A stretch of 64,000 nt of DNA. Source: Patescibacteria group bacterium. Lineage in GTDB: Bacteria > Patescibacteriota > Minisyncoccia > Phycocordibacterales > SIBU01. Where the stretch lies: the NCBI GenBank assembly GCA_040390045.1, contig JAZJZC010000004.1, positions 579-64,578 on the forward strand, written 5' to 3'. Under the pieces are notes generated by a model, which saw only the letters and a list, made by a program, of their open reading frames with translations, had not been told where the DNA came from and made no database searches. Position 1 is the first letter of the stretch. The number at the start of each line of letters is the position of its first letter. The translations under genes and the position numbers were made by a program. This document shows, piece after piece, positions 1 to 64,000 of this stretch.

Positions 1-60
1 TTTCAATAGACCGAAAGAATGTTATAATCGTCTTATTATTCTCTAAATTAAATAAATTAC

Positions 61-615
61 ATGAAAAAATCTGTATACATTATCGGTGCGATTATAGTTG
101 TGGTTTTACTCTATGGTTGGATGACCTACAACAGTTTAGTTTCTGCCAACGTAGCCGTTGACGGACAGTGGGCACAGGTGGAAACTCAGTATCAACGACG
201 TTTTGATTTAATTCCAAACCTCGTTGCCACAGTTTCAGGAATTTTCAAGCAAGAACAAACAGTTTTCACCGCTCTTGCTGATGCTCGAGCTCATTACAGC
301 GGCGCACAAAATGTTGATGCAAAAGCTTCAGCTGCGACAGAAGTAGAAAGCGCGCTCTCAAGGCTTTTGGTAGTTGTTGAAAATTATCCAGAATTGAAAT
401 CTTCTGAGGCGGTACAAAATCTTATGGCGGAATTGGCTGGTACCGAAAATCGCGTCAGTGTTGAACGAAAACGTTTCAACGAACAAGTTCAGAGTTACAA
501 TCTTTTGACTAGCCGTTTCCCGTCCTCAATCATTGCTTCGATTGCTGGGTTTAAGGATCGAGCGTATTTCCAAGCTGCCACAGGCTCTGAGGTTGCACCC
601 AAGGTAAGTTTGTAA
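61..615 (+). CDS. lemA: LemA family membrane protein
   Basis: Has an N-terminal TM helix followed by the LemA-type sequence (YNSLV...QYQRRFDLIPNLV...ENYPELK). The typical LemA-TPM gene pair is present downstream. Confidence 0.75.
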   Translation: MKKSVYIIGAIIVVVLLYGWMTYNSLVSANVAVDGQWAQVETQYQRRFDLIPNLVATVSGIFKQEQTVFTALADARAHYSGAQNVDAKASAATEVESALSRLLVVVENYPELKSSEAVQNLMAELAGTENRVSVERKRFNEQVQSYNLLTSRFPSSIIASIAGFKDRAYFQAATGSEVAPKVSL

Positions 616-757
616 AGTTCTAAAGTTAATTATAACTCGCAGGTTTGGCGCTCTTCCCTGCCTACCGGCAGGCAGGTTCGTTGCTTCGCGCCTGATTCAC
701 CAGAATCACCTACTGGGTTAGAATTGCATCCAAACCTGCGAGTTCTAAGCAAAGATA

Positions 758-1675
758 TTGATTAAGTCGAAGTTAAATTTAATGATCTCCGCCTTTAAAA
801 AAGTTTTCTCTCTCTCGTTGGTTTTTCCATTGGTGGCTTTCGCATACCAAAGTCCCGGTAGCCCGACAGGTTTCGTGAATGACTTTGCAAATCTTTTGAG
901 TCAGCAGGCGCACGCCACGCTTGAATCCAAGTTGACCGCGTTTGAAAAAACCACGGGAGATGAAATCGCAGTAGTAACTGTTAAAAATCTTGGGGATGAA
1001 ACTGTTGAGGATTTTGCCGTGGCGCTTTTTAAGGAATGGGGAATTGGTGAAAAGGGGAAAGACAACGGTATTCTAGTTCTTGTGGCGGCAGAGGAACACA
1101 AAATTCGTATTGAAGTTGGTTACGGGCTTGAAGGTGATCTGACGGACGGAGAAGCCAGTTCAATCATCAGGAACATCATGACGCCAGCATTTCGTAACAA
1201 CGACTATGATGGTGGCATCCAAACTGCTGTCGATCAAATTATTGCCGCAGTCGCTCCCGATTACGCTTCGGGTGCGGGGATTGAGATCGAACCTATCTCA
1301 GAACAATCTGGTGAGGGTTTCGACTTCTCAAATATTTTTTTCTTTATCTTTTTTGTACCGATTTGGTTGGGCAGTATTCTCAGTCGTTCTAAGTCATGGT
1401 GGGCTGGGGGACTTGTCGGAGGGGTTATTGGCGTAGTACTTGGATTTATTTACGGTTTTTTGTATCTTGGTTTGATCGCGACCATTTTCCTTATCCCAAT
1501 CGGTCTGTTGTTTGATTTTTTGGTTTCTCGAACCTATACTAAAAGTACTAGTCGCGGTATCCGCCCACCATGGTGGATTGGAGGTGGAAGAATTGGTGGA
1601 GGTGGCGGAGGTTCTTCATTTGGAGGGTTTGGTGGCGGGGGAAGTGGTGGAGGTGGTTCTAGTGGAAGCTGGTAG
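758..1675 (+). CDS. TPM domain (phosphatase-like) membrane protein with Gly-rich C-terminal tail
   Basis: Carries a TPM_phosphatase-type motif (GDEIAVVTV...GILVLVAAEEHKIRIEVGYGLEG). This is followed by TM segments and a GGGSGGG-rich tail, and it is paired with lemA. The true start may be the internal ATG near 782. Confidence 0.65.
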   Translation: MIKSKLNLMISAFKKVFSLSLVFPLVAFAYQSPGSPTGFVNDFANLLSQQAHATLESKLTAFEKTTGDEIAVVTVKNLGDETVEDFAVALFKEWGIGEKGKDNGILVLVAAEEHKIRIEVGYGLEGDLTDGEASSIIRNIMTPAFRNNDYDGGIQTAVDQIIAAVAPDYASGAGIEIEPISEQSGEGFDFSNIFFFIFFVPIWLGSILSRSKSWWAGGLVGGVIGVVLGFIYGFLYLGLIATIFLIPIGLLFDFLVSRTYTKSTSRGIRPPWWIGGGRIGGGGGGSSFGGFGGGGSGGGGSSGSW

Positions 1676-1733
1676 GAAAAGTAGATTCAAGATTCACGAT
1701 TTAAGATTAAAGAATCAGAGGGGAAGAATAAAT

Positions 1734-2351
1734 ATGCCGAAATTTAAACAAAAAGTTTTACAGTTGGCGGAAATGCGCATGAAAGATTTGGCGCGGGTTA
1801 CGCCGATTGATAAAGTGATTAAGTTTTTATTTTTGGGATTAATTCCGAAATCGGTAACCCCCAACCAAATTACCGTTTTTCGATTTGTTAGTGTGCCGTT
1901 TATTTTGGCCTTGTTGCTTACAGAGCAAAATCTTTGGGCGTTTGTTCTATTTTTGTTTTCCGCTTTGTCGGACGCAGTTGATGGAGCACTGGCGCGAACC
2001 GAAGGGCAAATTACTCGATGGGGAATTCTAGCTGATCCTTTGGCCGATAAATTATTGGTGGGAAGCGTGGCGGTGGTTTTAATTTCAAAATATCTCTCGT
2101 GGCATCTGACGTTTGTTATTGTGGCACTGGAAATATTTATTTTGGCCTCAGCGTATTTTCGCTATCGAGGTAAAGCTCTTCCGGCAAAAATTACCGGAAA
2201 GATAAAAATGGTTCTGCAGTGCTTCGGAATTATTTTTCTTTTTTGTTTCGTTCTTTTCGGCGGAGCATTCTGGCTTCTTCTCGCACAAGGCACACTCTAT
2301 CTCGGAGTTCTTTTCGCGCTTCTCAGCCTTTTCGTTCACAGATCAATTTAG
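1734..2351 (+). CDS. pgsA: CDP-alcohol phosphatidyltransferase (PgsA-like)
   Basis: The motif DAVDGALAR...G...D...DK is typical of CDP-OH phosphatidyltransferases. The start was reassigned to the in-frame ATG at 1734, which is preceded by the RBS GAGGGGA. The ORF-track start at 1512 overlaps the upstream gene. Confidence 0.7.
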   Translation: MPKFKQKVLQLAEMRMKDLARVTPIDKVIKFLFLGLIPKSVTPNQITVFRFVSVPFILALLLTEQNLWAFVLFLFSALSDAVDGALARTEGQITRWGILADPLADKLLVGSVAVVLISKYLSWHLTFVIVALEIFILASAYFRYRGKALPAKITGKIKMVLQCFGIIFLFCFVLFGGAFWLLLAQGTLYLGVLFALLSLFVHRSI

Positions 2352-2399
2352 TTGAAAGATTAAGGATTTAAGACTACAGTAATAGTCTCTTGTTTACAT

Positions 2400-2486
2400 G
2401 GAGAGATGCCAGAGCGGTCGAATGGGCCACCCTGGAAAGGTGGTATGTCCGAAAGGGCATCGAGGGTTCGAATCCCTCTCTCTCCG
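2400..2486 (+). tRNA. tRNA-Ser (anticodon GGA), type II long variable arm
   Basis: Hand-folded structure: acceptor GGAGAGA/TCTCTCC, anticodon stem CCACC/GGTGG with loop CTGGAAA, long variable arm, T-arm GAGGG-TTCGAAT-CCCTC. Confidence 0.8.
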
Positions 2487-2491
2487 CAATG

Positions 2492-2528
2492 AACCGCGCG
2501 AAAGTCTAAACGACTTTCGCGCGGTTCA
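2492..2528 (+). terminator. perfect hairpin aaccgcgcgaaagtc-taaac-gactttcgcgcggtt immediately after tRNA-Ser
   Basis: A 15 bp perfect stem is visible in the sequence. Confidence 0.5.
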
Positions 2529-2535
2529 TCATTGC

Positions 2536-2657
2536 GTGGAGAGGGAGGGATTCGAACAGCAGAGTAAAATTTTTAGCAGAAAATTTTGTGAGCTGGTGCC
2601 CAGCCCGAGTTCGCTGACGAGCGAACGAGAGGTGCGGGCGAATCTCCTACCCTCCGC
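2536..2657. repeat. tRNA-3'-associated element, copy E1 (cognate tRNA-Ser GGA)
   Basis: Starts with the reverse complement of the tRNA-Ser T-arm/acceptor (ggagagggagggattcgaac). Ends with a direct copy-like sequence (ggcgaatctcctaccctccgca). Contains the shared core gagctggtgcccagcc...gagtcg...ttttctgct(a/g)aaaaa (reverse complement). Confidence 0.6.
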
Positions 2658-2714
2658 AATAGAGTTTTGATAAGAGTGTGACTTGAGTACCTAAAAGGAT
2701 CACTTTAAGTTAGA

Positions 2715-3032
2715 ATGGTAAATATGGAAGGCAAGCTGAATAATATAAAATCTGGGTTCTCTGGCTACATGGCCAGGAGGGGGTATGAGTTGGTTGAAGA
2801 GAGAAATTACCCCGAGGCTTTTGGAAGTTGGTATATTGTCTATAAAAATGATTCTCGCTTTATCAGGCTTGTCTGGGATGGAAAAGATTGCGAGATTATA
2901 ATAGAAGAAAGCGAGGCCAGTGTAGCGACTACTGTATCATGGAAAAATATTGTGAACTATACATTGAAAGCAGATCTTCCAGCACCAGCAATTGAAGAGA
3001 TTGAATCAATTCTCGAAAAAAGTATTTTTTAG
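2715..3032 (+). CDS. hypothetical protein
   Basis: ORF of 105 aa with no recognisable motif. Confidence 0.4.
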   Translation: MVNMEGKLNNIKSGFSGYMARRGYELVEERNYPEAFGSWYIVYKNDSRFIRLVWDGKDCEIIIEESEASVATTVSWKNIVNYTLKADLPAPAIEEIESILEKSIF

Positions 3033-3179
3033 GCAGGTTATTCAACTTTGAAAAGATACCAAAAATTGTACAAACCTGAGAGGGTTAACGATATTAGTTG
3101 TAGGTATAAATTGACCCCATTCTTTTCGATAAGGGTGTGTTAAAATGGTTAGATTAATTAGTAATTTTAAATCACCACT

Positions 3180-3482
3180 ATGTTTTTTGGTATATTTGGT
3201 TGGGGAAAGAAATCCAGGAGATGGCCAATTGGCGAGGGTAAAGAACTCGTTGCGACATGGTCTTATTTTTCGCTAAATTTCGTGGCTCTTGCGTGGGCGA
3301 TACATTGGTACGTGATTGGAGAAAATCGTTCGGAAGACCGAGAGGTCACATACGACGAAGTTAAAGCACTTTTCCCTCAAAATACGCCGCATCTTACTAG
3401 CCTGGAACAATACGGCCTTTGGTGGGTAATCGGTGCTACCGCCTTACTTGTTATCTACGCTTTTGCAAATCGACAGTGGTAA
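3180..3482 (+). CDS. hypothetical small membrane protein
   Basis: ORF of 100 aa with two hydrophobic segments. Confidence 0.4.
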   Translation: MFFGIFGWGKKSRRWPIGEGKELVATWSYFSLNFVALAWAIHWYVIGENRSEDREVTYDEVKALFPQNTPHLTSLEQYGLWWVIGATALLVIYAFANRQW

Positions 3483-3509
3483 TTTGCGAAAAGTGTCTGG
3501 ATTTAAATT

Positions 3510-3935
3510 ATGACCGAAAAAACAATTCTAACTCCTGAGCTTAAAGTTTTTGATTTTAATGCCAGTTTGGATTTTTACACCAAACTTGTAGGATTTGAGG
3601 TGCTGTACGATCGACCGGAAGAAAATTTTGCTATGCTCGGTATAAACGGAGCTCGCATTATGATCGAAGCCCTAACTCCAAAAAGTCGCACATGGAAAGT
3701 GGGGAATTTAGAAAGGCCACTCGGTCGTGGCATGCATTTTCAGATAGAAGTACCAGATGTTCAAGTGTTGTATCAAAACTTCAAAAATGCTGGTTGGCCA
3801 ATTTTCTTTGAAATGGAAGAAAAATGGTATCGGATGAATGATCGGGAACTTGGTAATAAACAATTTTTAGTGCAGGACCCCGATGGATATTTGTTAAGAT
3901 TTTTTCAGGATTTGGGTAGCAAGCCAATTAAATAA
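3510..3935 (+). CDS. VOC family protein (glyoxalase/bleomycin-resistance fold)
   Basis: 141 aa. The VOC-like pattern FDFNASLDFYTKLVGFEV...MHFQIEV...DPDGYLL is present. Confidence 0.6.
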   Translation: MTEKTILTPELKVFDFNASLDFYTKLVGFEVLYDRPEENFAMLGINGARIMIEALTPKSRTWKVGNLERPLGRGMHFQIEVPDVQVLYQNFKNAGWPIFFEMEEKWYRMNDRELGNKQFLVQDPDGYLLRFFQDLGSKPIK

Positions 3936-3938
3936 TTT

Positions 3939-4580
3939 ATGACTAGTTGGTACCAAAAAAATATTGTTCCTCGTTTGCTCAATTTTGAAATGGGCGGAGA
4001 TGATTTGGAAAAGATCCGCCGTGTAGTTTTAGAGAAAGTAAAAGGCGCGGTTTTAGAAATTGGTGTGGGGCCGGGCTACAATTTTGCATTGTATAAAAAT
4101 ATTTCAAAATTATTTGCCCTCGAACCTTCGAAAGAACTTATCGAGATTGCCAAAACCCGTCTTGGTTCAACGTCATTTCCTATTGAATTTTTAAATACAG
4201 GAGCGGAACATATTCCACTGCCGGATCACTCTGTCGATACAGTAGTATCAACATGGACACTTTGTAGTGTTTCAGATCCTAGAAAGGTGTTGAGTGAAAT
4301 CAAACGCGTACTTCGCCCCAGCGGTAGTTTTATTTTTGTTGATCACGGAGCTTCACCTAATTTTTTAATTCGAATGATTCAAACTGCCTCAACATTTTTT
4401 ACTAAATATTTTACGGGCAATTGTCACTACGATCGACAACTTGAGAAATTGATTAGAGGAGCCGGTTTTGATATTAAGAAAATTGAGCACCCACGCGAGG
4501 GCTTTAAACTTTTGATTTATAATTTTCAAGGTGTTGCTATTCCAGTAAATTTGGAAACTAAGTTTCCAAATTTAATTTAA
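3939..4580 (+). CDS. class I SAM-dependent methyltransferase
   Basis: Motif I (VLEIGVGPGYN) and post-I/II motifs (VDTVVSTWTL...VLRPSGSFIFVDH) are present. Confidence 0.7.
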   Translation: MTSWYQKNIVPRLLNFEMGGDDLEKIRRVVLEKVKGAVLEIGVGPGYNFALYKNISKLFALEPSKELIEIAKTRLGSTSFPIEFLNTGAEHIPLPDHSVDTVVSTWTLCSVSDPRKVLSEIKRVLRPSGSFIFVDHGASPNFLIRMIQTASTFFTKYFTGNCHYDRQLEKLIRGAGFDIKKIEHPREGFKLLIYNFQGVAIPVNLETKFPNLI

Positions 4581-4583
4581 AAC

Positions 4584-5151
4584 ATGAGCCAAAATATCAG
4601 AAATGAAATTTTAGAGATTGTGCGAAAAATTAAGCCGTACGATGAAATTGAACGCGTGCATATTGCTGATGCAATTTCGTGGATACAGAGTGGCGCTGAA
4701 ATATTTCGGATACAAAAACCCGATATTCCGGCGAAACATTTAGTTTCTTATTTTGTTTTGGTTGATCCTAAAAAGCAAAAAATACTTTTTAGTCGATCAT
4801 ATTAAAGCGCAACTGTGGCTTCCGGCCGGTGGACATGTGGAATTGAATGAGCATCCGAGAGTGACCGTTCAAAGAGAAATTATCGAGGAGCTTAATATCG
4901 AAGCTAAATTTTTGGTCGTGGACGTTTTCTTTTTGACTCAAACTGTCACTGTCGGGCTAACTGCGGGACACACAGATGTTAGTTTGTGGTATGTTCTTGA
5001 AGCAGATTCAACTCAAACTCTCCAATATGATCCACGAGAATTTAATGGGTATAAGTGGTTTAGTTATGACGAAATAGTACAAACGCCACTCAAAAAATTA
5101 GACCCGAATCTTCATCGGTTTGTTAGAAAATGGATGAATATCAATTCCTAG
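4584..5151 (+). pseudogene. NUDIX hydrolase interrupted by a +1 frameshift
   Basis: ORF 4584-4805 (frame 0) and ORF 4753-5151 (frame +1) together reconstitute a Nudix protein. The Nudix box GGHVELNEHPRVTVQREIIEELNI is in the second ORF. The shift lies in the A-run near 4776-4800. Confidence 0.55.
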
Positions 5152-5181
5152 ACACTTAGTGTCTAGGAAGTTAGGAACTGT

Positions 5182-5305
5182 GAATTACAAAACCCCTCAA
5201 TCAACCCTTCTCTGTCCTTCCCGCGAAAGCGGGAATCCAGATTTCTCCCTTCAGTCCTAGATCCCCGCTTTCGCGGGGATGACACGTGAGAGGGTTTCGT
5301 AATTC
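5182..5305. terminator. 124 bp near-perfect palindrome between convergent genes (bidirectional terminator candidate)
   Basis: Outer arms are gaattacaaaacccctc and gagagggtttcgtaattc. Inner complementary hairpins are cccgcgaaagcggg and ccccgctttcgcgggg. Confidence 0.5.
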
Positions 5306-5320
5306 AAAGTAGCAAGAATC

Positions 5321-7216
5321 TCACTTTTGATCAGGAGTCTCAAGCATTTTCAAAAGCTCAGAAGTTTTAGCGGTTGCTACGCCGACAACTAAATCTGCCG
5401 CACCGTAGTAGAAAAATAACGTATCACCGCGCTCAATCACTCCACAGGGGAAAACTACGCCGGGCACGATACCTTTCCATTCATAATCTTCAACTGGTTC
5501 AAAAATCGGAAAGACGGAACGGGCGAGCACCACTGTCGGATCATTTTTATCTAGAAGAGCTACTCCGACTCGGTAATGTGTGGTGTTTGAGACACCGTGA
5601 TAAAAGAATAACCAACCTTTTTTAGTTTCAACTGGTGGACAGGCCAGGCCAATTCTGCCGCCATCCCACATGCCGCGACGAGGGTGGAGGAGTGGAATAC
5701 AGGTACGTACTGGTTCATTTTTCCAATCGAGAGAATCGACAAAGTCGGCGCAGATCAAATCATCAATACGGTGAATAATCATGTACTTGCCATTTATTTT
5801 TTTCGGGAGAATACAGGCATCTTTGTTGCCCACGGAAGCAAAGGTGATGAGACTTGGCGTTGACCAATTCCACTCGCCGTTTTGCAAATCTTTGACCGAG
5901 ATAGATGTACCGGCAACGCGAGGCGTGTTGCCATCGTACGCGGTGTAGAAAACATGAACACGATCTTTGATGAGTGTGGCGCGTGGGTCTTCACAACCCT
6001 TACTTTCAAAATCAACACGCGGAGTATAAATAGGTTTTTCTGATCGTTCGTCAATTGAAAAACCATCAAGCGACGTGGCGAGGCCGAAAGTTGAAATGTT
6101 GTCGCTCGAAACTGCGCGATAAAAAATATAAATTTTACCGTCAATTTCTACTGAGGCCGGATTAAATGTACCACGAGTTTCAAAGGCTTTATCGGGGCGG
6201 GGACTGATGATCGGATTATTTGGTCCGCGAACAAAAAGTGGCTTTTTCTCTACCATTGAGGCGAGGAATTTTTTTAAGTTGACGCGGGCGATGCAGGAGT
6301 GAGTATCAGCCGCACCGTAATAGATTTCTAAATTTTCGTCGGAAATTATGGCGCCGGTTGGGAAAATAATGTTTGGCACTTGCCCGACGCGTTCGTAATA
6401 TTCTTCAGGCACCAAAAATGAACCCTTGGTTCTGCCAATGATAAGACGCGGATTGTTTTTGTCCAAAAGTAGGGCTTCCACACCAAAACTTCGGTCACCT
6501 TGAAAATAATTTTGAATATGAGAGTACACCACAAGCCAGCCGAGCGACGTCAGAATGGGCGGCGCGCCGAGTTCCACTTGTTCGTTATTTCCGCGACGAA
6601 CGTTTAGGGTATGAAGAGAAATATCTCTTTTCCATTTCTCCCAAAACTCGGGATTCCACATGTCAGATTCTTTTTCGAATTCAACGTAGCAGATTTCAGA
6701 CGGCGGTTCGTCGGTGCGAATGGTAAGGAGTGCTGCGAATTTACCACCAATCTTTTTTGGAAACAGCGCCATGGCTTTGGCGTTAAAGGGAGTAATGGAA
6801 TGTTTCTCCATAATTTCCATTTTCTCGTTGACTTTGGCGAGAGCAATACGAATACCGTCTTTTTGAACGGGGTACATTGAAAGTGCGGTATAAAAAATAT
6901 AGTGAATTTTGTTGAAGGTAGTTACTCGAGCATCTTCACAACCGAATTTTTCCCACTCATGTTCGGGAGTGATGAATTCTTGACGATTGTCGAAATGCTG
7001 ACCGTCAGAACTTTGCGCCAGCCCGATCGTCGACACTGAACGTCTCACTCCGTCTTGCAGTTTCGATTCAGATTGCGCGCGATACACAGCGGCTGTTACG
7101 GGAGATTTTCCAACTGGAGGAATTGGACACCAATTAAAACTGCCAGCGGATTCCCATTCGTGGTGAACTTCGGGGGAGAGGATTGGATTGTGTTTATCGC
7201 GTTCAATTACAAACAT
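5321..7216 (-). CDS. glycoside hydrolase family 130 protein (glycoside phosphorylase-like), tandem two-domain
   Basis: Two GH130 repeats, each with NP(I/L)LSP, GCEDPR/GCEDAR and YYGAAD motifs. 631 aa. Confidence 0.7.
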   Translation of the reverse strand: MFVIERDKHNPILSPEVHHEWESAGSFNWCPIPPVGKSPVTAAVYRAQSESKLQDGVRRSVSTIGLAQSSDGQHFDNRQEFITPEHEWEKFGCEDARVTTFNKIHYIFYTALSMYPVQKDGIRIALAKVNEKMEIMEKHSITPFNAKAMALFPKKIGGKFAALLTIRTDEPPSEICYVEFEKESDMWNPEFWEKWKRDISLHTLNVRRGNNEQVELGAPPILTSLGWLVVYSHIQNYFQGDRSFGVEALLLDKNNPRLIIGRTKGSFLVPEEYYERVGQVPNIIFPTGAIISDENLEIYYGAADTHSCIARVNLKKFLASMVEKKPLFVRGPNNPIISPRPDKAFETRGTFNPASVEIDGKIYIFYRAVSSDNISTFGLATSLDGFSIDERSEKPIYTPRVDFESKGCEDPRATLIKDRVHVFYTAYDGNTPRVAGTSISVKDLQNGEWNWSTPSLITFASVGNKDACILPKKINGKYMIIHRIDDLICADFVDSLDWKNEPVRTCIPLLHPRRGMWDGGRIGLACPPVETKKGWLFFYHGVSNTTHYRVGVALLDKNDPTVVLARSVFPIFEPVEDYEWKGIVPGVVFPCGVIERGDTLFFYYGAADLVVGVATAKTSELLKMLETPDQK

Positions 7217-7389
7217 ATATTTTGTCGCTAAATTGTATCATATTATAAATTTTAATTTCGATACGAAAATACGAATTATATATACGAATATACGAAATTA
7301 TACGAAAACTTTTGCGGTGGCACTACAATTTTTGTATATTTTCGTATTTTCGTTAGTCCGTCTTTCGTATTGAAGGACAGTCTTTATAT

Positions 7390-8493
7390 TTATACCCGTT
7401 CAAGCTGACTAAAAATTTTCGAAAGTGGCGCGCTTGCCATGCAGACGTGTTTATCACCTCCGCCGTAGTATACGAAGAGTGTGTCGTTTTTAATAACCGC
7501 TCCGCAGGCGTAAATTACTCCCGGCTTCCAATCATTCTCATACCATTCATCGGGAACAAGCAGAGGATTTTTTGCTTTAGCCAAAACGTTTTGCGGATTA
7601 TTCAAATCTAAAAGTAGAGCTCCAAGTTTGTAGCGATCCGGATCTTTTTTATCAATCGCATGATAGAGCACAAGCCAGCCTTTTTCTGTTAGCAAAGGTG
7701 GCGGTCCCACTCCGCGTCTCATTGTATCCCATCCCTTAGCTCTTGGTTCTTGCGCAAAACGACTTTTTATCACGTTTCGGCCAGTTGTGAGATCTTCGAG
7801 TCGGTCGACATAATCAATTTGTACATTCGGCGAAACGCTGTGCAAAATGGCAAATTTCCCATTAATTTTTTTAGGAAAGAGCACCCAATTTTTGTGGATC
7901 TCTCCCTTCGGAGAAATGAACAAGGGTTTACTCCAATTCCATTTCTTCTCAAAAAAATCTTTTTCTTTTATCGAAACAGCGGCGATGCGAATAAAATCCC
8001 AACCATCGAAGGCGTTAAAAGTGACGTAAAGCCTGTCGTCAATTTTAACAATGCGGGGATCCTCAGCTCCGCCCCAGCTTCCACCAGAAGGATAGAGTCC
8101 GAAATCATATCGTTGAAGTTTTCGAGGAACATTGCTTCTCGGCGTGTCGAGGGCAAAGACCGGATAGGGAACAAAGTCATTAAATTCAATACCATCTTTG
8201 CTAGCGGAATATCCAAATCGCGAAATGCCATCAGAGCCCGTGGCGCGATAGAGCAAGTGAATTTTTCCATGCTCATCGGCAATGGCGGCCGGATTAAATG
8301 TTCCCGTCGCTTGCCACCAGTGTTCTTCTTTTGGTGAGAGCAGTGGATTTTTGGTGTGCCGCGCGAGTGAGTGTTTTTCAGATTCTGCCTGAGATTTTTT
8401 GGCTTTTCGAACGAGGCGTCTGGACAATACAAAAGCCAGAATCAAAATGGAAATAATTAAAATTAGATCTGTAAAAAGAAAAGATAACGGCAT
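7390..8493 (-). CDS. GH130 family protein with N-terminal membrane anchor
   Basis: An N-terminal TM helix is followed by NPLLSP...GAEDPRIV...YYGGGD motifs. Confidence 0.65.
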   Translation of the reverse strand: MPLSFLFTDLILIISILILAFVLSRRLVRKAKKSQAESEKHSLARHTKNPLLSPKEEHWWQATGTFNPAAIADEHGKIHLLYRATGSDGISRFGYSASKDGIEFNDFVPYPVFALDTPRSNVPRKLQRYDFGLYPSGGSWGGAEDPRIVKIDDRLYVTFNAFDGWDFIRIAAVSIKEKDFFEKKWNWSKPLFISPKGEIHKNWVLFPKKINGKFAILHSVSPNVQIDYVDRLEDLTTGRNVIKSRFAQEPRAKGWDTMRRGVGPPPLLTEKGWLVLYHAIDKKDPDRYKLGALLLDLNNPQNVLAKAKNPLLVPDEWYENDWKPGVIYACGAVIKNDTLFVYYGGGDKHVCMASAPLSKIFSQLERV

Positions 8494-8527
8494 GAATTAT
8501 AAAAAATCGATTTGTAATCGAAAATGC

Positions 8528-8890
8528 CTAGGCCCGTCCATACTTATCCTCAAAACGAACGATATCTGCTTCGTCAAATTCACCGCGCGAAATTTCTAAA
8601 AAAACTACGGGACTTGAGCTGGCTTCGATGTGATGTTTTGTTCCTCGCAGAACGCTGTATTCAAGTCCAGGCGCGACGGCTGTTTTTGTGCCACCCACAG
8701 TAATTGTTCCTTCCCCAGAAATAATTTTCCAAAACTCATCTCGATGTTCGTGTGATTGCAAACTAAACGCCTGTCCAGCATTGACCGTAATAATTTTAAC
8801 TGTCACCGGTTCATTTTTGGTAAATCGGGTAAACGATCCCCATGGCCGCTTTTCAGTATATATAGAGTTATCCATAGAAGTACCACCCAT
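8528..8890 (-). CDS. cupin domain protein (mannose-6-phosphate isomerase-like small cupin)
   Basis: The cupin motif G(X)5HXH (SLQSHEHRDEFWKIISGEGTITVGG) is present. Confidence 0.6.
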   Translation of the reverse strand: MGGTSMDNSIYTEKRPWGSFTRFTKNEPVTVKIITVNAGQAFSLQSHEHRDEFWKIISGEGTITVGGTKTAVAPGLEYSVLRGTKHHIEASSSPVVFLEISRGEFDEADIVRFEDKYGRA

Positions 8891-8967
8891 ACGTTTGTAT
8901 TTGTTACCAATTATTATATCACTATTTATATGCGAGACCTGTTTATAACCGAACCTAATTTTACCGA

Positions 8968-11238
8968 TCAGTTTGTTAATCGCTCAAACCATGACTTGGC
9001 TTTTTTATGCACAGTCGAACTTTTTTCAACCGCCAATCGTGCTAAAAGATACATAACGGTCGATTCCGCTCCTTGGTTTAGGTTGACGTAGTCTTTACCA
9101 ACTCCGTCGTAACAACCACCAGAATCATAATCGTAGACTACTTGTCGTAATAGGTTGTTGCCGGTAAACCAGCCAAAGGCCAACATCATCAAGTGTTGAT
9201 AGCGTTCTTCACCCGTAATTTCGTACATGGTTTTGAGTGTTTGGACGAGCGTGGCTACTTCTTCCGGCTGTTGATCGTGAAGTTGTTTTTCGCCACCTTT
9301 TTGAAACCAGCCCTTCTGTCCAATTGGAACGCAGATATCACCTTGGAAACTGTATAAGATCAAAAATTCCAAACTAGTCTTGGCCACTGACAAATATTTT
9401 TCATTACCAGTTTCGCGGAATGCCAAGGCAAGAGCCTCGGGCAAGAGCCCGTTTGAGTAGGTCAACGAGTCACCAAACCACTGCCAGTTGTGCGTTGAAT
9501 TTTTTTCATAGAGCTCGACTAGCTTGTCTGCGTAACCGACAATTTTAGTTTTAATTTCGACAGAAGGGTCGATGGTAATCCATGCGGTAAGAGATTTAAG
9601 AAAAAACGCCATAGACCGAGGGTGTTCAGGAAAAAAAGAATTTGCGCTGAGATCGTACAACGAATACGCCTGAGTTCGTAACTGCTTCGACATAACATTT
9701 GAACTTGCGGCAATAGCAAGCGATTCGAGCGCGCGGGCTCGAGCATCTTCTAGACTATCAATCCTGTTTTTCTCAGATGGAATCGTTCGGTCGTAATTTA
9801 CATAATTGGAAAAATCCCCAAAAGCTTCTGCGACGTAATCTATAAAATTTAAATAAATTTTTGCCAACTCAAGTACCGATTTATCCCTCCGCTCCTCGCA
9901 GTACTTTATGACGGCAATCAAAGCTCGGGCGTTGTCGTCGAGTGTGTATCCGGAGGACGGATCTGGCGTGGTTAGGTTCGTAAACTGAATCATTCCAAAT
10001 TTGTCTGTCAATTCAAATATGTGATCGAGTTTTATTTTTGGCAGATTGGTTTCGATGTTTGAGAGGGACGGTGCGAGCGTAATATATTCTTTCATGTACA
10101 GCAGGGCGCAGTTGTGCCACGTCTTGCTTCTGGTTCTGAAGTAGGCGCGTTTTCCCATCTCCTTTTGACGCGTAGGATCTTTTAGCATTTTTAAAAGCGC
10201 GTTTTTAATATCCTCAGGATTTTTAAAATCAACAAGCAATCCGGTTTCTTCAGTGATGTCTTCTTTGGCTTGGGCAAATCGAGTGGCAATGACTGGCCGG
10301 CCAGCACCGAGTGCATAGGAAAATGTTCCTGAAACCGCCTGATTTGGTTCAAGAGAAAGCGCCAGATAAATATCGGTGGCCTCCAAAAAATTTAATAAGT
10401 CAGGTAAATCAAAATATTTATTATGAAAAATGACATGTTTTCGCAACCCAAGTTGTTCAACTTTTTTGATCAGTGATTTTCTGTAGCTTTCACCTTCTCG
10501 CGCCAAAATGACGGGGTGGGTCGCGCCAATGACGTGGTATTCAACATTTGGAAAACGTTTGACCACCTCAGGTAAAGATTCAATGCCATATTCAATGCCT
10601 TTTCCCTTGCTCAAAAGTCCAAAAGTTGAAAGGACCATTTTTCCTGAAAGCCCCAACTTCGCTTTGGCTTTTTTGCCGTCGGAAAATGGCTTTGGGTGGA
10701 TGCCGTGAGGAATTATTTTTATTTTAGAAGCATCAATTGTATAGTCAGTAGCCAATATTTTTTTCGAGGTTTCTGTCATAACAATAATGGTGTTGGCTTT
10801 CATGCCAAGTTCCTCTACGGTTTTTTTTAGAATTGGATTTGGTCCAGGAAGAACTGTGTGCAAGGTAAGCACAATTGGTTTGCGGAGTTCGTTCATGAAA
10901 TCCAAAATATACGAACCGTATTCTCCGCCAAAAATACCGAATTCGTGTTGAATATTTACAACCGAAACATTTTCCAGACTATTTAAATATCGAGCGGCGC
11001 CCAGATAGCTTTTCTTATCAGGCTGAGTGATTTGATAAATTACTCGGTCCAAGTCATACCGATGTTTTGACCGACTATCGAGATTGATTGCTACCACTTT
11101 TGACTCCTCTCGAGGCATGTAGAGTTCGTCAAAGGTATTCATCAGGTCCTGAGTGAAAGTGGCGATCCCGCACTCTCTGGGAGGGAAGGTAGAAACATAG
11201 ACAATCCACTGGCGACTGTTTTTTTGGAGTCCGAACAT
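8968..11238 (-). CDS. glycosyltransferase family 4 fused to C-terminal (alpha/alpha)6-toroid glycosidase/epimerase-like domain
   Basis: The N-terminal half has a GT4/group-1 signature (EYHVIGATHP...ALSLEPNQAVSGTFSYALGAGRPVIATRF). The C-terminal 350 aa resemble the six-hairpin AGE/GH superfamily (WQWFGDSLTYSNGLLPEAL). Confidence 0.6.
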   Translation of the reverse strand: MFGLQKNSRQWIVYVSTFPPRECGIATFTQDLMNTFDELYMPREESKVVAINLDSRSKHRYDLDRVIYQITQPDKKSYLGAARYLNSLENVSVVNIQHEFGIFGGEYGSYILDFMNELRKPIVLTLHTVLPGPNPILKKTVEELGMKANTIIVMTETSKKILATDYTIDASKIKIIPHGIHPKPFSDGKKAKAKLGLSGKMVLSTFGLLSKGKGIEYGIESLPEVVKRFPNVEYHVIGATHPVILAREGESYRKSLIKKVEQLGLRKHVIFHNKYFDLPDLLNFLEATDIYLALSLEPNQAVSGTFSYALGAGRPVIATRFAQAKEDITEETGLLVDFKNPEDIKNALLKMLKDPTRQKEMGKRAYFRTRSKTWHNCALLYMKEYITLAPSLSNIETNLPKIKLDHIFELTDKFGMIQFTNLTTPDPSSGYTLDDNARALIAVIKYCEERRDKSVLELAKIYLNFIDYVAEAFGDFSNYVNYDRTIPSEKNRIDSLEDARARALESLAIAASSNVMSKQLRTQAYSLYDLSANSFFPEHPRSMAFFLKSLTAWITIDPSVEIKTKIVGYADKLVELYEKNSTHNWQWFGDSLTYSNGLLPEALALAFRETGNEKYLSVAKTSLEFLILYSFQGDICVPIGQKGWFQKGGEKQLHDQQPEEVATLVQTLKTMYEITGEERYQHLMMLAFGWFTGNNLLRQVVYDYDSGGCYDGVGKDYVNLNQGAESTVMYLLARLAVEKSSTVHKKAKSWFERLTN

Positions 11239-11320
11239 AGGTATCTAGTATAAAGGGTTTTGAAACTAAGGGCAAAGTTACGAATCTTGCCCGCAGGACA
11301 ATGTTCCATTCAATGTAGTT

Positions 11321-12439
11321 TTGGTATACTTGATGAAATATATGAAAATTATTCTACTAGTTGCCCGAGACGGGTTTAGTTTTATCAATCAGGCGGAAGC
11401 GCTGTCAAAAGGCTTACGTATCGTGAACATTGATCATAAAATTATTCGAATTGTTGACGAATTTCCAGAAAAAGAAATTAGGGAGTACAACCCGGATTGC
11501 ATACTCGGTATTGGTTCGTGGCATTCATATAAAGATTTCGTTGAAAAGCCTCGATTTCTCGGTATCCGCGCCGTTCCTTGGATAGTTTCCGATGATGCAT
11601 TTGATACATTTGTTAATGAGTATAATGAGCTCGATCTCATTTTGACGACCAGCGAATATTGTAAGAGTGTTTTTGTGCAAGGCGGAATCAAGAAGGATAT
11701 CGTGAAGGTTGTTCCAGAGGCCGTCAACGATGGTTTTTGGAAACCAATACTAGATGAGGATTTGTTGCCATTTATAAAGCGGATTTCAATTACCCATTCA
11801 GAAATAGTGTTACCACAGACTTTTGATCTTGAAAAAATAAAAGAAAAGGGTATTCCCATTCTTTTTACCACAGGCGGAGATGCAACGAGTAAAGGGGCGC
11901 TCGAGGTAATAGCCGCTCTTGGAAGGCTCGATAGGTCTGTTCCTTGGATTTATATATTAAAAACTTGGCCCTCAGAATTCAGCTTCGGTCGTTCAATTCT
12001 CGAGCTCGCGCTAGCGGAAAAGTTAGGTATTCGAGATAGGCTTAAGTATATTGTTGGAGAGTTTTCGGACGAGTTCATGCTCGGCCTTATGAATCTTTGT
12101 GATATCTATGTTGCGCCATCGCGGAGTGAAGGATTTGGTTTACCGCTTGTAGAAGCCCAGATGTGCGGAAAGCCCGTTATTACTATTGCGGCCACTGCGG
12201 CTCAAGAAACCATCAAGGATGGAAAGACCGGGTTTTTAGTTGGCCAAGACAGCGAAAGTAAATCACCGCGCGCCGATGTAAAAGCTCTTTCAGAGATTTT
12301 GGCAAAACTTCTTTCAAACCCAAGGCTTTGTGAAAAACTCGGTTCCCAAGGAGTAGCGTATTCCCGAGAACATTTCAGTCCCGAAGTTATTGTCAATCAA
12401 CTTTTGAAAGAATTAACTAACCAAAAATATGGTCACTAA
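11321..12439 (+). CDS. glycosyltransferase family 4 (group 1)
   Basis: The C-terminal EX7E-type motif VAPSRSEGFGLPLVEAQMCGKPVI is present. Confidence 0.7.
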   Translation: MVYLMKYMKIILLVARDGFSFINQAEALSKGLRIVNIDHKIIRIVDEFPEKEIREYNPDCILGIGSWHSYKDFVEKPRFLGIRAVPWIVSDDAFDTFVNEYNELDLILTTSEYCKSVFVQGGIKKDIVKVVPEAVNDGFWKPILDEDLLPFIKRISITHSEIVLPQTFDLEKIKEKGIPILFTTGGDATSKGALEVIAALGRLDRSVPWIYILKTWPSEFSFGRSILELALAEKLGIRDRLKYIVGEFSDEFMLGLMNLCDIYVAPSRSEGFGLPLVEAQMCGKPVITIAATAAQETIKDGKTGFLVGQDSESKSPRADVKALSEILAKLLSNPRLCEKLGSQGVAYSREHFSPEVIVNQLLKELTNQKYGH

Positions 12440-12932
12440 AAAGAGTCAATTTTTCGTACTCGCTGTGACCGCAATCCTCCTTTTGTCCTTTATAGTTTTT
12501 TGGAAAGTCAATCAAAAGGACATTGGCCTTTCGGAGCTAGCTGGTGAAGGAGACGTTAAAAACTCTGTAGAGCTTGATATAGGACATTCTCATCTTACGG
12601 TAATGATAGCCGACATCCCAGCCCTTCAAATAAAGGGTTTGGGTGGACGTGACTTTTTAGCCGACGACCAAGGAATGCTTTTTATATTTAAAGATTTAGC
12701 ATACCCAAGTATTTGGATGAAGGACATGCATTTTCCGATTGATATTTTGTGGTTTAATGATGAAAAAAAAGTGGTGAGCGTCGAAAAAAATGTTGCAACT
12801 TCCACATATCCCAAAATCTATACACCGAAATTGCCTGCGCGCTACGTTTTGGAGACAAATGCCGGTTTTTTTGAAAAAAATAATTTAAAAATTGGTAGTG
12901 AAATTTATTTTTCAAAAGAAGTTGCAAAGTAA
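12429..12932 (+). CDS. DUF192 domain protein
   Basis: The DUF192 pattern (MLFIFKD...MKDMHFPIDILWFNDEKKVV) follows an N-terminal TM helix. Confidence 0.55.
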   Translation: MVTKKSQFFVLAVTAILLLSFIVFWKVNQKDIGLSELAGEGDVKNSVELDIGHSHLTVMIADIPALQIKGLGGRDFLADDQGMLFIFKDLAYPSIWMKDMHFPIDILWFNDEKKVVSVEKNVATSTYPKIYTPKLPARYVLETNAGFFEKNNLKIGSEIYFSKEVAK

Positions 12933-13071
12933 CGAGCTTTGTCAAAGGAATTTGAGAGGCACGTTTACAGTTTTTAAATTTTATACTCCAGTTTGATTTA
13001 AACACTTGTCCACTGTTTTTTCTTTTGGTTATAAGTAGTAGAATATAGAAATAAAAGTCAGATAGAAATTT

Positions 13072-13190
13072 CACAGTTGGCGCATTTCTTCGTTGCTTCA
13101 CAATTTTACTCCTGCAATGTATACGAATACATTTTAGTTGCAAAATTGTTCGCGCCTCGAATTGCATCCAACCGTAAAATTTCTAAAAAA
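13072..13190. repeat. about 110 bp direct repeat R1 upstream of nrdJ (about 85% identical to R2 at 15536-15650)
   Basis: Direct comparison of the two stretches; both also appear as paralogous spurious minus-strand ORFs starting MQFEAR. Confidence 0.8.
13117..13132. promoter_or_regulatory. NrdR-box-like 16 bp palindrome ATGTATACGAATACAT in nrdJ leader
   Basis: Perfect dyad. R2 carries the compensatory variant ACATATATGAATATGT, which indicates selection on the dyad. Confidence 0.45.
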
Positions 13191-13220
13191 ATTATAAAAA
13201 CTTATTTATTAAAAAGCAGT

Positions 13221-15527
13221 ATGGCATCCAGCAAGAAAACCCCAGTCAAAGTAGAAGTTTTGGTTAAAAATGTCCAGAAAAGAGACGGATCGATCGTTCC
13301 GTTTGAATTTGAGCGCGTCGTCACTGCCATCAACAAGGCGATGATCAGCACCGGCGAAGGTTCTGAGCAAGAAGCGCGACTTGTAGCCAATAAAGTTTTG
13401 GCGGATCTTGTTCGTATCGTCCGGAAACATAAAAATTTTGTTCCAACCGTCGAAGGTATTCAGGATTCGGTTGAGAAAGAATTAATTTTGAGCGAATACG
13501 TTAAAACCGCCAAGAGTTACATTTTGTATCGTGAAAAACGATCCAAACTTCGTGAAAAAGGATTGCACGTTCCAGAGAAAGTTAAAAAAATGGCGACGGA
13601 CAGCAAGAAATATTTCAGAAATCCGCTCGGTGAATTTGTCTACTATCGTACGTACTCACGATGGATGGATGGGGAAGGAAGAAGGGAGACTTGGATCGAA
13701 ACTGTCGACCGTTATATTTCTTTCATGAAAGAAAATGTCGGTAAGAAATTAAAAGATGCTGAGTATTCAGAAATTCGTGAAGGAATTTTGAAACAAGAAG
13801 CGATGCCAAGCATGCGGCTTTTGCAATTTGCTGGAGACGCGGCACGCAAGACTAATGTCTGCGCGTACAACTGTTCATTTATTGCTCCAGAAAATTTTCG
13901 CGACATCGCAGAAATTATGTATGTCTCGATGTGTGGTACCGGAGCCGGCTGGGCAGTAGAAAGTCAGAACGTTCAAAAATTTCCACAAATAAAATTGCAG
14001 ACTGGAAAAAAATTACCAACGCACACGATAGATGACAGCAAGGAAGGTTGGTGCGATGCATTTATTTTAGGAACCAACGCGTGGGTAAATGGCACTGATG
14101 TTGATTTTGATTATTCTCAATTGCGACCGGCTGGAGCTCGACTTAAAACTATGGGAGGTAAATCAAGTGGACCAGAACCGTTGCGACGCCTTCTCAGTTT
14201 CGCTCGAGAGAAAATGTTGAAGAGGCAGGGCAAGCGACTTTCAAATCTCGATGTACACGATATTATTTGTATGATCGGGGATTGCGTTGTTTCAGGCGGA
14301 GTCCGAAGAAGCGCCATGATCAGTCTTTCTGATCTTGATGATCTCGAAATTCGCGATTCAAAAAAAGGCCAGTTCTATCTTAATGAACCACAGCGCAGTC
14401 TCGCCAACAATTCTGCTGTCTATATTAATAAGCCTTCAACTGCTGATTTCATGAATGAGTGGGTAGCCCTCATGAACAGTGGATCAGGCGAGCGCGGAAT
14501 ATTTAATCGCGGTTCACTTGCTAAAACTTTGCCAGAACGCCGATTGAAAGTTTTGAAGGGTTATTTTGACGCTAGTGGAAAAAATATTATTGGATCAATC
14601 GGAACCAATCCATGCGGAGAAATTATTTTGCAATCAAAGCAATTTTGTAATCTTTCAGAAGTTGTGGCGCGAAAGGAGGATGATGAAAAAAGTTTACTTC
14701 GAAAAGTTCGCCTGGCCACTATCTTGGGAACCTACCAATCATCACTAACCAATTTCCCATATCTTTCAAAAGAATGGAAAGAACATTGTGAAGAAGAACG
14801 ATTGCTCGGAGTTTCCATTACTGGTCAGTGGGATTGTCCTGCAGTTCGAGATGCAAAAGTTTTGCAAAAAATGAAAGATGAAGCTATCAAGATCAATCAG
14901 ATCTTCGCCAAGAAACTCGGCATCAGCGCTTCAACCTGCATCACCTGTGTTAAACCTTCTGGAACATTGTCACAAACAGTAGACTGTTCTTCTGGAATGC
15001 ACCCACGACATGCTCCGTTTTATATTCGACGCATTCGAATTTCCGCCACCGACGCGTTGTTTAAAATGTTGCGCGATCAGGGTGTGCCGTATCATCCAGA
15101 GGTTGGACAGCCAATGGATTCTGCCACGACCTATGTTTTGGAATTTCCAGTTAAGGCTCCAGGAGGTTCAATTTACAAAGATGATATTTCAGCATTGAAA
15201 CAACTTGAGCACTGGAAACTTTTGAAAGAAAATTTTACTGAGCACAATCCATCGGTGACCGTTTCAGTGGGGGAAGATGAATGGATTTCTGTAGCCAACT
15301 GGTTGTATGAACACTGGGATATCATTGGAGGACTTTCATTCTTGCCGAGAGATAATCATGTGTACCAGCTCGCTCCGTACGAAAAGATTGATGAGAAGAC
15401 CTACTTGGAAATGTCCAAGCGAATTGCGCACATAGACTTTTCAAAAATTATTACGTACGAAAAGCAGGATGAGACTGAAGTGAGGAAGGAGATGGCGTGT
15501 GTCGCCGGGGTTTGCGAAGTGGTGTAA
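13221..15527 (+). CDS. nrdJ: class II adenosylcobalamin-dependent ribonucleotide reductase with N-terminal ATP-cone
   Basis: Has an N-terminal ATP-cone (VQKRDGSIVPFEFERVVTAINKA), the class II hallmark NPCGEIIL and C-terminal thiyl-radical region motifs. The start was reassigned to ATG 13221; the ORF-track start at 13077 lies in the repeat R1. Confidence 0.8.
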   Translation: MASSKKTPVKVEVLVKNVQKRDGSIVPFEFERVVTAINKAMISTGEGSEQEARLVANKVLADLVRIVRKHKNFVPTVEGIQDSVEKELILSEYVKTAKSYILYREKRSKLREKGLHVPEKVKKMATDSKKYFRNPLGEFVYYRTYSRWMDGEGRRETWIETVDRYISFMKENVGKKLKDAEYSEIREGILKQEAMPSMRLLQFAGDAARKTNVCAYNCSFIAPENFRDIAEIMYVSMCGTGAGWAVESQNVQKFPQIKLQTGKKLPTHTIDDSKEGWCDAFILGTNAWVNGTDVDFDYSQLRPAGARLKTMGGKSSGPEPLRRLLSFAREKMLKRQGKRLSNLDVHDIICMIGDCVVSGGVRRSAMISLSDLDDLEIRDSKKGQFYLNEPQRSLANNSAVYINKPSTADFMNEWVALMNSGSGERGIFNRGSLAKTLPERRLKVLKGYFDASGKNIIGSIGTNPCGEIILQSKQFCNLSEVVARKEDDEKSLLRKVRLATILGTYQSSLTNFPYLSKEWKEHCEEERLLGVSITGQWDCPAVRDAKVLQKMKDEAIKINQIFAKKLGISASTCITCVKPSGTLSQTVDCSSGMHPRHAPFYIRRIRISATDALFKMLRDQGVPYHPEVGQPMDSATTYVLEFPVKAPGGSIYKDDISALKQLEHWKLLKENFTEHNPSVTVSVGEDEWISVANWLYEHWDIIGGLSFLPRDNHVYQLAPYEKIDEKTYLEMSKRIAHIDFSKIITYEKQDETEVRKEMACVAGVCEVV

Positions 15528-15535
15528 AACATTTG

Positions 15536-15650
15536 AATCTGGCGCCCTTCTTCGTTGCTTCACGATTTTGCTTCTGCAACATATATGAATATGTTTTAGT
15601 CGCAAAATCGCTCGCGCCTCGAATTGCATCCAGATTCAAATTTTTTCCTA
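15536..15650. repeat. direct repeat R2 downstream of nrdJ stop, upstream of its terminator
   Basis: See R1. Contains the palindrome ACATATATGAATATGT at 15579-15594. Confidence 0.8.
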
Positions 15651-15680
15651 AGCTGTACTAAATTTGGGAAAGTTAAAAAA

Positions 15681-15720
15681 AGAATCCCCCGCGCCACAGG
15701 CGCGGGGGATTCTTTTGTCG
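15681..15720 (+). terminator. rho-independent terminator of nrdJ (agaatcccccgcgcc-acag-ggcgcgggggattc + TTTT)
   Basis: 14 bp GC-rich stem followed by a T-run. Confidence 0.75.
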
Positions 15721-15791
15721 GTCGGAAAAATATTAAAAAAGAAAAACCTCGCGCGGACGCGAGGCATGGGCGAAGTAAAGCTCGTCAAAAA

Positions 15792-16565
15792 TCAGGGTGA
15801 TTTTTGACGAGGCGAGGAGGAGAGACTCTGCAAGCCCTCAGTTGGTCTGGCGGGTGCGTTCGTCGTCAAATTTTCGCCTATCGCCGCTTGATGTAACTGA
15901 AGTTTTCTCTTCTGCACGCCTTCGAGTGTTTCAAGCGGGGCCAAAACAGTCCCATCTGATTGGAGGTGAACGAAGAAGAACATTTCCTGTTTTTTGTCAC
16001 CATCGGAGGCCAGTTTCAATTTTGGATCATTAACTGGTTCAGCCCCAACCCAATTTTGAACAGGCACAAGTGAGAGGCATTTGCTTACCATAAATACATA
16101 TTCATCGCTGGTCGAATTGGTAATGTTTCGACGAACTCTACCCACGTACTGATAGTGGTCAGTAAAAAAATACGCCGTTTCCTTGTTGATAACCCCAATG
16201 ACCTTGTAGCCTGAGCGAATTTCGCGAGCAAGTTTTATCCATTCGGAATCAGTGTATTTGTTGCCGGAGCGTTCCCCACGCCAACTCCAGATTTCATCCA
16301 GTTGATCAGGTGTGTTCCCCACACCTGTCTTTAAATCTGCAAACAGGATATCGTCGCCAGTGAAATCTGCGCGGAGTAAACAGGTGTCAGTTCCGATTAA
16401 CCACATGCGTTCAACGGAGGTCACACCAGTTGCCCTAGTCTCGAATTTACTGTAGATCGGTGGGGTGGTTCTGAGCCAATACACGGAGGGCTCCTTTGCG
16501 TTCGTGACGAGGGCTGCAAGAAAAAGAACAACTGCGACAAACAGACGGCTAAGTAATTTTTTCAT
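15792..16565 (-). CDS. secreted hypothetical protein, paralog A
   Basis: Signal peptide present. Paralogous to 16779-17567 (NWVGAEPVNDPKLKLASDGD vs NWVGHEPVVGQLFTLASDGD). Confidence 0.6.
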   Translation of the reverse strand: MKKLLSRLFVAVVLFLAALVTNAKEPSVYWLRTTPPIYSKFETRATGVTSVERMWLIGTDTCLLRADFTGDDILFADLKTGVGNTPDQLDEIWSWRGERSGNKYTDSEWIKLAREIRSGYKVIGVINKETAYFFTDHYQYVGRVRRNITNSTSDEYVFMVSKCLSLVPVQNWVGAEPVNDPKLKLASDGDKKQEMFFFVHLQSDGTVLAPLETLEGVQKRKLQLHQAAIGENLTTNAPARPTEGLQSLSSSPRQKSP

Positions 16566-16778
16566 ATGTCAACTTTTACTGTATGCCGTGATATACAAGA
16601 TTATGGGGCGGAAGCCCATTCGTGCACGCTCGTGCAAGAACATTTCGTTATCCCGAACAGTCAGGCAAACAATTCCGAGCGTATTATGAATTATATATAA
16701 TAGTATGTCAATTTTTTTTCGGGGCGCGCAGAACAATATTAAAAAGAAAAAAACCTCGCGCGGACGCGAGGTTTTGAG

Positions 16779-17567
16779 TTACTTATTTTTCGGAGTGATG
16801 GCCTCTGTGACCTTCCTCACATCTTCGATCGACTTCGAAAGTTTTTCGCTTGGCGTTAGCCTAGCGTCAGCCTTCGCCTGTGCCAAATCCCTCTTGGCAT
16901 CAGCGATTTTTTCGGTGGTGTCGAGTGGCACGAGCACTTGGCCTCGAGCGTCGCGCGAAACAGCGAAGTAGATCTCCTCCTGTCTGTCGCCGTCTGACGC
17001 CAGAGTGAAAAGTTGACCCACTACCGGTTCATGTCCCACCCAATTTCGAACCGGGATCGACTTCAACCATTTGCCAGTTCGAAAAATGTACTCCCCTCCG
17101 TTTTGATCTGAGGAAGCTCGGAGCATTTTTCCAAGGCATTCAAATGGATCACGGAAACAGTAGGCAAAGTTCCCATTGACCAAGGCGATTTTCTGGTAGA
17201 ACTCGCGGTACTGTTGCGCCAACACGAGCCACGGTTCTTCTCCATTTTGAAGTCCCTTTTTGGATTCGGCAAGCGACCAATGCCAAATAGTTGCTTTACC
17301 CTCTGCTTTGTCTACGGTATCTATCCGCAGTTCAACTGGGCTAGTGTTTGTATTCGCAAACGAAGCAACAAGGTGATAGTCCGTGATCTCAAGTGACCAC
17401 ACCATTACCAAAATGTCTGCTACCCCCAGTTTACCTGAGATGAACTGGGTGAATGTCGGCGCGTTGGTGATGAGGGTTTGGGGTTGAACGGCGGGGGATT
17501 CCTGGGCGAAAAGCACCGAGGCAATGGTCATGAAAATGATGGCCACGAGTGAACTAAGAGTTTTCAT
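16779..17567 (-). CDS. secreted hypothetical protein, paralog B
   Basis: Tandem duplicate of 15792-16565. The terminators (cctcgcgcggacgcgagg) and the 130 bp upstream regions are also duplicated. Confidence 0.6.
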   Translation of the reverse strand: MKTLSSLVAIIFMTIASVLFAQESPAVQPQTLITNAPTFTQFISGKLGVADILVMVWSLEITDYHLVASFANTNTSPVELRIDTVDKAEGKATIWHWSLAESKKGLQNGEEPWLVLAQQYREFYQKIALVNGNFAYCFRDPFECLGKMLRASSDQNGGEYIFRTGKWLKSIPVRNWVGHEPVVGQLFTLASDGDRQEEIYFAVSRDARGQVLVPLDTTEKIADAKRDLAQAKADARLTPSEKLSKSIEDVRKVTEAITPKNK

Positions 17568-17857
17568 CGATGTAAATGTTCCGAGTGCCTTTTAACGGGA
17601 TCATGGAGCGAGAAGCCCATTCTTGCAAACAGCTACAAGAATTTTTCATGTTTCCGAACAGTCAGGTAAACTATTCTCGGCGCATTATAAATTATAAATT
17701 ACAAAATGTCAATTTATTGTAAAGAGAAAGCCGCCGCCCGTGAGGGCGGCGGCTTTCATGTGCTTTGTGTCTATAAGCCGAATTCTGTCCTTCGCTTGCG
17801 CGAATGGATAGTTATTTATCTGGGCCGCACATTGCTGTGTGGCTCAAGCGGCACTCG

Positions 17858-18527
17858 CCAATTTTGCCCACCACAGGTGGCGCAAAATTGAGCGTCCTGA
17901 GATTCGCCCTAATTAAGGCGAGCGAAGGGTCTTGACCCCTCGATTACTCGGGACGCTCAATTTTTCAGCTGCCTATGGCAGGAAAAATTGGCGCACGGCC
18001 TTGCACCCAGGTAAGGATTTTGTCGTTGCACTTCTCGTATTACTACGGAACTCGCCCCGACGTAAATCGGGGCGCTCCAAGGCTTTCGCGTCGGAGCGTC
18101 TCTGTTCGCACCTCTATCCTTGCGCCTGCCCGACTGAACGAGTCAGTCGTTCGGGCGGGGACGGCGGGCGTTACCTCCCGATGCCTTTCGGATCGGGATC
18201 CCGAATCCGCAAAGCGGACATCGGGACGCTACCATTCTCCCACGCACCTCGCTTCCACTCGGTGCGGAGTTCATCAAGTTGAAAGTTTCAAGTTTATAAA
18301 GTGAAGAGGAATTCTTACTTTAAAACTTTATAACTTTATGAACTTGTAACTGCATCGAACGAAAGTGAGATGCGCGGGGAGTGTTCGGACTTTCCTCGCC
18401 AATTTTGCCCACTAGAGATCGTTTTTCATAAACTCTGATTTTACAAAATTGGGCTGCCCTTCGATTTGCATAGGAGAGCAAATCTCAGGACGCTCAATTT
18501 TGCAACCACCTCCGGTGGGCAAAATTG
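17858..18527. repeat. 670 nt GC-rich, ORF-free structured element closed by a perfect 45 bp inverted repeat
   Basis: 17858-17900 (cgccaattttgcccacc-acag-gtggcgcaaaattgagcgtcctgag) is the exact reverse complement partner of 18481-18527. Sub-motifs (gacgctcaatttt, caaaattggcg) recur internally at 17951-17995 and 18401-18420. The interior is about 60% GC against an AT-rich background, with many local hairpins. Confidence 0.6.
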
Positions 18528-18699
18528 GCGCAACTATCCAACACAAAGCTCGAAAATTATACCACATCAAATGATTAAATCAATAGGGGATAGCTACCTT
18601 AAAAATTCACCAGAGTTTGTTAACAGCGCCATTGATATTGAGGTCTCAGTTTACTATAATTAGAAGGAACAATTTATTCGCCATAATTATTAAATTCCT

Positions 18700-21177
18700 A
18701 TGCAGAATGAAGCTATTGATACAGAAGAAAAAGAAATTGAGTCTTCAAAATCCTCGTATGGATTTTTGGAAAAAATTTCTTTCTCGCTAGTGTTTATCCT
18801 GCCACTCCTCGTTCCTCTATTTTTTATGTCGACTAATGTTCTTCCGTTTCAGTTTGCCAAGATGCTGGTATTTTCAATTGTAATTGCCGTCGCGTTTGTA
18901 TGTTGGATTCTTTCCAGATTAAAAGATGGTACATTTATTTTTCCAGCAAATCTCATTACTCTTGGAGCTGCCTTAGTCCTCTTGGTGTCAACCATTTCCG
19001 CTTTTTTTTCAGGTTCAATTGGTTGGTCATTGGCTGGCCAGTCATTTGAACTCGGCACTGTTGCATCGCTTGCAGTTTTGTTTCTGCTCTTCCTGTTAGT
19101 CTCAATTTATCTTCGGAAAAAAGAGAATATTTTTTATGCCTATTCACTTTTTCTCGGATCGTTTCTCGTTATTGCTGTTTTTGAACTTTTGAGATTAATT
19201 TTTGGACCAAGTTTCTTGTCGTTCGGAGTATTTAATGATGTCATTACAAGCACCCTTGGTAAGTGGAATGATCTCGGTATCTTTTTTGGAACCGCCTCAG
19301 TCCTAGCACTCATCACCCTCGAACTCATCTCTCTCAGCAAGATTTTCAGAGTATTTGCCTATATCGTGCTGACTAGTTCACTCTTCTTTTTGGCGGTTAT
19401 CAACCTCAATGTCGTCTGGTACATTTTGGCGGTCTTCAGTCTTAGTTTCTTGGTGTATGTTATTTCATTTGAGAAAAAGGAAGGTGGCTCGATTTTGGCG
19501 GACACTTCTGAAAAAACTTCAAAAGTTAAAAGAATACCAAACGCTTCTCTGGTTGTTTTGATCATCTCTCTAGTGTTCATTGGCGACTCCTTGCTTACAC
19601 GGGTTGATCCGGCCACAGGAGTTTCGCATACATTCATTAGCGAAAAAATTTCAAACTTCTTCAACATCAGTCAGTTTGAGGTTCGACCATCGTGGGCCGC
19701 TACCTATTCAGTTTCAAAAAGCGCTCTCGCGGTCAATCCATTGCTTGGCTCCGGTCCCAACAAATTTTCAAAAGATTGGGCAAGCTTTAAACCTGACGGC
19801 ATCAATTCATCAATTTTCTGGAATACCGATTTTGATTATGCTGTAGGTCTTGTGCCAACCATGATGATTTCCACCGGAATCCTCGGCAGTATTTCTTGGC
19901 TCTTGTTTTTTGGAGTATTTCTCTACTGGGGTTTTCGCGCTCTTTTTTCTACGAGTAGTAACAAGATATCTCGCTACCTCTCCGTATCTTCCTTCTTAGT
20001 GTCTTTGTTTTTGTGGATTATCAACATCTTTTATGTTCCAGGCCTCTCGATCGTGGCGCTCACGTTTTTCTTTACCGGACTTTTCGTTTCTTCCCTCTAT
20101 CAGAGCGGATTAATGAAGCCGAAGGTTTTGTCATTCACTGAAGATCCAAAGAAAGGTTTCATTTCTGTTCTTCTTCTTATCATTCTTTTGGTTTGCACTA
20201 TTACATTCTCGTACGCTCTTCTTGAAAAGACTATTGCAACTCTTAATTATCAAAAAAGTATTGTTGCCTTTAACTCTCAAGGAGATCTCGATAAGGCGGA
20301 AGTCTATCTACAAAAGGCAGCATCAGTCGACGGCTTGGCGCTCTACTATAGAACCCTTGCTCAAATTGATATTGCTCGAATGTCTACCTTGCTTTCTCAG
20401 GATGTTAGTGCTGTTTCGACTGATGTTTTGCAGACAAAGTTTCAGGGGTATTTGACTAACGCTTTGAACAACGCTCAACAAGCGATCAAGATTGATCCAA
20501 GCGATTATCAAAACATCATCACACTTGGAAAAGTCTACGAAACGGTTGTTCCGCTGAAAATTGCTGGAGCTTATGAAAATGCTCAGGCCGCATACAAGCA
20601 AGCGCTCGTGCTTAATCCAAAAAATCCTTCGATCAATTTGTTCTTGGCTCAATTGGAAGTTGTTCATGCCAATAATAAAGGAGCAAAGGATTACATCGCC
20701 GAAGCTCTTAAGCAAAAAAATAATTACACCGAAGCTATTTTCCTACTTGCTCAAATCCAAGTTTCCGAAGGTGATATAAAAAATGCCATCACTTCAGTAC
20801 AAGCCGCATCATATCTTTCACCGAGTGATAGTGGGTTACTCTTCCAGTTAGGATTTTTACGCTACAACGTCAAGGATTACGCAGGAGCAGCCACAGCTCT
20901 TGAACAGGCGATTGCAATCAATTCCAATTACGCCAACGCTCAGTACTTCTTGGGCTTGAGTTACTATCATTTGGACAAAGTCCCGGAAGCCATCGCTCAG
21001 TTTAAAGCCTTGAAGATTACTAACCCTGATAACAAAGAGATCGATCTGATTCTTAAAAATCTCAGCGCCGGAAAAGATCCCTTTGCCAACGCCACGCCAC
21101 CGATAGACAGTAAGCCTGAAAAACGATCGACACTTCCAGTCACTGAAAAAGCTCCGGCTGACGAAGCAGCTAACTAG
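18700..21177 (+). CDS. polytopic membrane protein (O-antigen ligase/Wzy-like) with C-terminal TPR repeats
   Basis: The N-terminal 480 aa contain at least 10 TM helices. The C-terminal 330 aa carry TPR-like repeats (YYRTLAQI..., AQYFLGLSYYHLDKVPEAIAQF). Confidence 0.5.
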   Translation: MQNEAIDTEEKEIESSKSSYGFLEKISFSLVFILPLLVPLFFMSTNVLPFQFAKMLVFSIVIAVAFVCWILSRLKDGTFIFPANLITLGAALVLLVSTISAFFSGSIGWSLAGQSFELGTVASLAVLFLLFLLVSIYLRKKENIFYAYSLFLGSFLVIAVFELLRLIFGPSFLSFGVFNDVITSTLGKWNDLGIFFGTASVLALITLELISLSKIFRVFAYIVLTSSLFFLAVINLNVVWYILAVFSLSFLVYVISFEKKEGGSILADTSEKTSKVKRIPNASLVVLIISLVFIGDSLLTRVDPATGVSHTFISEKISNFFNISQFEVRPSWAATYSVSKSALAVNPLLGSGPNKFSKDWASFKPDGINSSIFWNTDFDYAVGLVPTMMISTGILGSISWLLFFGVFLYWGFRALFSTSSNKISRYLSVSSFLVSLFLWIINIFYVPGLSIVALTFFFTGLFVSSLYQSGLMKPKVLSFTEDPKKGFISVLLLIILLVCTITFSYALLEKTIATLNYQKSIVAFNSQGDLDKAEVYLQKAASVDGLALYYRTLAQIDIARMSTLLSQDVSAVSTDVLQTKFQGYLTNALNNAQQAIKIDPSDYQNIITLGKVYETVVPLKIAGAYENAQAAYKQALVLNPKNPSINLFLAQLEVVHANNKGAKDYIAEALKQKNNYTEAIFLLAQIQVSEGDIKNAITSVQAASYLSPSDSGLLFQLGFLRYNVKDYAGAATALEQAIAINSNYANAQYFLGLSYYHLDKVPEAIAQFKALKITNPDNKEIDLILKNLSAGKDPFANATPPIDSKPEKRSTLPVTEKAPADEAAN

Positions 21178-21182
21178 CTATT

Positions 21183-22868
21183 ATGGTCAAGAGAGTGCTC
21201 AATATGTTACATCGTGAGATAAGCGGACTCCATGAGGCCGCTTATCTTTTAGGCGTAGCCGCAATCGCATCGCAATTACTTGCCCTTCTGCGAGATCGAA
21301 TTTTTGCCTACACTTTTGGAGCCAGTCGCACACTCGATATTTATTACGCCGCATTTCGCATTCCCGATCTTATTTTTGTTTCTATTGCTTCTGTGGTTTC
21401 GATTTCAATTCTCCTGCCGTTCTTTATAGAAAAGTTTAAGGAAGGGGAGGCGACAGGCAAGCGATTTGTTGACGCCAGCTTTTCGATTTTTTTTGCTGCC
21501 ATTGTAGTCATTAGTTTTTTGGCTTACATTTGTATTCCATTTTTGACGCCATTTGCTTTCCCAGGGTTTTATAGCCCAGTGGTAAAAGCCCAACTTGTGA
21601 TGTTGGCTCGCATTATGTTACTTTCCCCGATCCTCCTTGGTATCTCAAATTTTCTGGCCAGTATTACCCAGATGTACAATCGTTTTTTTATTTACGCGCT
21701 GAGTCCACTTCTTTATAATCTTGGTATTATCATTGGCGCGCTTTTTTTCTATCCTCTCTTTGGTATATCGGGTTTGGCCTTCGGAGTGGTGCTTGGAGCT
21801 GGACTCCATTGTCTTGTGCAAGTACCTTTTATTTTGGAACGAAAACTTTTTCCTAGATTACGCCTGCCACTTGAATGGCGAACAGTGCGAAAGTTGGTTA
21901 TTCTTTCCTTACCGAGGACGTTGGCGCTCTCCGCCAACCAGATTGCCACCTTTTTTCTAGTGAGCATGGCGTCTCTCATGAGTGTTGGTTCCATCGCCGT
22001 TTTTAATTTTTCCTGGAACTTGCAATCGGTGCCGCTTTCAATCGTTGGTGCCAGTTACGCCTCCGCCGCTTTTCCCGCGCTTTCTCGCTATATTTCACAG
22101 GGATTGCGCGATACTTTTTTGGAACAGATGATTATTTCCACGCGCCATATTCTTTTTTGGTCAATTCCAATGATGGCGCTGTTTGTGGTTCTTCGCGCGC
22201 AAATCGTCCGTACCATTCTCGGCGCAGGAAACTTTAGCTGGTCTGACACGCGACTGACCGCCGCATGTCTGGCAATTTTTATTCTTTCAGTTGTCCCTCA
22301 AAGTCTATTGCTTCTTTTTGTTCGTGGATATTATGCATTAGGAAAAACCAAGAAGCCTTTGATAATTAATGTGGTCACTTCAGTTTTTTTAATTTTTTTG
22401 GGATATATTTTTATTTACCTTTTCAAGACCTTCGACACATTCAGGTTTTTTCTTGAAAATTTATTTAAGGTCGACAGTTTGCCTGGCAGTATTGTGTTGG
22501 TGCTTCCTTTGGCCTACTCTGTGGGTACAACGATCAATGCGCTCGTGCACTGGATCGCTTTCCAGCGAGAATTTCCAAGTTTTACGCGACCGGTATTCAA
22601 AACACTTTTCGCCAGTTTTTCCTCATCGGTTATCATGGGGTACGTCGCGTATTTATTTCTCGATATCTTCGACAATATTTTCAATATCAATACTGTTCTT
22701 GGTGTATTTCTTCAAGGCTTTTGTTCGGGGGTTCTTGGTATTGCCGCGGGTATTTTAGTTTTGGTTCTTATGAAAAATCAAGAAATTCGAGAAATATGGA
22801 AGGCCTTCCATCATAGAATTTGGAAAACTAAAGTTATTGGTGCGGATCCAGTGGACGCTCTGTTATAG
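21183..22868 (+). CDS. murJ: lipid II flippase MurJ
   Basis: N-terminal MurJ/MviN signature (AAYLLGVAAIASQLLALLRDRIFAYTFGASRTLDIYYAAFRIPDL) with about 14 TM helices. Confidence 0.75.
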   Translation: MVKRVLNMLHREISGLHEAAYLLGVAAIASQLLALLRDRIFAYTFGASRTLDIYYAAFRIPDLIFVSIASVVSISILLPFFIEKFKEGEATGKRFVDASFSIFFAAIVVISFLAYICIPFLTPFAFPGFYSPVVKAQLVMLARIMLLSPILLGISNFLASITQMYNRFFIYALSPLLYNLGIIIGALFFYPLFGISGLAFGVVLGAGLHCLVQVPFILERKLFPRLRLPLEWRTVRKLVILSLPRTLALSANQIATFFLVSMASLMSVGSIAVFNFSWNLQSVPLSIVGASYASAAFPALSRYISQGLRDTFLEQMIISTRHILFWSIPMMALFVVLRAQIVRTILGAGNFSWSDTRLTAACLAIFILSVVPQSLLLLFVRGYYALGKTKKPLIINVVTSVFLIFLGYIFIYLFKTFDTFRFFLENLFKVDSLPGSIVLVLPLAYSVGTTINALVHWIAFQREFPSFTRPVFKTLFASFSSSVIMGYVAYLFLDIFDNIFNINTVLGVFLQGFCSGVLGIAAGILVLVLMKNQEIREIWKAFHHRIWKTKVIGADPVDALL

Positions 22869-22877
22869 TATTAAAAA

Positions 22878-22900
22878 AGAGCGAAGAAAACTTCGCTCTT
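22878..22900. terminator. hairpin aagagcgaag-aaaa-cttcgctctt between convergent murJ and Clp_N gene
   Basis: 10 bp stem. A T-run follows on the minus strand. Confidence 0.55.
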
Positions 22901-22924
22901 ACTCGCATTTGTCCGCGCGCCTTA

Positions 22925-23383
22925 CTAAATGGTTGAGCATGCGATGACCTGTCGGCGCAGATCCTCAAGTGTCGGGTAGAACGGACAAAGTGCCTCCGCT
23001 GCTTGATTTTCGCGCTCGCCCAAAAGTCCTAGGAGTAAATGTTCCGTCCCGGCGAAAGATGCGCCGAGTCGGTCAGCCTCCTGTTTTGCAAAGCTTAAAA
23101 TTCTATAGACCCGCGGTGTCAGCGGTATATCGTGGTCAGAATTTAACTTTTCTGAAAAGAGAGACTCACTCAAGGCTGACTCAATTTTGCTCACAACGGT
23201 TTGAGTTATTCCTGAAGAGGCTAACACTCTGGCAGCAGTGGACTCTGGGCCAAGCTTGATAATCCCAAGTAGGATATGCCCGCCACCAACAAAGTTGTGC
23301 CCGAGCCGACGAGCCTCCTTTGAAGCGTTTGCAATAGCCTGTTGGGCACGCGGTGTAAAGTCCCGGTTCTCGATGTTTTTCAT
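22925..23383 (-). CDS. Clp N-terminal (Clp_N) repeat domain protein
   Basis: Two Clp_N repeats (AQQAIANASKEARRLGHNFVGGGHILLGI; FAKQEADRLGASFAGTEHLLLGLL). Confidence 0.65.
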   Translation of the reverse strand: MKNIENRDFTPRAQQAIANASKEARRLGHNFVGGGHILLGIIKLGPESTAARVLASSGITQTVVSKIESALSESLFSEKLNSDHDIPLTPRVYRILSFAKQEADRLGASFAGTEHLLLGLLGERENQAAEALCPFYPTLEDLRRQVIACSTI

Positions 23384-23495
23384 GTTTCTTCTTTTCTAAC
23401 GTTTCTGTATTCTGTGTACATTTTTACACTACGGTTCAATTTCTGTCAAAATTTTAAGTTGGTGATTAGGCCTTATTTCTGCTAGTATAACGTTC

Positions 23496-25298
23496 ATGGA
23501 CCTAAAAAATATCCGAAATTTTTCAATTATCGCTCACATTGACCACGGTAAAAGTACCTTGGCTGATCGGCTTTTGGAATTGACGGGTACTATCGAAAAA
23601 CGAAAAATGCAGGATCAGGTGCTCGACTCGATGGAACTTGAACGAGAGCGGGGGATTACAATCAAAATGACCCCCGTTAGAATGGGTTACAAACAGCAGT
23701 CAACCGATTACACACTTAATCTTATCGACACTCCCGGCCATATTGATTTTTCCTATGAAGTTTCTCGTGCACTCCGCGCGGTTGAAGGTGCAATCCTGCT
23801 TATTGACGCAACGCAGGGAATTCAAGCGCAGACTCTTTCGGTACTCAACATGGCGCGTGAGGCTGGGCTTGTGATTATCCCCGCGGTTAATAAAGTGGAT
23901 TCGCCACTCGCTAGAACTGCTGAAATAAAATCGGAGGTGGCCAAACTGCTCGAGTGTGATGAAAGTGATGTGCTTGAAGTTTCCGGACGAACCGGCCAGG
24001 GTGTGCCAAAACTCTTGGAAGAAATTGTTCGTCGGATTCCACCACCGCATGAAGAAATTGCGAACAGTGGCAGTTTCCGCGGATTGATTTTTGATTTTCA
24101 ATATTCCAACCACACAGGGGTGATTGTCTACCTGAGAATTTTTGATGGTACGGCGCGCAAAGGCGAAAAATTAATTTTTAAAATTGCGGGTAAGGAATTT
24201 ACGCCGATTGAAGTGGGTGTTTTTGCGCCGGCTCCAACTGCCGCGGAGAGTTTAAACGCGGGCGAGATCGGCTATATTGTCACTGGCATCAAAGAACCCG
24301 GGATTGCGTCGGTTGGAGATACGGTGACCGTTTTGAACAAACCACTTCCCGAGCTTGCCGGCTACATGAGTCCGAGACCTGTGGTATGGGCGTCAATTTA
24401 TCCAGAAAGTCAGGACGATTTTAATTTGCTCAGACAAGCTCTTGGGCGATTACGTCTTTCTGATTCCTCATTTACCCACGAAGAAGAGTCTTCAGGTCTT
24501 TTGGGTCGAGGTTTTAGGTGTGGATTTTTGGGAATGCTTCATCTGGAAATTATTACTGAACGCCTTCGTCGCGAATTTCCACTTAAACTTATTGTGACCA
24601 CACCAAGCATTACTTACGAAGTAATTGATACACGAGGGAAACGTTTGGTTGTTCATTCGCCAACACTTTTACCCGAGTATGGTGAGATTGATAAAATTTT
24701 TGAACCATGGGTGGTAATCAAAATCATTACCCCTTCGGATTTTCTTGGCCCGATTATGCAATTGCTTTTTAAGCATGAAGCGATTGTGGGCGAGTCAGAA
24801 ACTTTTGGTGACAATCGCTCCTCCGTCACGCTTGAAATGCCGTTGCGAGAACTGATGAGAAATTTCTTCGATGAGTTGAAAAGTGTTTCTTCAGGATTTG
24901 CTTCTCTTTCCTACAAGATTGGTGATATTCGAGAGGCGGATGTGGTGAAGCTAGATTTGTTGGTGGCAGATGAAGTGGTGCCGGCCTTTTCTCGCGTGGT
25001 ATCGAGAAAACGCGCGGAGGAAGAAGCGGAAGCGGCGGTTGAAAAATTGTACGGCATTTTACCGCACCAAATGTTTGTCACCAAAATTCAGGGAAGAGCT
25101 TTGGGTAGGATTATGTCATCGCGCACAATTTCTGCTATGAAGAAAGATGTCACCCAGCATATGTACGGAGGCGACATTACTCGAAAAATGAAACTTCGCG
25201 AAAAACAGAAAAAAGGCAAAAAGAAAATGCTCGAACGGGGTCGAGGCAACGTCAACATTCCTCAGGAGGTGTTTATCAAGATGATGCGAAGCGAGTAA
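23496..25298 (+). CDS. lepA: elongation factor 4 (LepA)
   Basis: G-domain motifs (AHIDHGKST, DTPGH, NKVD) and the LepA-specific C-terminal domain. Confidence 0.9.
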   Translation: MDLKNIRNFSIIAHIDHGKSTLADRLLELTGTIEKRKMQDQVLDSMELERERGITIKMTPVRMGYKQQSTDYTLNLIDTPGHIDFSYEVSRALRAVEGAILLIDATQGIQAQTLSVLNMAREAGLVIIPAVNKVDSPLARTAEIKSEVAKLLECDESDVLEVSGRTGQGVPKLLEEIVRRIPPPHEEIANSGSFRGLIFDFQYSNHTGVIVYLRIFDGTARKGEKLIFKIAGKEFTPIEVGVFAPAPTAAESLNAGEIGYIVTGIKEPGIASVGDTVTVLNKPLPELAGYMSPRPVVWASIYPESQDDFNLLRQALGRLRLSDSSFTHEEESSGLLGRGFRCGFLGMLHLEIITERLRREFPLKLIVTTPSITYEVIDTRGKRLVVHSPTLLPEYGEIDKIFEPWVVIKIITPSDFLGPIMQLLFKHEAIVGESETFGDNRSSVTLEMPLRELMRNFFDELKSVSSGFASLSYKIGDIREADVVKLDLLVADEVVPAFSRVVSRKRAEEEAEAAVEKLYGILPHQMFVTKIQGRALGRIMSSRTISAMKKDVTQHMYGGDITRKMKLREKQKKGKKKMLERGRGNVNIPQEVFIKMMRSE

Positions 25299-25611
25299 AC
25301 CATCCATACGAAAATACGAAAAAAGAAGATGGTATACGAAATCATACAAAAAACTCAGTAGTCCTTGAGGTTTTTGTATGATTTCGTATTTTCGTACCCA
25401 ATTCGTAATTTCGTATTGACCTAACTATACAGTCCAGGTAAATAGAGAAGCACCATACTTAAAATAATAAGGATACAGAGTATGCTCCAAATGATCTGGA
25501 TTTTTTTCTGGTGTTTTTTGTTGAATAGCATGATAGTAGTAGATTAGTAATTAGTAAATTGGTCGGTAGATAAAGATAAGATCACTCTATCTTATTATTT
25601 TTATACCGATT

Positions 25612-26064
25612 TTGCAACAAAAACGAGAGCTAGGCGGTTACTCGGGTCTACCAACTACCAACTATTTACTATATACTATTTTAATGCGCGAATTTGAACA
25701 CAAAAGGAAATTCCGTAAAATATTGTCATCGCCAATACTTTTGGTTCCGCTTGCCCTGATCGCTTTTTTTTCAGCTCGCGCAACATGGAATATTTACCTT
25801 AAGGATCGAGATTCTGTGGTCGAGTTGCAAACGTCTCAAGAACGTTTAGCTAAACTTGAGGGTCGTCAGGCCGAGCTTTCAGTGGCGACTGCAAAACTTT
25901 CAAGCGAGTCTGGCATTGAGGGTGAAATTCGAGATCGGTATCAAATGGCTAGGCAAGGGGAGAAAGAGGTGGTAATCGTAGAAAATCCATCGAGTAATCA
26001 GGCTACGCTTATTGTTAAAAAAGGTTTTTTCCAAAAAATTATTGATTTTTTTATGAAGAGATAA
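25612..26064 (+). CDS. FtsB/DivIC-like septum formation initiator (TM + coiled coil)
   Basis: TM helix followed by a coiled coil and a C-terminal (R/K)xxxxxGE(K/E)xVxV pattern (MARQGEKEVVIVE). The start is probably the internal ATG near 25685. Confidence 0.5.
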   Translation: MQQKRELGGYSGLPTTNYLLYTILMREFEHKRKFRKILSSPILLVPLALIAFFSARATWNIYLKDRDSVVELQTSQERLAKLEGRQAELSVATAKLSSESGIEGEIRDRYQMARQGEKEVVIVENPSSNQATLIVKKGFFQKIIDFFMKR

Positions 26065-26078
26065 CATAACTATGTTTT

Positions 26079-26190
26079 GCGGATATGGTTTAGTGGTAGA
26101 ATGCGTACCCCGTCATTCGACGGGGTAAACTTCCCAAGCAAGAGGCGCGGAGTTTCAAGTCATCTTATGACTTGACCCTGTCGGAGAGGC
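26079..26190 (+). pseudogene. decayed tRNA-Gly-like 5' portion (acceptor GCGGATA, D-arm, CTTCCCAAG anticodon-loop remnant, with 22 nt hairpin insertion)
   Basis: Resembles the intact tRNA-Gly at 26291 but cannot be folded into a cloverleaf. The matching acceptor 3' strand plus T-loop (gtttcgattctccctatccgca) lies 400 nt downstream at 26478-26503. Confidence 0.4.
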
Positions 26191-26290
26191 GTATCTTCTT
26201 GAAAGCGATGCTCGACGTCGAGAGCGGTATCTTAAAACAACAGAAGGAAAGAGATTTCTGAAACAACAAATAAGAGATTATTTAATTCAA

Positions 26291-26361
26291 GCGGGTATAG
26301 TATAGTGGCAATATGCGTGCTTCCCAAGCATGAGACGCGAGTTCAATTCTCGCTACCCGCA
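26291..26361 (+). tRNA. tRNA-Gly (anticodon CCC)
   Basis: Acceptor GCGGGTA/TACCCGC, anticodon stem CGTGC/GCATG with loop TTCCCAA, T-arm GCGAG-TTCAATT-CTCGC. Confidence 0.75.
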
Positions 26362-26519
26362 CACGTATAAAACATCGACAGATGTTTTATACGTGTGCGG
26401 GAATTGAAGCCCGATTGAGCATTTTTTCTAGTTTCTGAACGTAGAAAAAATCCAATCGCGGGTACTGAAACTGTAAGTTTCGATTCTCCCTATCCGCACA
26501 ATTACATTATAAAATTTAA

Positions 26520-27209
26520 ATGCTAAAAATTTCTTGCATCATTCCGGCCTATAATGAAGAGAAAAATATCACACGTGTTCTTCGGATTCTGGTCCCACTT
26601 ATCGGCACGGTGATTCACGAAGTGATCGTTGTCGATGATATGTCAGGTGACAATACGAAAGAAATTGTTAAAAATTTTTCGACAGTCCGACTGGTGGAGC
26701 ATCTAGTCAACGAAGGAAAAAGTAAAACTGTCTCTGATGGCATACAAAAATCAACTGGCGATTATATTTTGCTACTTGATGCGGACTTGCTGTACCTCAA
26801 TCAAGGCAACATCACTGATCTCATTACACCCATCAGTAACAACAGAGCCGACGTTACTATCAGTTTCAGAAAAAATGCCTGGCCACTTTTTCCTTTTAAG
26901 GATATTGATTATTTATCTGGCGAGAGAATTTTTCCTAAAAAACACGCGGCATCTTTTTTGGATGAGATGGCGCAATTGCCGGGCTATGGACTTGAGGTGT
27001 TTTTAAATAAAAATGTCATCATTCGCAATCAATTGCGTCTGGCGGTCGTGCAATGGCCAAATGTTGAAAACCAGCCTCATTATCGTAAAAAAGGTATACT
27101 TAAAGGCGCGCGTGTGATTGCCAAAATTTGGTGGAATGTGCTTCGTACTGCCTCAATCATTGAAATATTTAAACAAAATATTAGTATGCGGAAACTTCTT
27201 GTAAAATAA
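26520..27209 (+). CDS. glycosyltransferase family 2
   Basis: N-terminal GT2 signature (ISCIIPAYNEEKNI...VVDDMSGDNT...LLDADL). Confidence 0.7.
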   Translation: MLKISCIIPAYNEEKNITRVLRILVPLIGTVIHEVIVVDDMSGDNTKEIVKNFSTVRLVEHLVNEGKSKTVSDGIQKSTGDYILLLDADLLYLNQGNITDLITPISNNRADVTISFRKNAWPLFPFKDIDYLSGERIFPKKHAASFLDEMAQLPGYGLEVFLNKNVIIRNQLRLAVVQWPNVENQPHYRKKGILKGARVIAKIWWNVLRTASIIEIFKQNISMRKLLVK

Positions 27210-27210
27210 T

Positions 27211-27969
27211 ATGAAATTAAGTTTTGTTATACCTGCGTACAATGAGGAATCTTTAATTCGCCCGTGTCTCGAGTCTGTCTTACTGCAAACAGAATATCTT
27301 TTGGGTGAAGTTGAAATTATTGTTGTAAATAATGCGAGTACCGATAAAACGAAGGAGATCGCGCTCTCTTTTAAGCGGGTGGTGGTGGTTGACGAAGGGA
27401 AGAAAGGCTTAGTTAATGCCCGGCAGGCTGGTTTTTTGGCATCTACAGGGGATTTAATCGCTAACATTGATGCTGACACACGATTAACACCCGGTTGGGT
27501 GAACAAAGTTTTAAAGGAGTTTTCTAAAAGCGAAAGGTTGGTCGCTCTCAGCGGCCCATATATTTATTATGATTTATCAAGGGCGTACAATCTTTTAGTG
27601 CGCACATTTTATTATTTAGGATATATTAGTCATGTTATAAATCACAAGATTTTTCATATTGGAGCAATGCTCCAAGGTGGTAATTTTATTTTACGCCGCA
27701 GGGCTTTAGAGAAAATCGGAGGGTTTGATACCAGAATTATTTTTTATGGAGAGGATACGGATATTGCCAGACGAATTCAGAAAGTGGGGGAGGTAAAATT
27801 CGATTTTGCATTACCAATCTATTCTTCCGGAAGGCGTCTAAAAAAAGAGGGGATGCTTAGGAGTGCATGGCACTATTCAATCAATTATTTTTGGATCACT
27901 ATTTTTAAAAAACCTTTTACAGAAAATTATAACGACATTCGATCGAAGGCGGTAAAGCCAAAGAATTGA
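27211..27969 (+). CDS. glycosyltransferase family 2
   Basis: SFVIPAYNEE...IVVNNASTDKT...IDADT. Adjacent and paralogous to the previous gene. Confidence 0.7.
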   Translation: MKLSFVIPAYNEESLIRPCLESVLLQTEYLLGEVEIIVVNNASTDKTKEIALSFKRVVVVDEGKKGLVNARQAGFLASTGDLIANIDADTRLTPGWVNKVLKEFSKSERLVALSGPYIYYDLSRAYNLLVRTFYYLGYISHVINHKIFHIGAMLQGGNFILRRRALEKIGGFDTRIIFYGEDTDIARRIQKVGEVKFDFALPIYSSGRRLKKEGMLRSAWHYSINYFWITIFKKPFTENYNDIRSKAVKPKN

Positions 27970-28016
27970 ACTCGAATAACGTTATTGAACGGTAGGTTGC
28001 TATCAGTTATAATTAT

Positions 28017-28652
28017 TTGATGGGAAAACCCTCCTTATCAAAAATTGAAATCGATCAGATTGTTGACTTAAGAAAAAATGGTCACACACTCTCGGAAATT
28101 CAAGCTGTTGTTAAACGTGCTTACGGGACTGTGTTTAAATACATGAAGAACGTCTCTGTTTTACCTGAAAAAGAAGAATTTTGGAAAGTGAGACGTGGAG
28201 GTAGCAAGTTTCGTTCATTAAGTGAATGGCAAGAAGCGAAGGTAAAAGCTAAGAATTTGATTTTTCCAATTGGAAAAAAAGAGAGGCTTATTATTCTTGC
28301 CTGTTTGTACTGGGGAGAGGGCAATAAATCCGAACTCAATTTAATCAATAGTGATCCAGATTTGATCAGGTTGTTCGTTAGTTGTTTAAGGGATATTGGA
28401 GTTACTAAGGATCAACTCAAGGTATCAATTAGAATTTATGATGATGTCAATAAAAAGGAGGCGATAAGATTTTGGGCTGGTGTCGTGGGAATTTCTCCTG
28501 ATGAGATTTTGTCTGTTAATGTTTTGTTTGGTAAAAAGAAAGGAAAACTAAAGTACGGTATGTGTCGTGTGCGCGTCCAAAAGGGTAAATTATATTTCAA
28601 ATTGATAATGAGTATGATAGCCTTGATGAAAGAGAATTTATTGCTGCCGTAG
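28017..28652 (+). CDS. hypothetical protein with N-terminal HTH-like segment
   Basis: 211 aa. The N-terminus (LSKIEIDQIVDLRKNGHTLSEIQ) looks like an HTH. The 3' end overlaps the tRNA-Arg start by 10 nt. Confidence 0.4.
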   Translation: MMGKPSLSKIEIDQIVDLRKNGHTLSEIQAVVKRAYGTVFKYMKNVSVLPEKEEFWKVRRGGSKFRSLSEWQEAKVKAKNLIFPIGKKERLIILACLYWGEGNKSELNLINSDPDLIRLFVSCLRDIGVTKDQLKVSIRIYDDVNKKEAIRFWAGVVGISPDEILSVNVLFGKKKGKLKYGMCRVRVQKGKLYFKLIMSMIALMKENLLLP

Positions 28653-28717
28653 TTCAATGGATAGAACAAGACACTCCTAACGTCTAGATGCAGGTTCGAT
28701 TCCTGCCGGTGGCACCA
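28643..28717 (+). tRNA. tRNA-Arg (anticodon CCT), genomically encoded CCA
   Basis: Acceptor GCTGCCG/CGGTGGC (two GU pairs), anticodon stem AGACA/CGTCT with loop CTCCTAA, T-arm GCAGG-TTCGATT-CCTGC, then ACCA. Confidence 0.7.
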
Positions 28718-28732
28718 AAATAAAAAATAAAA

Positions 28733-28760
28733 ACGCGCATATGGTGCGCGTTTTGGGCTT
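28733..28760 (+). terminator. hairpin acgcgca-tatgg-tgcgcgt + TTTT after tRNA-Arg
   Basis: Stem plus T-run. Confidence 0.6.
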
Positions 28761-28773
28761 TTGAAAAAATCAA

Positions 28774-29313
28774 TTAATTGAAGAACGTGTGACTTACAGA
28801 AAGGAGGAGGATTAAAAGTGCATCCACACCTACCCCAGACAGAGCACCAAAGAAACAAGCCTCAAGGATATTCCACCAATCCCGTTCAATTTTCCACTCC
28901 ACTTCTCCGTTTCCGAGATATACAGATTCAAGGATACGGGGACGTATAAGATTGTCCGTAAGTCTCATACGGTAACTCTCGCCGGCTTCGTAGGCATGCA
29001 GAATAATTTTGCCGTGGATTGAGGCATGGCGGATATGTTTTTGCCCAATGCTGATGAGATGGAACTCGTTGACCAAAGCATCCTTGTAGGTCTCAGGCGG
29101 CATCTCCACGTGATATCCGTCTGCCGGCAAGCTCTTATCAAACTCGCGAGAATCTGTAAATATTTGGCAATGTGCAGGCAGCCAAAATTTTCCCCGAATA
29201 ATACCCTTGCCGCCGACGGTGAAGCTGTACCAACCTAGCCCACCCGAAAAGATTAAGGGGAGGGCAACAAATACCCAAAAGGCGATGAGCCAAGCTCTTT
29301 CTAATTTCTTCAT
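28774..29313 (-). CDS. hypothetical membrane protein
   Basis: 179 aa with N- and C-terminal TM helices. Confidence 0.45.
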   Translation of the reverse strand: MKKLERAWLIAFWVFVALPLIFSGGLGWYSFTVGGKGIIRGKFWLPAHCQIFTDSREFDKSLPADGYHVEMPPETYKDALVNEFHLISIGQKHIRHASIHGKIILHAYEAGESYRMRLTDNLIRPRILESVYLGNGEVEWKIERDWWNILEACFFGALSGVGVDALLILLLSVSHTFFN

Positions 29314-29343
29314 AACAGGTTCCTTTTTGAAACGATCAAGCGA

Positions 29344-29748
29344 TTGATGCGGTGTGTATCTGTCGTAAAACTAGCACCATTGTCTATGCATGTAAACAGG
29401 GAAGGGACCTTCTTTGTTACAGCAATTTCCCTTTTTGAGAAGTTTTGCTATACTTTCGAAGTGACGCCAGAAGAAAAAAAGCTTTTAGAGCGGGTAGCTG
29501 TATTAAGCGAAGAGAATAACCAAATTCTCAGGGGAATTCGACGGAGTAATCGCTGGGGCACAGCGATTAAGATCTTTTACTGGGTAGTCATTTTGGCGAT
29601 ATCATTTGGAACATATATTTATATTCAACCGTACGTTCAAGGGGTATTTAATGCCTACAAAAACGTCAGCGGAAAGGTTGAAAAGGTTTCTACGGTTGGA
29701 GATCAGATTTCCTCTGTGGAGAATTTTTTCAAAAGTTTTTCTAACTAG
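29344..29748 (+). CDS. hypothetical protein
   Basis: 134 aa with one TM segment. The start is uncertain. Confidence 0.35.
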   Translation: MMRCVSVVKLAPLSMHVNREGTFFVTAISLFEKFCYTFEVTPEEKKLLERVAVLSEENNQILRGIRRSNRWGTAIKIFYWVVILAISFGTYIYIQPYVQGVFNAYKNVSGKVEKVSTVGDQISSVENFFKSFSN

Positions 29749-29766
29749 TTTTAATTTTTTAGTGAT

Positions 29767-29839
29767 GCTTGGGTAGCTCAGTTGGTAGAGCATTCCCCTG
29801 AAGAGGGAAGGGTCACCAGTTCGAATCTGGTCCCAAGCA
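29767..29839 (+). tRNA. tRNA-Phe (anticodon GAA)
   Basis: Acceptor GCTTGGG/CCCAAGC, D-arm GCTCAGTTGGTAGAGC, anticodon stem TTCCC/GGGAA with loop CTGAAGA, T-arm ACCAG-TTCGAAT-CTGGT. Confidence 0.85.
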
Positions 29840-29868
29840 CAAATGAGCGGAGCGAATTGGCTTGGGAA

Positions 29869-30092
29869 GCACGAGAATAATTTCTCGTGAGTCCAGATTC
29901 GAACGCCGGAACGATGCCGAGCCAGCAGGCGAGGCCGTGAGGCGGTGGCCAGAAAAATTTTTTTGGCGAAAAAAATTTATTCGCGGCCGAATCTGTTCCT
30001 ATTTTCTCACCAGAAGAAACTGGCGAGCTGGTGGGCAGACCGGGGTGAGTGACGACGAACCTTGAGTCGCGCCCGAATCTGTCCCGCCCAAG
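29869..30092. repeat. tRNA-3'-associated element, copy E2 (cognate tRNA-Phe)
   Basis: Begins with gcttggga[hairpin]ccagattcgaac, the reverse complement of the tRNA-Phe 3' end with a hairpin inserted. Ends gcccgaatctgtcccgcccaag (direct copy-like). Contains the shared core gagctggtgggcagacc...gagtcgcgcccgaatc. Confidence 0.6.
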
Positions 30093-30513
30093 TAGTATTT
30101 CCTTGATTGTTCAGCTACAATTCATCAAGACCCCAGTGTCTGGAAAGGAGGTGTTCTTACTCAGTTTTATATTATGATTAAATTAAATAAAGCGTAAAAA
30201 GCCCCGCGGGCGGTCGACATGGGTTAATTCCCAGAGTCTTCTTCGGGATTGCGTTCACGCCTTAAATGAATTAAGTAGATGTCATGCCTGTTGCTTACTG
30301 CTTTGGCTCTTTGGCGTTAGGAATATGCTGTTGTACCCTACCGAAGGATGCTATGCCACGCTACCTTTGAGGATTAACGCTCCTCGTAAAAAAGGCAAAC
30401 AATAGAGAAGGAAACTTCTGGGCTTTCGAGTCAGCCCCAGGTGAAGGGAGCATATCTGCATCCCAACTCGAATCGAAGGGACGGCAAGACAAGTCTTGCC
30501 GTCCCTATACATT

Positions 30514-31164
30514 TTAAAATAGTTTCGCCTGATCCGGTTTTCCGGATTTTTTAATAGCAGAGGAAGAAGTTTCATTTTTGGCGGCGGCCGTTCCGGCCGC
30601 CGCATCTATGCTCACCTCGTTTCCAAGCAGCGAAGGCAATTTCTTAAAATCAGCTTTCAAGTCGTCCATAACCCCTGCTGCTCGAAGCGCTGCCGCAGGA
30701 TGAAAAAGCGGATAAATTTTTTTATTTTCAACCTCAAATATTTTACCGTGATCTCGTGTGATTTTAGCCAACGGCAAAAAATAATTCATCGAAAATCGTC
30801 CGAGTGTGGCGATTACTTTCGGATTGATAATTTCGATTTGTTTGGCCAAAAACGGCTTGTACGCCTCGATTTCCTCGGGAAGCGGGTCACGATTTTCTGG
30901 AGGCCGCCTTTTCACAATATTGGTGATATAGACGTCGGATCGCTTCCACTTGATACTTCCCAACATGTCATCGAGAAGCTTGCCTGAGCGCCCCACAAAG
31001 GGCCTTTTAAGCTGGTCCTCAGTAAATCCCGGAGCTTCGCCGATAAACATTACCTGGCAATCAATGTTGCCTTCGCCAAATACCAGATTGGCAGTTTTTT
31101 TCAACAGCAAATCAGCAATGACTAATTCTTTTTCCAGCTCCTGCAGTCTCTGTTTTTTATCCAT
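30514..31164 (-). CDS. uracil-DNA glycosylase, family 4
   Basis: Family 4 UDG motifs (GEGNIDCQVMFIGEAPG...RPFVGRSGKLL...HPAAALR). Confidence 0.75.
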   Translation of the reverse strand: MDKKQRLQELEKELVIADLLLKKTANLVFGEGNIDCQVMFIGEAPGFTEDQLKRPFVGRSGKLLDDMLGSIKWKRSDVYITNIVKRRPPENRDPLPEEIEAYKPFLAKQIEIINPKVIATLGRFSMNYFLPLAKITRDHGKIFEVENKKIYPLFHPAAALRAAGVMDDLKADFKKLPSLLGNEVSIDAAAGTAAAKNETSSSAIKKSGKPDQAKLF

Positions 31165-31199
31165 AAAGCTTGAAGCTATCAGCTTACAGCTTTAAGCTT

Positions 31200-31673
31200 T
31201 TAATTAGATTTTACTTTGAGTTTAGTTTTTCGTCCCTTGTCGATTTTAGGCAATCGAATGAAAAGTAATCCATGTTTTTCGCTGGCCTCTGAAGTTTCTA
31301 CATCAATTTCCTGTGGCAAAAGAATGGTTCTCGAAAATGAACCCCAATAGAGCTCTTTGGTAAAATAATCATCTTCCTTGACTTCTCTCGACTCCTCACG
31401 CGTTCCCTTTATTGAAACCATGTCGCGGTTGATTGAAATATCGAGATCTTCCGGTTTTACGCCAGCCACCATAGCCTTGATAATAATATCGTCAGGTCCT
31501 TGATAGACGTCGACGGTCAGTTGTCCTTCTTCTTGCTCATCTTCAAGCCACATTTCTTTCTCAGGTTTTTTTATTTTTTGGTGGGTTGGGGTGATTTCGA
31601 CAGCTTCTTCCCGGTCATCCATGTGCATTGAACCCGTAAGTCTTTCAAAAAATGATTTTTTTTCTTTTGGCAT
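31200..31673 (-). CDS. Hsp20/alpha-crystallin family small heat shock protein
   Basis: ACD pattern (VDVYQGPDDIIIKAMVAGVKPEDLDISI...GLLFIRLPK). Confidence 0.7.
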   Translation of the reverse strand: MPKEKKSFFERLTGSMHMDDREEAVEITPTHQKIKKPEKEMWLEDEQEEGQLTVDVYQGPDDIIIKAMVAGVKPEDLDISINRDMVSIKGTREESREVKEDDYFTKELYWGSFSRTILLPQEIDVETSEASEKHGLLFIRLPKIDKGRKTKLKVKSN

Positions 31674-31727
31674 AATAACAATAACGTGCGATTATTTGTA
31701 ACTTTTTTATTTTAAAATTTTGATCCG

Positions 31728-32420
31728 CTAGCGTTTCTTAATTTGTTTAACCTTCTCAAATCCCGCTATCAGGAAAAGTATGGCAACCCAAACCAATGCG
31801 AATATCGCGAAAATGCTGGTACCCTGACTTTTCATTATATAGAGATTGAAAGTGGTGTGCAATAGGACAGCAATTGCGAGTCCGGCGAAGAAGCAGAGTT
31901 GCTTGTTGAGAAGACTTTTTTTAAATGTTTCAGCAATAAAAAATCCTAATATTCCAGAAGCGAGGACGTGCAGTAGTGAGGCGCCGATGAATCGTAAATT
32001 TCCTGTGACGAAACTTGAGCCCATGCCTCCATCTGTGATTGCCGATATCAAAAATAAAGTATTTTCCATGGCGGCAAAACCAAGCGCGGCGGTGACCATA
32101 TATATGATGGCATCAACAGGTTCATCATATTCTTTTGTTTCCAAAGCAGAAAAGTAGGCGGCACCCCATTTAAAAGTTTCTTCAATCGTCGCCCATAAAA
32201 ATACCATCAAAAAAACCTGCGATGCAAAGTGGGATTCAATAATTTGCTCAAGTGGCAATACAAGTGGTACCGCAACCATTCCGGCAAGAAACGTGCCAAT
32301 AATCATACCTCTGGGCTCAGGGTGTGCTCTGTCTTCGTGAAGCCAAAACCACAGCCATAGTAATGCTGGGAGAAATCCTCCCGAAAGAGCGAAGAAGATT
32401 GTTTGTGGTGTAGGGATCAT
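31728..32420 (-). CDS. PrsW-like intramembrane metalloprotease family protein
   Basis: Polytopic membrane protein with EExxK-type and FxxxH motifs typical of PrsW (ATIEETFKWGAAYF; LHVLASG). Confidence 0.5.
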   Translation of the reverse strand: MIPTPQTIFFALSGGFLPALLWLWFWLHEDRAHPEPRGMIIGTFLAGMVAVPLVLPLEQIIESHFASQVFLMVFLWATIEETFKWGAAYFSALETKEYDEPVDAIIYMVTAALGFAAMENTLFLISAITDGGMGSSFVTGNLRFIGASLLHVLASGILGFFIAETFKKSLLNKQLCFFAGLAIAVLLHTTFNLYIMKSQGTSIFAIFALVWVAILFLIAGFEKVKQIKKR

Positions 32421-32504
32421 GGTGAGAGAAGTAAATTAGATGGTGGTAGGTAGTATGGTAGAGAAAGCATATTTAAATTTTGTCTACCGACTAATTACTA
32501 CATA

Positions 32505-34673
32505 CTAGTTACTGTTTGTGGCTGGCCATTGCTCGACAATAAGCAGATTTTTCTTTCCGAGCGGCATATCCTTCCAAATTTCTTCAGTCACAAACGGCAT
32601 GAAGGGATGCAGTACGATCAAAGTTTTTTTGAGGGTGTGGAGCAGGAATTGTTGCCGAGACATTTTTTCTTCCGGAGAATCGTTCAGCAAAATTTCCTTA
32701 CTCTCCTCTATAATTTTATCAGCAAACTCGTGCCAAATATAGTGGTATAACTTTTCCACAGCCAAGTAGAAACGGAATTCATCCATGTCTTTGGTTATAT
32801 CCACGATCAATTCGTGGCGGATTTTTCTTAATTCTGCGTCTTTAGGTGAATATTTTTCAAAACTGGTCTCATAAGTAACTCCCTGGGTATTTTCCAATAT
32901 AAAACGAGCCATGTTCCAAATTTTATTGGAGAAATTTTTGTAGCCGCGAATTTTATCTTCAGAAAGCGAAAGGGAAGTCCCTGGGGTATTTCCGGCAACG
33001 AGACCGATGCGTAGCGCGTCAGTACCAAATTTTTCGATTAAGCCCAAGGGGTTGATAACATTTCCCTTGCTCTTGCTCATCTTCTGACCCTTAGCATCGT
33101 TGACCAGGCCGTGCAGATACACGGTGTGAAAGGGTAGCTCGTTCGCGAGATATAAACCAAAAATAACCATTCTTGGTATCCATTTAAAAATAAGATCGGA
33201 TCCGCTCTCCATAACATCTGTCGGATAAAACTTTTTAAAATCTTTACCATCAGGAAATCCAAGAGTAACGAGTGGCCACTGTCCTGAAGAAAACCAAGTA
33301 TCAAAAGTGTCAGTGTCCTCTCGCACAGAGCCGGCGCACTTTGTACATTTTTGTATCGAATTATCCAAATCAGCCATGCCGTGTCCACAGTTGGTACAAA
33401 TTTTGGCTGGGATTTTAATACCCCAAACAATTTGGCGGGAGATATTCCAGTCAATGGTGTTGTTCATCCAGTACAGGAAAATTTTTCGGTAATTGTCAGG
33501 GACAAAGGTAATTTTTTTCGCTTCAACTGCTTCGGCCGCTTTTTGTGCAAGCGGTTTCATTTTAACAAACCACTGAGGTGAAATCTGTGGCTCAATGGCT
33601 GTCTCACATTTGTAGCACACGGGCACATTGTGTACATAATTTTCATCTACCTTTACCAAAAGCCCCTTTGATTTTAACTTTTCAACAATTTTTGGACGAG
33701 CTTCGGCAATTTTCATTCCAGCAAATTCTCCCGCGATTGGCAAAAGTTTTCCACGCAAATCAATGACTTGTTCCTTCGGAAGATTATGTCGTTCAGCAAT
33801 TTCAAAGTCGATGGCGGTGTGCCATGGTGTGATAGTCATGACGCCAGAACCCATTTCCATGTCTATGGCTTTGTCTTTGATAACCGTAGCAGTAATTGGG
33901 CCGTTGATCCACTCAAGTTCAAAAGTTTGGCCATGCGAATACTTGGCATATCGCGCATCATCGGGATGCATCACAACATACTTATCTCCAAATTTTGTTT
34001 CGGGACGAGTGGTACCAATCACGAAAGGCCCGTATTGAAAATAATAAAATGGATCTTTTCGTTCTTTGTTTTCTGTCTCTACATCGGAGAGGGAAGTTGC
34101 ATGTTTGGAACACCAGTTTACGATTCGTTCTCCACGATAAATCAAACCATCGTCGTACATTTTCTTAAAAGTTTGGTGAACAGTTTTGATTACATCGGGA
34201 TCAAGGGTAAATTTTTCTCGTGACCAATCACACGATGCACCCATGCTTCGTATTTGTGATTTTATATTTTTTGAATTCTCGACGGTGAAAGCCAAGATTT
34301 CTTTGTACAACTCAGCCGGATCCATGCCGAAACGCGATCTGCCTTCTTTTTCAAGTTGTTTTTCATACACAACTTGTGTTTCAAAACCGGCATGATCAAG
34401 TCCGGGAAGCCAAAGCGCTTTGTACCCTGACATTCTTTTATATCGTGTCATAATGTCCTCGATGGTCATTACGAGAGCATGGCCGGCATGGAGGTTACCG
34501 TTGGCGTTGGCTGGCGGCATGATGATGGTAAAGCTTTTAGCTGAGAGCTTAGAGCTGTTAGCTTTTGGGAGATTGTCAGGATTAAAAAAACCACTATCCT
34601 CCCAGGTTTTATAGGTACGAGATTCCACTTCAAGTGGGTTGTAGGGTTTTAGGAATTTTTCGGGAATGGACAT
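32505..34673 (-). CDS. valS: valine--tRNA ligase (compact form)
   Basis: Class I HIGH (PPANANGNLHAGH) and KMSKS (KMSKSKGNVINP). WLPGLDHAGFETQV matches the ValRS WxPGxDHAGIATQ. Only 722 aa. Confidence 0.7.
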   Translation of the reverse strand: MSIPEKFLKPYNPLEVESRTYKTWEDSGFFNPDNLPKANSSKLSAKSFTIIMPPANANGNLHAGHALVMTIEDIMTRYKRMSGYKALWLPGLDHAGFETQVVYEKQLEKEGRSRFGMDPAELYKEILAFTVENSKNIKSQIRSMGASCDWSREKFTLDPDVIKTVHQTFKKMYDDGLIYRGERIVNWCSKHATSLSDVETENKERKDPFYYFQYGPFVIGTTRPETKFGDKYVVMHPDDARYAKYSHGQTFELEWINGPITATVIKDKAIDMEMGSGVMTITPWHTAIDFEIAERHNLPKEQVIDLRGKLLPIAGEFAGMKIAEARPKIVEKLKSKGLLVKVDENYVHNVPVCYKCETAIEPQISPQWFVKMKPLAQKAAEAVEAKKITFVPDNYRKIFLYWMNNTIDWNISRQIVWGIKIPAKICTNCGHGMADLDNSIQKCTKCAGSVREDTDTFDTWFSSGQWPLVTLGFPDGKDFKKFYPTDVMESGSDLIFKWIPRMVIFGLYLANELPFHTVYLHGLVNDAKGQKMSKSKGNVINPLGLIEKFGTDALRIGLVAGNTPGTSLSLSEDKIRGYKNFSNKIWNMARFILENTQGVTYETSFEKYSPKDAELRKIRHELIVDITKDMDEFRFYLAVEKLYHYIWHEFADKIIEESKEILLNDSPEEKMSRQQFLLHTLKKTLIVLHPFMPFVTEEIWKDMPLGKKNLLIVEQWPATNSN

Positions 34674-34967
34674 GGGGAAATCATACCAAAAATGGAGTCG
34701 TTCGGGTAGTTCTCTTCACTAAAGCGCTCCGCACTCTCAAAAATCAAGAAAATTTCTTAACGGAAAATGAAAAACTCACCCCTCGAAGCTCTGGGTTCAA
34801 ACAATTTCATTTTCCTAAAATTTTCTGATTTTTTACGATTGCTACGCTAACTCGTTCAGAGAACCACCCTCACTAAAATATTCCGATAAGAATCGTCATA
34901 GAAAAAGAAGCTAAGCCTGACTTTTTTTGAGTGGCGACACGTCCGGTTATCCGCTATAATTATTCTC

Positions 34968-35501
34968 ATGAAGAGCTTCAGCCTCAAATTTTTGGACATT
35001 ATGATTGGTATTGTTTTGGGACTCGGCTTTCAATGGTGGCCGTCGCTTAAAGAGCCCTGGCAATTTTTGGCGTTTGTGTTCGTATATTTGGACGTCGTTG
35101 ATTACTGGATTGACTACGGCCCTTCGCTTAAAAAGTTTCCACCCAAACGAGAAATTGATGTCATGCTTGATGTTGCCATCATGTTTTCTTTGTTTTTGTA
35201 CATCTACGCAACCCAATTAACCCCGGTTCATTTTTTCGCGTCGTTCGTAGTGTTTCGAGTTCTCGATTTCTTCTGGCTTTTAAGTTCTAAGTATGAATAT
35301 CATCCTACAGGTACAGACAAATCATTTATTGATAGTTGGTTGACCTTCAACCTTGTGGAAAGTTTTGTGGCGGTAACTTTAATTGCACTTACAACTTTCA
35401 CCGAATTATCTTCTTTGGTTTTAATTTCCACTTTTATAGTTTTTCGAATTTTTATTCGAGTTATTGCGACATGGCGTTACAAAAAAGTTCATTTTACTTA
35501 A
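34968..35501 (+). CDS. hypothetical membrane protein
   Basis: 177 aa with 4-5 TM helices. Confidence 0.45.
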   Translation: MKSFSLKFLDIMIGIVLGLGFQWWPSLKEPWQFLAFVFVYLDVVDYWIDYGPSLKKFPPKREIDVMLDVAIMFSLFLYIYATQLTPVHFFASFVVFRVLDFFWLLSSKYEYHPTGTDKSFIDSWLTFNLVESFVAVTLIALTTFTELSSLVLISTFIVFRIFIRVIATWRYKKVHFT

Positions 35502-36697
35502 ACTGTTGGCGTTGAAGGAAAGCTTAAATTTCCATTTGCCTTAATATCCAAAAGTCCTGTAGTTTCAGTGACCGACTTTGTTCGATTAAAATATCCCGCG
35601 ATAGCGATCATCAAAGCGTTGTCGGTTGAGTGAGAAATTTCGGGTAGGTGAAGCGTAACATTTTTTTCAATGGTTAATTTTTGAAAAGAGGAGCGGATAT
35701 TTTTGTTTGCCACAACGCCGCCGCCCAAAATCAAGGTTTCAATGCCATACAGATCGATAGCTTTTCTGACTTTTTCAATAACCACTTCTGTCGCCGCATC
35801 TTCAAATTCCCTGGCAATGGCCATTTTATTATCCTCAGAAAGTGGCTGAGGTAATTTTTGAGTTAAGTACAAAACAGCGGTTTTTAATCCCGAAAAGGAA
35901 AAATCTAGGTTGTCGCTTTTCAACATTGGTCTCGGAAGAGAGAAGCTGTCAGCTGTCAGCTGTTGGCTTCTAGCTTTTTCTGCCAAAGCGGAAATCTGTG
36001 GCCCGCCCGGATAGGGAAGTCCTAAAATTCGAGCCACTTTATCAAAGGCTTCACCGATAGCGTCGTCGCGTGTTCGGCCAACGATTTCGTAATTCAGCCA
36101 ATCCCTTACTAAAACTAATTCCGTGTGTCCTCCGCTTATAAGCAAGGCAAGCGCGGGCAAGCTTAAAGCTTTAAGCTGATAGCTGTTAGCTTGCACATCT
36201 TGATTTCTTTGCTGCAAAGAAATCAAGATGTGCCCCTCCATATGATTCGTGGCAACCACAGGAATATCCCACGCCACAGAAAGCGCTTTAGCAAAATTTA
36301 CTCCTACCCAAAGCGCTGGTTCAAGTCCCGGGCCGTACGTAACAGCAATCAAATCAATTGCTGGTTTTTTGGCTGTTGGAAGAAAATCTAAAAGTTGTTT
36401 TAATAATTCCGGTTCGCGATCTAAAACAGTTGCAAGTGAATCTAGTTTTGAGTTTGTTTCTCCTGAATCAGAAAAACCCGATTCTTCCAAAACTTTTTTT
36501 AGTAACGGAGTCAGGTTTTTTCCGTGCTCTCGTTTCGCAACCATCGGGAAAACACCACCATACTGAGTGTGGATGGCAATTTGTGACAGCACTGCATTAG
36601 CCAAAATTTTAATTTGGGTGCCTTGTTCATTTTCCGTAACATCAATAATGCTCAGTGCGGTTTCGTCACAGCTGGTTTCAATACCAAGGATAATCAT
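35498..36697 (-). CDS. tsaD: tRNA N6-adenosine threonylcarbamoyltransferase TsaD (with low-complexity insertions)
   Basis: MIILGIETSCDETA...LALLISGGHTELV...metal-binding motifs. 399 aa against a typical 340 aa. The extra segments coincide with AGCT-rich repeat DNA (35925-35995, 36135-36235). Confidence 0.8.
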   Translation of the reverse strand: MIILGIETSCDETALSIIDVTENEQGTQIKILANAVLSQIAIHTQYGGVFPMVAKREHGKNLTPLLKKVLEESGFSDSGETNSKLDSLATVLDREPELLKQLLDFLPTAKKPAIDLIAVTYGPGLEPALWVGVNFAKALSVAWDIPVVATNHMEGHILISLQQRNQDVQANSYQLKALSLPALALLISGGHTELVLVRDWLNYEIVGRTRDDAIGEAFDKVARILGLPYPGGPQISALAEKARSQQLTADSFSLPRPMLKSDNLDFSFSGLKTAVLYLTQKLPQPLSEDNKMAIAREFEDAATEVVIEKVRKAIDLYGIETLILGGGVVANKNIRSSFQKLTIEKNVTLHLPEISHSTDNALMIAIAGYFNRTKSVTETTGLLDIKANGNLSFPSTPTV

Positions 36698-36833
36698 AAA
36701 AATTTATTAGGCACGATAAACGTTATGCCAGCACTTCTCGCCCCGTACTGAGAAATTCTGATTTCTCTAGTACTAGGGTCGTCGCAAGAGGTTTCAATAC
36801 CTAAAATTATCATAGACCACACAATAGCAGTTT

Positions 36834-37538
36834 TTAGCTATTTTGAAAGTTTTTAAACAGCGGTCCGTACATATCATCTTTCGGTGGAATTTGTAGTTCT
36901 TTTGGATTAACTTTTTCGCAAAAATCAATTGATGCGCCTGTAATGACTGCAAGTGGTTGTTGCTCTGCGCCTTCACCCATCAAAAATACTGCCGCAGTAG
37001 CTAAACTGTCAGCCACGTTGGTTTGAGAAAAAATAAATTTTCGGCCGAAGATGTCTGACTTGCCTCGGTAGTCTTTAGTTCCGTGAAAACCTGCGTACCC
37101 GAGGGCAATTCCAACCACCCCCGCGCGCAAAGGCTGCGTATGACTATCGGTGATTAGAACACCAAGATTTTTGACTTTGTATTGTTTCCGTAATTTCAGA
37201 CGGAGCGCATCTGCAGACTTGAAACTATTTTTTGGTAGAAGAATAAGTTTGCCCCTTGCATTTGATTCATCAATTCCCGCGTTGGCCATGAGGATTCCAT
37301 CCTTGAGTGTCAGCCAAACATGTTTAGTTTTGACCGCAATGCTACTTTCAGAACGAATTAATTTTTCTTTCGCCGTTGAGTTTTTTAGCGTCGTCGTGCG
37401 ACGCTCAGCTAACGCCACAATTTTTGAAGTAACGACAATGACAGATTTTTCCGGAACATGTTTGATATTTTGAGTGACAAAGTTGAAGAGGTCATCACCC
37501 TCACTAAAAACTTTTGTTTTAATTGCTTTGACTATCAT
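36834..37538 (-). CDS. F420-0:gamma-glutamyl ligase (CofE)-like family protein
   Basis: Pattern VIVVTSKIVALAERR...MANAGIDESNA resembles the CofE/F420_ligase domain. Confidence 0.45.
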   Translation of the reverse strand: MIVKAIKTKVFSEGDDLFNFVTQNIKHVPEKSVIVVTSKIVALAERRTTTLKNSTAKEKLIRSESSIAVKTKHVWLTLKDGILMANAGIDESNARGKLILLPKNSFKSADALRLKLRKQYKVKNLGVLITDSHTQPLRAGVVGIALGYAGFHGTKDYRGKSDIFGRKFIFSQTNVADSLATAAVFLMGEGAEQQPLAVITGASIDFCEKVNPKELQIPPKDDMYGPLFKNFQNS

Positions 37539-38190
37539 GTTTTTCTGCGTCGATTGTTTTTTCTTTCAGTAAACGAATTCCAATGTAGGAAAGTGGAGAA
37601 TACAAAGCTCCCATGGCAACTTTGTACAACCACCAGGAAAGAATGATGCTAATGAGTGTTTTGGTTGAATAGACTCCCGCGAAGGCGATGACCATGAAGA
37701 TAGCTGAGTCGAGCAGTTGTGACCAGAGATTTGAAAGAAACGAACGAAGCCAAAAAGATTTGACGCCAAACTTTTCTTGGAAGAAGAAAAATGACAAGAC
37801 GTCTTGATATTCAGCGATTAAGAATGCCACAAGTGACGCGATACTGATTCTCGCGGAAAGACCGAACATCAGGTTATAACCCTCTTTGGCCCACAAGCCC
37901 TCGCTTGACCAGGGCATGGCGAGAGAAATAAAAGAGTAGATAATAAATAGCGCAGTGCTCACAAATCCCGCGAGGACGAAAAATTTAGCGATTTTCTTTC
38001 CGTACACTTCACCAATGACGTCGGTCATCAGAAAGACAACAGGGAAGGAAAATACAGCTACCGATAAATGCGAACCAAAAAGAAATGGCATAATTTTGAG
38101 CCCCAAAGTATTGGCGGCGAAGAGGGAAGTAAGATAGATGGTGAGTGCGATTATTATTTTTTTGAATGATTGTTCGGTGAGTTGAAGCAT
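37519..38190 (-). CDS. queuosine precursor transporter (YhhQ/DUF165 family)
   Basis: Hallmark MTDVIGEVYGKK and 6 TM helices. Confidence 0.65.
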   Translation of the reverse strand: MLQLTEQSFKKIIIALTIYLTSLFAANTLGLKIMPFLFGSHLSVAVFSFPVVFLMTDVIGEVYGKKIAKFFVLAGFVSTALFIIYSFISLAMPWSSEGLWAKEGYNLMFGLSARISIASLVAFLIAEYQDVLSFFFFQEKFGVKSFWLRSFLSNLWSQLLDSAIFMVIAFAGVYSTKTLISIILSWWLYKVAMGALYSPLSYIGIRLLKEKTIDAEKHDSQSN

Positions 38191-38360
38191 GGGGAAGGGG
38201 TTAGGTTATAGGGAGGAGAAGGGGTTAGTAAAAAACAAATGCAGTTTTACTGAAAGCTCGACCATGTTTGGATTTGTTTGTTGTTTAACATGATGTTGAA
38301 AATAAGTTTCAATCGTAGCACGCCTCAAATTCACTTTCAATTATTTGCAAGAAAAAACCA

Positions 38361-38996
38361 CTAGCAAAAAGTAGTGGTTACAATAGTAGCAGTTTCTTCG
38401 CATGTTTTGCACACCCCGGTTACTCCAAGGATCGCCTTGTCCTCGCAATTAAAACATTCACCGATTATAAGTATTGCCGTGCAATCCCGGCAGATCGGGC
38501 TTCCCTCGTCCGTTCGAGCTACAGCGATTTTGATTTCGCCGCAATTCGAACACAGCTCGGGTTGTAAACGACCAAGTGTGCGTGTTTTGCGTCTACAGTA
38601 ATTACAGATAGGTTTATCACCTCTCGATGCCGCTTTTGAGATCCAAACCTCACAGCAACAGGAGCAGAGTCTGGGGTTGGGTGGATGTTTCAGGTAGCAT
38701 GTACCACAAATCGCGGCACCATCTTCTGTACGTCGATTGACACGTCTGACTAGCATGCATTTCGAGCAGGTCTCATAATTGACGGGATCCTTATAGTAAC
38801 AGCTTGCACAAATTGGCCCTGTACCTTCAATGTGTTGAGTCACGAAGCGAAGATTGCCACATCTTGAGCAGTTTTCTTTGTGCGCGCGAGTACGATAGTA
38901 TTCTTTCGAACGGCAAGCAACACAGATGAAGTTGCCGGTTTCTCTTTTTTTGCTACCTTTTTTCTTCTTGTTGCAAACTGAACAAATTGCTTCCAT
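38361..38996 (-). CDS. basic Cys-rich protein with six tandem CxxC...CxxC zinc-ribbon modules
   Basis: 24 Cys in 211 aa, arranged as repeated CxxC-(16-18)-CxxC units. Lys/Arg-rich. Confidence 0.5.
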   Translation of the reverse strand: MEAICSVCNKKKKGSKKRETGNFICVACRSKEYYRTRAHKENCSRCGNLRFVTQHIEGTGPICASCYYKDPVNYETCSKCMLVRRVNRRTEDGAAICGTCYLKHPPNPRLCSCCCEVWISKAASRGDKPICNYCRRKTRTLGRLQPELCSNCGEIKIAVARTDEGSPICRDCTAILIIGECFNCEDKAILGVTGVCKTCEETATIVTTTFC

Positions 38997-39087
38997 TTTG
39001 ACTCCTTACTATTAAGTTTCAAACCCTTGAGACGCCTCAAGGTCAATACTTTTTCTCGGCGGACAATAACATCATGCGAGGCTTGCG

Positions 39088-39681
39088 TCAATTTTTCTCA
39101 ACATCTTTTTTCAACATTGCTCGTCGAATCATAAGCATCACGCTAAAGGCTAGGTTGGCAAGTACCCAAGTAATTGGATACAGCAGTGTGAGAATATTAA
39201 ATTGCTGCAATGCAAAAATACTCAAGCCGTGGCGAATAGTAGTTATCTGATACATAAATAAGGTTTCAGAGTGAGGTTCCTTCCAGGATTTTCGTATGGT
39301 TGGGAAAAAACCAAAAACATCGGTTGAAACGATAAGGATAACGGACAATACCGGTTGTTTTGCAAAAATCCAAAGAGCCAAAGAAGTAAGAGCGAGAAAG
39401 AGAAAAGCCAAATCTAGTTTGGTAATCTCTTTATTTCCATTTCGTATAGAAAGTAGAAGAACTATAAAACAAATAGTCGCGGTGACACCAGTTGTCCACG
39501 CTCCAACTCCAGCACCACCGCTAATTTGCAGAGCCCAAGAAATAGTAACAGCGAGAGTCCACACGAGCCAGGAGAAAATATGCGGGACCGTTTTTCCTTT
39601 TACAGTGTCACGAATATACGGAGCGTATCCGACAAAGACAAGCGTGACTGCGACCAAGCTAATAATAATTTTGTAGTCCAT
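39088..39681 (-). CDS. hypothetical membrane protein
   Basis: 197 aa with 6 predicted TM helices. Confidence 0.45.
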   Translation of the reverse strand: MDYKIIISLVAVTLVFVGYAPYIRDTVKGKTVPHIFSWLVWTLAVTISWALQISGGAGVGAWTTGVTATICFIVLLLSIRNGNKEITKLDLAFLFLALTSLALWIFAKQPVLSVILIVSTDVFGFFPTIRKSWKEPHSETLFMYQITTIRHGLSIFALQQFNILTLLYPITWVLANLAFSVMLMIRRAMLKKDVEKN

Positions 39682-39689
39682 TTTATAAA

Positions 39690-39844
39690 GGCGGAGGAGG
39701 GGGTGAGATTAGGTCACAAGTATTTTCTTGCTAGAAAATCTTGCGACCCCGCCTCGCGCCGTCGCGCTCCGGCTTTCGAATCCCCCTCCTTGCTCGCAAT
39801 GATGAACTGCTCGGACTTCGTTTAGAAGTCCTTACAGCTCATTG
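39690..39844. repeat. tRNA-3'-associated element, copy E4 (cognate tRNA-Ser CGA on minus strand)
   Basis: The far end (ggcggaggagggggtgagatt) is a reverse-complement copy of the tRNA 3' end. The middle contains an opposite-strand T-loop/acceptor copy (ggctttcgaatccccctcc) and the gcgac...gtcgc hairpin seen in other copies. More divergent than E1-E3. Confidence 0.45.
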
Positions 39845-39931
39845 CGGAGGAGGGGAGATTCGAACTCCCGAGGAGCTTTCGCCCCTGCCGGTTTTCGAAA
39901 CCGGTACATTCAACCGCTCTGCCACTCCTCC
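39845..39931 (-). tRNA. tRNA-Ser (anticodon CGA), type II
   Basis: Minus-strand sequence GGAGGAG..ACCGG-TTTCGAA-AACCGG..long variable arm..GGGAG-TTCGAAT-CTCCC-CTCCTCC-G. Confidence 0.7.
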
Positions 39932-40038
39932 GTGGATTGTGTGGATAATGCTAACACTTTTTGCTAATTTTACAAAAAATGTTATTATTTCCTCGTCTTT
40001 AATATGTTCCATGTTTTATGTTTATGGTTCATGTTCTT

Positions 40039-40110
40039 GGCTCTATCGTCTAATGGTTAGGACACGGCCTTTTCAAGGCTGGAATCGGGGTTCGACTCCC
40101 CGTAGAGTCA
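40039..40110 (+). tRNA. tRNA-Glu (anticodon TTC)
   Basis: Acceptor GGCTCTA/TAGAGTC, anticodon stem CGGCC/GGCTG with loop TTTTCAA, T-arm CGGGG-TTCGACT-CCCCG. Confidence 0.65.
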
Positions 40111-40310
40111 CAAAAATAATGAGGGCGTTGCGAAGCAATGACGGATTTTATTTTTGTAGACACTGCGGGGAGTCGAAGGACGGAGCGGAATGAGACTCAG
40201 CAGAGTCGAACCGCGAGTCGGGGTCGCGGAAATTTCTGAGCGAGGGCGAAGAAATTATCTGTGACCGAAAGCGTACTCGCGGCTCCCAGTTAAGGTCACA
40301 AAAGCGGTTT
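40111..40310. repeat. tRNA-3'-associated element, copy E5 (cognate tRNA-Glu)
   Basis: Contains gcggggagtcgaaggacgg (reverse complement of the tRNA-Glu T-arm), the core-like agagtcgaaccgcgagtcggggtcgcgg, and a distal gtcacaaaagcgg resembling the tRNA 3' flank. Confidence 0.45.
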
Positions 40311-40337
40311 CTAATTAGTTTTAACTTAATCACAAAA

Positions 40338-40778
40338 ATGCCCAACGATTTTGAAAAACAACAGCCAGCAGAAATACCTCACAACCCGTTTAATACCAGT
40401 TCTGGCTTAACTCATGACTATGCAAACAATCTTCTCATTCTCGAGATGCGTATAGCCTCTTTTGACGAAAGTTCTCAGGAAGCAACAAAAAAATTTCATG
40501 AATTAGAGATTTTAAAATATTCACAAGAAAACCCTGCTTCTCGTTTTCCTGGCGCGTATAATGATAAAACAAGACCAATTATCGAAGAACTAGATGGCTT
40601 AACTGAAAAATTAAATTTAGCCGTTAAGCGAGAAAAGATAGAGGTAGCGGAACTCGAAGATATTTATAACCGAATGTCGGAATTAATATTTGGTAATGAT
40701 CGATTTCACTATGTGGATTGGACAGGGAGAGGTTTGCATAAACCAAAGCCTCAACCTAAGAAACCTCGTATAATCTAA
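40338..40778 (+). CDS. hypothetical protein
   Basis: 146 aa, hydrophilic. Confidence 0.4.
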   Translation: MPNDFEKQQPAEIPHNPFNTSSGLTHDYANNLLILEMRIASFDESSQEATKKFHELEILKYSQENPASRFPGAYNDKTRPIIEELDGLTEKLNLAVKREKIEVAELEDIYNRMSELIFGNDRFHYVDWTGRGLHKPKPQPKKPRII

Positions 40779-40921
40779 ACGTGCTTCAAACCCAATCAGT
40801 TCAATCCGCAAGACCTTGGTGTTTCGAGTTCGTGAAAGTAAAGAAGAAATCGTGGCAGACCCCATCTCTAAAGTCCATCCAAGCTATCGAATCATTACGG
40901 GAATATTGACTTCTGTATTTA

Positions 40922-41218
40922 ATGTTGTATTGTAGTCACAGACCAGAATATCAAGCAGTGACTACTATGATAAAAATCTTTACCTGGGCGATCTCTTCTT
41001 TCATCCTTTGGGCCACGTACTTCCATCTCAATGCGTTGCCTGAAGTTCAGTTTGAGCTCAATCAGCCGGTAGACCGAGCTCACCTGACATGGTCAGTGGT
41101 CGCGGTCTGCGTCAGTCTCGTTTTCGGGGTGCTGATTACATTGGGCTGGCCTTTGTACGTCTTTTGGGATCGGGCCCAGGACAGATTGGCAAATGCGATA
41201 GCTCGGTTCATTTCCTGA
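40922..41218 (+). CDS. hypothetical small membrane protein
   Basis: 98 aa with 2 TM helices. Confidence 0.4.
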   Translation: MLYCSHRPEYQAVTTMIKIFTWAISSFILWATYFHLNALPEVQFELNQPVDRAHLTWSVVAVCVSLVFGVLITLGWPLYVFWDRAQDRLANAIARFIS

Positions 41219-41350
41219 CTGCCCCAATTTCTGTGCACTCCCCATGCCGCCATGTGATCAATTGATCATACGGCGGTTTTTTTATTCCAATAACCAAGTG
41301 AGTGGTGGTTACATCGTTTAACCTTGTACTACTTTGCCGTTGTACTATAA

Positions 41351-41770
41351 TTGTCAGCAATGAAAGTCACTGAGACAGCGGGTGGAATTGTGGTAAATAA
41401 AAATGGTGACGTTGCTATTGTCAGTAATCGAGGCGTTTCGTGGTCATTACCCAAAGGTAAAATTGATCAAGGAGAAACTGATTTGGCGGCGGCCATTCGC
41501 GAAATCTATGAAGAGACGGGGATTACTGATCCAACGCTTGTTCGCGATTTGGGAACGTATGAACGATATAAAAATGGTCCAGGCGGAACTGAAGATAAAA
41601 ACGAATTAAAGAAAATTCACATTTTTTTATTTACTTCAACTAAAGAAAAATTACAGCCAGTTGATAGTCATAACCCTGAGGCTCGCTGGGTTACAAAGCT
41701 TCAAGCTCTAAAACTATTGACGCACGCTCGCGATCGGGATTTTTTCCAAGGTGTCATTGATTTGATATAG
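41351..41770 (+). CDS. NUDIX hydrolase
   Basis: Nudix box GKIDQGETDLAAAIREIYEETGI. Confidence 0.7.
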   Translation: MSAMKVTETAGGIVVNKNGDVAIVSNRGVSWSLPKGKIDQGETDLAAAIREIYEETGITDPTLVRDLGTYERYKNGPGGTEDKNELKKIHIFLFTSTKEKLQPVDSHNPEARWVTKLQALKLLTHARDRDFFQGVIDLI

Positions 41771-41836
41771 ATTCTAACTTGGTGTAGATTGTTGGAGTAA
41801 TAAGAGGCGGGGTGGTTTTTGTAACGTTAATATTTT

Positions 41837-41909
41837 GGGCGGTTAGCTCAGTTGGTAGAGCATCTCATTGACGTTGAGAGGGTCAGAGGTTCGAATCCTC
41901 TACCGCCCA
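41837..41909 (+). tRNA. tRNA-Val (anticodon GAC)
   Basis: Acceptor GGGCGGT/ACCGCCC, anticodon stem TCTCA/TGAGA with loop TTGACGT, T-arm AGAGG-TTCGAAT-CCTCT. Confidence 0.85.
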
Positions 41910-41926
41910 CATTGAGTCCACGAAAT

Positions 41927-42082
41927 GTGGGCGGTAAGGAGGCAAATTGTTTTGCCTCCGTGAGGATTCGAACAGCGGAACCATGTTTTTTCAGCAGAAA
42001 AAACAGGTGAGCTGGTGTCCAGACCAAAGTGAGCGACGGCGAGCTTTGAGTCGCGGGCGAATCCTTTACTTCTACCGCCCAC
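41927..42082. repeat. tRNA-3'-associated element, copy E3 (cognate tRNA-Val)
   Basis: Begins with gtgggcggtaagg (reverse complement of the tRNA-Val acceptor 3' end) and ggattcgaac. Core: caggtgagctggtgtccagacc...gagcgacggcgagc...gagtcgcgggcgaatc. Ends ttctaccgcccac, identical to the tRNA-Val 3' end. Confidence 0.65.
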
Positions 42083-42291
42083 AAAATCAGAAATAAAGTT
42101 TGTCCTCGTCCTATCCCGTCTCGGACTACCTCGTCGGGTAATAGGCGAGGAACCGGGGCAAACTTTGTTGTAGATGTGTCGGCTCCGCCGATTCATGCGT
42201 GCGTTGCGGATTCATCCCCGCCACAGACGGACGGGTGTTCTCCGCAGTTACAATAAAAAACCTCCGCCTAAGCAGAGGTTGGGGACAGAGA

Positions 42292-42726
42292 TTACAAGGT
42301 TTCGGCGAACCACACGTAACGCCCGGATTTTTGGGCGACAATACGGGTGCAGTGGCTCTCGGGGTCGCTATCCAATTTCAACCGGAGCGGCGCCACGTTG
42401 CGATGGTAGACAGTGCCGTACTTATAGGCGTTGGAGAGAAACACCGCGCCGGCCACATTTTTCAAGCGCTTAGTGTTGATCTCGAGTTGCCGTCGTCCAG
42501 CCCTTTTTTGCAGCGGACAAAGAACCAGCACGCGGTGCGCGCCGGTATTTGCTAGCAGGTCGCGGGGTGTGGTGATCGAGTGAACGGTCAGCTGGCTGCC
42601 GTTTTTGGCGAAGAACCTGACCATAGCCCCTTTTCCAAAAGGAACGCCCTTTTTTGTGGTCTGAAGTTCCCCAATTGCCTCGTGCAACGGACTCTTAGTG
42701 CTACCCATAGTTTCCTTTCCTGACAA
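42292..42726 (-). CDS. hypothetical protein in GC-rich island; weak Tpt1/KptA (RNA 2'-phosphotransferase)-like pattern
   Basis: About 55% GC, which is locally atypical. HSITTPRDLLANTGAHRVLVL loosely matches the Tpt1 central motif YHGTxxxxLxxIxxxGLxxGxRxYVHL. It appears N-terminally truncated. This is a weak call. Confidence 0.25.
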   Translation of the reverse strand: MSGKETMGSTKSPLHEAIGELQTTKKGVPFGKGAMVRFFAKNGSQLTVHSITTPRDLLANTGAHRVLVLCPLQKRAGRRQLEINTKRLKNVAGAVFLSNAYKYGTVYHRNVAPLRLKLDSDPESHCTRIVAQKSGRYVWFAETL

Positions 42727-42839
42727 TGAAAAAACATTGCCATTTCTGCGTTTTTAGTGTCTTGTACTGCTACAAGTTAGTCTAACAGGGTTTATGGTTT
42801 GTGCAAGTTCAGAGTTAATTTTCTGATTCTTGAATCTTT

Positions 42840-43778
42840 CTACTGCGTGTGCAAATACATGTAAATATCCTCAAGAGCTTTGACGGCATCACCCGCGGCG
42901 ATGTTGTTTTGGTGATAGAGTCCATTCGTACAATCCCCAGCACTCCATATACCACTGACAGAGGTTCTTTGGTTTCTAGGGTCAACCACGATTTGTCCTA
43001 TTGCATCTCGTTCGACAAGGTTTGCAACCAAATCAGTCGATGGCACAGAACCCACTTCAACGAAAATACCTTGCGCGGGCAATTCAACAATTTTTCCTGT
43101 TTCTCTTTCTTTATACACGATCGCTTCAACAAATTTATCACCCTTCACTTCCAGAATTTCCGTATCAACAACTCCGCGCATTTTTGGATGGGAAAGAACT
43201 TTTTTAACAGTCACAGGATCAGCTCGGTATTCTTTGGAGCGTTGTAGCAAAACCACACTCTTAGCGTACGCCAAAAGTTGGGCGGCCGTTTCAAACCCAG
43301 CGTTGCCTCCTCCAATCACCACGACATCCATGTCAGCAAAAAGGGGACCGTCGCATGAAGCGCAATAGACAACACCCTTGTGTTCAAATTTGGCCGCGCC
43401 TGGAACTTCGAGTTGGCGGCGACGGCTTCCAGTAGAAATCAAAACAGTTTTGGCCTCAAAAGATTCATCTTCGAGTTTTATATTAAAACCGGTGGGGGAT
43501 TTTTCAATGCTATTTACAAATTTCCCTTCGTGAATGTCGACGACATCCCCCGCGTAGGCTTTGAGATGTTCCTTGAGGGTTTCAGCGAGTTTGGTACCAC
43601 TGATTGAAGGCGTGCCGATCCAGTTTTGAATATCACTTGAGACAGAGCTTTGGCCGCCAAATTCTTTAGCAACAAAAAGAGTCTTCAGGCGTTTGCGTGA
43701 AGCGTAGACACCCGCGGCGACAGCCGCGGGCCCGCCACCGATGATAGCCAAGTCATATTGGGTAGATTCAAGATTCAT
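42840..43778 (-). CDS. trxB: thioredoxin-disulfide reductase
   Basis: FAD motif GGGPAAVAAGVYASR, redox-active CASCDG, NADPH motif VIGGGNAGFETA. Confidence 0.9.
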   Translation of the reverse strand: MNLESTQYDLAIIGGGPAAVAAGVYASRKRLKTLFVAKEFGGQSSVSSDIQNWIGTPSISGTKLAETLKEHLKAYAGDVVDIHEGKFVNSIEKSPTGFNIKLEDESFEAKTVLISTGSRRRQLEVPGAAKFEHKGVVYCASCDGPLFADMDVVVIGGGNAGFETAAQLLAYAKSVVLLQRSKEYRADPVTVKKVLSHPKMRGVVDTEILEVKGDKFVEAIVYKERETGKIVELPAQGIFVEVGSVPSTDLVANLVERDAIGQIVVDPRNQRTSVSGIWSAGDCTNGLYHQNNIAAGDAVKALEDIYMYLHTQ

Positions 43779-43922
43779 GATTTAAGATTAAAGAATAAAA
43801 TATTTAAATGAATTATAGCAGGGCACATATTGTAACAGCAAACTGCCCAGTTTCGCAAAGCGAAACTGGGCAGTTCTTGAATCGTGAACCTGCCTACCGG
43901 CAGGCAGGTCCAAAATCTTGAA

Positions 43923-45074
43923 TCACTTTTTGGCTCTGCGAAGAAAAGCCGGCACCGCACCCCAATCATCATCGTTGTCATCAACCACTTTCTTTTCTTC
44001 AACTTTCGGCGCAATTTCTTTTGGAGTAATCGGAGCGGTCATTGGATTGTAAATTTTACCCTTCTTTTCCTCAGCGGGAGAAGATGTGTCAGTTCCAAAG
44101 AGGCTTCGCTTGGCAACGGTCTCTGGAAATCCTGAAGCGATAACCGTAATTTTGATTTCACCTTTCTTGATTTTTTCATCACGAACGGTTCCGAAGATAA
44201 CCTTTGCGTTTGGATCGATTGATTCCGTAATAACCTTAGCAGCATCCTGAATTTCAAACATGGTAAGGTCATCACCTCCTGCAATCGAGAAGAGAACTCC
44301 TTTGGCGCCGTGGATTGAAAGTTCAAGTAGGGGAGAGTTGATTGCATTTTTGGCAGCTTCTTCTGCGCGTTTTTCTCCAGATGCGGTACCGATGCCCATG
44401 AGCGCTGATCCAGCATTTTCCATGATCGATCGAATATCAGCGAAGTCGATGTTGATAACTCCAGGAGTGGTGATGAGGTCAGAAATACCCTCAACTGCTT
44501 GTTTCAAAATCTCATCACACATCGCAAACGCGGCGCGGGCAGTGGTTTCCTTGCTGATGGTTGAAAGAAGTCGGTCGTTTGGAATGATGATGATAGCGTC
44601 GACTGATTTTTTCAATTCTTCAAGACCTTGTTCGGCAAGTCGCATTCTCTGTGAACCCTCAAAGAAAAATGGTTTAGTAACAACAGCGACAGTGAGCGCG
44701 CCAATTTCTTTTGCGGTTTTAGCTACGACAGGGGATGCGCCAGTGCACGTGCCTCCTCCCATTCCTCCGGCGATGAAAACCATGTCAGCACCCTTGATCG
44801 CTTCCTGGATTTCCTCCTTGGTTTCTTCAACTGCGCGTTTACCGAGTTCGGCGTTCATACCAGTACCCAATCCACGAGTGAGATTTTTACCAATGTGAAT
44901 TTTTTTCTTGGCGAGGGTGTTGTGCAAATCCTGCGCATCGGTGTTGACCGCAATAAATTCAACTCCTTTAACTTTGGAGTTAATCATGTGGTTGATGGCA
45001 TTTTTTCCGGAACCACCAATACCTAAAACTTTTATTCGAGCGAATGTTTCAACTTCTGGTGCAATTTGGGGCAT
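43923..45074 (-). CDS. ftsZ: cell division GTPase FtsZ
   Basis: GGGTCTG tubulin signature and the T7 loop. Confidence 0.9.
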   Translation of the reverse strand: MPQIAPEVETFARIKVLGIGGSGKNAINHMINSKVKGVEFIAVNTDAQDLHNTLAKKKIHIGKNLTRGLGTGMNAELGKRAVEETKEEIQEAIKGADMVFIAGGMGGGTCTGASPVVAKTAKEIGALTVAVVTKPFFFEGSQRMRLAEQGLEELKKSVDAIIIIPNDRLLSTISKETTARAAFAMCDEILKQAVEGISDLITTPGVINIDFADIRSIMENAGSALMGIGTASGEKRAEEAAKNAINSPLLELSIHGAKGVLFSIAGGDDLTMFEIQDAAKVITESIDPNAKVIFGTVRDEKIKKGEIKITVIASGFPETVAKRSLFGTDTSSPAEEKKGKIYNPMTAPITPKEIAPKVEEKKVVDDNDDDWGAVPAFLRRAKK

Positions 45075-45263
45075 GGGATAAAAATTAAAGTTAAAATCTT
45101 AAAATTCAAAATACAGGAAGGTTGTTAAAAAGTCAAAGAAAATTTTAGTTTTTCGTTTTGAGCTTTTAGTTTCTCCATCATAGCAGAAAGGTTTAAATAA
45201 ATACAAGCATTGACTATAGAAGGCATGTGTATTATAAGATAGCAAGCAAAATCAAGCTGAAAA

Positions 45264-45626
45264 GTGATTTTCTGCGAGTTCCAAAGGAAAATTATGGCAT
45301 CGATAGGAATTAGAAAAATGCCGGTGAGGCTCAGCCTCGCGGTCCCCGGGGGTCTCCGCGAGAACAATCGCTTTGTCGTCTTCCGTTACTGTGAAGTGGC
45401 GGTTGAAATCCCAGAAGACAAAGATTGTGTTCTCTGCTACGAAATTAACGGTTTCAAGTGGGGTTTCAAACGTCAACGTGCAACCTGGGAGTGCGGATCC
45501 GAGATGTTTGAGGTTGTTTTGGTTCCAGAGAATCCGGCTGAGGCCCTAGACATTCTAAATGATCTTAGGAGCGTAGGCGGCTCGTCAAAATGGCATGAGA
45601 CCCAATCTGTATCTCAGCTTAGCTAG
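45264..45626 (+). CDS. hypothetical protein
   Basis: 120 aa, followed by a strong terminator. Confidence 0.35.
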   Translation: MIFCEFQRKIMASIGIRKMPVRLSLAVPGGLRENNRFVVFRYCEVAVEIPEDKDCVLCYEINGFKWGFKRQRATWECGSEMFEVVLVPENPAEALDILNDLRSVGGSSKWHETQSVSQLS

Positions 45627-45633
45627 GTTTCTA

Positions 45634-45668
45634 GCCCACCGTTGCTTCAAGCGACGGTGGGTTTTTTG
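45634..45668 (+). terminator. rho-independent terminator gcccaccgttgcttcaagcgacggtgggTTTTTT
   Basis: 11 bp stem plus T6. Confidence 0.75.
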
Positions 45669-45765
45669 TTTCTAAAATTTGGATTCAAAAATCAAAAGTT
45701 GACTATTCCAGATTTATGTATTATTGTTGATTTAGAGTCAATTTCACAATCAACAAGAAAGCTAG

Positions 45766-46092
45766 ATGACCTCTAATTGCTATCTCTCAATCGTTCTTGC
45801 GAACGGAAACTCGTTTACTCCCGCGGAATCAGTGATCGAGCCGCTCTCATCGAAAACGGGTTCAATCACGCTCACATTCGGAACGAAAATTTTTACGTTC
45901 AACCAGAAAAGAGCGAAATTGGCTACCGGTGATGATGTGGTGCTTCAGCCTGTGATCGGCACCGACGAGGTGACTTTGGAAAGCTGCATCACGAGTAGCG
46001 GTGATTGGGTGTTGATTACTCCATCAATGCTGCCGGCTCTGCATCGATCTCCGTTGAGAGTTGTCACACGGAGGCATCGAGCTACTCGCTAA
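45766..46092 (+). CDS. hypothetical protein
   Basis: 108 aa. Confidence 0.35.
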   Translation: MTSNCYLSIVLANGNSFTPAESVIEPLSSKTGSITLTFGTKIFTFNQKRAKLATGDDVVLQPVIGTDEVTLESCITSSGDWVLITPSMLPALHRSPLRVVTRRHRATR

Positions 46093-46236
46093 AGAAGTTT
46101 TTACTCCAAACTACGACAAATCGGTCGTAGTTTTTTAATATTAAAGCCCCCAAATTTTGCGGCAAAATTTGGGGGCCAACATCATTCTTGATTCTTGATT
46201 CTTGAATCTACAATTCCTACCTTAAATTTGAAAAAT

Positions 46237-47421
46237 TTAAGGTAGGAATTGTTTGAGCCACCCCACAATATCCTTCCTAGCTTTTCTCGCAATTTTAATT
46301 CCACTGAGTTCAGAGTCGCCTTCATTTAATCCTAAGAGGCACAATCCAAACGCCACTGACCACGATGAGTCTTTGACTTGGCCTTTATTGCCATCGCCAA
46401 GATTGATGCTCGCAATTCGCGACGGTACCTTAAGCGCCGCTTTTGCTAAGTCTTCTATTGTTTCAATGCCCGAACTGCCACCAGTGATAATAATACCAGC
46501 TGGCAAAAGTCCGTTGCGGCCGATTTTTTTCAAGTGTGCTTCAATCAAATCAAAAATATCTGAAAGTCGCGCTGCAATTATTTCATCAAGTTTTTTCTTA
46601 GGATAGGAAACTCCTACAATCGCTCCGCGTTTAATATCCTCCGCTTCCTCGATTGGAATTCGCAGGCCGAGTGCAATGTCATTGGTCACATCATTGCCGC
46701 CGAGCGGGAAGACTTCAATAGAAATTGGAAAATTATTTTCAAACACGGCAATCGAGACAGTTTCAGAGCCAATGTTGGCAAGCACACACCCTGCCATTTT
46801 TTGAGTTTTTGAAAGCGTGACGAGGGATGCCGCAATCGGAGCCGCCACAACATCAATCGCCTCGACTCCAACTTCACCGATAGTTTCGATCAAATCGTTA
46901 AAATGATGTTCCAAAAAAGTAATGAAAAAAACTTTGGCCTCAAGCTTGGTGCCCTTCATGCCGGCCGGTTTGCCATACACCTGTTTTCCATCAACTTTAA
47001 ATTGAATTGGAATCGTGTGAATGATTCTACGGTTCAAAGAAAAAGCCACAGGAATTTCCGCTTGGCTTACTTCAATTGATTTTTTAATATCCAAATCCGT
47101 AATTTCGCTATCGGCTCTTGAAATGATGACGGTCCCTGTGGTCGTGATGCCTGAGAGTCCCATGCCACCAATTGAAATGATGGCGCGAGTAATTTTTACA
47201 CCCGAAGCTTTTTCAGCCTGATTTAAGGCGGAACGTAAACTTTTTACAGCCTCTTCTTGATTTAAAATATAACCTTGGCGTAGTCCGCGAGATTCAGAAT
47301 ATCCAACACCGATTATTTTCGGTAATTTTTTATCCAAATCTTTTTCATGCACGGTTTCAGCAACAACCACTTTGATTTGGTAAGAACCGATATCTATGCC
47401 GACTGATATGTTTCTGCTCAT
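46237..47421 (-). CDS. ftsA: cell division protein FtsA
   Basis: Actin-like ATPase fold (ISVGIDIGSYQIKVVVAE...; IITGGSSGI). Confidence 0.85.
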   Translation of the reverse strand: MSRNISVGIDIGSYQIKVVVAETVHEKDLDKKLPKIIGVGYSESRGLRQGYILNQEEAVKSLRSALNQAEKASGVKITRAIISIGGMGLSGITTTGTVIISRADSEITDLDIKKSIEVSQAEIPVAFSLNRRIIHTIPIQFKVDGKQVYGKPAGMKGTKLEAKVFFITFLEHHFNDLIETIGEVGVEAIDVVAAPIAASLVTLSKTQKMAGCVLANIGSETVSIAVFENNFPISIEVFPLGGNDVTNDIALGLRIPIEEAEDIKRGAIVGVSYPKKKLDEIIAARLSDIFDLIEAHLKKIGRNGLLPAGIIITGGSSGIETIEDLAKAALKVPSRIASINLGDGNKGQVKDSSWSVAFGLCLLGLNEGDSELSGIKIARKARKDIVGWLKQFLP

Positions 47422-47535
47422 TTAGGATTATACGAAAATACGAATGAAAACGAATATACGAAATTATACGAAAAGACCCACATTAGAAAAAAGTTTTCGT
47501 AACTCTTCGTATTTTCGTAATTTTTTTCGTATCGA

Positions 47536-47922
47536 TTAGATACCAAACTCGGCGCGGTACTTTCGTTCTAATGCTTCCATTCTACTACCATGATCCATTC
47601 CTTTCAAATGAACTAAACCGTGGATAAGAAGAAATCCCAGAAAATTTTCGAATTCTCGGTCGAATTTTTTGGCTTCAATTTTTGATTCATCGAGATTGAT
47701 AAAAATTTCTCCTGAACTTTTTGAAAGAGGGAAGCTCAAGATGTCCGTGGCTTTATCGATTGAACGATAGATGCGATTTAACTTTCGGATTTCAGCTCGG
47801 GTTACAAATACGATACTTAAATCGTATGTTTCGCCAAGAACGGTATTTTTCATAGACGCAAAAGGCAAGCGCGGAAGCTTGCCTCTTGTCATGTTTGTAA
47901 TTGAAATGTCTTGGTTTTTCAC
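47536..47922 (-). CDS. ybeY: rRNA maturation RNase YbeY
   Basis: Zinc motif HGLVHLKGMDH. Confidence 0.8.
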   Translation of the reverse strand: MKNQDISITNMTRGKLPRLPFASMKNTVLGETYDLSIVFVTRAEIRKLNRIYRSIDKATDILSFPLSKSSGEIFINLDESKIEAKKFDREFENFLGFLLIHGLVHLKGMDHGSRMEALERKYRAEFGI

Positions 47923-47973
47923 TAGGGCTCAAGGGGTATTTTCCTATCTACCCACTACCATACTATCTACATA

Positions 47974-48210
47974 CTATCTGGTCTTTTCCTGCATTTTTCC
48001 GAGTTTAATAAGGAGATCAACCTCTTTACGTCGCACCAGTTTTTTTAAGGTCATTTTCTTTCGAGTTCCGACAGATTGATTGCGGTTTTTGTATCGAAGA
48101 GAACGAACACGAGGAAGTACGCCTGAGCCCTGGACGCGCTTAGTAAAGCGTCTGAGAACACCCATACTGTTTTCTGTTCCGGTTTTTGTGACTTCAACGT
48201 TGGTGGCCAT
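47974..48210 (-). CDS. rpsU: 30S ribosomal protein S21
   Basis: 78 aa, basic. VLRRFTKRVQGSGVLPRVRSLRYKNR matches the S21 core. Confidence 0.6.
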   Translation of the reverse strand: MATNVEVTKTGTENSMGVLRRFTKRVQGSGVLPRVRSLRYKNRNQSVGTRKKMTLKKLVRRKEVDLLIKLGKMQEKTR

Positions 48211-48366
48211 GAAATAGTAGATTAGTAATTAGTAGATAGTTTGTAGACAAAATCCAAATTAGGATTGCAGTAGTCTACCAGAGGAATCTCAAAAACGCAA
48301 TGGTTAATTAACCCGTACTGACCGCTTTTTGTTTTTTCCTAAAGCTATCAGCTGAAAGCTGTAAGC

Positions 48367-49581
48367 TTACAGCTTCTTCAGGTACTTCGGCAGATGTTCG
48401 ATTTTAATGCTCTCCTGTGAGCGGTCGGTCATACAGCGCACAATCACCGTGTCCTCAAGCGCCTCCTTTTGTCCCATAATAAGAGTGTAGGGAATTCTCA
48501 TATTTTCGGCGGAACTCAATTGCGAGACAAGTTTATCACGCGAAATGCCATGATGCATTGGAATTTTGGCTTGCCGGAGGATTTCGATAATTTTGAGACT
48601 TTTTAATTTGGCTTCAAATCCAAGTTGAATAAAATAAATTTTTGGTCGCAGGAATTTCAAATTTTTCTGGACGTTTTTCTCTTTAAATGTCAGTCGAACG
48701 CCAACGCCTGGGACATCGCGCTTCATACCGATTTTCTTGGCGATACTGGCGTAGCGCACACCAACGGCAAGCGGTACACAAACTTCTTTACTTTCCGCAT
48801 CGTGAATTTCAAAAAGAGTTTGTGACGCGAAGGAGCGATTACCAACCAAAAAGTGATTTATCTCGTAGGGTATGTCGAGCATTTCCAAATATTCCAAAAC
48901 TTCCTTAAAATGTACGCGGCTCGGCTCGGACAAGAAGTTCATTATCTTTGGAGAACTTTCTTTTAGGATTCTGCACTTTTCATTTTTGCACGAAAGAAGA
49001 TCAAAGATATCTTTTTTCATCAGCTGGCGACAGTGGGCAGGGAGTTCGTCAATATTTTTTCGGTAGTAGGCAGTTAGTTCTCGCGCAAATCGTGCCACGG
49101 TATCTTTTTCTCCCATACTATTGATCTGGATGGACAAATTTTCGTACCCCTCTTCTTTGAGAATTTCCATCGTCGTTTTTATGAGTATGGCTTCCGCAAT
49201 ACTTTTTGCTGTACCCATAATTTCAAGTGAAACAACTCGTTCTTTCGCGCTACTTTTTTTGATGCCTTCTGGCAAAATTGGTTTTCCGAAATAGAGCATC
49301 AAAGGCTGTGGCAAATTTTGAAAATTTTTCTCGCCGTAAAGTCGCAGAAGTGCTACTCGTTCTAGAAGGCTGGTTTTGGTTGGTACATCGGGGACGTCTT
49401 TGTTTTTCGATTCAGAGTCCTGAAAACTTTTGGCTTTTTTTACATCTTCCTTTTTTATTTGAGGGACATCGAGAATAGTAAAGCCATAGTAGAGCGCTAC
49501 TTCAGCTGGCAAGTCCAAGTTTTTGAACAAACAGGGATCAACTTTTTTATTTTTCATTTTTACCTTTTCTTTTGTTGCCAT
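48367..49581 (-). CDS. histidine--tRNA ligase-like protein (HisS/HisZ family; catalytic motifs degenerate)
   Basis: The central HisRS-specific insertion/zinc region is collinear (IQINSMGEKDTVARFARELTAYYRKNIDEL...NHFLVGNRSFASQTLFE). The C-terminal anticodon-binding-like domain is present. Motif 2 arginines are not evident. Confidence 0.5.
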   Translation of the reverse strand: MATKEKVKMKNKKVDPCLFKNLDLPAEVALYYGFTILDVPQIKKEDVKKAKSFQDSESKNKDVPDVPTKTSLLERVALLRLYGEKNFQNLPQPLMLYFGKPILPEGIKKSSAKERVVSLEIMGTAKSIAEAILIKTTMEILKEEGYENLSIQINSMGEKDTVARFARELTAYYRKNIDELPAHCRQLMKKDIFDLLSCKNEKCRILKESSPKIMNFLSEPSRVHFKEVLEYLEMLDIPYEINHFLVGNRSFASQTLFEIHDAESKEVCVPLAVGVRYASIAKKIGMKRDVPGVGVRLTFKEKNVQKNLKFLRPKIYFIQLGFEAKLKSLKIIEILRQAKIPMHHGISRDKLVSQLSSAENMRIPYTLIMGQKEALEDTVIVRCMTDRSQESIKIEHLPKYLKKL

Positions 49582-49613
49582 ACGATTTGTAAAAATTATT
49601 CTCAGAAAGGTAC

Positions 49614-50258
49614 CTAATGACTTTCTATTGTGTCAGCAAGATCGCCAGGGAAAATTGAAATCATGTTGAATGGGTAGAGTCGGAGAATCGGACGGCCAAC
49701 AATATTTTTCTCATCAAGTGGACCCCAGCCACGTGAGTCGTAACTGACTGGTCGGTTGTCTCCTAGTACAAAATAATGAGTGTCATCAAGCACGTAGGTT
49801 TTTTTAACTTCAGGTTTATTGTTTAGTATCGAAGTTTGGTCTAAAGTGAAGCCGTTCGGGTGCTCGGTGTTTTGTATCGTGATCGTCGTGCCCTCCATTG
49901 TGATCGTTTCTCCCGGCAAGCCGATAATTCTTTTGATCAAATATTTTTTTTCTTGGGGTTGACTGAAAATAATCACCTCGCCGCGTTTTGGTTTCTGAAA
50001 ATGGTAACTAATCTCATCAGCAATCAAGTATTGATTGTTCAAAAAGGTCGGATCCATCGAGGGTCCTGACACCAAAAACGGTTGAGCAACAAAAAATCTA
50101 ATTGGAAGAATGATGAGCGCGGTCAAAACTGCAAATTTTACGACATCGAGCCAAGATTCTTTTGGTTTGCCGGAAATATTTTCGTGCGCAGGAGAAGATT
50201 GAGAAGAAATTTTATTTTCAGGAACTTTTTCAAAAGTTTTTTCGTTCTCTTCGATCAT
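49614..50258 (-). CDS. lepB: signal peptidase I
   Basis: GPSMDPT (Ser box) and the GDNRPVSYDSRGWGP box. Confidence 0.85.
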   Translation of the reverse strand: MIEENEKTFEKVPENKISSQSSPAHENISGKPKESWLDVVKFAVLTALIILPIRFFVAQPFLVSGPSMDPTFLNNQYLIADEISYHFQKPKRGEVIIFSQPQEKKYLIKRIIGLPGETITMEGTTITIQNTEHPNGFTLDQTSILNNKPEVKKTYVLDDTHYFVLGDNRPVSYDSRGWGPLDEKNIVGRPILRLYPFNMISIFPGDLADTIESH

Positions 50259-50407
50259 GATGATTGAATTCTAGTACGTCTCATCGCTTGACACAAGAGT
50301 TTTTGTTGTGTTGTGACGCATTTTTTGCGAATTTTTAATTTTAAAATGTACAAACGTTGAAAAGTTTATCCCTAGAATAATTTATTCGACTACGGTATCA
50401 TGTAGCG

Positions 50408-51742
50408 ATGATTAAGAACGCTTTTTTCTCGCTCGTCGATCTTTTTTATAGTATTTGGCTTTTCGCTCTTGGCGTAATCGCTCTTCTCGTGACTCTTTTT
50501 GTGGGTTTCAGGATGTTTTCGCAGGTTGACCTGCGACCTTTTTACCCGGTTTTACATGCGGCCTACGTGTACGCTCCGCTTTGGTCGCCGATTTTGTTTG
50601 GTGTGCTTTTTTTTAAGTACTGGATGCGCTATATTCGCGCCGATTTTGTAAAAGCTTCCGGCTCGATACTTTTGGAAATTAAAATTCCAAAGGAAACTTT
50701 GAAATCGCCGCTCGCAATGGAGATTTTTTTCACTTCGCTGTACCAAACGGGCTCTGCCACTTTTTCCGAGTTGTACTGGAAGGGGAAAGTTCGCCCCTGG
50801 TTTTCGCTTGAGCTTGCGTCAATCGAGGGTCAGGTAAAATTTTTCATTTGGTCACACAAAAAATTTCGTAATTTGATCGAGGCACAACTGTACGCGCAAT
50901 ATCCGGCCATCGAAATTCACGAAGCTGAGGACTACATGGCCTGGGCGTATCCTGATCATATCAATTTGCCGATGTGGGCAACCTATTTTAAATTTACCAA
51001 GGAAAGTATTTATCCAATCAAGACTTACGTTGACTACGGGCTCGATAAAGATCCAAAAGAAGAATTCAAAATTGACCCCATGACCTCGGTTTTGGAATAT
51101 CTCGGGTCACTGCGAAAGGGCGAGCAGACATGGATCCAAATTATTATTCAGGCACATCGAAAACAAAATCTCAGAAATGACGCTCTTCTGTTTACGAAGC
51201 CCGATTGGAAACATCATGTCAAGCACGAAATTGAAAAAATCAGAAAAGAATCAATAACAAAAACCAAGGGCAGTGAATTTCCCGGAATGCCTAACCCAAC
51301 GAAAGGTCAGCAGAATACAATCGCTGCGCTTGAGCGAAGCGTTTCGAAGTACGCGTTTGAGGCTTGCATCAGAGGAATTTATATTTCTAAAAAAGAATCG
51401 TTTAATCCGATCAACATTACGGGACTCATCGGTAGTTTCCGGCAGTACAGTTCAAATGATGATGTCAACGGTTTTAAATTAGGTTGGTTTACCGACTTTG
51501 ATTTTCCCTGGCAAGATTTTCGCCGCATTCGCCGAACGCGCGCTGAACATGAAATGTTAGAAGCCATTAAATTGCGATCATTTTTCCAGCCGCCGTTTAA
51601 ACATTTCGAACAGTCGCCGATTATTCTCAACACCGAGGAGCTGGCAACGATTTTTCATTTTCCTGGAAGCGTCGCTGGCACTCCGGGTTTTGTGCGCCTA
51701 GCTTCCAAACGTGTCGAACCGCCTGGCAACTTGCCGATTTAA
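50408..51742 (+). CDS. hypothetical membrane-anchored protein
   Basis: 444 aa with two N-terminal TM helices. No recognisable domain. Confidence 0.45.
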   Translation: MIKNAFFSLVDLFYSIWLFALGVIALLVTLFVGFRMFSQVDLRPFYPVLHAAYVYAPLWSPILFGVLFFKYWMRYIRADFVKASGSILLEIKIPKETLKSPLAMEIFFTSLYQTGSATFSELYWKGKVRPWFSLELASIEGQVKFFIWSHKKFRNLIEAQLYAQYPAIEIHEAEDYMAWAYPDHINLPMWATYFKFTKESIYPIKTYVDYGLDKDPKEEFKIDPMTSVLEYLGSLRKGEQTWIQIIIQAHRKQNLRNDALLFTKPDWKHHVKHEIEKIRKESITKTKGSEFPGMPNPTKGQQNTIAALERSVSKYAFEACIRGIYISKKESFNPINITGLIGSFRQYSSNDDVNGFKLGWFTDFDFPWQDFRRIRRTRAEHEMLEAIKLRSFFQPPFKHFEQSPIILNTEELATIFHFPGSVAGTPGFVRLASKRVEPPGNLPI

Positions 51743-51757
51743 TCAGTTTCAATTTTC

Positions 51758-52765
51758 ATGGAACTCGACTTTCAAAATATTCGCCAACTTCTTGAGACGA
51801 GGCTTGAGCAGAGACGTCAAAATCGCAACGTTTGGTTTTTGGCAATTTTGGCCGTGCTGCTTTTTGTGACTTCTGTTTATTTTTTGTATATACAATCACC
51901 GACAAATTTCGTGACACCTGCAATCGTGAATGTGAAGGAAAATGCTAGCCTCAATGAAATTGCCCAGTCTCTCTATAGTCAGAAGGTTGTGAAGTCTGCA
52001 TTTGCCTTTCGCACAGGAGTAATTGCAAAGGCGGGGGAGAAAGGGGTTCACTCGGGAGATTATCTATTTAAGAATCCAGCAAATTTGTTTACGGTCATTT
52101 CGCGATTAACGAAAGGTGATTATCAATTGACACCAGTAAAAGTTTTATTTCCCGAAGGTGTCACCGTTTCGCAGATGTCCGTGATTTTGTCTGACAAGCT
52201 TATTGATTTTGATTCCGAAGCATTTATTAGGCTCGGCAAACCATTGGAAGGCTATCTTTTTCCTGACACCTATTTATTTTTACCGAATGCCAAGCCATTG
52301 GACGTTATCGACGTGCTTAAAGAAAATTTTGATAGCAAAATTAAAACCGTAGATGACTTGATTAAGAAATTTAAGAAGCCAGTTAAAGATGTGGTGATCA
52401 TGGCCTCGATTTTAGAAGCCGAAGCCCGTACTAAAGAAACGCGGCAAATTATTTCTGGCATTCTGTGGAAAAGATTGAGTCTTGGTATGCTGCTCCAGGT
52501 TGACGCACCATTCCAATACATCATTGGTAAAAATACATTTCAATTGACGACTGCTGATTTAAAATTCGATTCTCCATACAATACCTACAAATACAAAGGT
52601 TTGCCCCCAGGTCCGATTGGAAATCCCGGACTCGAGGCTATTATCGATGCTGTGACGCCGCAAAAAACTTCTTACTTTTATTACTTGTCTGATGTGCGCG
52701 GCAACATGCATTACGCAAAAACCTACGAGGAGCATTTGCTCAATAAAGAACGTTTTTTAAATTAG
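51758..52765 (+). CDS. mltG: endolytic murein transglycosylase MltG (YceG family)
   Basis: N-terminal TM helix followed by the YceG signature (LASILEAEA...YNTYKYKGLPPGPIGNPGLEAI). Confidence 0.8.
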   Translation: MELDFQNIRQLLETRLEQRRQNRNVWFLAILAVLLFVTSVYFLYIQSPTNFVTPAIVNVKENASLNEIAQSLYSQKVVKSAFAFRTGVIAKAGEKGVHSGDYLFKNPANLFTVISRLTKGDYQLTPVKVLFPEGVTVSQMSVILSDKLIDFDSEAFIRLGKPLEGYLFPDTYLFLPNAKPLDVIDVLKENFDSKIKTVDDLIKKFKKPVKDVVIMASILEAEARTKETRQIISGILWKRLSLGMLLQVDAPFQYIIGKNTFQLTTADLKFDSPYNTYKYKGLPPGPIGNPGLEAIIDAVTPQKTSYFYYLSDVRGNMHYAKTYEEHLLNKERFLN

Positions 52766-53142
52766 CGTTCTTTAGAATTAAGAATTAGGAATTATGAATG
52801 AGGAAAATTTGTACGATATATCGTACAAATTTTAATTTTAAAAGGAAAAGAAAAAACCGAGCGGAAAGGCTCGGTTGGTGATAAATGGTGGCGACTACTA
52901 TACGACATACCAATCACTTTTTATGCGCATCTCACAGTGTGGGCAATACCAAACCCTACACTGTACTGTTAAGCCGAAGTTTTCAGTCTTTGTTGTCTTG
53001 TCAATTCGTGACGGATATGCCCCATCCGGAACAATGTGTTTGCAGACCATTTGCAAATCACCGAGCGTCCTTGGTTTTTTGTTTTTCACAAACTCATCAT
53101 TCACATTTGAGCGTTTCTAAAAAAGATGCTACATTCGGTGTC

Positions 53143-54342
53143 ATGACAAGTCAAGTTCTAAATTCTAAACCCTATACCCTAAACCCTAAAACCTTCGGAC
53201 GGGTTTTCGTCGGGCTTTCCGGCGGAGTGGATTCGTCCGTTTCTGCGGCACTGCTAAAAAAAGATGGGTTTGATGTGACCGGAGTTTTTATCCGTGTTTG
53301 GCAACCGGATTGGATTCTATGCACCTGGAAAGAAGACCGACTCGATGCTATGCGTGTCTGTGCCAAGCTCGGCATTCCATTTGTTGAATTAAATTTGGAG
53401 AAGGAATACAAAAAAGAAGTGGTTGACTACATGATTGCGGAATATAAAAAAGGCAACACACCGAATCCGGATGTGATGTGCAATCGCTATGTAAAGTTTG
53501 GGGGGTTTTATGAATTCGCGCGAAGTTCTGGCGCAGACTACGTCGCAACAGGCCACTATGCGCGGGTCATGGAACATGGAACATGGAACACAGAACATAA
53601 GACAGGGGATAGAAGACAGAAGAAAAAGACCGGCTCTTATGCTCCAGGCTCCATGCTTCATGTTGCGTGTGATGCCAACAAAGACCAGTCCTACTTCCTC
53701 TGGCAAATTCGCAAGGAGCAGTTGTCGCACATTTTATTTCCAGTCGGTGGATTGGAAAAACCAGAGGTTCGTCGATTAGCGAAAAAATTCGGTTTAATTA
53801 CTGCTGACAAAAAAGACAGCCAAGGACTTTGCTTCCTGGGCAAGATCGATATGAAAGATTTTTTGAAAAGATATATTTCAGAAAAAAAAGGAAAAGTCTT
53901 AAATGAAAGCGGAGAAATTATCGGGACACACTCTGGTGCAGTTTTTCTCACACTTGGAGAACGACACGGGTTCACGGTGAATGTGGAATCCGCCGCGGCG
54001 GACGGAACGAACGCTGAAAACAAGCTTCCATATTATGTGGTGAGTAAGGACATTAAAAAGAATACGATTATTGTTTCGAACAATCCTAAAAGTGAAATGA
54101 CTATTGGTTCAAAAAAAGTATTTGAAATTCGAGATACAAATTGGTTGGGAGAAGCGCCAACGATCGGTAAAAAATATTTAGCACGAATCCGCTATCGTCA
54201 ACCATTGCAGGAGGTTAGATTCAAGATTCATGATTCAAGATTCATGATTCACTTTGCGTCTTCGCAAAGTGGCGGGGCTCCCGGCCAGTCTATAGTTATA
54301 TATGACGGCGAAATTTGCCTCGGTGGGGGAGTTATTTGCTAA
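53143..54342 (+). CDS. mnmA: tRNA 2-thiouridine(34) synthase MnmA (with two in-frame repeat-derived insertions)
   Basis: PP-loop VGLSGGVDSSV, then ATGHYARV and KDQSYFLW. The start was reassigned to ATG 53143. Insertions sit at about 53575-53660 and 54219-54255. Confidence 0.8.
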   Translation: MTSQVLNSKPYTLNPKTFGRVFVGLSGGVDSSVSAALLKKDGFDVTGVFIRVWQPDWILCTWKEDRLDAMRVCAKLGIPFVELNLEKEYKKEVVDYMIAEYKKGNTPNPDVMCNRYVKFGGFYEFARSSGADYVATGHYARVMEHGTWNTEHKTGDRRQKKKTGSYAPGSMLHVACDANKDQSYFLWQIRKEQLSHILFPVGGLEKPEVRRLAKKFGLITADKKDSQGLCFLGKIDMKDFLKRYISEKKGKVLNESGEIIGTHSGAVFLTLGERHGFTVNVESAAADGTNAENKLPYYVVSKDIKKNTIIVSNNPKSEMTIGSKKVFEIRDTNWLGEAPTIGKKYLARIRYRQPLQEVRFKIHDSRFMIHFASSQSGGAPGQSIVIYDGEICLGGGVIC

Positions 54343-55045
54343 ATTAGGTGTATTCCAGGTTTTCCACTGCTGGACTTGCAAAAGTTCTCACAATAAGAGA
54401 GTATTAAATTTCATGCGGGCATGCATGACCAACGAGTGTTGGGGCGCCGCTCAGGCCCATCCCTTATGTCTTTCTGGGTGTTTCCCTGAGCGGCGCTATG
54501 CCTTTAAGTTTTTTGATTTCGCGGGGTAGGTGATTCCCCCGCATGGAGTGGGTGATGGTTGCCTGGGCAACCGGCGTCGTGCGAGGCGAGCCTCCAAACT
54601 GCGGTGGTAAAAATAACCTCGCACGACGCCCAATCACAAATTTTTTCGAGGAAAACAATTGCGCCCACCTCGTTTTGGGTGAGGACTCATGTGAGTCGCA
54701 CCCAGCACCGTGCAGGTCACACCTGGCCTACGCATGTGGGTTCAAACCTGCACGGTGCTAATCACTTTGTTCTTTGTACATCTTTCGCCGAAGGTTACTC
54801 TTTATTTCCTTTGCGCGAACGCCGTGCGGGAGAGCTCTCCCAATTCTCCTCGTTTGGGAGCAAGCCCTGCACGGCGACCAACTCTTTCTTTTGTTTTTTA
54901 CGTTCGACCGCATGCACCAGCTCGCGGTTTTCTTTTGCTTCGCGTTTTATGTTACGTGCTACATGTTCCCCGCCCGCCCGAACGGATTCAGGTGCGTTCG
55001 GGCGGGCATGTTCCGTGGTCTGTGGTCCGTGTGATATAATCTTTG
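54343..55045. other. 700 nt GC-rich ORF-free hairpin-dense region (candidate structured RNA/5' leader)
   Basis: About 55% GC. Long perfect hairpins lie at 54572-54630, 54706-54760, 54826-54888 and 54972-55005. All ORFs in it translate to low-complexity sequence. Confidence 0.45.
55030..55040 (+). promoter_or_regulatory. extended -10 element TGTGATATAAT 8 nt upstream of the ATP-cone/REase start
   Basis: TGn-TATAAT consensus. Confidence 0.5.
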
Positions 55046-55047
55046 CC

Positions 55048-55893
55048 ATGAGTCCCGAACAAATTTTCATCGTAAAAACCAACGGTAGTAAGGAACCTTT
55101 TCAAAATTCCAAACTCGAAGCTTCGCTTCGAAAGGCTGGCGCGTCAACTGAGGTTACCGATAAAATTGTTCATCACATTTCCAAAGAAATTGAAGATGGC
55201 ATGAGCACCTCGGCTATTTATCAGCATGCTTTTGAATTACTCCACAAATTAGAGCGTCCCGTCGTTGCGCGTTACTCATTAAAGAGAGCAATTGCCGAAC
55301 TCGGCCCATCTGGTTTTCCATTTGAAAAATTTATTTCTGAAGTCTACAAGGCGCAGGGCTTCGAAACGCTCACCGATCAAATGGTGGATGGACATTGTGT
55401 CAGTCATGAGGTTGATGTGGTAGCGTGGAATGAAAATAAATTAATTATGGCCGAAGCCAAATTTCATAATGAAATTGGGTTGAAATCGGATCTAAAAGTG
55501 GCGCTGTATGTTAAGGCTCGATATGAGGATTTGAAGGGTATGGAGTTTTTGTATGGCAAAAAACGTCAACTCGACGAAGGCATTTTGATAACCAATACTA
55601 ATTTTACCGAAAAGGCGATTCAATATTGTGAGTGTGCTGGAGTTAAGTTGATCGGTTGGAATTATCCTACCGCTGGAAATCTACACGATATGATTGAGGA
55701 TCACGGCTTGCATCCGATCACTTGTTTGACGACGCTTTCAAGCGGACAGAAAAAAAGTTTGATGGAGAAGGGGATTGTCCTGTGCAGAAATGTTCGAGAT
55801 GGACGAGAAGCGCTTTTGTCTGCTGGCTTGAGTGAGGCTTCGATTAAGGAAGCCCAAGATGAGAGTAATTTCCTGTGTCCCGTGACTATGTAA
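55048..55893 (+). CDS. ATP-cone domain fused to Mrr-like (PD-(D/E)xK) restriction endonuclease domain
   Basis: N-terminal ATP-cone (IFIVKTNGSKEPFQNSKLEASLRKAG). C-terminal REase core (HEVDVVAW...MAEAKFH). The start was reassigned to ATG 55048. Confidence 0.65.
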   Translation: MSPEQIFIVKTNGSKEPFQNSKLEASLRKAGASTEVTDKIVHHISKEIEDGMSTSAIYQHAFELLHKLERPVVARYSLKRAIAELGPSGFPFEKFISEVYKAQGFETLTDQMVDGHCVSHEVDVVAWNENKLIMAEAKFHNEIGLKSDLKVALYVKARYEDLKGMEFLYGKKRQLDEGILITNTNFTEKAIQYCECAGVKLIGWNYPTAGNLHDMIEDHGLHPITCLTTLSSGQKKSLMEKGIVLCRNVRDGREALLSAGLSEASIKEAQDESNFLCPVTM

Positions 55894-56085
55894 TGAAATA
55901 TGATGAAAGATTTTTTAAAAAAAAATGAAAAGGCGGTTTCAGTGGCAATCATTAGTTTTGCGGTTGGGTTCGGTTTTTCTCTTGTTTTGATGAAGGTGTA
56001 TGCACACAGTGAAATTATCGGCAATTTTTGCGCGAGAACGGCAGAGCAGGCGCAGGCGTATTTTAACTCTCTTTAGTAAATTACA

Positions 56086-57603
56086 ATGTCACCGAACCCC
56101 TATGAATATCAACCTTCTGTTGAAAGATCGGATCAATTCTTCAATTTTTATAAATCACTGGTCGAGGCAACCTCTTCCAACAATGGACTTAGTAATGAGG
56201 AGCTAGCCGTGCGGTTAGAAAAATTACGAAGTGAAAAATCCCTAATCGTCGATGCGCTGCCAGGCCTAAATGCACCTCGGGCAATGTCTATTATAGATCG
56301 ATTTCTAAGCGCAGAAGAGAATGCTTCAGATGAACAGGATATGAGCGGTTTTGTAACTCTTGGTTTGGAGCTATTTGAGCAGCTTCGACCGCAGATTGAG
56401 ATGGCATTGAAACGACATGATATTGACGAACTGAGAGTTTTAATTTCTTACTCTCATGTAGCTGAACATGGTCATGATAATCAGCCATATATGGCAATTG
56501 CTGGATTGATGGATCATATGGAAAGTATAGAAAAAAAAGTAATGGGCCCAGAGAATTTTGATCGATATCAGTATTTTGTGCAATTAATATTGGAAAGGGG
56601 GGATGTAAGCCAGCGTTCTGTGGCACGAGATCTTTTGATAAAATCTGCAGAGGCAAATATAGATAATCAAAAATTTTCTGGTTTGGTTTCTAGATTCTAC
56701 GCTGGTTTTAATAACGAGGAAATCGGAATGGAAATTATTCAAAAATTTTTGGTGCGTCATAAATTACCATTTACTGAGGTGTATTCTGCGTGGGGTGAAA
56801 GTGGTAATTACAAGAAAAGAAAACATGCCACGGAGGAAGATGGTGGAATGCTTTTTAGCACAGTTATTTATCGCAATCTGGATGTGATTCGTGAAGTTGA
56901 AGCCAAGAATCCAGGAACCTGTAGGTTTTTATATGACGAGTTTAACATTGCTGATTTTGGGCGTTATCCTGCGGAATTACTTTTGGATCAACGCAGAGAA
57001 TTTGATAGTCAAAAAAATCCGTATGGTGTTATTATTTATCCTCGCAATGATCATAATGGCGCTTTTTATCAGGACGCTCTTACGATTAAGGCGTTTTACG
57101 CGGATCTAAAGGGTGAGTTTAGTCTCCGCGTTGCTGAATGTGAAGGAAAGATTGATGTCGTGCGAGCGTTGCAAAAATTCGATGGGCTGTATAATCCAAC
57201 AGACGGAAGTGGCCATAAAATTTCTTTGCTGATTCTTGGAGGTCATGGTACAGAAAATTCTATTCAGTTTGGCGGAGGAGGAAAGAAGCATACTTTGTAT
57301 ACAGAAGATTTGTCGAGAAAAGTATCAACGAAAGCTGGCGGGTATCTTGATGAGAATCCCACAATAATTCTAGATTCATGTTCGACAGGTGCGGATAAGG
57401 GAATTGGGCAAGAATTATCAAGAAAATTTGGAGCGAAGGTGGTGGCTCCGAAAACACCTACGGGTTTGCGGAGCCTTCACGCTAGTCAGAGTAGCGGGGG
57501 TAGTTTTAGATTTAATGCACAGTATAGTACAAAAACAAAAAGCGTTTTCAAGCATGGAGAACCAGTTTTAACTCATGGGGAAAATCAAATTACAACGCAA
57601 TGA
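56086..57603 (+). CDS. CHAT-domain (caspase-like HG...C protease) protein with N-terminal helical-repeat region
   Basis: The C-terminal 180 aa carry a His-Gly/Cys dyad in CHAT spacing (LLILGGHGTENSIQFGG ...35 aa... TIILDSCSTGADKG). The stop overlaps the next start (ATGA). Confidence 0.5.
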   Translation: MSPNPYEYQPSVERSDQFFNFYKSLVEATSSNNGLSNEELAVRLEKLRSEKSLIVDALPGLNAPRAMSIIDRFLSAEENASDEQDMSGFVTLGLELFEQLRPQIEMALKRHDIDELRVLISYSHVAEHGHDNQPYMAIAGLMDHMESIEKKVMGPENFDRYQYFVQLILERGDVSQRSVARDLLIKSAEANIDNQKFSGLVSRFYAGFNNEEIGMEIIQKFLVRHKLPFTEVYSAWGESGNYKKRKHATEEDGGMLFSTVIYRNLDVIREVEAKNPGTCRFLYDEFNIADFGRYPAELLLDQRREFDSQKNPYGVIIYPRNDHNGAFYQDALTIKAFYADLKGEFSLRVAECEGKIDVVRALQKFDGLYNPTDGSGHKISLLILGGHGTENSIQFGGGGKKHTLYTEDLSRKVSTKAGGYLDENPTIILDSCSTGADKGIGQELSRKFGAKVVAPKTPTGLRSLHASQSSGGSFRFNAQYSTKTKSVFKHGEPVLTHGENQITTQ

Positions 57604-57869
57604 AAAATATATCTTTCAAAGAAAAAGTTTTTTTAATAGTTCGAAAAATTCCCAAAGGAAAAGTTTTGACCTACAAGGAGGTTGCTCGTCGCGCGGGTAA
57701 TACAAATGCATCCCGTGCCGTGGGCGCCGTGTTGCGAACAAATTTAGACTTAGCCATTCCATGTCACCGTGTCATCCGAAGTGACGGTAGTTTCGCAGGA
57801 TACAATCGCGGTGGTACAAAAAGAAAAATCGAAATTCTCAGGAAGGAAGGATATACTTTCAGTCTATGA
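57600..57869 (+). CDS. MGMT-family DNA-binding domain protein (Ogt C-terminal domain-like, PCHRV active-site motif retained)
   Basis: 89 aa. The PCHRV motif and the HTH of the 6-O-methylguanine alkyltransferase DNA-binding domain are present. The gene is translationally coupled on both sides by ATGA overlaps. Confidence 0.65.
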   Translation: MKNISFKEKVFLIVRKIPKGKVLTYKEVARRAGNTNASRAVGAVLRTNLDLAIPCHRVIRSDGSFAGYNRGGTKRKIEILRKEGYTFSL

Positions 57870-58255
57870 TTGTTGCTCAGAAATTAGTGAAAAAATTTGT
57901 AGAAGCTCGGGGTTGGGAAAACCAACTACCAGCAGATGTGGCGAAGTCGATCTCAATTGAAGCGGCGGAACTTCTTGAACTTTTTCAGTGGTCAAGTCCT
58001 AGAGCGGCTGATGTTAAAAACGACAAGCAGAAATTTTTTGATTTGAAATGTGAACTGGCCGACGTTTTAATTTACTGCATGCATATGGCCACAATTTTAG
58101 GATTGGATCCTGAGAAAATCGTGAGAGACAAATTGGTTATCGCTGGTAAAAAATATCCTGTGCGATTGGTGCGCAAGTACGGTGAAAATGATACGTCTGC
58201 CACGGAAAAATATTTAAAAATTAGAAACGCGTATCGTAAAAACCGAAAAAAATAA
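57866..58255 (+). CDS. MazG-like nucleotide pyrophosphohydrolase
   Basis: All-alpha NTP-PPase motifs (EAAELLELFQW...ELADVLIYCMHMA). Confidence 0.65.
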   Translation: MIVAQKLVKKFVEARGWENQLPADVAKSISIEAAELLELFQWSSPRAADVKNDKQKFFDLKCELADVLIYCMHMATILGLDPEKIVRDKLVIAGKKYPVRLVRKYGENDTSATEKYLKIRNAYRKNRKK

Positions 58256-58259
58256 TCAC

Positions 58260-58691
58260 ATGGCAAAATACTGGACAGCAAAAAATTACGAGGACGTCGA
58301 AAAAGCGGAAGTTTTTTCAGAGCTTTTTGTTGTGGCTAGTGAAATCCTGAACTCAATTCCCGAACCAGTGGCTTTAGTCTCAGGACCGATTTCAACGGGG
58401 GGACTTGGATCAATTGAAAAAAATTTAGAGGTGATGGCACGAAATATTGCCGCTTTAGAGAAAAAGGGTGTGCACATTTTTAATCAATTGCCGTTTGAAA
58501 ATAAATTTAAGGAATTTTCTAAAAATTCGAAGGAATACTACACACCGATACTTGATCATTTTTACCTTCCGCTTTTTCAAACTGGAAAAATTACCAAAAT
58601 TTTCTTTGTGCCTGGTTGGGAAACTTCTACTGGAGCCAAGTGGGAATACGAGCAGGCTGAAAAGCTTGGAATCGAAAAAATCTTACTCTAA
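58260..58691 (+). CDS. DUF4406 / nucleoside 2-deoxyribosyltransferase-like protein
   Basis: LVSGPISTGG...FFVPGWETSTGAKWEYEQAEKLG matches the DUF4406 pattern. Confidence 0.5.
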   Translation: MAKYWTAKNYEDVEKAEVFSELFVVASEILNSIPEPVALVSGPISTGGLGSIEKNLEVMARNIAALEKKGVHIFNQLPFENKFKEFSKNSKEYYTPILDHFYLPLFQTGKITKIFFVPGWETSTGAKWEYEQAEKLGIEKILL

Positions 58692-58788
58692 AAGTCTAAG
58701 GTTGATTTGCGTTGAATCCCGCTAGAAAAGGTGCTAGTCTCAAATTGTTGTCTTGCGGGCAAGGCCGGGTTGCTAGGGATTCACCTCG

Positions 58789-60132
58789 GTGAATTCCGCC
58801 CATAACCTCCAAGAGACACACGAAGGGATCGTTGACATGAGAACATCTGCAATCACACACGGTGTCAGAATAGCCCGGCTGTTAGAGTCGGGTCAGTTGC
58901 GTACTCAGGACTTGGCGAAGTTTGCCGAGAAAGCCGAAGCCGCCTTTTACCCAGACGATGAAGTTGGCCGGACCGTTTCCATAGCGTTTACCATTGCCCT
59001 CGCGGCCGTTGATGACCGTGGTCCCAAGCTGGGACAGTTGGAGGCTTCCGTGTCCAAAGAGGTCTGGAACAATGAGGCAAAATGTGGCAGTTTAATCACT
59101 AAATTGGAGGATGCAGTGAAAGCCCGAAATGTTTTGGGTCAGGAACAGTTGGCCCGCGTTTGTGGATTGAAGGCTGAACTTGGTATTGAATTCTCGGTGC
59201 ATCCGCGGATCGAGTTCCCTGACGCCCTTGCTCTCGCATCGGCTCTTGTTGCACGAGCGCCACACGCGAAAAACGATTACGTTCATATGATGGAGGCACA
59301 AGGAGCTCTTGCACGGGCTTACCGGGAACTTCCTGGAAGTCTCCTGACGATGGAAGCCTGGCTTTTGAATATTGAGGCGAGGCTTCGACGTGGCAAAGAT
59401 GAGTGGGATTTTGCCGGTCTTGGTGCTGATTCAATGCCTAAATACTGTCCCTTACGGCCATGGGCATTCAATTCGCTTTTTCGAGTGACTCAATTACCAG
59501 CAGATTTTTCCGCCGCGCGATCTGCCGCGGAATTATTTCTGGACTTGGACCACGAGAAGGAAGCAAACCGCCCGCTTATAAACGCGGGATTGCACGCGCT
59601 CATTGCCCTTGCAGAGATTGCGGATTACAGTGGTCAGAAAGATTTGCAACCGGAAATTAAAGCCATCAACCAGGAGGTCCTGGGCTGGGTTGATGCCGCG
59701 CCGGAACAACTCTGCCTTGCTGACAGGATTGAAGTTTTGGTGAGGCTTTTTGGTGCGACCCGCGATCCGAAGTATGCTGTCCGATGCAGTAATTTGATGG
59801 CTTCGACAACTACCGGAGTTCCAAATGTGATCGAGAGCTACATCCGTCTTTTTGGTTTCGGTTATACCGATCTAAAAGCGGATTACTTGCTCAGGCAGGT
59901 AAAGGTATATGGAGATGAGGGGATAGTTGGGCGTCGGCGAAAAGCTAGTCTACTCCTACTGGCCATCGAAAATTCGGTCGTGAATAAAGTGGATGCTCCG
60001 AAAGTTTGGCGTGAGGCCTACGCCTTCGCCGAGCAGGAATTGGGTGACGCAGAAAAGTTCGAACTTTTCTGCCGCCTCGCCCGCGTGGCGAAGACGATGG
60101 CAGAGGTGCCAGTGTTTCCGCCGAAGTCGTAA
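58789..60132 (+). CDS. hypothetical protein (GC-rich, likely foreign)
   Basis: 447 aa, about 55% GC, Ala/Leu/Arg-rich helical. No recognised domain. Confidence 0.45.
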   Translation: MNSAHNLQETHEGIVDMRTSAITHGVRIARLLESGQLRTQDLAKFAEKAEAAFYPDDEVGRTVSIAFTIALAAVDDRGPKLGQLEASVSKEVWNNEAKCGSLITKLEDAVKARNVLGQEQLARVCGLKAELGIEFSVHPRIEFPDALALASALVARAPHAKNDYVHMMEAQGALARAYRELPGSLLTMEAWLLNIEARLRRGKDEWDFAGLGADSMPKYCPLRPWAFNSLFRVTQLPADFSAARSAAELFLDLDHEKEANRPLINAGLHALIALAEIADYSGQKDLQPEIKAINQEVLGWVDAAPEQLCLADRIEVLVRLFGATRDPKYAVRCSNLMASTTTGVPNVIESYIRLFGFGYTDLKADYLLRQVKVYGDEGIVGRRRKASLLLLAIENSVVNKVDAPKVWREAYAFAEQELGDAEKFELFCRLARVAKTMAEVPVFPPKS

Positions 60133-60196
60133 GGAGTTCTTTTATTTTTTCCAGCCGAGTTGCCCAGCGCATCTCGGTTTTTTCTTTTGCCCGCTA

Positions 60197-60234
60197 CCCG
60201 TCAACCTGCCACGTCGACGTGGCAGGTTGACGGG
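60197..60234. terminator. 38 nt perfect palindrome cccgtcaacctgccacgtc/gacgtggcaggttgacggg
   Basis: Perfect inverted repeat after the 58789-60132 gene. A second hairpin lies at 60244-60268. Confidence 0.6.
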
Positions 60235-60424
60235 TGTCGAAATGCCATTCGCACATTCGTACGAATGGGCGAATAACAATCATTATTTGACGCTTTTTTA
60301 AAATGCTGTATGTTGAAACTCGGTCTGTTCTTTGCAAGCAATTGTCGAGACAACCAACTCACGGCGAAGCTGGCCTTGTGTCAGACGTAGCCAAAGCGAA
60401 ACGCAGAATTGAAAGGATCAACCT

Positions 60425-61354
60425 ATGCTACATGCAAAGGGTAGTCTTAGCAGTGTGGAAGATGGTCACGGCATGCACAGATGGAATCCCTATCATGTGG
60501 GACACAACCTGACATCGCCGGTCCTAGATGCACTTGGAAGGAACAAAGTCGAAGCCGGTCATTTAGGTTTACTTCTGAAAGATAGGGATCGACTTGAACG
60601 TGTCGCGCGGATGATTCGTTGTGGTGGATGGTCTCTTACAGAAATGGAGGCTAGAGCATTCGATGTCCTCGGTGAATCGAGGATGCATATTGCAGATCAA
60701 GTCACAGGTTTGTGGGAGAGGCGGAAGGCTACTCTGCAAATGAAGAGTTTTGCTCTTCCGTGCGACATGATTATGGCTGCGCCGGAACGGCTCGTGTTTA
60801 TCCTGGGACTTCCTCTGATGGAAATGTACGAAAAAATCTGCCAGCATCCTCTTATTTCCCATCGACTGATGACGGAGAAAGTGCTGCCACAAATTAAAAA
60901 ATGGGAAAAGGAATATGAGCCAGCACAAGCTGGCTACCACCTCATTCGTCCACTTCAATACCAGGACAAGATTCGCTGGAATGAAGAGTCGCATGGGCGA
61001 AATATTACCCGGGAAGAAACCCTGGAGGTAATAGACTCGATCGAACCGGCCTTCCAGTATGCTTCACCCGCACTTGTTCTGGAGGCCATGATCTCGCATC
61101 TATACATCGTCGGCTACAGCGAAAAAGTTGACGAGGACACCAACGTGATCAGTCAGTTCAGTCACCGTGTCCCTGTTTCTAGGTCGGTTACTACGGTGGC
61201 GGCCGCAAATTTTGTTGGCTGCTTTTTCACCTCAGACGGAGGAGGGGAAACCTTTCCAGCAAGCAATCGAAAGCCGAAAGAGTATTATCTCGCAGTTATG
61301 CACTACCCATGGAATGGTTGGTCAGGCAATACGGTTATTTCTCGGAAACTTTGA
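60425..61354 (+). CDS. hypothetical protein (GC-rich, likely foreign)
   Basis: 309 aa, about 52% GC. Confidence 0.4.
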   Translation: MLHAKGSLSSVEDGHGMHRWNPYHVGHNLTSPVLDALGRNKVEAGHLGLLLKDRDRLERVARMIRCGGWSLTEMEARAFDVLGESRMHIADQVTGLWERRKATLQMKSFALPCDMIMAAPERLVFILGLPLMEMYEKICQHPLISHRLMTEKVLPQIKKWEKEYEPAQAGYHLIRPLQYQDKIRWNEESHGRNITREETLEVIDSIEPAFQYASPALVLEAMISHLYIVGYSEKVDEDTNVISQFSHRVPVSRSVTTVAAANFVGCFFTSDGGGETFPASNRKPKEYYLAVMHYPWNGWSGNTVISRKL

Positions 61355-61445
61355 GTTAATTTTTTTTCGTGCCCCGCGACTGCGTCGCGGGGCTTTTCTT
61401 TTTATGAGTTTTGAGAAATTTGCTGAATTCTGTATAATTGCCACC

Positions 61446-63218
61446 ATGATGACTTCCAGCGAAATCCGCCAGAAATTTCTAAAATTTTTTGAGAAACGTG
61501 GTCACGCTGTGATTCCGTCGGCATCGCTTGTGCCTGAAAATGATCCTTCTGTGCTTTTTAATACTGCAGGGATGCAACCCTTGGTGCCCTATCTTTTAGG
61601 AAAAAAGCATTCTAAAGGTACTCGTTTGGTTAATGTTCAAAAATGTGTTCGCACTCAAGATATCGATGAAGTTGGAGACAACACGCACGATACTTTTTTT
61701 GAAATGCTTGGTAATTGGTCACTCGGGGACTATTTTAAAGAAGATGCTATTAAATGGAGTTATGAACTTTTAACCTCTAAAGAGGAAGGATTTGGGTTGG
61801 ATCCAAAGAGGTTGTATGTAACGGTTTTTGGAGGAAATGATGACGCGCCGAAAGACATGGAGAGTTTTGAAATTTGGAAAAAGTATATTCCTGAGAATCG
61901 AATATATTTTTTAACGTGGAACGGAAAGAAAGAGCCAAATTGGTGGGACGCAGGAGCGGATGGTCCCTGTGGCCCAGATACAGAAATGTTTTATGATATT
62001 ACTGAAGAGGGAATTGGCGATATGACCAAGGAGGAATATTTGCGCGCTGATAGTGAGCAAAAAGTGGTGGAAATCTGGAACGATGTGTTCATGGAATTTG
62101 TTAAAAAGGATGGAAAAGTAACTGGAAAACTTTCTGCCAAAAATGTTGATACAGGTTCGGGTCTCGAACGGCTGGTCATGGCCATTCAAAAGAGGGATAA
62201 CGTTTTTGCCACGGATCTATTTCAGCCGCTCATGGACAAGATCGATGAATTTACCTCTACGAAGGATCAAACCTTAATCAAATCAAAAAGAATTGTAGCA
62301 GATCACATCCGAACCTCGGTGTTTATGATTGGAGACGGAGTTGTTCCGTCAAATACCGAGCAGGGGTATATCCTAAGAAGGTTGTTACGCCGAGCAGTTA
62401 GACATGCAGACAAACTTTCAATGAAGCACGGTTCACTTTTCTGGATTGCGGAAACGGTTATTGAAAAATACAAGGAGGTGTATCCAGAACTGCTTGAACG
62501 AAAAGAGATAATAAAAACTGAAATTGATAAGGAAGAGCAGAAATTTAGAACCACGCTTGATCGAGGTTTGAAAGAATTTGAAAAAGGAACGGATCCTTTT
62601 ACACTTTTTTCAAGTTATGGATTTCCAATTGAACTGACGATGGAGTTGGCACAGGAAAAAGGTGTTGTGATTGACATAGAAAAATTTAATGAAGAATTTA
62701 AAAAACATCAGGAACTTTCACGCTCTGGTGCTGAGCAAAAATTTAAAGGCGGCTTGGCCGACGCGGGGAATCCAACAGTTGTAAAATATCATACAGCGAC
62801 GCACTTACTTCATCAGGCTTTGCACGACGTGCTCGGAGAAAATGCCAATCAAAAGGGAAGTAACATTACGCCAGAGCGACTACGATTTGATTTTTCACAT
62901 GATACGAAAATGACTGATGAAGAAAAAAAACGAGTGGAAGATATTGTAAACAAAAAAATTACAGAAGCAATGCCAGTAGGTAATGTTATTTTGCCTCGTA
63001 CCGAGGCTGAGAAAGTTGGTGCGCGACATTTCTTTGGCGAAAAATACGGAGAGGAAATTTCGATTTATTTTATCGGTAACGATTTACAATCAGCATATTC
63101 CAAAGAATTTTGCGGTGGCCCACACGTCAAAAACACCTCAGAAATCGGACATTTTAAAATTGTTAAAGAAGAGGCAGTTTCAGCTGGAGTTCGGAGAATT
63201 AAGGCGGTGATTAGTTAG
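61446..63218 (+). CDS. alaS: alanine--tRNA ligase, short form (catalytic + tRNA-recognition + editing-site HxxxH)
   Basis: The N-terminal class II AlaRS motifs (SEIRQKFLKFFEKRGH...FNTAGMQ...MLGNWSLGDYFK) and HTATHLLHQALHDVLG are present. It lacks the C-terminal domains of long AlaRS. The start was reassigned to 61446. Confidence 0.8.
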   Translation: MMTSSEIRQKFLKFFEKRGHAVIPSASLVPENDPSVLFNTAGMQPLVPYLLGKKHSKGTRLVNVQKCVRTQDIDEVGDNTHDTFFEMLGNWSLGDYFKEDAIKWSYELLTSKEEGFGLDPKRLYVTVFGGNDDAPKDMESFEIWKKYIPENRIYFLTWNGKKEPNWWDAGADGPCGPDTEMFYDITEEGIGDMTKEEYLRADSEQKVVEIWNDVFMEFVKKDGKVTGKLSAKNVDTGSGLERLVMAIQKRDNVFATDLFQPLMDKIDEFTSTKDQTLIKSKRIVADHIRTSVFMIGDGVVPSNTEQGYILRRLLRRAVRHADKLSMKHGSLFWIAETVIEKYKEVYPELLERKEIIKTEIDKEEQKFRTTLDRGLKEFEKGTDPFTLFSSYGFPIELTMELAQEKGVVIDIEKFNEEFKKHQELSRSGAEQKFKGGLADAGNPTVVKYHTATHLLHQALHDVLGENANQKGSNITPERLRFDFSHDTKMTDEEKKRVEDIVNKKITEAMPVGNVILPRTEAEKVGARHFFGEKYGEEISIYFIGNDLQSAYSKEFCGGPHVKNTSEIGHFKIVKEEAVSAGVRRIKAVIS

Positions 63219-63380
63219 CCAAACTCAGCCTTTACCGGCTCATTTATGTGCAACACCGGGTGTTGCACATTTCTTCACAAATTTATAAATTCCTCACATA
63301 CATTAATAACACACGGCCGGGTGTTATTAATGTATGTGGCTCAGTTGATAAGTATCACTAAAGAAAAAACCGCAGAAATA

Positions 63381-63632
63381 TTATCTGCGGCTCGATGAAA
63401 AATAGCCCATTGGCAAATCGGGTATTTCCAAAAATTTTACATCATCTGGGTCGACCGATTTGTCCCCGATCACCACTGTGTCTCGGTCTACCTTGCCAAT
63501 ACTTCCTGACAAGACATCCCCTCGCGGATTACGCGGGTACAAAACCACTTTATGGCCACGCTGCTCCGCTGTGCGCAGGCCTCTAAGTAAATTTGCTGTA
63601 TGTAGCGCATCAACTAATAAATTGTCGCTCAT
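63381..63632 (-). CDS. hypothetical protein (GC-rich)
   Basis: 83 aa ORF in a locally GC-rich stretch. Confidence 0.3.
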   Translation of the reverse strand: MSDNLLVDALHTANLLRGLRTAEQRGHKVVLYPRNPRGDVLSGSIGKVDRDTVVIGDKSVDPDDVKFLEIPDLPMGYFSSSRR

Positions 63633-63779
63633 AGCATATGTCTTTCGATGGGTGTTTGTACTGCACTACTATTTCAAGAATATCTGTAATCACTGAGTGA
63701 AGTCAAGCAATATTCTCTATCTCTAATGCTCCATGCTGTGTGTTCCATGCTTCATGCTCCCCGTGCTATAATTTCCCCA

Positions 63780-64000
63780 TGGGTTTTTTGAACTTTTCAA
63801 AAAAAACAACCAAACCGGTTGAAATTATCTTGGACATTGGCAACAACACTGTCGGTGGCGGTATTTTTGAGCGCGGCCAAAATGGTCACGCGACTCTCTT
63901 GTATTCTGCTCGCGAATCTATCACTCAGCAAGGCGTGTTAACGGGAGAAAGTTTACTTAACGCTACTACTCGTTCGCTCGACCTTGTGCTCGTGCACCTC
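63780..64000 (+). CDS. hypothetical protein, 5' partial (runs off window)
   Basis: Open frame from ATG 63780 to the window end. Confidence 0.3.

Follow-up and report, generated by a model that had tools for sequence, protein, structure and literature searches.

The DNA behind tRNA-Ser(GGA) in the window (the whole stretch of DNA that was analysed, 64,000 nucleotides) holds a strongly folding element of about 120 bases, E1 (2536-2657, plus strand). E1 is the tRNA-Ser(GGA) member of a Patescibacteria-wide family of structured modules of about 100 nt, which follow tRNA and tmRNA genes in their 3' flank, on the same strand as the tRNA. The arms that enclose each core are polymerase-type copies of the 3' end of the local tRNA-type gene. 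Judged by their absence from the literature and from Rfam, these modules are apparently a new kind of element. The reading we prefer, at a probability of roughly 0.4, is that they are miniature, protein-less insertion elements, active as a folded single strand, that enter tRNA genes at the T loop and whose core is kept by selection.

The E1 locus was found to comprise the following features.

2352..2380, plus strand: promoter-like site TTGAAA-17-TACAGT, 20 nt 5' of tRNA-Ser, the only such site near the locus
2400..2487, plus strand: tRNA-Ser, anticodon GGA (ARAGORN; Rfam tRNA model, 57 bits); CCA not encoded
2466..2490, plus strand: template block A (T loop, 3' strand of the T stem, 3' strand of the acceptor, discriminator and CAAT), from a repeat search; copied in both arms
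2489..2529, plus strand: spacer hairpin, a perfect 18-bp stem (2489-2506 / 2512-2529) with the 5-nt loop TAAAC and no U tract, from the repeat search
2531..2557, plus strand: 5' arm, A-prime, a reverse-complement copy of tRNA positions ~53-73 plus trailer, ATTGCGTGGAGAGGGAGGGATTCGAAC (repeat search; own-tRNA specificity)
2539..2654, plus strand only: E1 as recognized by covariance model R1 of the family (94.8 bits at E 3.6e-21, spanning model positions 1-118 of 118; E1 was itself among the training copies)
2557..2595, plus strand: helix P2, with a CAGC/GCUG base, a conserved G(G/A)A / GA internal loop, a variable AT-rich apical hairpin and the loop AGCAG (fold; consensus structure; covariation)
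2598..2639, plus strand: helix P3, with a GCCC/GGGC base, an inner helix and the apical hairpin GUUCGCU-GACG-AGCGAAC (fold; compensatory changes across the family)
2639..2660, plus strand: 3' arm, A-double-prime, a decayed direct copy of tRNA positions 56-73 plus CAAT (repeat search, 77%; comparison with loci L034 and L049)

A preliminary description of this stretch had seen behind tRNA-Ser an imitation of the tRNA 3' end, first inverted and then direct, and this was borne out with slightly corrected coordinates. The inverted copy at 2538-2557 (GGAGAGGGAGGGATTCGAAC) shows 95% complementarity over 20 nt to tRNA-Ser 2466-2485, and the direct copy at 2639-2660 (CGAATCTCCTACCCTCCGCAAT) shows 77% identity over 22 nt to tRNA-Ser 2469-2490. 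The arms pair with one another at just 71% (2538-2554 / 2639-2655). The inverted match was specific to its neighbour, with a flank score of 35 against its own tRNA and at most 23 against the other six tRNA 3' ends of the window. The limits of the element, given as 2536-2657, coincide exactly with the ends of the predicted closing helix. The perfect hairpin reported between the tRNA and E1 is indeed present and perfect, but it has 18 bp at 2489-2529 and not 15 bp at 2492-2528. It had also been regarded as a separate spacer; it was found to be the centre of a long palindrome that runs from the T loop of the tRNA into the 5' arm of E1. The loop and flanks of this hairpin are also present in the spacer behind tRNA-Ser(CGA). 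No coding capacity was found in E1, whose direct repeats flank just ~150 nt of non-coding DNA, and the ORFs that follow it had no Pfam match. A GH130 protein of the window shows 100% identity to one annotated as patescibacterial, its weaker matches also being from Patescibacteria. It was used as a route to orthologous loci, and the relatives reached in this way had no tRNA-Ser neighbourhood.

The same plan (tRNA, spacer hairpin, inverted copy, core, direct copy) was encountered behind six of the seven tRNAs of the window, which carries six elements and not three. When each flank was scored against all seven tRNA 3' ends, it best matched its own tRNA, except for tRNA-Arg(CCT), the sole window tRNA without an element, which has a plain terminator instead. 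The five elements besides E1 are as follows.

26395..26500, plus strand: element of tRNA-Gly(CCC), type III core, same architecture as E1 (flank scoring, fold)
29860..30093, plus strand: E2, behind tRNA-Phe, a full type I core at 29886-30003, with a partial further core and another 3' arm after it (115.6 bits, E2 being a training copy)
39690..39797, minus strand: element of tRNA-Ser(CGA), type II core, weakly homologous to type I (flank scoring, fold; 28.2 bits, E 2.6e-4)
40165..40301, plus strand: element of tRNA-Glu, type II-like core, with a AAGCGTACTCGCGG insert in the 3' arm (inverted score 28 against at most 17 for other tRNAs)
41924..42083, plus strand: E3, behind tRNA-Val(GAC), type I core with an extra hairpin in the 5' arm (-84.2 kcal/mol, z -8.8; 116.1 bits, E3 being a training copy)

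The preliminary description had recognized E1, E2 and E3, and their likeness held: they share the core GAGCTGGTGCCCAGCC with at most three mismatches, where 0.14 matches are expected by chance, and their similarity is significant under the covariance model (94.8, 115.6 and 116.1 bits, scores that are partly circular because the model was built from 16 copies including these three). The family is larger than these, with divergent-core copies behind tRNA-Gly, tRNA-Ser(CGA) and tRNA-Glu and about 110 distinct copies in Patescibacteria. An AT-rich string, TTTTAGCAGAAAATTTT, that had been listed as common to E2 and E3 did not hold up. It has three loose matches in the window, none of them at E2 or E3 (the E1 copy itself and two away from any tRNA), and 17 of 100 shuffles reach that count. 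This string is the apical hairpin of helix P2, which is kept as structure and not as sequence.

We then consider the range of the family. Model R1, which describes the type I core, gave 129 matches across the window and 99 loci, 110 of them distinct, including 94 distinct sequences beyond the 16 training copies. With one genome per species, a 22-base core pattern was encountered at 15 places, 13 of them in Patescibacteria (Saccharibacteria, Uhrbacteria, Nomurabacteria, Minisyncoccia and unclassified members). The other two have neither a 5' arm nor a flanking tRNA and resemble chance matches. A second core pattern gave 117 loci in metagenomes, and viral contigs yielded 0 matches to the core pattern. 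As far as these searches reach, the core family appears restricted to Patescibacteria. It was noted that no family of Rfam 15, ribozymes and riboswitches included, matched the core at gathering thresholds over the window and 18 loci, and a permissive Rfam scan (E up to 10) of the E3 region placed nothing on the core. No gene family recurs beside the copies, the largest neighbour clusters being housekeeping genes. None of the copies had a linked transposase, integrase or reverse transcriptase, and no autonomous transposase-bearing relative was encountered within 2.5 kb of them.

The consensus fold is a three-way junction of helices P1, P2 and P3. P1 consists of the T-stem imitation and GAUUCG/CGAAUC and is followed by the junction nucleotides AA. 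Across the family, P2 has CAGC/GCUG, a conserved GGA/GA internal loop and a variable hairpin whose loop is often AGCAG, followed by the junction GU; P3 has GCCC/GGGC, an A/GC internal loop, GAC/GUC and a variable hairpin with the loop GACG or GAGCGACGGCGAG. Standard pairs occupied 94.0% of the cells in 110 distinct sequences, compared to 71.3% after column shuffles and 33-45% with partners slid by 1-3 columns, and 30 of the 33 pairs showed changes on both sides, in 781 cells; the alignment behind these values was fitted to the model. In many copies the acceptor and T-stem parts of the 5' arm are separated by an additional hairpin, with the loop ACUGCU in 39 of 104 copies. This loop is complementary to the AGCAG loop of P2, and a kissing interaction between them was considered and rejected, as 209 of 300 partner permutations reach the observed value.

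Across the family, G-U pairs were more numerous than A-C pairs (105 vs 38), which indicates that the folded strand is the tRNA strand, as RNA or as sense-strand DNA. It had been suggested that the minus strand be folded; the tRNA strand gave the better fold both for E1 (segment 2533-2660, -56.4 vs -48.1 kcal/mol) and for E3 (-84.2 vs -71.9 kcal/mol), and for E1 none of 200 shuffles was as good (z = -5.7). It is scarcely credible, in view of these values, that the element is a tRNA-like gene or pseudogene of the minus strand or a duplicated tRNA "top half", even though the minus strand of E1 folds well (z -4.7) and carries GTTCGAATCC-like strings: it is the less stable strand, the G-U excess lies on the other one, and ARAGORN and Rfam RF00005 called no tRNA on an element of the window on either strand.

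The covarying core also bears on a reading at the level of DNA, in which the locus is a palindrome that acts, behind tRNA genes of high expression, as a cruciform, bidirectional terminator or insulator, and the core has no RNA role. The long palindrome formed by the tRNA 3' end, the spacer and the 5' arm would suit such a role, as would the half of the spacers that look like bidirectional intrinsic terminators. We consider this quite improbable, since a terminator would not need a three-way junction of ~100 nt in which the G-U bias is strand-specific and 30 of 33 pairs covary. Moreover, E1 has no U tract and no terminator call, and element-free tRNAs manage with plain terminators.

The association with tRNA genes was assessed for 97 evaluable distinct cores, of which 75 have a same-strand tRNA within 450 nt upstream (median gap 60 nt, mostly 30-90 nt; 26 anticodons). 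Ser isoacceptors account for 27 of these 75. Several "orphan" cores (L012, L024, L076) lie behind tRNAs with long anticodon-loop insertions (introns), and at L013 the element stands behind a tmRNA gene whose own T-loop variant is copied. The arms differ from locus to locus and match the local tRNA: direct copies had a median score of 13.5 of 19 with their own tRNA, compared to 6 with other tRNAs, and were perfect in 10 of 66. The identical block begins at T-loop position 56 (or, in a core variant, at 60/61) and in most cases stops 0-8 nt beyond the called end of the tRNA, an extent like that at integration sites. The 5' arm reaches back to position 53 and tracks unusual T loops such as AATCGAA and AGTCGAA. 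Among the tRNAs at these loci, a biased set, 81 of 140 carry an element. A link to encoded CCA was considered and set aside, with CCA encoded by 13 of the 81 tRNAs with an element and 12 of the 59 without.

Non-Watson-Crick pairs of the tRNA stems (G-U or mismatched) distinguish the two possible origins of the 5' arm. Family-wide, the arm has the complement of the 3' strand at 30 such pairs and the base of the 5' strand at 8, so it is a copied complement of the tRNA 3' end, as the preliminary description had held, and not a duplicated top half of the tRNA.

The boundaries of the copied block bring to mind a further reading, in which the elements are decayed attachment-site scars of islands or prophages that carried an integrase. 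Their direct repeats extend from the T loop as far as the tRNA end, the targets include a tmRNA gene, and islands use these sites in relatives, with a large serine recombinase at L051 and a 1.5-kb insert at L018 (a 192-aa ORF in L018 has no Pfam match). Against this, only 100-250 nt of homologous, covarying, non-coding core lie between the repeats, one core occurs at 26 anticodons in many lineages, and simple integration yields no inverted copy. We give this reading very little credence; integrase scars, like terminators and a minus-strand tRNA-like gene, are poorly supported.

The arms and the core were found to behave differently over time. Of the T-stem positions, 85% are paired between the 5' arm and the tRNA, and 80% are identical between the 3' arm and the tRNA. 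Compensation between the arms is nearly absent: the 5' arm pairs with the tRNA only in 29 cases, with both in 19 and with the 3' arm only in 4. These counts fit a decay of the two arms independently of each other. Selection that keeps the 5' arm, and not the 3' arm, on the tRNA was considered as an explanation and rejected, because 29/19/4 fits the independent decay of two copies of a conserved template. Comparison of L034 with L049 shows replacement of the spacer and 5' arm next to a conserved core and 3' arm. In E1 and in L047, the 3' arm resembles the tRNA-Ser(GGA) 3' end found in other lineages more than that of its present neighbour, and on these comparisons both 3' arms appear to preserve an older tRNA-Ser allele. 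The pattern at L047 and E1 is also explicable by one recombination tract over the tRNA, the spacer and the 5' arm.

Larger rearrangements were encountered as well. L010 and L081 hold perfect tandem units of block A, spacer, 5' arm and core, in which the last direct copy carries a different trailer. L076 carries two units, compared to one each in the near-identical L095 and L114, a difference that assembly collapse could also explain. L015 and L020 are composites of type I and type II cores with extra direct copies. Among near-identical contigs, the search for an orthologous pair of empty and occupied sites gave no clean case, only the tandem copy-number difference and an unrelated recombinase island.

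Whether the module is transcribed with its tRNA is relevant to any role as RNA. No promoter-like site lies between tRNA-Ser and E1, and no terminator-like site (GC-rich hairpin plus U tract) lies in 2250-2760. With a single promoter-like site 5' of the tRNA, the simplest reading is that E1 is probably co-transcribed with tRNA-Ser, as far as the arrangement of sites can tell. In 34 of 66 copies the spacer has a terminator-like hairpin and U tract, so transcription of the element is not assured across the family. Of the ORFs next after an element, 49 share its strand and 30 (38%) are convergent, and this mixed orientation argues that the module belongs to the tRNA and not to the downstream gene.

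These contexts are central to the main rival, a cis-acting bistable RNA on the pre-tRNA, which we regard as a serious though doubtful alternative. In this "anti-acceptor" switch, the 5' arm would alternate between the 3' strand of the tRNA and the 3' arm, and the core would decide between them, perhaps via a protein or small molecule, to tune tRNA maturation or quality control. On the tRNA 3' strand, the 5' arm would block tRNA folding or 3' processing; on the 3' arm, it closes the junction. The two duplexes are near-equal in energy (mean best duplex of the 5' arm with its two partners -26.6 vs -26.1 kcal/mol; 66 copies), and the hairpin of tRNA 3' end and 5' arm forms in the minimum-energy fold of the whole tRNA-element transcript. 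The junction nucleotides are conserved in an aptamer-like manner while the helices covary, high occupancy and orthologous positions suggest selection at the level of the host, and E1 has no terminator after its tRNA and a single upstream promoter-like site. Several observations weigh on the other side. The module is transcribed only after the tRNA had time to fold, and the terminator-like hairpins and U tracts noted in 34 of 66 copies precede the 5' arm. The arms decay by roughly 15-20% with no compensatory co-evolution, the replacement between L034 and L049 took the spacer and 5' arm and left the core, and three core types with one arm design would be odd for a single ligand sensor.

A different RNA role would make the module an independent small RNA gene, with the tRNA-like closing helix as a processing signal ("tRNA punctuation") at which RNase P, RNase Z or the CCA-adding enzyme would free a trans-acting RNA of ~120 nt from a tRNA read-through transcript. 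The closing helix reproduces the acceptor and T stems, the 3' arm retains the discriminator and the following CA, the sense-strand structure is under selection, and the core is conserved in situ as the arms drift. We judge this improbable, as the helix runs on through the discriminator and trailer (~10-11 bp in E3), so that no free single-stranded 3' end is offered as in a tRNA substrate. There is also no T loop or elbow, and tRNA models gave no match to the element: in the E3 region, on both strands and at E up to 10, the tRNA model found the genuine tRNA alone. Such a gene would furthermore have no reason for its helix to match the neighbouring tRNA.

Under the preferred insertion reading, the active form would be a folded single strand, as RNA or sense-strand DNA, which would enter a tRNA-type gene at the T loop. 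The tRNA 3' end would stay intact, the copied block extending from T-loop position 53/56 to a few nt beyond the discriminator. A polymerase would copy this block once inverted and once direct, and the helix that closes the core would by this copying become a double-stranded replica of the acceptor/T-arm strand of the tRNA. The enzyme would be supplied in trans. After insertion, the arms would slowly decay and the core would be retained by selection, either for further spread or through co-option of the trailer RNA by the host. Insertion at the T loop is suggested by where the copied block begins and ends, by the tmRNA target and the arrays, by distal copies that are fossils and by core subtypes that move among tRNAs. 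Against it, the presence of same-tRNA copies in different classes, and of intact cores beside decayed arms, points to long residence and host-level selection over ongoing mobility.

Further observations run against insertion. No enzyme is linked to the copies and no empty site was recovered. The tandem units could also arise via unequal crossing-over between direct repeats, and repeats may collapse in assembly. One core at more than 26 targets needs re-templating, for which no demonstrated mechanism can be named. Patescibacteria genomes are small and compact, and for such genomes the occupancy in the window (six of seven tRNAs) is very high. The missing enzyme, the missing empty site, the unexplained re-templating and the long residence with a selected core also keep the bistable switch alive. 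A bolder version, which we hold to be unlikely, is a natural, protein-less, programmable insertion module whose core would carry or re-copy ~20 nt of the tRNA-type gene that it entered, home to the T loop by pairing (as RNA or single-stranded DNA) and regenerate the tRNA. This would be a mobile element guided by pairing and specific to Patescibacteria, possibly co-opted by now as a maturation switch for each tRNA.

We compared the element with known systems that share one or more of its features. Integrases directed at the T-loop region of tRNA or tmRNA genes leave attL/attR repeats around islands and prophages. The element is similar in that its duplicated block runs from the T loop to a few nt past the 3' end, which leaves the tRNA intact, and in its tmRNA target, its tandem or nested arrays and a distal copy that may be a fossil of an older gene end. 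Unlike such islands, it lacks an integrase and cargo, has only ~100-250 nt between its repeats and includes an inverted copy as well; a single homologous core that covaries recurs at 26 anticodons, and within a genome the majority of tRNAs are occupied. Folded single-strand sites that mimic a duplex target include the CTX-phi attP hairpin and integron attC, and insertion sequences guided by pairing include the IS200/IS605 family with its small PATE/REP derivatives and the bridge RNA of IS110. The order direct, inverted, body, direct is the expected trace of the integration of a folded hairpin site. As in these systems, the structure of one strand is conserved over its sequence, the element is small, non-coding and multi-copy, and complementarity to the target is built in. 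It differs in having no Xer, IntI, TnpA or IS110 gene linked to the copies and, by eye, no dif or R-box consensus, and in a pairing segment of ~20 nt that is different at every locus. Compared by eye to attC, its GTT/AAC ends are in opposite polarity. PATE/REP elements have constant subterminal hairpins, whereas those of the element vary with compensatory changes, and unlike a MITE it has no terminal inverted repeats common to all copies, its arms being locus-specific.

Among RNA systems, riboswitches and attenuators, whose logic uses three pairing segments that exclude each other, resemble the element in a conserved junction and a closing helix whose 5' strand has an alternative partner of near-equal strength. 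However, the element lies 3' of the RNA that it could control and is not a 5' leader, a convergent gene then follows 38% of copies, and no ligand is known for it. Mimics of tRNA and trailer-derived RNAs include bacterial Y RNA/YrlA, MALAT1 mascRNA, viral tRNA-like structures and 3'ETS-leuZ of E. coli. The element shares with these the linkage to tRNA genes or the imitation of acceptor and T arms, but it has no T loop, D loop or elbow and no tRNA-model match, and it imitates the exact sequence of its neighbour and not a generic shape. The primer-binding site of retroviruses and LTR retroelements is 18-21 nt exactly complementary to the 3' end of a specific tRNA and can be re-templated from that tRNA. 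The 5' arm likewise complements a specific tRNA 3' end; in contrast to a primer-binding site, it adjoins the tRNA gene itself, has a second direct copy, excludes CCA and is accompanied by no reverse transcriptase or LTRs. A full-text literature search gave no description of such an element at tRNA genes. On this result, and because it misses a defining feature of each testable known family, the element is rated as a new kind.

Patescibacteria (CPR) make up a large share of the diversity of bacteria, and their tiny genomes have little DNA to spare. Most tRNA genes examined in them carry a conserved folded module tailored to their own tRNA. If mobile, the module would represent a new means by which elements select a target and repair it through base pairing, with potential interest for genome engineering; if a cis-acting RNA, it would add a previously unknown layer to the control of tRNA biogenesis. 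Either way, it constitutes a large unannotated family of RNA type that affects the annotation of CPR tRNA flanks, the prediction of att sites and repeat-induced misassembly in metagenome-assembled genomes.

The similarity among cores was found to follow tRNA identity weakly, with the nearest neighbour having the same anticodon in 10 of 52 cases, compared to 2.9 expected. The core of E1 is nearest to the Ser(GGA) elements at L034 and L049 (80% identity). That of E3 is nearest to cores of Lys, Pro and Ile tRNAs elsewhere (79-84%), with 58-61% identity to E1 and E2.

The family of folded non-coding elements in the 3' flanks of Patescibacteria tRNA genes was also encountered behind a tmRNA gene, where the arms copy that gene's own T-loop variant and acceptor end. 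Patescibacteria tRNA genes for Met, Asp, Thr and His with insertions of 200-360 nt in the anticodon loop were further predicted, and a family member lies downstream of three of these four (Met, Thr and His).

L013 977-1094 (-): family member behind the tmRNA gene at 1165-1559 (-), type I core covariance model score 59 bits
L012 2081-2382 (-) and 3616-3899, L024 9754-10037, L076 9910-10364: tRNA genes with anticodon-loop insertions (ARAGORN, introns allowed)

Nine related loci (L011, L023, L037, L038, L058, L064, L066, L068 and L104) carry orphan cores, for which no upstream tRNA was called. These cores have in common a string of the form ..GGTTCGAA/GCGTTCGGATTT..GTACA.., followed by a hairpin and located about 60-150 nt upstream of the core. 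The shared string may belong to an RNA gene that has escaped recognition, or it may be what is left of a tRNA-like end after degeneration.

Among tRNAs bearing an element, the tRNA-Ser isoacceptors together account for 27 of 75. It was also noted that ARAGORN called several tRNA-Ser genes with anticodon ACT in L022, L031, L040, L043 and L070; this anticodon, with A at position 34, is unusual among bacteria.

Three window elements possess the common arm design with differing cores, which were assigned to types II and III.

26395-26500: element behind tRNA-Gly(CCC)
39690-39797 (-): element behind tRNA-Ser(CGA)
40165-40301: element behind tRNA-Glu
40262-40285, and L021 about 1370-1395: conserved 3'-arm insert AAGCGTACTCGCGG, mini-hairpin GCG-UACU-CGC

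The type II core (..CGCGAGGCGGGGTCGC..GTGACC) was found again in L015 and L020, there as a second module. The insert, which separates the T-loop part of the 3' arm from its T-stem part, is carried by unrelated copies, namely the window Glu element and the Arg element of L021, and strings resembling it were observed in L032, L037, L041 and L082. Recurrent GA-rich loops, GAGCG(A/G)AGCGA(A), were noted in the spacers of the window (29846-29858, GAGCGGAGCGAA), L013, L038, L047, L087 and L104; they include the GCGAAGC mini-hairpin motif and lie at the centre of the palindrome in which the 5' arm mirrors the end of the tRNA.

Immediately 3' of E3, the type I copy behind tRNA-Val(GAC), we identified a further structured stretch.

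42092-42169: stretch of about 78 nt closed by a 15-bp stem, AAAGUUUGUCCUCG.../...GGGGCAAACUUU

Its folding energy is -33 kcal/mol, with z scores of -3.9 (plus strand) and -4.1 (minus strand), and Rfam returned no match for it; it may be an additional module or a structured RNA without a terminator.

Larger inserts were likewise found at tRNA sites.

L051 6876-8510 (-): large serine recombinase, 544 aa, with Resolvase, Recombinase and Zn-ribbon domains
L018 490-2030 (-): AT-rich 1.5-kb insert between tRNA-Ile(TAT) and its element

The recombinase gene adjoins the 3' end of tRNA-Leu(CAG) (6884-6970). L026 shares 94% identity with L051 in the upstream flank, and there the small element occupies the corresponding position. 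The L051 locus looks like a classical island at the site used by that small element. The L018 insert encodes one ORF of 192 aa, for which Pfam gave no match, and a degenerate T-arm repeat is located at its distal end.

Follow-up and report, generated by a model that had tools for sequence, protein, structure and literature searches.

The minus strand of the window (the whole 64-kb stretch of DNA that was analysed) carries rnpB, the gene for RNase P RNA, of a Patescibacteria (CPR) bacterium. LepA and ValS encoded in the window are deposited under the name "Patescibacteria group bacterium". The gene as such is already known; its architecture, built of repeats, is unusual. Its ends, expression signals and conserved core are listed below, from promoter to terminator.

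18549-17758, minus strand: rnpB, RNase P RNA gene of class-A type, about 792 nt (Rfam RF00010 match and core motifs read in the sequence)
18556-18583, minus strand: sigma-70-type promoter of rnpB, TTGATT, 16-nt spacer, TG-TATAAT (10 of 12 matches, extended -10 TG)
18541-18549, minus strand: 5' strand of P1, GCUUUGUGU (perfect pairing with 17762-17770)
18532-18539, minus strand: 5' strand of P2, GGAUAGUU (pairs with 17806-17813)
18386-18397, minus strand: 5' strand of P4, GAGGAAAGUCCG, with the universally conserved bulged U at 18389 (sequence, alignment)
18096-18114, minus strand: conserved core of P10/11 and J11/12, GAGGUGCGAACAGAGACGC (near-invariant alignment block)
17999-18020, minus strand: 3' strand of P5 (GGGUG) and J5/15 (CAAGG), conserved AAAUCCUUAC (invariant alignment columns)
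17825-17842, minus strand: P18 with GCAA tetraloop (RF00010 match, sequence)
17806-17813, minus strand: 3' strand of P2, AACUAUCC, with the conserved J18/2 AGAUAAAU just before it (RF00010 match, sequence, alignment)
17791-17804, minus strand: P19-like small hairpin UUCGC-GCAA-GCGAA, flanked by the 3' strands of P2 and P4 (sequence, alignment)
17774-17788, minus strand: 3' strand of P4, ACAGAAUUCGGCUUA (RF00010 match, sequence, alignment)
17762-17770, minus strand: 3' strand of P1, ACACAAAGC (pairs with 18541-18549)
17726-17757, minus strand: intrinsic terminator of rnpB, a perfect 14-bp GC-rich stem followed by UUCUCUUU (repeat search, sequence)

The match to RF00010 spans 18068-17758 on the minus strand with 51.8 bits (E 8.8e-15) and falls short of the gathering score of 100 bits because the gene contains about 400 nt of inserts. 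Seven related rnpB genes, 66-70% identical to the window gene over shared columns, score 53-113 bits with the same model; relative L128, which has the same element at P15-17 as the window, exceeds the gathering score with 113 bits.

P1 (9 bp) and P2 (8 bp) are Watson-Crick throughout and join the 5' and 3' ends of the RNA, with compensatory changes of P1 in L199, L232 and L234. Both strands of P4 are invariant in all eight aligned rnpB genes, and their pairing register with U18389 bulged was checked by hand; the conserved strands that characterise P4 of class A, GAGGAAAGUCC and ACAGAAnnCGGCUUA with a bulged U, are found at 18397-18386 and 17788-17774. P5 covaries from CG to UA in L233 and L193. 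As the MAFFT alignment of whole rnpB genes misaligns P15, P18 and the 3' strand of P2 where elements occupy different sites, covariation is readable only for P1, P4 and P5. Helices of the S domain were assigned by eye and not from a fitted model; this holds for the P13/P14-like hairpins too, and P16/17 is replaced by a repeat element. The GGU/UGG loop of P15, which binds the CCA end of tRNA, is not recognisable between this element and the 3' strand of P15 (GGCG-AG-UGCC).

P1 begins about 7 nt downstream of the promoter. The 5' end of the gene was placed according to this promoter, and the 3' end according to P1 and the terminator, whose stem was listed by the terminator scan for the plus strand only and whose minus-strand T-run was read by eye. 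Transcription would start at the gene's own sigma-70-type promoter and stop at the hairpin 17757-17726. Since all universal core elements are present and unbroken, the RNA is, judged from its sequence, most likely a working ribozyme of tRNA 5' processing.

Palindromic inserts at peripheral helices of rnpB

At least five peripheral positions of the gene carry palindromic inserts that fold as self-contained helices, and because of them it reaches about 792 nt instead of the usual 350-400 nt.

18397-18530, minus strand: element copy 1, double hairpin in place of P3 (covariance-model match, fold, relatives)
18239-18379, minus strand: long hairpin of about 141 nt with AT-rich tip between P5 and P7, second palindrome family (fold, alignment)
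18176-18226, minus strand: branched insert, about 51 nt, within the 5' strand of P8, GCG / insert / GGUAACGCCCG (window-specific in alignment)
18128-18156, minus strand: small palindrome GCCCGAACGACUGACUCGUUCAGUCGGGC adjoining P9, third repeat family (window-specific in alignment)
17856-17993, minus strand: element copy 2, double hairpin in place of the P16/17 hairpin on P15 (covariance-model matches, fold, relatives)

The element present in two copies is about 135 nt long and is composed of two inverted copies of a conserved 44-nt hairpin around a short central stem. The hairpin consists of CGCCAAUUUUG, a tip stem-loop and CAAAAUUG-A-GCG with a bulged A. Covariation is seen in 7 of its 17 pairs. 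Of the positions at which the hairpins of an element disagree, 89% keep their pairing inside each hairpin, as against 6.5% that would pair in a single long hairpin. Each element ends in inverted copies of the 44-nt hairpin, the terminal inverted repeats expected of a MITE.

Copy 1 comprises a 5' hairpin (18531-18488), a central hairpin (GAUUUGC..GCAAAUC) and a degenerate 3' hairpin (18454-18398). It is matched by the covariance model of the 44-nt hairpin with 69.2 bits (E 2.7e-15), with a weak second match at 18398-18454, and its fold energy is -69.5 kcal/mol (z = -9.3). In copy 2, the central stem GUCCCGAG/CUCAGGAC around two small hairpins separates the 5' hairpin (17994-17951) from the 3' hairpin (17897-17855); the model matches it with 65.9 bits on the minus strand and, at the inverted hairpin, with 60.6 bits on the plus strand, and the fold energy is -80.9 kcal/mol (z = -10.1). 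These three matches of 60-69 bits in the 64-kb window all fall at this locus, and the element has its two copies in rnpB and no others in the window.

Comparison with relatives reveals filled and empty sites. The P3 site holds a short ordinary P3 and no element in L128 and L240. The P15-17 site is filled in L128 and L240 as well and holds a short hairpin in L193, L199 and L234, between the same flanks GGCCGYG...AGUGCC. The P19 site, empty in the window, is occupied by a 44-nt-hairpin element in about 20 other rnpB genes. The flanks of the two elements in the window are GUUG/...AGGAAAG and CCGUG/...AGUGCC, and at empty sites the same flanks bracket a native hairpin.

The other three inserts lie, together with the GC-rich specificity domain, between copies 1 and 2. 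The long hairpin at 18239-18379 (-45.9 kcal/mol, z = -6.8) is missing from seven relatives, which have a hairpin of about 15-45 nt instead; a related copy with 75-79% identity is found at another rnpB site (P15-17) in L144. The insert at 18176-18226 is 92% identical over 52 nt to a segment of rnpB of L198, and the palindrome at 18128-18156 is 92% identical to two tandem in-frame copies in a gene of L197 read as leuS.

This arrangement explains what the earlier note had seen here, namely one 670-nt structured element closed by perfect 45-bp terminal inverted repeats. Copy 1 begins and copy 2 ends with a hairpin, and these two, being mutually inverted, look like a 45-bp terminal repeat enclosing 670 nt; they form the outer edges of two distinct elements of about 135 nt with the RNase P core between them, and the single element has to be given up. 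The right-hand repeat of the note and its sub-motif at 18401 thus belong to copy 1, the left-hand repeat and the sub-motif at 17951-17995 to copy 2. The ends, 17856-17904 and 18481-18530, are indeed reverse-complementary, although at 46 of 50 bases rather than exactly (92%, blastn E 4.6e-11). A repeat search splits the inverted match into arms of 29 nt (93%) and 25 nt (92%), and the two end copies have unlike 3-nt hairpin loops (ACA in one, GGA in the other) and are set apart further by a 1-nt indel within a bulge. Neither outside the 670-nt span, where the note had suggested looking for a target-site duplication, nor outside either element was such a duplication found.

Other observations of the note hold. 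Its internal copies of sub-motifs are real (17947-17995, 80% identical to 18484-18532; 18395-18417, 91% identical to 17854-17876). CGCCAATTTTGCCCAC has four matches against 0.64 expected, confined to this locus in the 64-kb window, and GGACGCTCAATTTT has three exact matches in the window, commoner than chance and likewise all at this locus. The interior at 18000-18300 is GC-rich (0.58-0.60, about 0.42 around it), the ORFs of 116, 109, 53 and 65 aa lack a Pfam match, in keeping with the absence of a credible or degraded ORF, and the strong hairpin just upstream, with its perfect 14-bp stem at 17726-17757, is the terminator of rnpB.

Of the two natures that the note had offered, a large structured ncRNA and a MITE-like element, each is right in part. 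The ncRNA is RNase P RNA on the minus strand (RF00010), not a new one and not of the OLE/GOLLD/ROOL class, for which Rfam 15 gave no match in the whole window at the gathering threshold or in 17560-18720 at E up to 10. The sub-motifs belong to MITE-like palindromes dispersed in CPR, and the 670-nt span is not one element. Multiple copies had been expected to favour a MITE, and a single syntenic copy with covariation an ncRNA; both outcomes are seen at once because the elements live inside an ncRNA gene.

No described Rfam family fits the repeat module; matches to miRNA, ctRNA and sRNA families are weak and fall on palindromes. A K-turn or box C/D-like motif (CUGA, UGAGC) was considered and rejected, as CUGA is not conserved between copies. 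Integron attC sites and IS200/IS605 ends, considered for hairpins with extrahelical bases, were rejected too: the R-box and target-tetranucleotide signatures are absent, the hairpins are inverted and not direct, and there is no integrase or TnpA gene nearby.

Distribution and possible origin of the element family

The family is dispersed in CPR genomes. When metagenomes were searched for exact matches to a 23-base gapped pattern of the 44-nt hairpin, at least 120 contigs from groundwater and sediment were found to carry it. Among the matches listed there are 112 distinct contexts, at least 59 of them in rnpB, and about 60% of exact-pattern copies lie inside rnpB, proportions that are biased since an exact-match search favours conserved, selected copies. 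At least five different peripheral sites of rnpB are involved (among the matches listed, P19 20, J5/7 19, P3 10, P15-17 4, and 6 in the 3' domain without an assigned helix), and filled and empty sites vary among related genes with flanking sequence unchanged. In rnpB copies it is nearly always the 5' hairpin, read in sense orientation, that resembles the consensus. Outside rnpB, copies abut 3' ends of tRNA genes or are located in a group I intron, with a putative one in a 16S-tRNA spacer. On other CPR contigs, and nowhere in the window, in-frame copies are found within dnaX, trmD and GT2 glycosyltransferase genes; the one in trmD is a 27-aa insertion relative to solved TrmD structures.

No match to the gapped pattern, and no sign of a phage vector, was found among viral contigs. 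A scan of a 596-Gb genome collection used the 14-mer GGACGCTCAATTTT, which is too short: nearly all of its 120 loci are chance matches, and only L079, L087, L089 and L090 are informative. Two candidate loci were reassigned. L136, taken for an antisense element in a tiny rnpB, has a chance hairpin matching GAGGAAAGTC in a 16S-tRNA spacer, and L212, taken for a tmRNA, is a group I intron.

At related loci, several copies of the 44-nt hairpin adjoin genes for small GIY-YIG nucleases, in sense orientation in L135 and antisense in L153. In L126, L142/L192 and L166, an intact GIY-YIG ORF lies inside P3 of rnpB and is closed by an inverted repeat, with an ORF-less derivative at another helix. The 64-kb window encodes no GIY-YIG protein and carries ORF-less palindromes only; no transposase was found for the elements.

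We read the locus as a minus-strand rnpB whose peripheral helices have been swapped for palindromic elements dispersed in CPR, probably of selfish origin, and assign to this reading as a whole a probability of about 0.85. The elements would have arisen as selfish hairpin-forming DNA of the kind represented by Rickettsia palindromic elements (RPE), MITEs or double-hairpin elements. They would persist in rnpB since an autonomous helix substitutes for a peripheral hairpin and leaves the catalytic core untouched. A hypothesis drawn from the adjacency of genes at related loci is that they are mobilised by a small GIY-YIG nuclease, which would cut DNA in hairpin or cruciform form, with subsequent copy-repair.

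A CPR mobile system with GIY-YIG, in which autonomous members with an ORF of about 85 aa reside in P3 in three lineages and double-hairpin derivatives replace RNA helices and enter genes in frame, is a tentative extension that we consider possible, if somewhat doubtful. The derivatives, non-autonomous and with the two of the window among them, would take over native helices in structured-RNA genes (RNase P RNA, tRNA trailers, group I introns), besides their in-frame entry into protein-coding genes. Were it true, much of the "expansion" of CPR RNase P RNA would be a fossil record, perhaps with later re-use, of hairpin-for-hairpin replacement.

Were the element selfish and mobile, some observations would be odd. 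No target-site duplication is seen, the insert takes the exact place of the native hairpin and does not split it, the copies in the window are in rnpB alone, about 60% of the exact-pattern matches listed fall in one small gene, and the consensus-like hairpin is almost always 5' and sense. Selection acting on the RNA would explain these oddities no worse than random transposition. The double-hairpin module could instead be a functional RNA domain, an expansion segment peculiar to the lineage that serves in protein binding or RNA docking. Selection would maintain it in RNase P RNA and tRNA precursors, where it perhaps links enzyme and substrates, and coding copies would be accidental spill-over. 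Besides the share of rnpB, such a role would account for the consensus hairpin being sense in about 70 of 71 rnpB cases among the matches listed, for the conserved bulges (A, N-U) and triloop A with a covarying tip stem, for a module in sense orientation within a group I intron and for the retention of the same rnpB sites by several relatives. A short form abuts tRNA 3' ends, and at tRNA-Ser and tRNA-Asp its first four bases, GCCA, are the discriminator and CCA. The domain is nevertheless unlikely, as close rnpB relatives do without the module at any given site, and unrelated palindrome families at the same rnpB sites point to permissive sites and not to a specific function. Protein-coding genes hold copies in both orientations and three reading frames, antisense copies lie upstream of genes, among them one read as pilin, and an RNA-binding role cannot accommodate the opposite orientations of the hairpins beside GIY-YIG genes in L135 and L153.

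Inserts of selfish origin might also be intervening sequences that are excised from the transcript, for example by RNase III, so that RNase P RNA would consist of pieces held together by P1, P2 and P4; only the fate of the RNA distinguishes this from our reading. In isolation, the most stable fold of each element is a near-perfect rod of about 60 bp (-69.5 and -80.9 kcal/mol), a typical substrate of RNase III, and fragmenting inserts of some rRNAs are cut out in this manner; excised inserts of CPR rRNA genes were reportedly described by Brown et al. 2015. All inserts occupy hairpin positions, where cuts would leave core pairings whole. Comparative data, however, favour two separate hairpins over the rod, and changes in the 3' hairpin usually mismatch the rod, as if a long duplex were avoided, which makes excision rather improbable. 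That the gene is a dead pseudogene riddled with insertions, with the functional RNase P RNA, or else a protein-only enzyme, encoded elsewhere in the genome, we consider very improbable. Five insertions in one gene, a score far below the Rfam threshold and the lack of a recognisable CCA-binding GGU loop might suggest so, but every universal core motif, the promoter and the terminator are intact, the inserts are limited to peripheral positions, relatives of the same architecture keep their pairings by compensatory changes, and Rfam finds no second RNase P RNA in the 64-kb window. Moreover, complete CPR genomes normally encode oversized forms (PMC8172020). The earlier note taken literally, as a new ncRNA of the OLE/GOLLD/ROOL class or a single 670-nt transposon with 45-bp terminal repeats, agrees with the size, with an interior that is GC-rich and structured, and with the inverted ends, and is refuted by all the rest: the interior is RNase P RNA, the gene runs past both "ends" to 18549 and 17758, each end has a partner hairpin of its own within a complete element of about 135 nt, no target-site duplication is present, and RF00010 is the only Rfam family that matches meaningfully.

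Replacement of helices by dispersed palindromes has several consequences. An essential gene is missed by standard annotation, at half the Rfam threshold score; repeat modules recognisable at predictable helices can help to locate CPR RNase P RNAs, to fold them and to avoid calling the gene absent. A universal ribozyme gene appears as a landing pad for several families of palindromic elements, with clean replacement of peripheral helices. Together with the in-frame insertions in DnaX, TrmD and a gene read as LeuRS, the elements form a counterpart of Rickettsia RPE in another lineage with reduced genomes. Small GIY-YIG nucleases are a candidate mobilising activity, which is a testable idea. Should the modules turn out to stay in the RNA and to have a function there, mobile DNA would have supplied the material of RNA expansion segments.

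Comparison with known systems

With class-A RNase P RNA (RF00010) the window gene shares closure by P1/P2, the P4 pseudoknot (GAGGAAAGUCC, ACAGAAnnCGGCUUA, bulged U), P8 (UAAC loop), the core of J11/12, P12, P15, P18 (GNRA loop) and J18/2 AGAUAAAU, and, as assigned by eye, P13/P14-like hairpins. It differs in the replacement of P3 and P16/17 and in extra inserts between P5 and P7, in P8 and beside P9.

Oversized RNase P RNAs of CPR are already published. Lui et al. 2021 described diverged class-A RNAs that are found only below Rfam thresholds, with "large extensions of helices" including an extended P15, and with the UGG motif absent from two thirds (23 of 35) of them (PMC8172020). In contrast to those RNAs, the extensions described here are dispersed palindromic repeats whose helix varies with the lineage; PMC8172020 speaks of no repeats, palindromes or mobile elements. 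Our search of the literature on the motif, on palindromic elements of CPR/Patescibacteria and on GIY-YIG in RNase P RNA yielded nothing relevant beyond this paper, and we found none that describes the repeat family or its link to GIY-YIG genes.

MITEs and REP/BIME (REPIN) elements are, like the CPR element, short and non-coding, with terminal inverted repeats and bulged imperfect palindromes, inverted pairs of which make the unit. Unlike them, the CPR element has no target-site duplication and no DDE or RAYT transposase nearby, is not limited to extragenic sites, and substitutes for a native hairpin instead of splitting its target.

Double-hairpin elements of Allomyces mtDNA reportedly occur between genes, in ORFs and in the variable regions of genes for structural RNAs. 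According to PMC7218506, which cites Paquin, Laforest and Lang 2000, they are small, consist of two hairpins and are optional between relatives, which was taken as evidence of mobility. They have no sequence relationship to the CPR element, and they are organellar and eukaryotic, not bacterial.

RPE are palindromes of about 100-150 bp in a reduced genome that have no transposase of their own and are inserted in frame into conserved protein-coding genes and translated (PMC10969869). The CPR elements are likewise palindromic, have no transposase of their own and are, outside the window, inserted in frame in dnaX, trmD and GT2. They differ from RPE in sequence family, host phylum, the double hairpin with conserved bulges and adjacency to GIY-YIG genes, and in their concentration in genes of structured RNAs: rnpB, tRNA trailers and a group I intron.

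Homing-endonuclease genes lie in peripheral loops of group I introns, and rRNA genes of CPR carry inserts. The GIY-YIG ORFs of L126, L142/L192 and L166 are similarly placed in a peripheral helix (P3) of a catalytic RNA gene; here the host RNA is RNase P RNA and not an intron.

An RNase P RNA gene between two protein genes

The 1.13-kb gap between the protein ORFs 16779-17567 (minus strand) and 18700-21177 (plus strand) contains the region flagged in the earlier note; this locus encodes an RNase P RNA (gene rnpB) whose core is intact. Rfam at gathering thresholds returned tRNAs only for the whole window. In E-value mode, RF00010 (RNase P RNA class A) matches 18068-17758 (minus strand; 51.8 bits, E 8.8e-15), with a nearly perfect alignment over the model's 3' third.

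Features of the gene (all minus strand)
18583-18556: promoter, TTGATT-16-TGnTATAAT
18549-18541 with 17770-17762: helix P1
18539-18532 with 17813-17806: helix P2
18397-18386 with 17788-17774: helix P4, 5' strand GAGGAAAGUCCG pairing with ACAGAAUUCGGCUUA, universal bulged U kept
P7/P8 motif: GGUAGCG...GGUAACGCCCG
18114-18096: joining segment J11/12, GAGGUGCGAACAGAGACGC
18020-17997: core stretch, AAAUCCUUAC...GGGUGCAAGGCC
17842-17825: helix P18 with GCAA loop
J18/2: AGAUAAAU
17757-17726: terminator

Because promoter, P1-P18 motifs and terminator are readable on this strand, the gene spans about 18549-17758 (approximately 792 nt), past both ends of the 670-nt feature originally delimited. It is probably functional. 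The strong hairpin described beside the region is a perfect 14-bp stem (17726-17757). The GC-rich interior was also correctly noticed (0.58-0.60 at 18000-18300 versus about 0.42 nearby), as was the lack of a credible ORF: mechanical ORFs of the region have no Pfam match. Near-consensus sigma-70-type promoters at 17684-17712 (minus strand, 12/12 matches) and 18632-18660 (plus strand, 11/12) lie on either side of rnpB, each directed towards the adjacent protein gene; together with the rnpB promoter, they give the gap three transcription starts. The window derives from a Patescibacteria MAG: the database entries for its LepA and ValS, on a contig of 137,955 bp, carry the name "Patescibacteria group bacterium".

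Palindromic inserts at peripheral helices

The window gene was aligned with seven related rnpB genes from metagenomes, to which it is 66-70% identical over shared columns; these score 53-113 bits with RF00010, the locus L128 above threshold. Five blocks of the window gene are missing from some or all of these relatives.

Blocks of the window rnpB (all minus strand)
(a) 18530-18397: replaces P3; short ordinary P3 in L128 and L240
(b) 18379-18239: long hairpin with AT-rich tip, between P5 and P7
(c) 18226-18176: within P8 5' strand
(d) 18156-18128: adjoins P9
(e) 17993-17856: replaces P16/17 hairpin; common to L128 and L240

Palindromic inserts in peripheral positions thus make up the extra length of the gene; they probably project from the ribozyme as additional helices. 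At the site of block (e), L193, L199 and L234 carry only a small hairpin, some 11-26 nt long, between identical flanks (GGCCGYG...AGUGCC). In the rnpB genes recovered with the repeat element described below, the distance from the P4 5' strand to its 3' strand ranges from about 300 to 834 nt; in E. coli it is about 290 nt.

Blocks (a) and (e) represent the same element in two copies. Both open with a hairpin (CGCCAAUUUUG, tip stem-loop, CAAAAUUG-A-GCG); after UCC come a short central stem and a closing inverted copy of the opening hairpin, degenerate in copy (a). Forty-seven metagenomic copies of the 44-nt hairpin went into a covariance model, R1, in which 7 of the 17 pairs covary. Scanning the 64-kb window with R1 gave three matches and nothing else above 22 bits.

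R1 matches in the window
18531-18488, minus: 69 bits
17994-17951, minus: 66 bits
17855-17897, plus: 61 bits

Since R1 matches lie there, the "terminal inverted repeat" of the earlier note is made up of the opening hairpin of copy (a) and, in inverse orientation, the closing hairpin of copy (e). The inverted ends (17856-17904 and 18481-18530) are real, and 46 of 50 positions agree (blastn E 4.6e-11) where a perfect 45-bp repeat had been described; they differ in a 3-nt loop and a 1-nt indel, and the repeat search splits them into two pairs of arms, one of 29 nt (93%) and one of 25 nt (92%). Internal copies of the sub-motifs were likewise recovered by the repeat search (17947-17995 and 18395-18417); both sub-motifs are confined to the flagged region within the 64 kb and are commoner than in shuffled sequence. 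The proposal of a single 670-nt element closed by these repeats is not upheld: the ends are hairpins of two separate copies, with most of the ribozyme between them, and no target-site duplication was found around the 670-nt span or around either element copy.

Folded alone, copies (a) and (e) each prefer a single extended rod, at -69.5 and -80.9 kcal/mol respectively (z about -9 to -10). Positions differing between the two hairpins of an element stay paired in 89% of cases within the hairpin and in 6.5% within the rod, a count somewhat biased by an alignment fitted to the hairpin model. On this count, the conserved shape is two hairpins plus a central stem, compatible with selection on RNA or on hairpin/cruciform DNA. 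In many copies (e.g. L159, L175, L160), the hairpin tips and second hairpins show mini-hairpins of the GCGAAGC/GCGTAAGC type, along with internal loops that are either symmetric GAA/GAA or tandem G·A. Hairpins built from motifs of this kind are unusually stable, both in single-stranded DNA and in RNA.

A repeat family in CPR genomes

A metagenome scan with a gapped 23-base hairpin pattern identified at least 120 contigs, many of them from groundwater samples, judging by contig names. Among the matches listed, at least 59 of 112 distinct contexts have the element inside rnpB, on the sense strand, and about 10 further contexts are other S-domain positions of rnpB. A viral collection scanned for the hairpin yielded no copy.

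Sites of the element in rnpB, among the matches listed
P19: 20
J5/7: 19
P3: 10
P15-17: 4
3' domain, site unassigned: 6

Occupancy varies between related rnpB genes
window: P3 + P15-17
L233, L193: P3 + P19
L204: P3 + J5/7
L205: P3 + J5/7 + P19
L128, L240: P15-17 only

Outside rnpB, a shorter form consists of the hairpin and a second hairpin bearing tandem G·A pairs. It directly adjoins tRNA 3' ends: in tRNA-Ser(GCU) and tRNA-Asp the element's first four bases, GCCA, are discriminator plus CCA. Such overlap is seen at L207 778-781, L214 5471-5474 and L175 4518-4521; at tRNA-Cys and tRNA-Gln the element begins immediately past the last tRNA base. Various genes also have the short form upstream of them, in antisense. 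Further copies occupy a 16S-tRNA spacer (L136) and, as a complete double-hairpin element, a peripheral helix of a group I intron (L212 126-479, 58 bits), apparently inside a tRNA gene. In-frame copies of the short form lie within dnaX (L160, sense), trmD (L139 2213-2950, antisense) and a GT2 glycosyltransferase gene (L087, L184, L186; antisense) and are translated as part of these conserved proteins, the trmD copy being a clean 27-residue insertion relative to solved TrmD structures. Antisense reading of the in-frame element gives a recurring peptide, ...DAQFS...EKIGEY.... Copies (a) and (e) therefore belong to a repeat family dispersed in CPR genomes, which occupies different helices in different lineages and protein-coding genes too.

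The remaining three blocks have relatives of their own. Block (b) resembles an insert at another rnpB site, P15-17, in L144 (2293-2384), block (c) resembles part of the L198 rnpB, and block (d) (18128-18156), a small palindrome CCGCCCGAACGACUG..CAGUCGGGCGG adjoining P9, shares 92% identity with two copies arranged in tandem and in frame in a CPR gene read as leuS (L197 596-688). Several independent palindrome families thus use identical permissive rnpB sites. Block (b) (18239-18379), the L144 insert and the L171 inserts are AT-rich palindromes of ATAAAGTT-like repeats, which occupy differing rnpB helices by lineage; in the L171 rnpB, one perfect AT-rich palindrome is present at two sites.

Small GIY-YIG nuclease genes (PF01541) recur next to elements. 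The short hairpin unit lies about 0-50 nt from the start codon of intact genes (L135 411-735, L153 9873-10211) or adjoins truncated ones (L159 ~3934-4515, also L183 and L226; L132 ~5200-5353). It stands beside these genes in either orientation, and the L135 element has a GIY-YIG N-terminal fragment of 16 codons immediately upstream. Of nine distinct GIY-YIG ORFs across loci totalling about 0.85 Mb, six have a hairpin within about 50 nt, against a roughly estimated chance expectation of ~5%. An intact ORF of some 85 aa, in sense and closed by an inverted repeat, sits within P3 of rnpB in L126, L142/L192 and L166.

GIY-YIG-in-rnpB loci
L126: 5648-5933 and 6210-6310
L142: ~4770-5045
L192: ~1500-1790
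L166: ~3410-3690

P15-17 of L126 holds an ORF-less copy whose 14-nt termini are identical to those of the ORF-bearing P3 copy, the same geometry as the inverted ends of the window. The window itself encodes no GIY-YIG protein. Hypothetically, GIY-YIG nucleases might mobilise the elements.

Probable selfish spread, possible RNA-level role and known systems

The family probably spreads as selfish hairpin-forming DNA. An RNA-level role of the module is kept alive as an alternative because native hairpins are replaced exactly and without target-site duplication, the consensus-like hairpin nearly always takes the 5' position on the rnpB sense strand, and copies cluster in rnpB and next to tRNA 3' ends. 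Possibly, the inserts are excised from the transcript.

Our literature search found no paper that treats the hairpin motif, palindromic elements of Patescibacteria or GIY-YIG genes within bacterial RNase P RNA; nor did it find any protein gene described as nested in a bacterial rnpB. Lui et al. 2021 (PMC8172020) described CPR RNase P RNAs as diverged, with large helix extensions and needing sub-threshold searches; neither repeats nor mobile elements come up in their text. What deserves pursuit is the repeat-built architecture of rnpB and the repeat family behind it. The gene itself is ordinary and the kinds are known: a class-A RNase P RNA and palindromic elements like MITEs or Rickettsia palindromic elements. 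Spread as selfish DNA would liken the family to the latter (PMC10969869) and to the mitochondrial double-hairpin elements cited in PMC7218506.

Follow-up and report, generated by a model that had tools for sequence, protein, structure and literature searches.

How did an intact tRNA-Gly(CCC) gene come to lie between two pieces of another tRNA-Gly(CCC) gene? The locus that raises this question is neighboured by divIC-like and glycosyltransferase genes in a window of 64,000 nucleotides (the whole stretch of DNA that was analysed) from a Patescibacteria group bacterium. An earlier sequence-only reading had offered two answers: an old tRNA-Gly gene split by the insertion of a segment carrying a new copy, or an intron-containing or permuted precursor. 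The first was essentially right, in that the remnants flank the intact gene, and we consider the locus to be, more likely than not, a scar of tRNA gene replacement. The parts of the two genes, called inner (intact) and outer (divided) below, and of the sequence between them are as follows, with the basis of each in parentheses.

26079–26108, forward strand: outer tRNA-Gly(CCC), positions 1–31 (sequence, match to L002, call on the in silico join)
26079–26085, forward strand: outer acceptor 5′ strand GCGGATA (sequence)
26088–26102, forward strand: outer D-arm (sequence)
26104–26108, forward strand: outer anticodon-stem 5′ strand CGTAC (sequence)
26109–26130, forward strand: 22-nt insert between tRNA positions 31 and 32 (sequence)
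26131–26161, forward strand: outer tRNA continued, including the variable region and a decayed T-loop-like TTTCAAGTC (alignment to the tRNA-Gly of L136 and L011)
26131–26137, forward strand: outer anticodon loop TTCCCAA (sequence)
26138–26142, forward strand: outer GCAAG (sequence)
26148–26152, forward strand: outer T-stem 5′ strand CGGAG (sequence)
26155–26290, forward strand: region b, consisting of the hairpin TCAAGTCAT-CTT-ATGACTTGA at 26155–26175 and a unique stretch of approximately 115 nt between this hairpin and the inner tRNA
26291–26361, forward strand: inner tRNA-Gly(CCC), intact, with no encoded CCA (ARAGORN; Rfam tRNA model, 67.9 bits)
26356–26401, forward strand: 21-bp perfect hairpin, 26356–26376 pairing with 26381–26401 (sequence)
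26479–26498, forward strand: terminal copy of a tRNA 3′ end, which fits the outer and not the inner gene (sequence, identity to L136)
26479–26485, forward strand: T-loop copy TTCGATT of the 3′ part (sequence)
26486–26490, forward strand: T-stem 3′ strand CTCCC of the 3′ part (sequence)
26491–26497, forward strand: acceptor 3′ strand TATCCGC of the 3′ part (sequence)
26498, forward strand: discriminator A of the 3′ part (sequence)

The inner gene was found exactly where the sequence-only reading had placed an intact tRNA-Gly(CCC), and every stem in it is paired. In the native locus, ARAGORN, including its intron mode, and Rfam called the inner tRNA only, with no complete tRNA at 26079–26160 and no call of the outer gene. 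The outer 5′ part (26079–26152) represents the 5′ three-quarters of a tRNA-Gly(CCC), and every string quoted in the sequence-only reading, including its acceptor strand and anticodon-loop remnant, was found in the sequence. The 22-nt interruption was likewise found; it comprises a perfect 7-bp GC-clamped hairpin, CCCCGTC-ATTC-GACGGGG (26108–26125), followed by TAAAC. As for the 3′ strand, which had been placed at 26478–26503, the T-loop-to-acceptor copy is present and ends at 26498, 5 nt earlier than proposed.

When 26079–26108, 26131–26152, and 26479–26498 were joined in silico, ARAGORN called a 73-nt tRNA-Gly(CCC) at default settings. This call was obtained only with both inserts taken out and was lost when an extra T (TTTCGATT) was retained. 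In the rejoined gene, the acceptor stem is perfect (7/7 bp) and the T-stem is paired at four of five positions. The 17-mer GATTCTCCCTATCCGCA, for which 0.11 matches at ≤3 mismatches are expected by chance, occurs only at 26482–26498 and, with 3 mismatches, at the 3′ end of the inner tRNA (26345–26361; 14 of 17 positions shared). The two acceptor/T-stem differences between the 3′ copy and the inner tRNA 3′ end, T68 and C64, exactly fit pairing with A5 and G50 of the outer 5′ fragment. Furthermore, the metagenome contig L136 contains an intact tRNA-Gly(CCC) with the same rare acceptor pair GCGGATA/TATCCGC, together with GGGAG/CTCCC, and the fragment at 26479–26498 is identical to the 3′ end of that gene. 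Given the call on the rejoined sequence, the compensation of both differences, and an intact L136 tRNA with the same stems, the two outer pieces are halves of one gene. No second copy of a tRNA-Gly 3′ end was found beyond the glycosyltransferase block.

The outer gene is a pseudogene, because it carries two inserts, its pairs 28:42 and 30:40 (two of the five anticodon-stem pairs) and 49:65 are mismatched even after rejoining, and neither the tRNA finders nor Rfam called it. It combines the features by which tRNA pseudogenes are recognised, namely, homology to tRNA, a disrupted structure, and the presence of a functional isoacceptor, in this case the inner gene. The inner tRNA is the sole functional copy at the locus.

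The two genes are of different lineages. Inner and rejoined outer sequences are identical at 59 of 72 positions and differ at 13, and their D-arms belong to different lineages. The outer 5′ fragment matches the tRNA-Gly of L002 at 26 of 27 positions (E = 1e-6), and the outer 5′ part, with approximately 8 nt of the flank preceding it, can be aligned to the tRNA-Gly resident in L041, L061, L002, and others. The gene order LepA–divIC–tRNAGly–tRNAArg–tRNAPhe is conserved, and the comparison with related genomes that had been suggested earlier showed one uninterrupted tRNA-Gly(CCC) after divIC in the closest ones (L001, L002, and L003, with LepA identities of 85, 82, and 76%, respectively). Because its 5′ part and flank align with the post-divIC tRNA-Gly of relatives in a conserved synteny, the outer gene is the ancestral resident tRNA-Gly adjoining divIC. 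The inner tRNA, in turn, is 86–88% identical to the tRNA-Gly of genomes at 65–71% LepA identity, but its identity to the tRNA-Gly of two close relatives is only 77% (L001) and 74% (L003). As it resembles the tRNA-Gly of LepA-distant genomes more than those of these two, it is foreign to the lineage and derived from another lineage than the outer gene.

Between the two halves, the first of the two perfect hairpins noticed in the sequence-only reading is real and longer than described: over 21 bp, the last 6 nt of the inner tRNA (CCCGCA) and its trailer pair with an antisense copy that ends in TGCGGG. The same layout of acceptor 3′ strand, palindromic spacer, and anti-acceptor was also found behind other tRNAs. 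The second, cgggaattgaagcccg, has only a 4-bp stem and is better seen as belonging to helices P0 and P1 of the class C element described below.

Region b had no homologs among the 203 fetched loci, and the ~20 nt at its end are similar to the AT-rich sequence that precedes tRNA-Gly in other genomes. Two origins of this region were considered and rejected. It might have been a remnant of divIC/ftsB from a donor, as tblastn fragments suggested, but against a profile of 30 C-termini the real frames did not outscore 500 shuffles. A decayed class B core was the other candidate; the likeness of motifs was loose and BLAST gave no support. No ORF of ≥40 amino acids is present on either strand within 26153–26478, and no recombinase, transposase, or any plausible ORF was found in or beside the insert. 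The ORF at 28017–28652, which gave the impression of a LAGLIDADG homing endonuclease, was rejected as such, having no Pfam hit. A promoter and terminator scan of the locus gave nothing above the shuffle background.

The 3′ half of the outer gene is at the same time part of a longer structured element, with the following features.

26400–26498, forward strand: class C tRNA-trailing element, approximately 100 nt (alignment with 50 other copies)
26400–26408 with 26479–26487, forward strand: class C helix P0 (covariation alignment)
26410–26417 with 26453–26462, forward strand: class C helix P1 (covariation alignment)
26421–26430 with 26442–26451, forward strand: class C helix P2 (covariation alignment)
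26467–26481, forward strand: class C P3 hairpin GAAAC-UGUAA-GUUUC (covariation alignment)

The class C consensus runs from GAAUCGAA through a P1/P2 arm, GUAC, P3 (NNNC-UGUAA-GNNN), and GAUUC to a tRNA 3′ strand, and the window copy fits this layout along the whole alignment, with 83.5% identity to the L010 copy and 80% identity to a copy behind tRNA-Arg in L073. Standard pairs fill 94.3% of the cells of the alignment, as against 71.6% in shuffles (reached in 0 of 500), and the covariation score is 0.566 versus 0.166; when the 3′ partners were slid by 1–3 columns, at most 55.5% were paired. P3 has three variable pairs, each occurring as four pair types and never broken, and the UGUAA of its loop, which is invariant, conforms to the U-G-N-R-A T-loop motif. 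Folding is stronger for the sense than for the antisense strand in 42 of 50 copies (p = 1.5e-8), and the predicted helices contain 65 G-U pairs. The element matched no Rfam family.

Class C is a large family without ORFs in Patescibacteria. With a GATTC-anchored model, more than 120 copies were found among the metagenome matches listed. Among these matches, 57 copies have a tRNA within 450 nt upstream, representing at least 21 anticodon species, and 32 of the 57 share with the 3′ strand of that upstream tRNA all 12 nt that come after GATTC. Every copy ends in a T-loop-to-acceptor copy of a tRNA; the right edge of the element abuts tRNA position ~56, and its left arm is antisense to the right-hand tRNA segment. 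The fragment at 26479–26498 is also the canonical right end (terminal repeat) of a class C element, in line with the relation to tRNA-trailing elements that the sequence-only reading had proposed. Either the old gene was cut and this is its detached end, or an element had been standing behind the old gene beforehand and this is its terminal repeat. Under either origin, it is templated by the old version of the gene, and it is because the right-hand copy still has the old-gene sequence that it pairs with the upstream 5′ fragment.

Related elements are common in the surroundings. In the window, six units stand behind seven tRNAs, five tRNAs other than tRNA-Gly carrying related elements, and among the tRNAs of the LepA loci, 22 are followed, and none is preceded, by a copy of the tRNA's own 3′ end. 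A compact unit consists of an acceptor 5′ strand, a conserved hairpin H, a T-stem 5′ strand, GAAUCGAA, a core, and a tRNA 3′ copy, the last comprising T-loop, T-stem 3′ strand, acceptor 3′ strand, discriminator, and CCA if the gene encodes it. The repeats lack CCA wherever the gene lacks it, indicating that they were copied from DNA, and an origin from reverse-transcribed mature tRNA was rejected on these grounds. The idea that compact units are decayed old tRNAs was also discarded: hairpin H is conserved across tRNA isotypes and is therefore a module, not a vestigial anticodon arm. No free, phage-borne, or plasmid-borne form of the element was found, and a phage or plasmid origin was rejected, there being no match in phage or plasmid collections; viral contigs gave no class C hit and one class B hit, which resembled a tandem array of the Patescibacteria type.

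The presence and class of the element vary among relatives at the same tRNA, and traces of turnover like those in the window recur. Terminal copies that mismatch the adjacent tRNA were also found in L003, L005, L072, and L087, and nested or orphan tRNA 5′ fragments in L010, L029, L061, L069, and L073. In L010 and L069, the right end of an insert (GGGTRAAC, followed by TTCC) lies at the same tRNA position, 31/32, so that this insertion end is common to three genomes of only ~70% LepA identity. The 31/32 insert of L010 is closed by an 11-bp helix and holds a whole tRNA-Gly in its loop.

In the replacement that we consider probable, the ancestral tRNA-Gly(CCC) after divIC is interrupted twice, at the anticodon stem/loop boundary and in the T-loop. 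The T-loop interruption, of approximately 320 nt, comprises a complete tRNA-Gly(CCC) of another lineage, the 21-bp hairpin, and the ~100-nt class C element. The event may have been a recombination at the T-loop junction that the elements use, which would be a hot spot, either by integration of a tRNA-bearing unit or by a crossover in the conserved GUAC-P3-GAUUC segment of a resident element, with a recombinase that would be encoded by the host or act in trans. RNase P and a 3′ processing enzyme would presumably release the inner tRNA from the transcript, after which CCA would be added, whereas the outer halves would not be spliced.

Tyrosine integrase elements in tRNA genes, as Williams is said to have described in 2002, have their att crossover in the T-loop or the anticodon loop. 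The present locus is similar in that insertions are found at both of these classical sublocations, a direct repeat from the T-loop to the 3′ end (with CCA when encoded) flanks the inserted DNA, variable cargo follows the tRNA (a 1-kb ORF-bearing segment in L012 and a 2.1-kb glycosyltransferase block here), and uninterrupted empty sites exist in L001, L002, and L003. It differs in having no integrase, inserts of only 100–330 nt that are free of ORFs, a conserved covarying core with an antisense copy of the tRNA 3′ end, and a whole tRNA that came with the insert, leaving the old 5′ part orphaned. No chimera of a host 5′ part and an element 3′ part was formed, the outer 5′ part continuing into TTTCAAGTC and region b without a T-stem 3′ or acceptor 3′ strand. 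A plain attP/integrase model fails to explain a left arm that is antisense to whichever tRNA precedes it.

CTX-phi and the XerCD-using "IMEX" elements integrate in single-stranded form via a folded att hairpin with the recombinases of the host. By analogy, the class C elements could follow a similar route: they have no recombinase of their own, inverted and direct target copies adjoin, the strand could fold as a mimic of the duplex target, and the structure is strand-specific. The likeness is an analogy only, as the target here is the T-arm of a tRNA and not dif, the elements are 20-fold smaller and have no replication genes, and neither a circular nor a single-stranded form of them was seen.

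A precedent comes from Archaea, in which a mobile element left a tRNA 5′ fragment upstream of an intact copy, and a model of disruption by mobile elements has been proposed (Sugahara et al. 2012, PMC3293823). There, too, the 5′ fragment lies upstream of an intact gene for the same isoacceptor with inserted DNA between them, and the arrangement was read as mobile-element integration or recombination in a short time frame (PMC3293823). The archaeal insert measures 1.8 kb and includes a recombinase gene, whereas the one here is 0.3 kb and has none; the present host is bacterial (Paceibacteria), no bulge-helix-bulge intron is involved, and the intact gene is nested between both remnants.

The foremost alternative to replacement, which we regard as unlikely but deserving of consideration, is that the outer halves and the class C core form one functional single-stranded RNA or ssDNA, whose arms mimic the top half of a tRNA (acceptor and T-stem). 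The trailing units would be its compact form, and here a unit would enclose a tRNA gene; this would be a new class of tRNA-targeting or tRNA-mimicking element, possibly serving T-loop homing, as a decoy, or as a processing signal. Several observations fit such a mimic: the unit layout from acceptor to discriminator (and CCA where encoded), the retention of 11-bp acceptor-like arms in units that stand alone with no tRNA within 450 nt (L141 and L163), the strong covariation with G-U pairs specific to the sense strand, and the T-loop motif in the loop of P3. The contrast between the well-paired outer acceptor and T-stems and the decayed anticodon stem points the same way, and as the acceptor remains fully paired despite that decay and the 31/32 end recurs in three distant genomes, the outer arms could be under selection rather than debris. 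Known mimics of the tRNA top half (the tRNA-like domain of tmRNA, viral tRNA-like structures, and mascRNA) similarly join acceptor- and T-stem-like helices and a discriminator (with CCA where encoded) to a structured non-tRNA domain. In those, unlike here, the extra domain does not take the place of the T-loop but that of the anticodon/D region, and the arms of the present units copy the neighbouring tRNA of any isotype and match nothing in the Rfam tRNA clan. The units are, moreover, patchy even in close relatives (behind one of six tRNAs in L001, compared with six of seven in the window) and so dispensable for tRNA function, and terminator-like hairpins stand in front of many of them. After the T-stem 5′ strand, compact units have an antisense T-loop as the next arm, whereas the outer 5′ fragment has the sense remnant TTTCAAGTC, indicating that the outer gene was not built as the left arm of a unit.

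A second alternative dispenses with mobile elements and lateral transfer: replication would have slipped at hairpins and duplicated tRNA-Gly in tandem, and the upstream copy would later have decayed. Perfect hairpins are indeed enriched five-fold in the genome (149 vs 28 in shuffles), units occur as identical tandem copies in L011, L050, L124, and L154, and the tRNA-Phe 5′ fragment of L061 is 100% identical to the adjacent gene. We nevertheless find a duplication improbable at this locus, where the two genes differ at 13 of 72 positions, have D-arms of different lineages, and the outer one matches the resident gene of relatives. The 3′ remnant lies downstream of the intact gene, giving a nested and not a tandem arrangement, and the adjoining class C core is 80–84% identical to copies behind other tRNAs elsewhere.

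That the outer tRNA-Gly is a true interrupted gene, expressed and repaired at the RNA level from an intron-containing, split, or permuted-type precursor, is very improbable, and this part of the sequence-only reading was not supported. The positions of the inserts (anticodon region and T-loop) and their flanking helices do recall archaeal disrupted tRNAs, a tRNA is called on the rejoined sequence, and the 31/32 insert of L010 is closed by a helix. Against this, a cmscan of 25900–26700 found no intron family at E ≤ 10 (including RF00028), and Rfam, at gathering thresholds and at E ≤ 10, gave tRNAs only, so that a group I or II intron or another known RNA family was rejected. The 22-nt insert does not show a 3-nt bulge, 4-bp helix, and 3-nt bulge, its hairpin abutting the stem with a 5′ bulge of 0 nt and 5 nt on the 3′ side, and no 3-4-3 bulge-helix-bulge geometry was found at the T-loop junctions. 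The anticodon stem is broken once the insert is removed, an intact isoacceptor makes the outer gene redundant within the locus, and the arrangement is not conserved in L001–L003. The group I introns of cyanobacterial tRNA-Leu(UAA) also split a bacterial tRNA gene by a few hundred structured nucleotides; here, by contrast, the inserts are at 31/32 and in the T-loop instead of inside the anticodon loop and lack a group I core, the gene they interrupt has decayed, and one of them contains a further gene, which is intact.

Finally, the window was compared with independent Logan contigs from run SRR26324623, which match it without a difference as far as 26435 and again from 26454 on, the 18 nt between them (26436–26453) being supported by the window assembly alone; no alternative allele was found in same-species contigs, and the exact proteins are carried by one sample only. 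An assembly chimera that merged two strain variants within the AT-rich class C hairpin, as this gap might suggest, is hardly credible, because one independent contig (L083) carries the outer 5′ fragment and the inner tRNA without a break, the P1 strands are complementary yet lie on separate contigs, the break falls within a palindrome, a known cause of breaks in de Bruijn graphs, and mismatched terminal copies also occur in other assemblies.

Returning to tRNA gene replacement, a broader and more tentative proposal, which we hold to be possible rather than probable, is that Patescibacteria have new ORF-less, strand-specific structured elements of at least four core classes, bracketed by antisense and sense tRNA 3′ segments, which would home to position ~56, carry whole tRNA genes, and drive lateral tRNA replacement. 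The Gly locus would then be an element with a tRNA as cargo, and the outer halves, instead of being debris, would be its closing arms, similar to the top half of a tRNA.

Read as a replacement scar, the locus would provide a clear bacterial case of the disruption and replacement of a tRNA gene in place, a process that has hitherto come up chiefly in work on Archaea, where it bears on how split and intron-containing tRNAs arose. It also draws attention to an abundant, unannotated, covarying element beside tRNA genes of the candidate phyla radiation, associated with at least 21 anticodon species and belonging to no Rfam family. In practical terms, such elements break short-read assemblies, confuse annotation with tRNA fragments, and, in very small genomes, are markers of gene-insertion hot spots. 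Should they be mobile, they would target tRNA genes in a new manner, with no recombinase encoded; should they be functional RNAs, they would constitute a new class of tRNA mimic.

All of the features that the sequence-only reading had described at the nested tRNA-Gly locus are present in 26079–26498. The sole tRNA recognized there by ARAGORN and Rfam was the intact tRNA-Gly(CCC) that it had placed at 26291–26361 (67.9 bits). Upstream of this inner tRNA, 26079–26152 corresponds to the first 53 positions of a second tRNA-Gly(CCC), the outer gene. Its 3′ segment lies at 26479–26498; the fragment had been correctly spotted, with an end (26503) 5 nt beyond the true one.

Parts of the outer tRNA-Gly(CCC) gene
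Within 26079–26152: acceptor 5′ strand, GCGGATA
Within 26079–26152: D-arm, identical to the D-arm of many relatives
Directly before the 22-nt insert: CGTAC
26109–26130: 22-nt insert, the perfect hairpin CCCCGTC-ATTC-GACGGGG plus TAAAC
3′ of the 22-nt insert: anticodon loop, TTCCCAA
Between the anticodon loop TTCCCAA and the T-stem strand: GCAAG
End of the 5′ part, within 26079–26152: T-stem strand, CGGAG
26479–26498: T-loop, T-stem, and acceptor 3′ segment, TTCGATT-CTCCC-TATCCGC-A, complementary to the 5′ part

When 26079–26108, 26131–26152, and 26479–26498 were joined in silico, ARAGORN recognized a 73-nt tRNA-Gly(CCC) whose acceptor stem is perfectly paired, and it called no tRNA when either of the two inserts was retained in the joined gene. 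Compared with the 3′ end of the inner tRNA itself, the 3′ piece has 3 differences in 17 positions; T68 and C64, the two that lie in stems, provide the exact partners for A5 and G50 of the outer 5′ fragment. Furthermore, an intact tRNA-Gly(CCC) on the metagenome contig L136 has the stems of the outer gene (GCGGATA/TATCCGC and GGGAG/CTCCC), and it matches the two outer fragments exactly over its first 23 nt and its last 20 nt. These compensating stem differences, together with the intact L136 tRNA, show that both fragments come from a single gene version that once functioned. The outer gene is now dead: apart from its two inserts, it has three mismatched pairs (28:42, 30:40, and 49:65) when rejoined.

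With LepA as the anchor, 80 related loci were fetched from Paceibacteria/Parcubacteria genomes, in which the order LepA, divIC-like gene, tRNA-Gly(CCC), tRNA-Arg(CCT), and tRNA-Phe(GAA) was widely conserved. The outer 5′ fragment and approximately 8 nt of its upstream flank align with the tRNA-Gly directly after divIC in several loci (L041, L061, L002, and others; 26/27 identity for the fragment and the L002 tRNA-Gly), and the three closest genomes (L001, L002, and L003, with LepA identities of 85, 82, and 76%) each have a single uninterrupted tRNA-Gly at the site. The inner tRNA, the D-arm of which is unlike that of the outer gene, is identical to the rejoined outer gene at 59 of 72 positions. 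Its identity to the tRNA-Gly of L001 and L003 (77% and 74%) is lower than that to the tRNA-Gly of distant genomes (86–88%, at 65–71% LepA identity). Across the four closest genomes, the tRNA-Gly(CCC) at this syntenic site has four different acceptor-stem types, a sign that the gene has been replaced repeatedly. In the window, tRNA-Gly is parted from tRNA-Arg by 2.1 kb (26520–28652) containing two family-2 glycosyltransferase genes and a 211-aa ORF with no Pfam hit, which overlaps the start of tRNA-Arg; the corresponding distance in L001 is 13 nt. Other cargo, 1.9–4.2 kb in length, lies between the two tRNAs in the loci L006, L011, L012, and L056, and these differences in cargo mark the gap as an insertion hot spot.

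Besides tRNA-Gly, five window tRNAs each have an element of 150–250 nt behind them. Its components are a hairpin; the tRNA's acceptor 3′ strand, T-stem 3′ strand, and T-loop in antisense; a structured core; and the segment from the T-loop to the 3′ end repeated in sense orientation.

Elements behind the other window tRNAs
2488–2657, plus strand: behind tRNA-Ser(GGA), core class A
29841–30092, plus strand: behind tRNA-Phe, core class A, with an internal partial duplication
39691–39843, minus strand: behind tRNA-Ser(CGA), core class B
40112–40299, plus strand: behind tRNA-Glu, core class B, with a degenerate terminal copy
41911–42082, plus strand: behind tRNA-Val, core class A

Alone among the window tRNAs, tRNA-Arg(CCT) at 28643–28717 has an encoded CCA, and it alone lacks a trailing element; a GC hairpin with a T run, resembling a terminator, lies 3′ of it (approximately 28730–28755). 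In the related loci, 22 tRNAs had a downstream direct copy of their own 3′ end (12 nt, at most one mismatch), mostly 90–220 nt away, and none had such a copy upstream. At least four core classes (A–D) occurred there, independently of tRNA identity. The repeats have no CCA wherever the gene has none, indicating that they were copied from DNA, and mature tRNA was rejected as their source. A near-constant hairpin, approximately GCAAGCAAACUGCUUUGCUUGC, between the anti-acceptor and anti-T-stem of class A, B, and C units behind different tRNAs (L002, L005, L008, L033, L042, L059, and the viral contig L081 at 2950–3210, minus strand) looks like a module common to these classes. No Rfam family matched any of the elements, and nothing resembling them was found in phage and plasmid collections.

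The relation of the nested locus to these elements, proposed from the sequence, was borne out by a class C copy.

Class C element of the locus
26400–26498: GAAUUGAA, P1/P2 arm, GUAC, hairpin GAAAC-UGUAA-GUUUC, GAUUC, and tRNA 3′ strand

Scanning metagenomes for the motif at the right end of class C gave at least 120 matches. Among the 80 loci listed, a tRNA lay no more than 450 nt upstream of 57 copies, with 21 anticodon species represented. The 12 nt after GATTC were identical to the upstream tRNA's own 3′ strand in 32 of the 57, with one mismatch in 4, two or three in 5, and four or more in 16, which were mostly truncated copies and, in a few cases, the end of another tRNA. The window's copy belongs to the small mismatched class, with like cases in L003, L005, L072, and L087. 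Its likeness to the L010 copy (83.5% identity) and to the copy behind tRNA-Arg in L073 (80%) indicates that the same core subfamily moves between tRNA genes. Stand-alone units with no tRNA gene within 450 nt were found in L141 (approximately 11950–12080), L163 (approximately 5190–5330), and L140 (approximately 5990–6100), in coordinates of the loci turned so that the motif is on the plus strand rather than of the stored loci. They are composed of a terminator-like hairpin, anti-acceptor, hairpin H (the hairpin preceding the anti-T-stem), anti-T-stem, GAATCGAA, class C core, and tRNA 3′ copy.

In 25 diverse class C copies, standard pairs filled 94.3% of cells versus 71.6% in column shuffles, and the covariation score was 0.566 versus 0.166, values reached by none of 500 shuffles in either case; at most 55.5% were paired when the 3′ partners were slid by 1–3 columns. 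Helix P3 has three variable pairs, with four pair types each and zero broken cells, in these 25 and also in 50 copies. In 42 of 50 copies the sense strand had the more stable fold of the two strands (p = 1.5e-8); G-U pairs numbered 65. Together, the covariation and sense-strand folding suggest that the structure forms in a single strand of the tRNA polarity, probably RNA or, less likely, single-stranded DNA.

Nested arrangements recur in relatives. In L010 (11661–11845), an intact tRNA-Gly(CCC), flanked by an 11-bp inverted repeat (CCCTGTTAAAT/ATTTAACAGGG), lies within the anticodon stem of a second, almost intact tRNA-Gly(CCC) that retains a matching class C element. The right end of this insert (GGGTGAAC followed by TTCCCAA) has two homologs: the end of the 22-nt insert in the window (GGGGTAAAC followed by TTCCCAA) and an insert in L069. 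In L073 (11380–11730), a tRNA-Arg(CCT) separates the D-arm remnant of an older tRNA-Arg from its intact anticodon-arm-to-3′-end part, which keeps its own class C element. Orphan 5′ tRNA fragments precede intact genes in L029, L061, L069, and L073; at 12388–12566 of L073, the 5′ fragment is from tRNA-Phe, its D-loop holds a GC-clamped hairpin, and an intact tRNA-Phe lies downstream. Tandem units occur in L011, L050, and L124. In L012 (12501–13945), approximately 1 kb with a minus-strand 163-aa ORF (no Pfam hit) lies between tRNA-Gly and its class B unit and terminal repeat, so cargo can sit between a tRNA and its unit. Unit presence and class differ at the same tRNA among close relatives, suggesting rapid gain and loss.

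An assembly chimera is unlikely, because one independent contig holds both the 5′ fragment and the inner tRNA and the strands of helix P1 lie on two independent contigs. Independent Logan contigs (run SRR26324623) end at 26435 and restart at 26454; the 18 nt at 26436–26453 come from the window's own assembly alone. This break falls within the AT-rich P2 hairpin, suggesting that class C-type elements fragment short-read assemblies. The window has a five-fold excess of perfect 7-bp hairpins over shuffled sequence (149 versus 28), with GC-rich ones clustered at 15687–18074, and the hairpin CCTCGCG-CGGA-CGCGAGG occurs twice, 1007 nt apart (15747–15764 and 16754–16771).

The locus is best read as a tRNA gene replacement scar, and the first alternative of the sequence-only reading, an old tRNA-Gly split by a segment with a new copy, was essentially right. 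The resident tRNA-Gly may have been interrupted in the T-loop by a segment carrying a complete foreign tRNA-Gly and a class C element, or a class C element may already have lain 3′ of it, and a crossover within that element's conserved GUAC-P3-GAUUC segment would then have removed the gene's 3′ part. Because the terminal copy has the old gene's 3′ sequence in both routes, they are inseparable by sequence alone. There is an archaeal precedent for an orphan tRNA 5′ fragment left by a mobile element (PMC3293823). The inner tRNA, which has no encoded CCA, is the only working gene predicted at the locus and is presumably processed in the usual way. No relatives were found for the stretch before it (26162–26290), which was rejected as a divIC remnant.

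The main rival holds that the units are functional mimics of the tRNA top half, which would explain why the left arm is antisense to the preceding tRNA. CTX-phi has a folded single-strand att site, and an analogous site here would account for the antisense arm as well. Plain integrase insertion into a tRNA gene does not fit, since a recombinase gene is absent and every unit has a left arm antisense to the tRNA before it, whichever tRNA that is. The other earlier alternative for the outer gene, an intron-containing or permuted precursor, was unsupported in each form considered (group I intron, bulge–helix–bulge intron, and permuted precursor).

The nested gene is a pseudogene scar, and the locus is of interest mainly as a record of tRNA gene replacement at a trailing-element boundary. 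The tRNA-flanking structured elements of Patescibacteria are an abundant, undescribed family.
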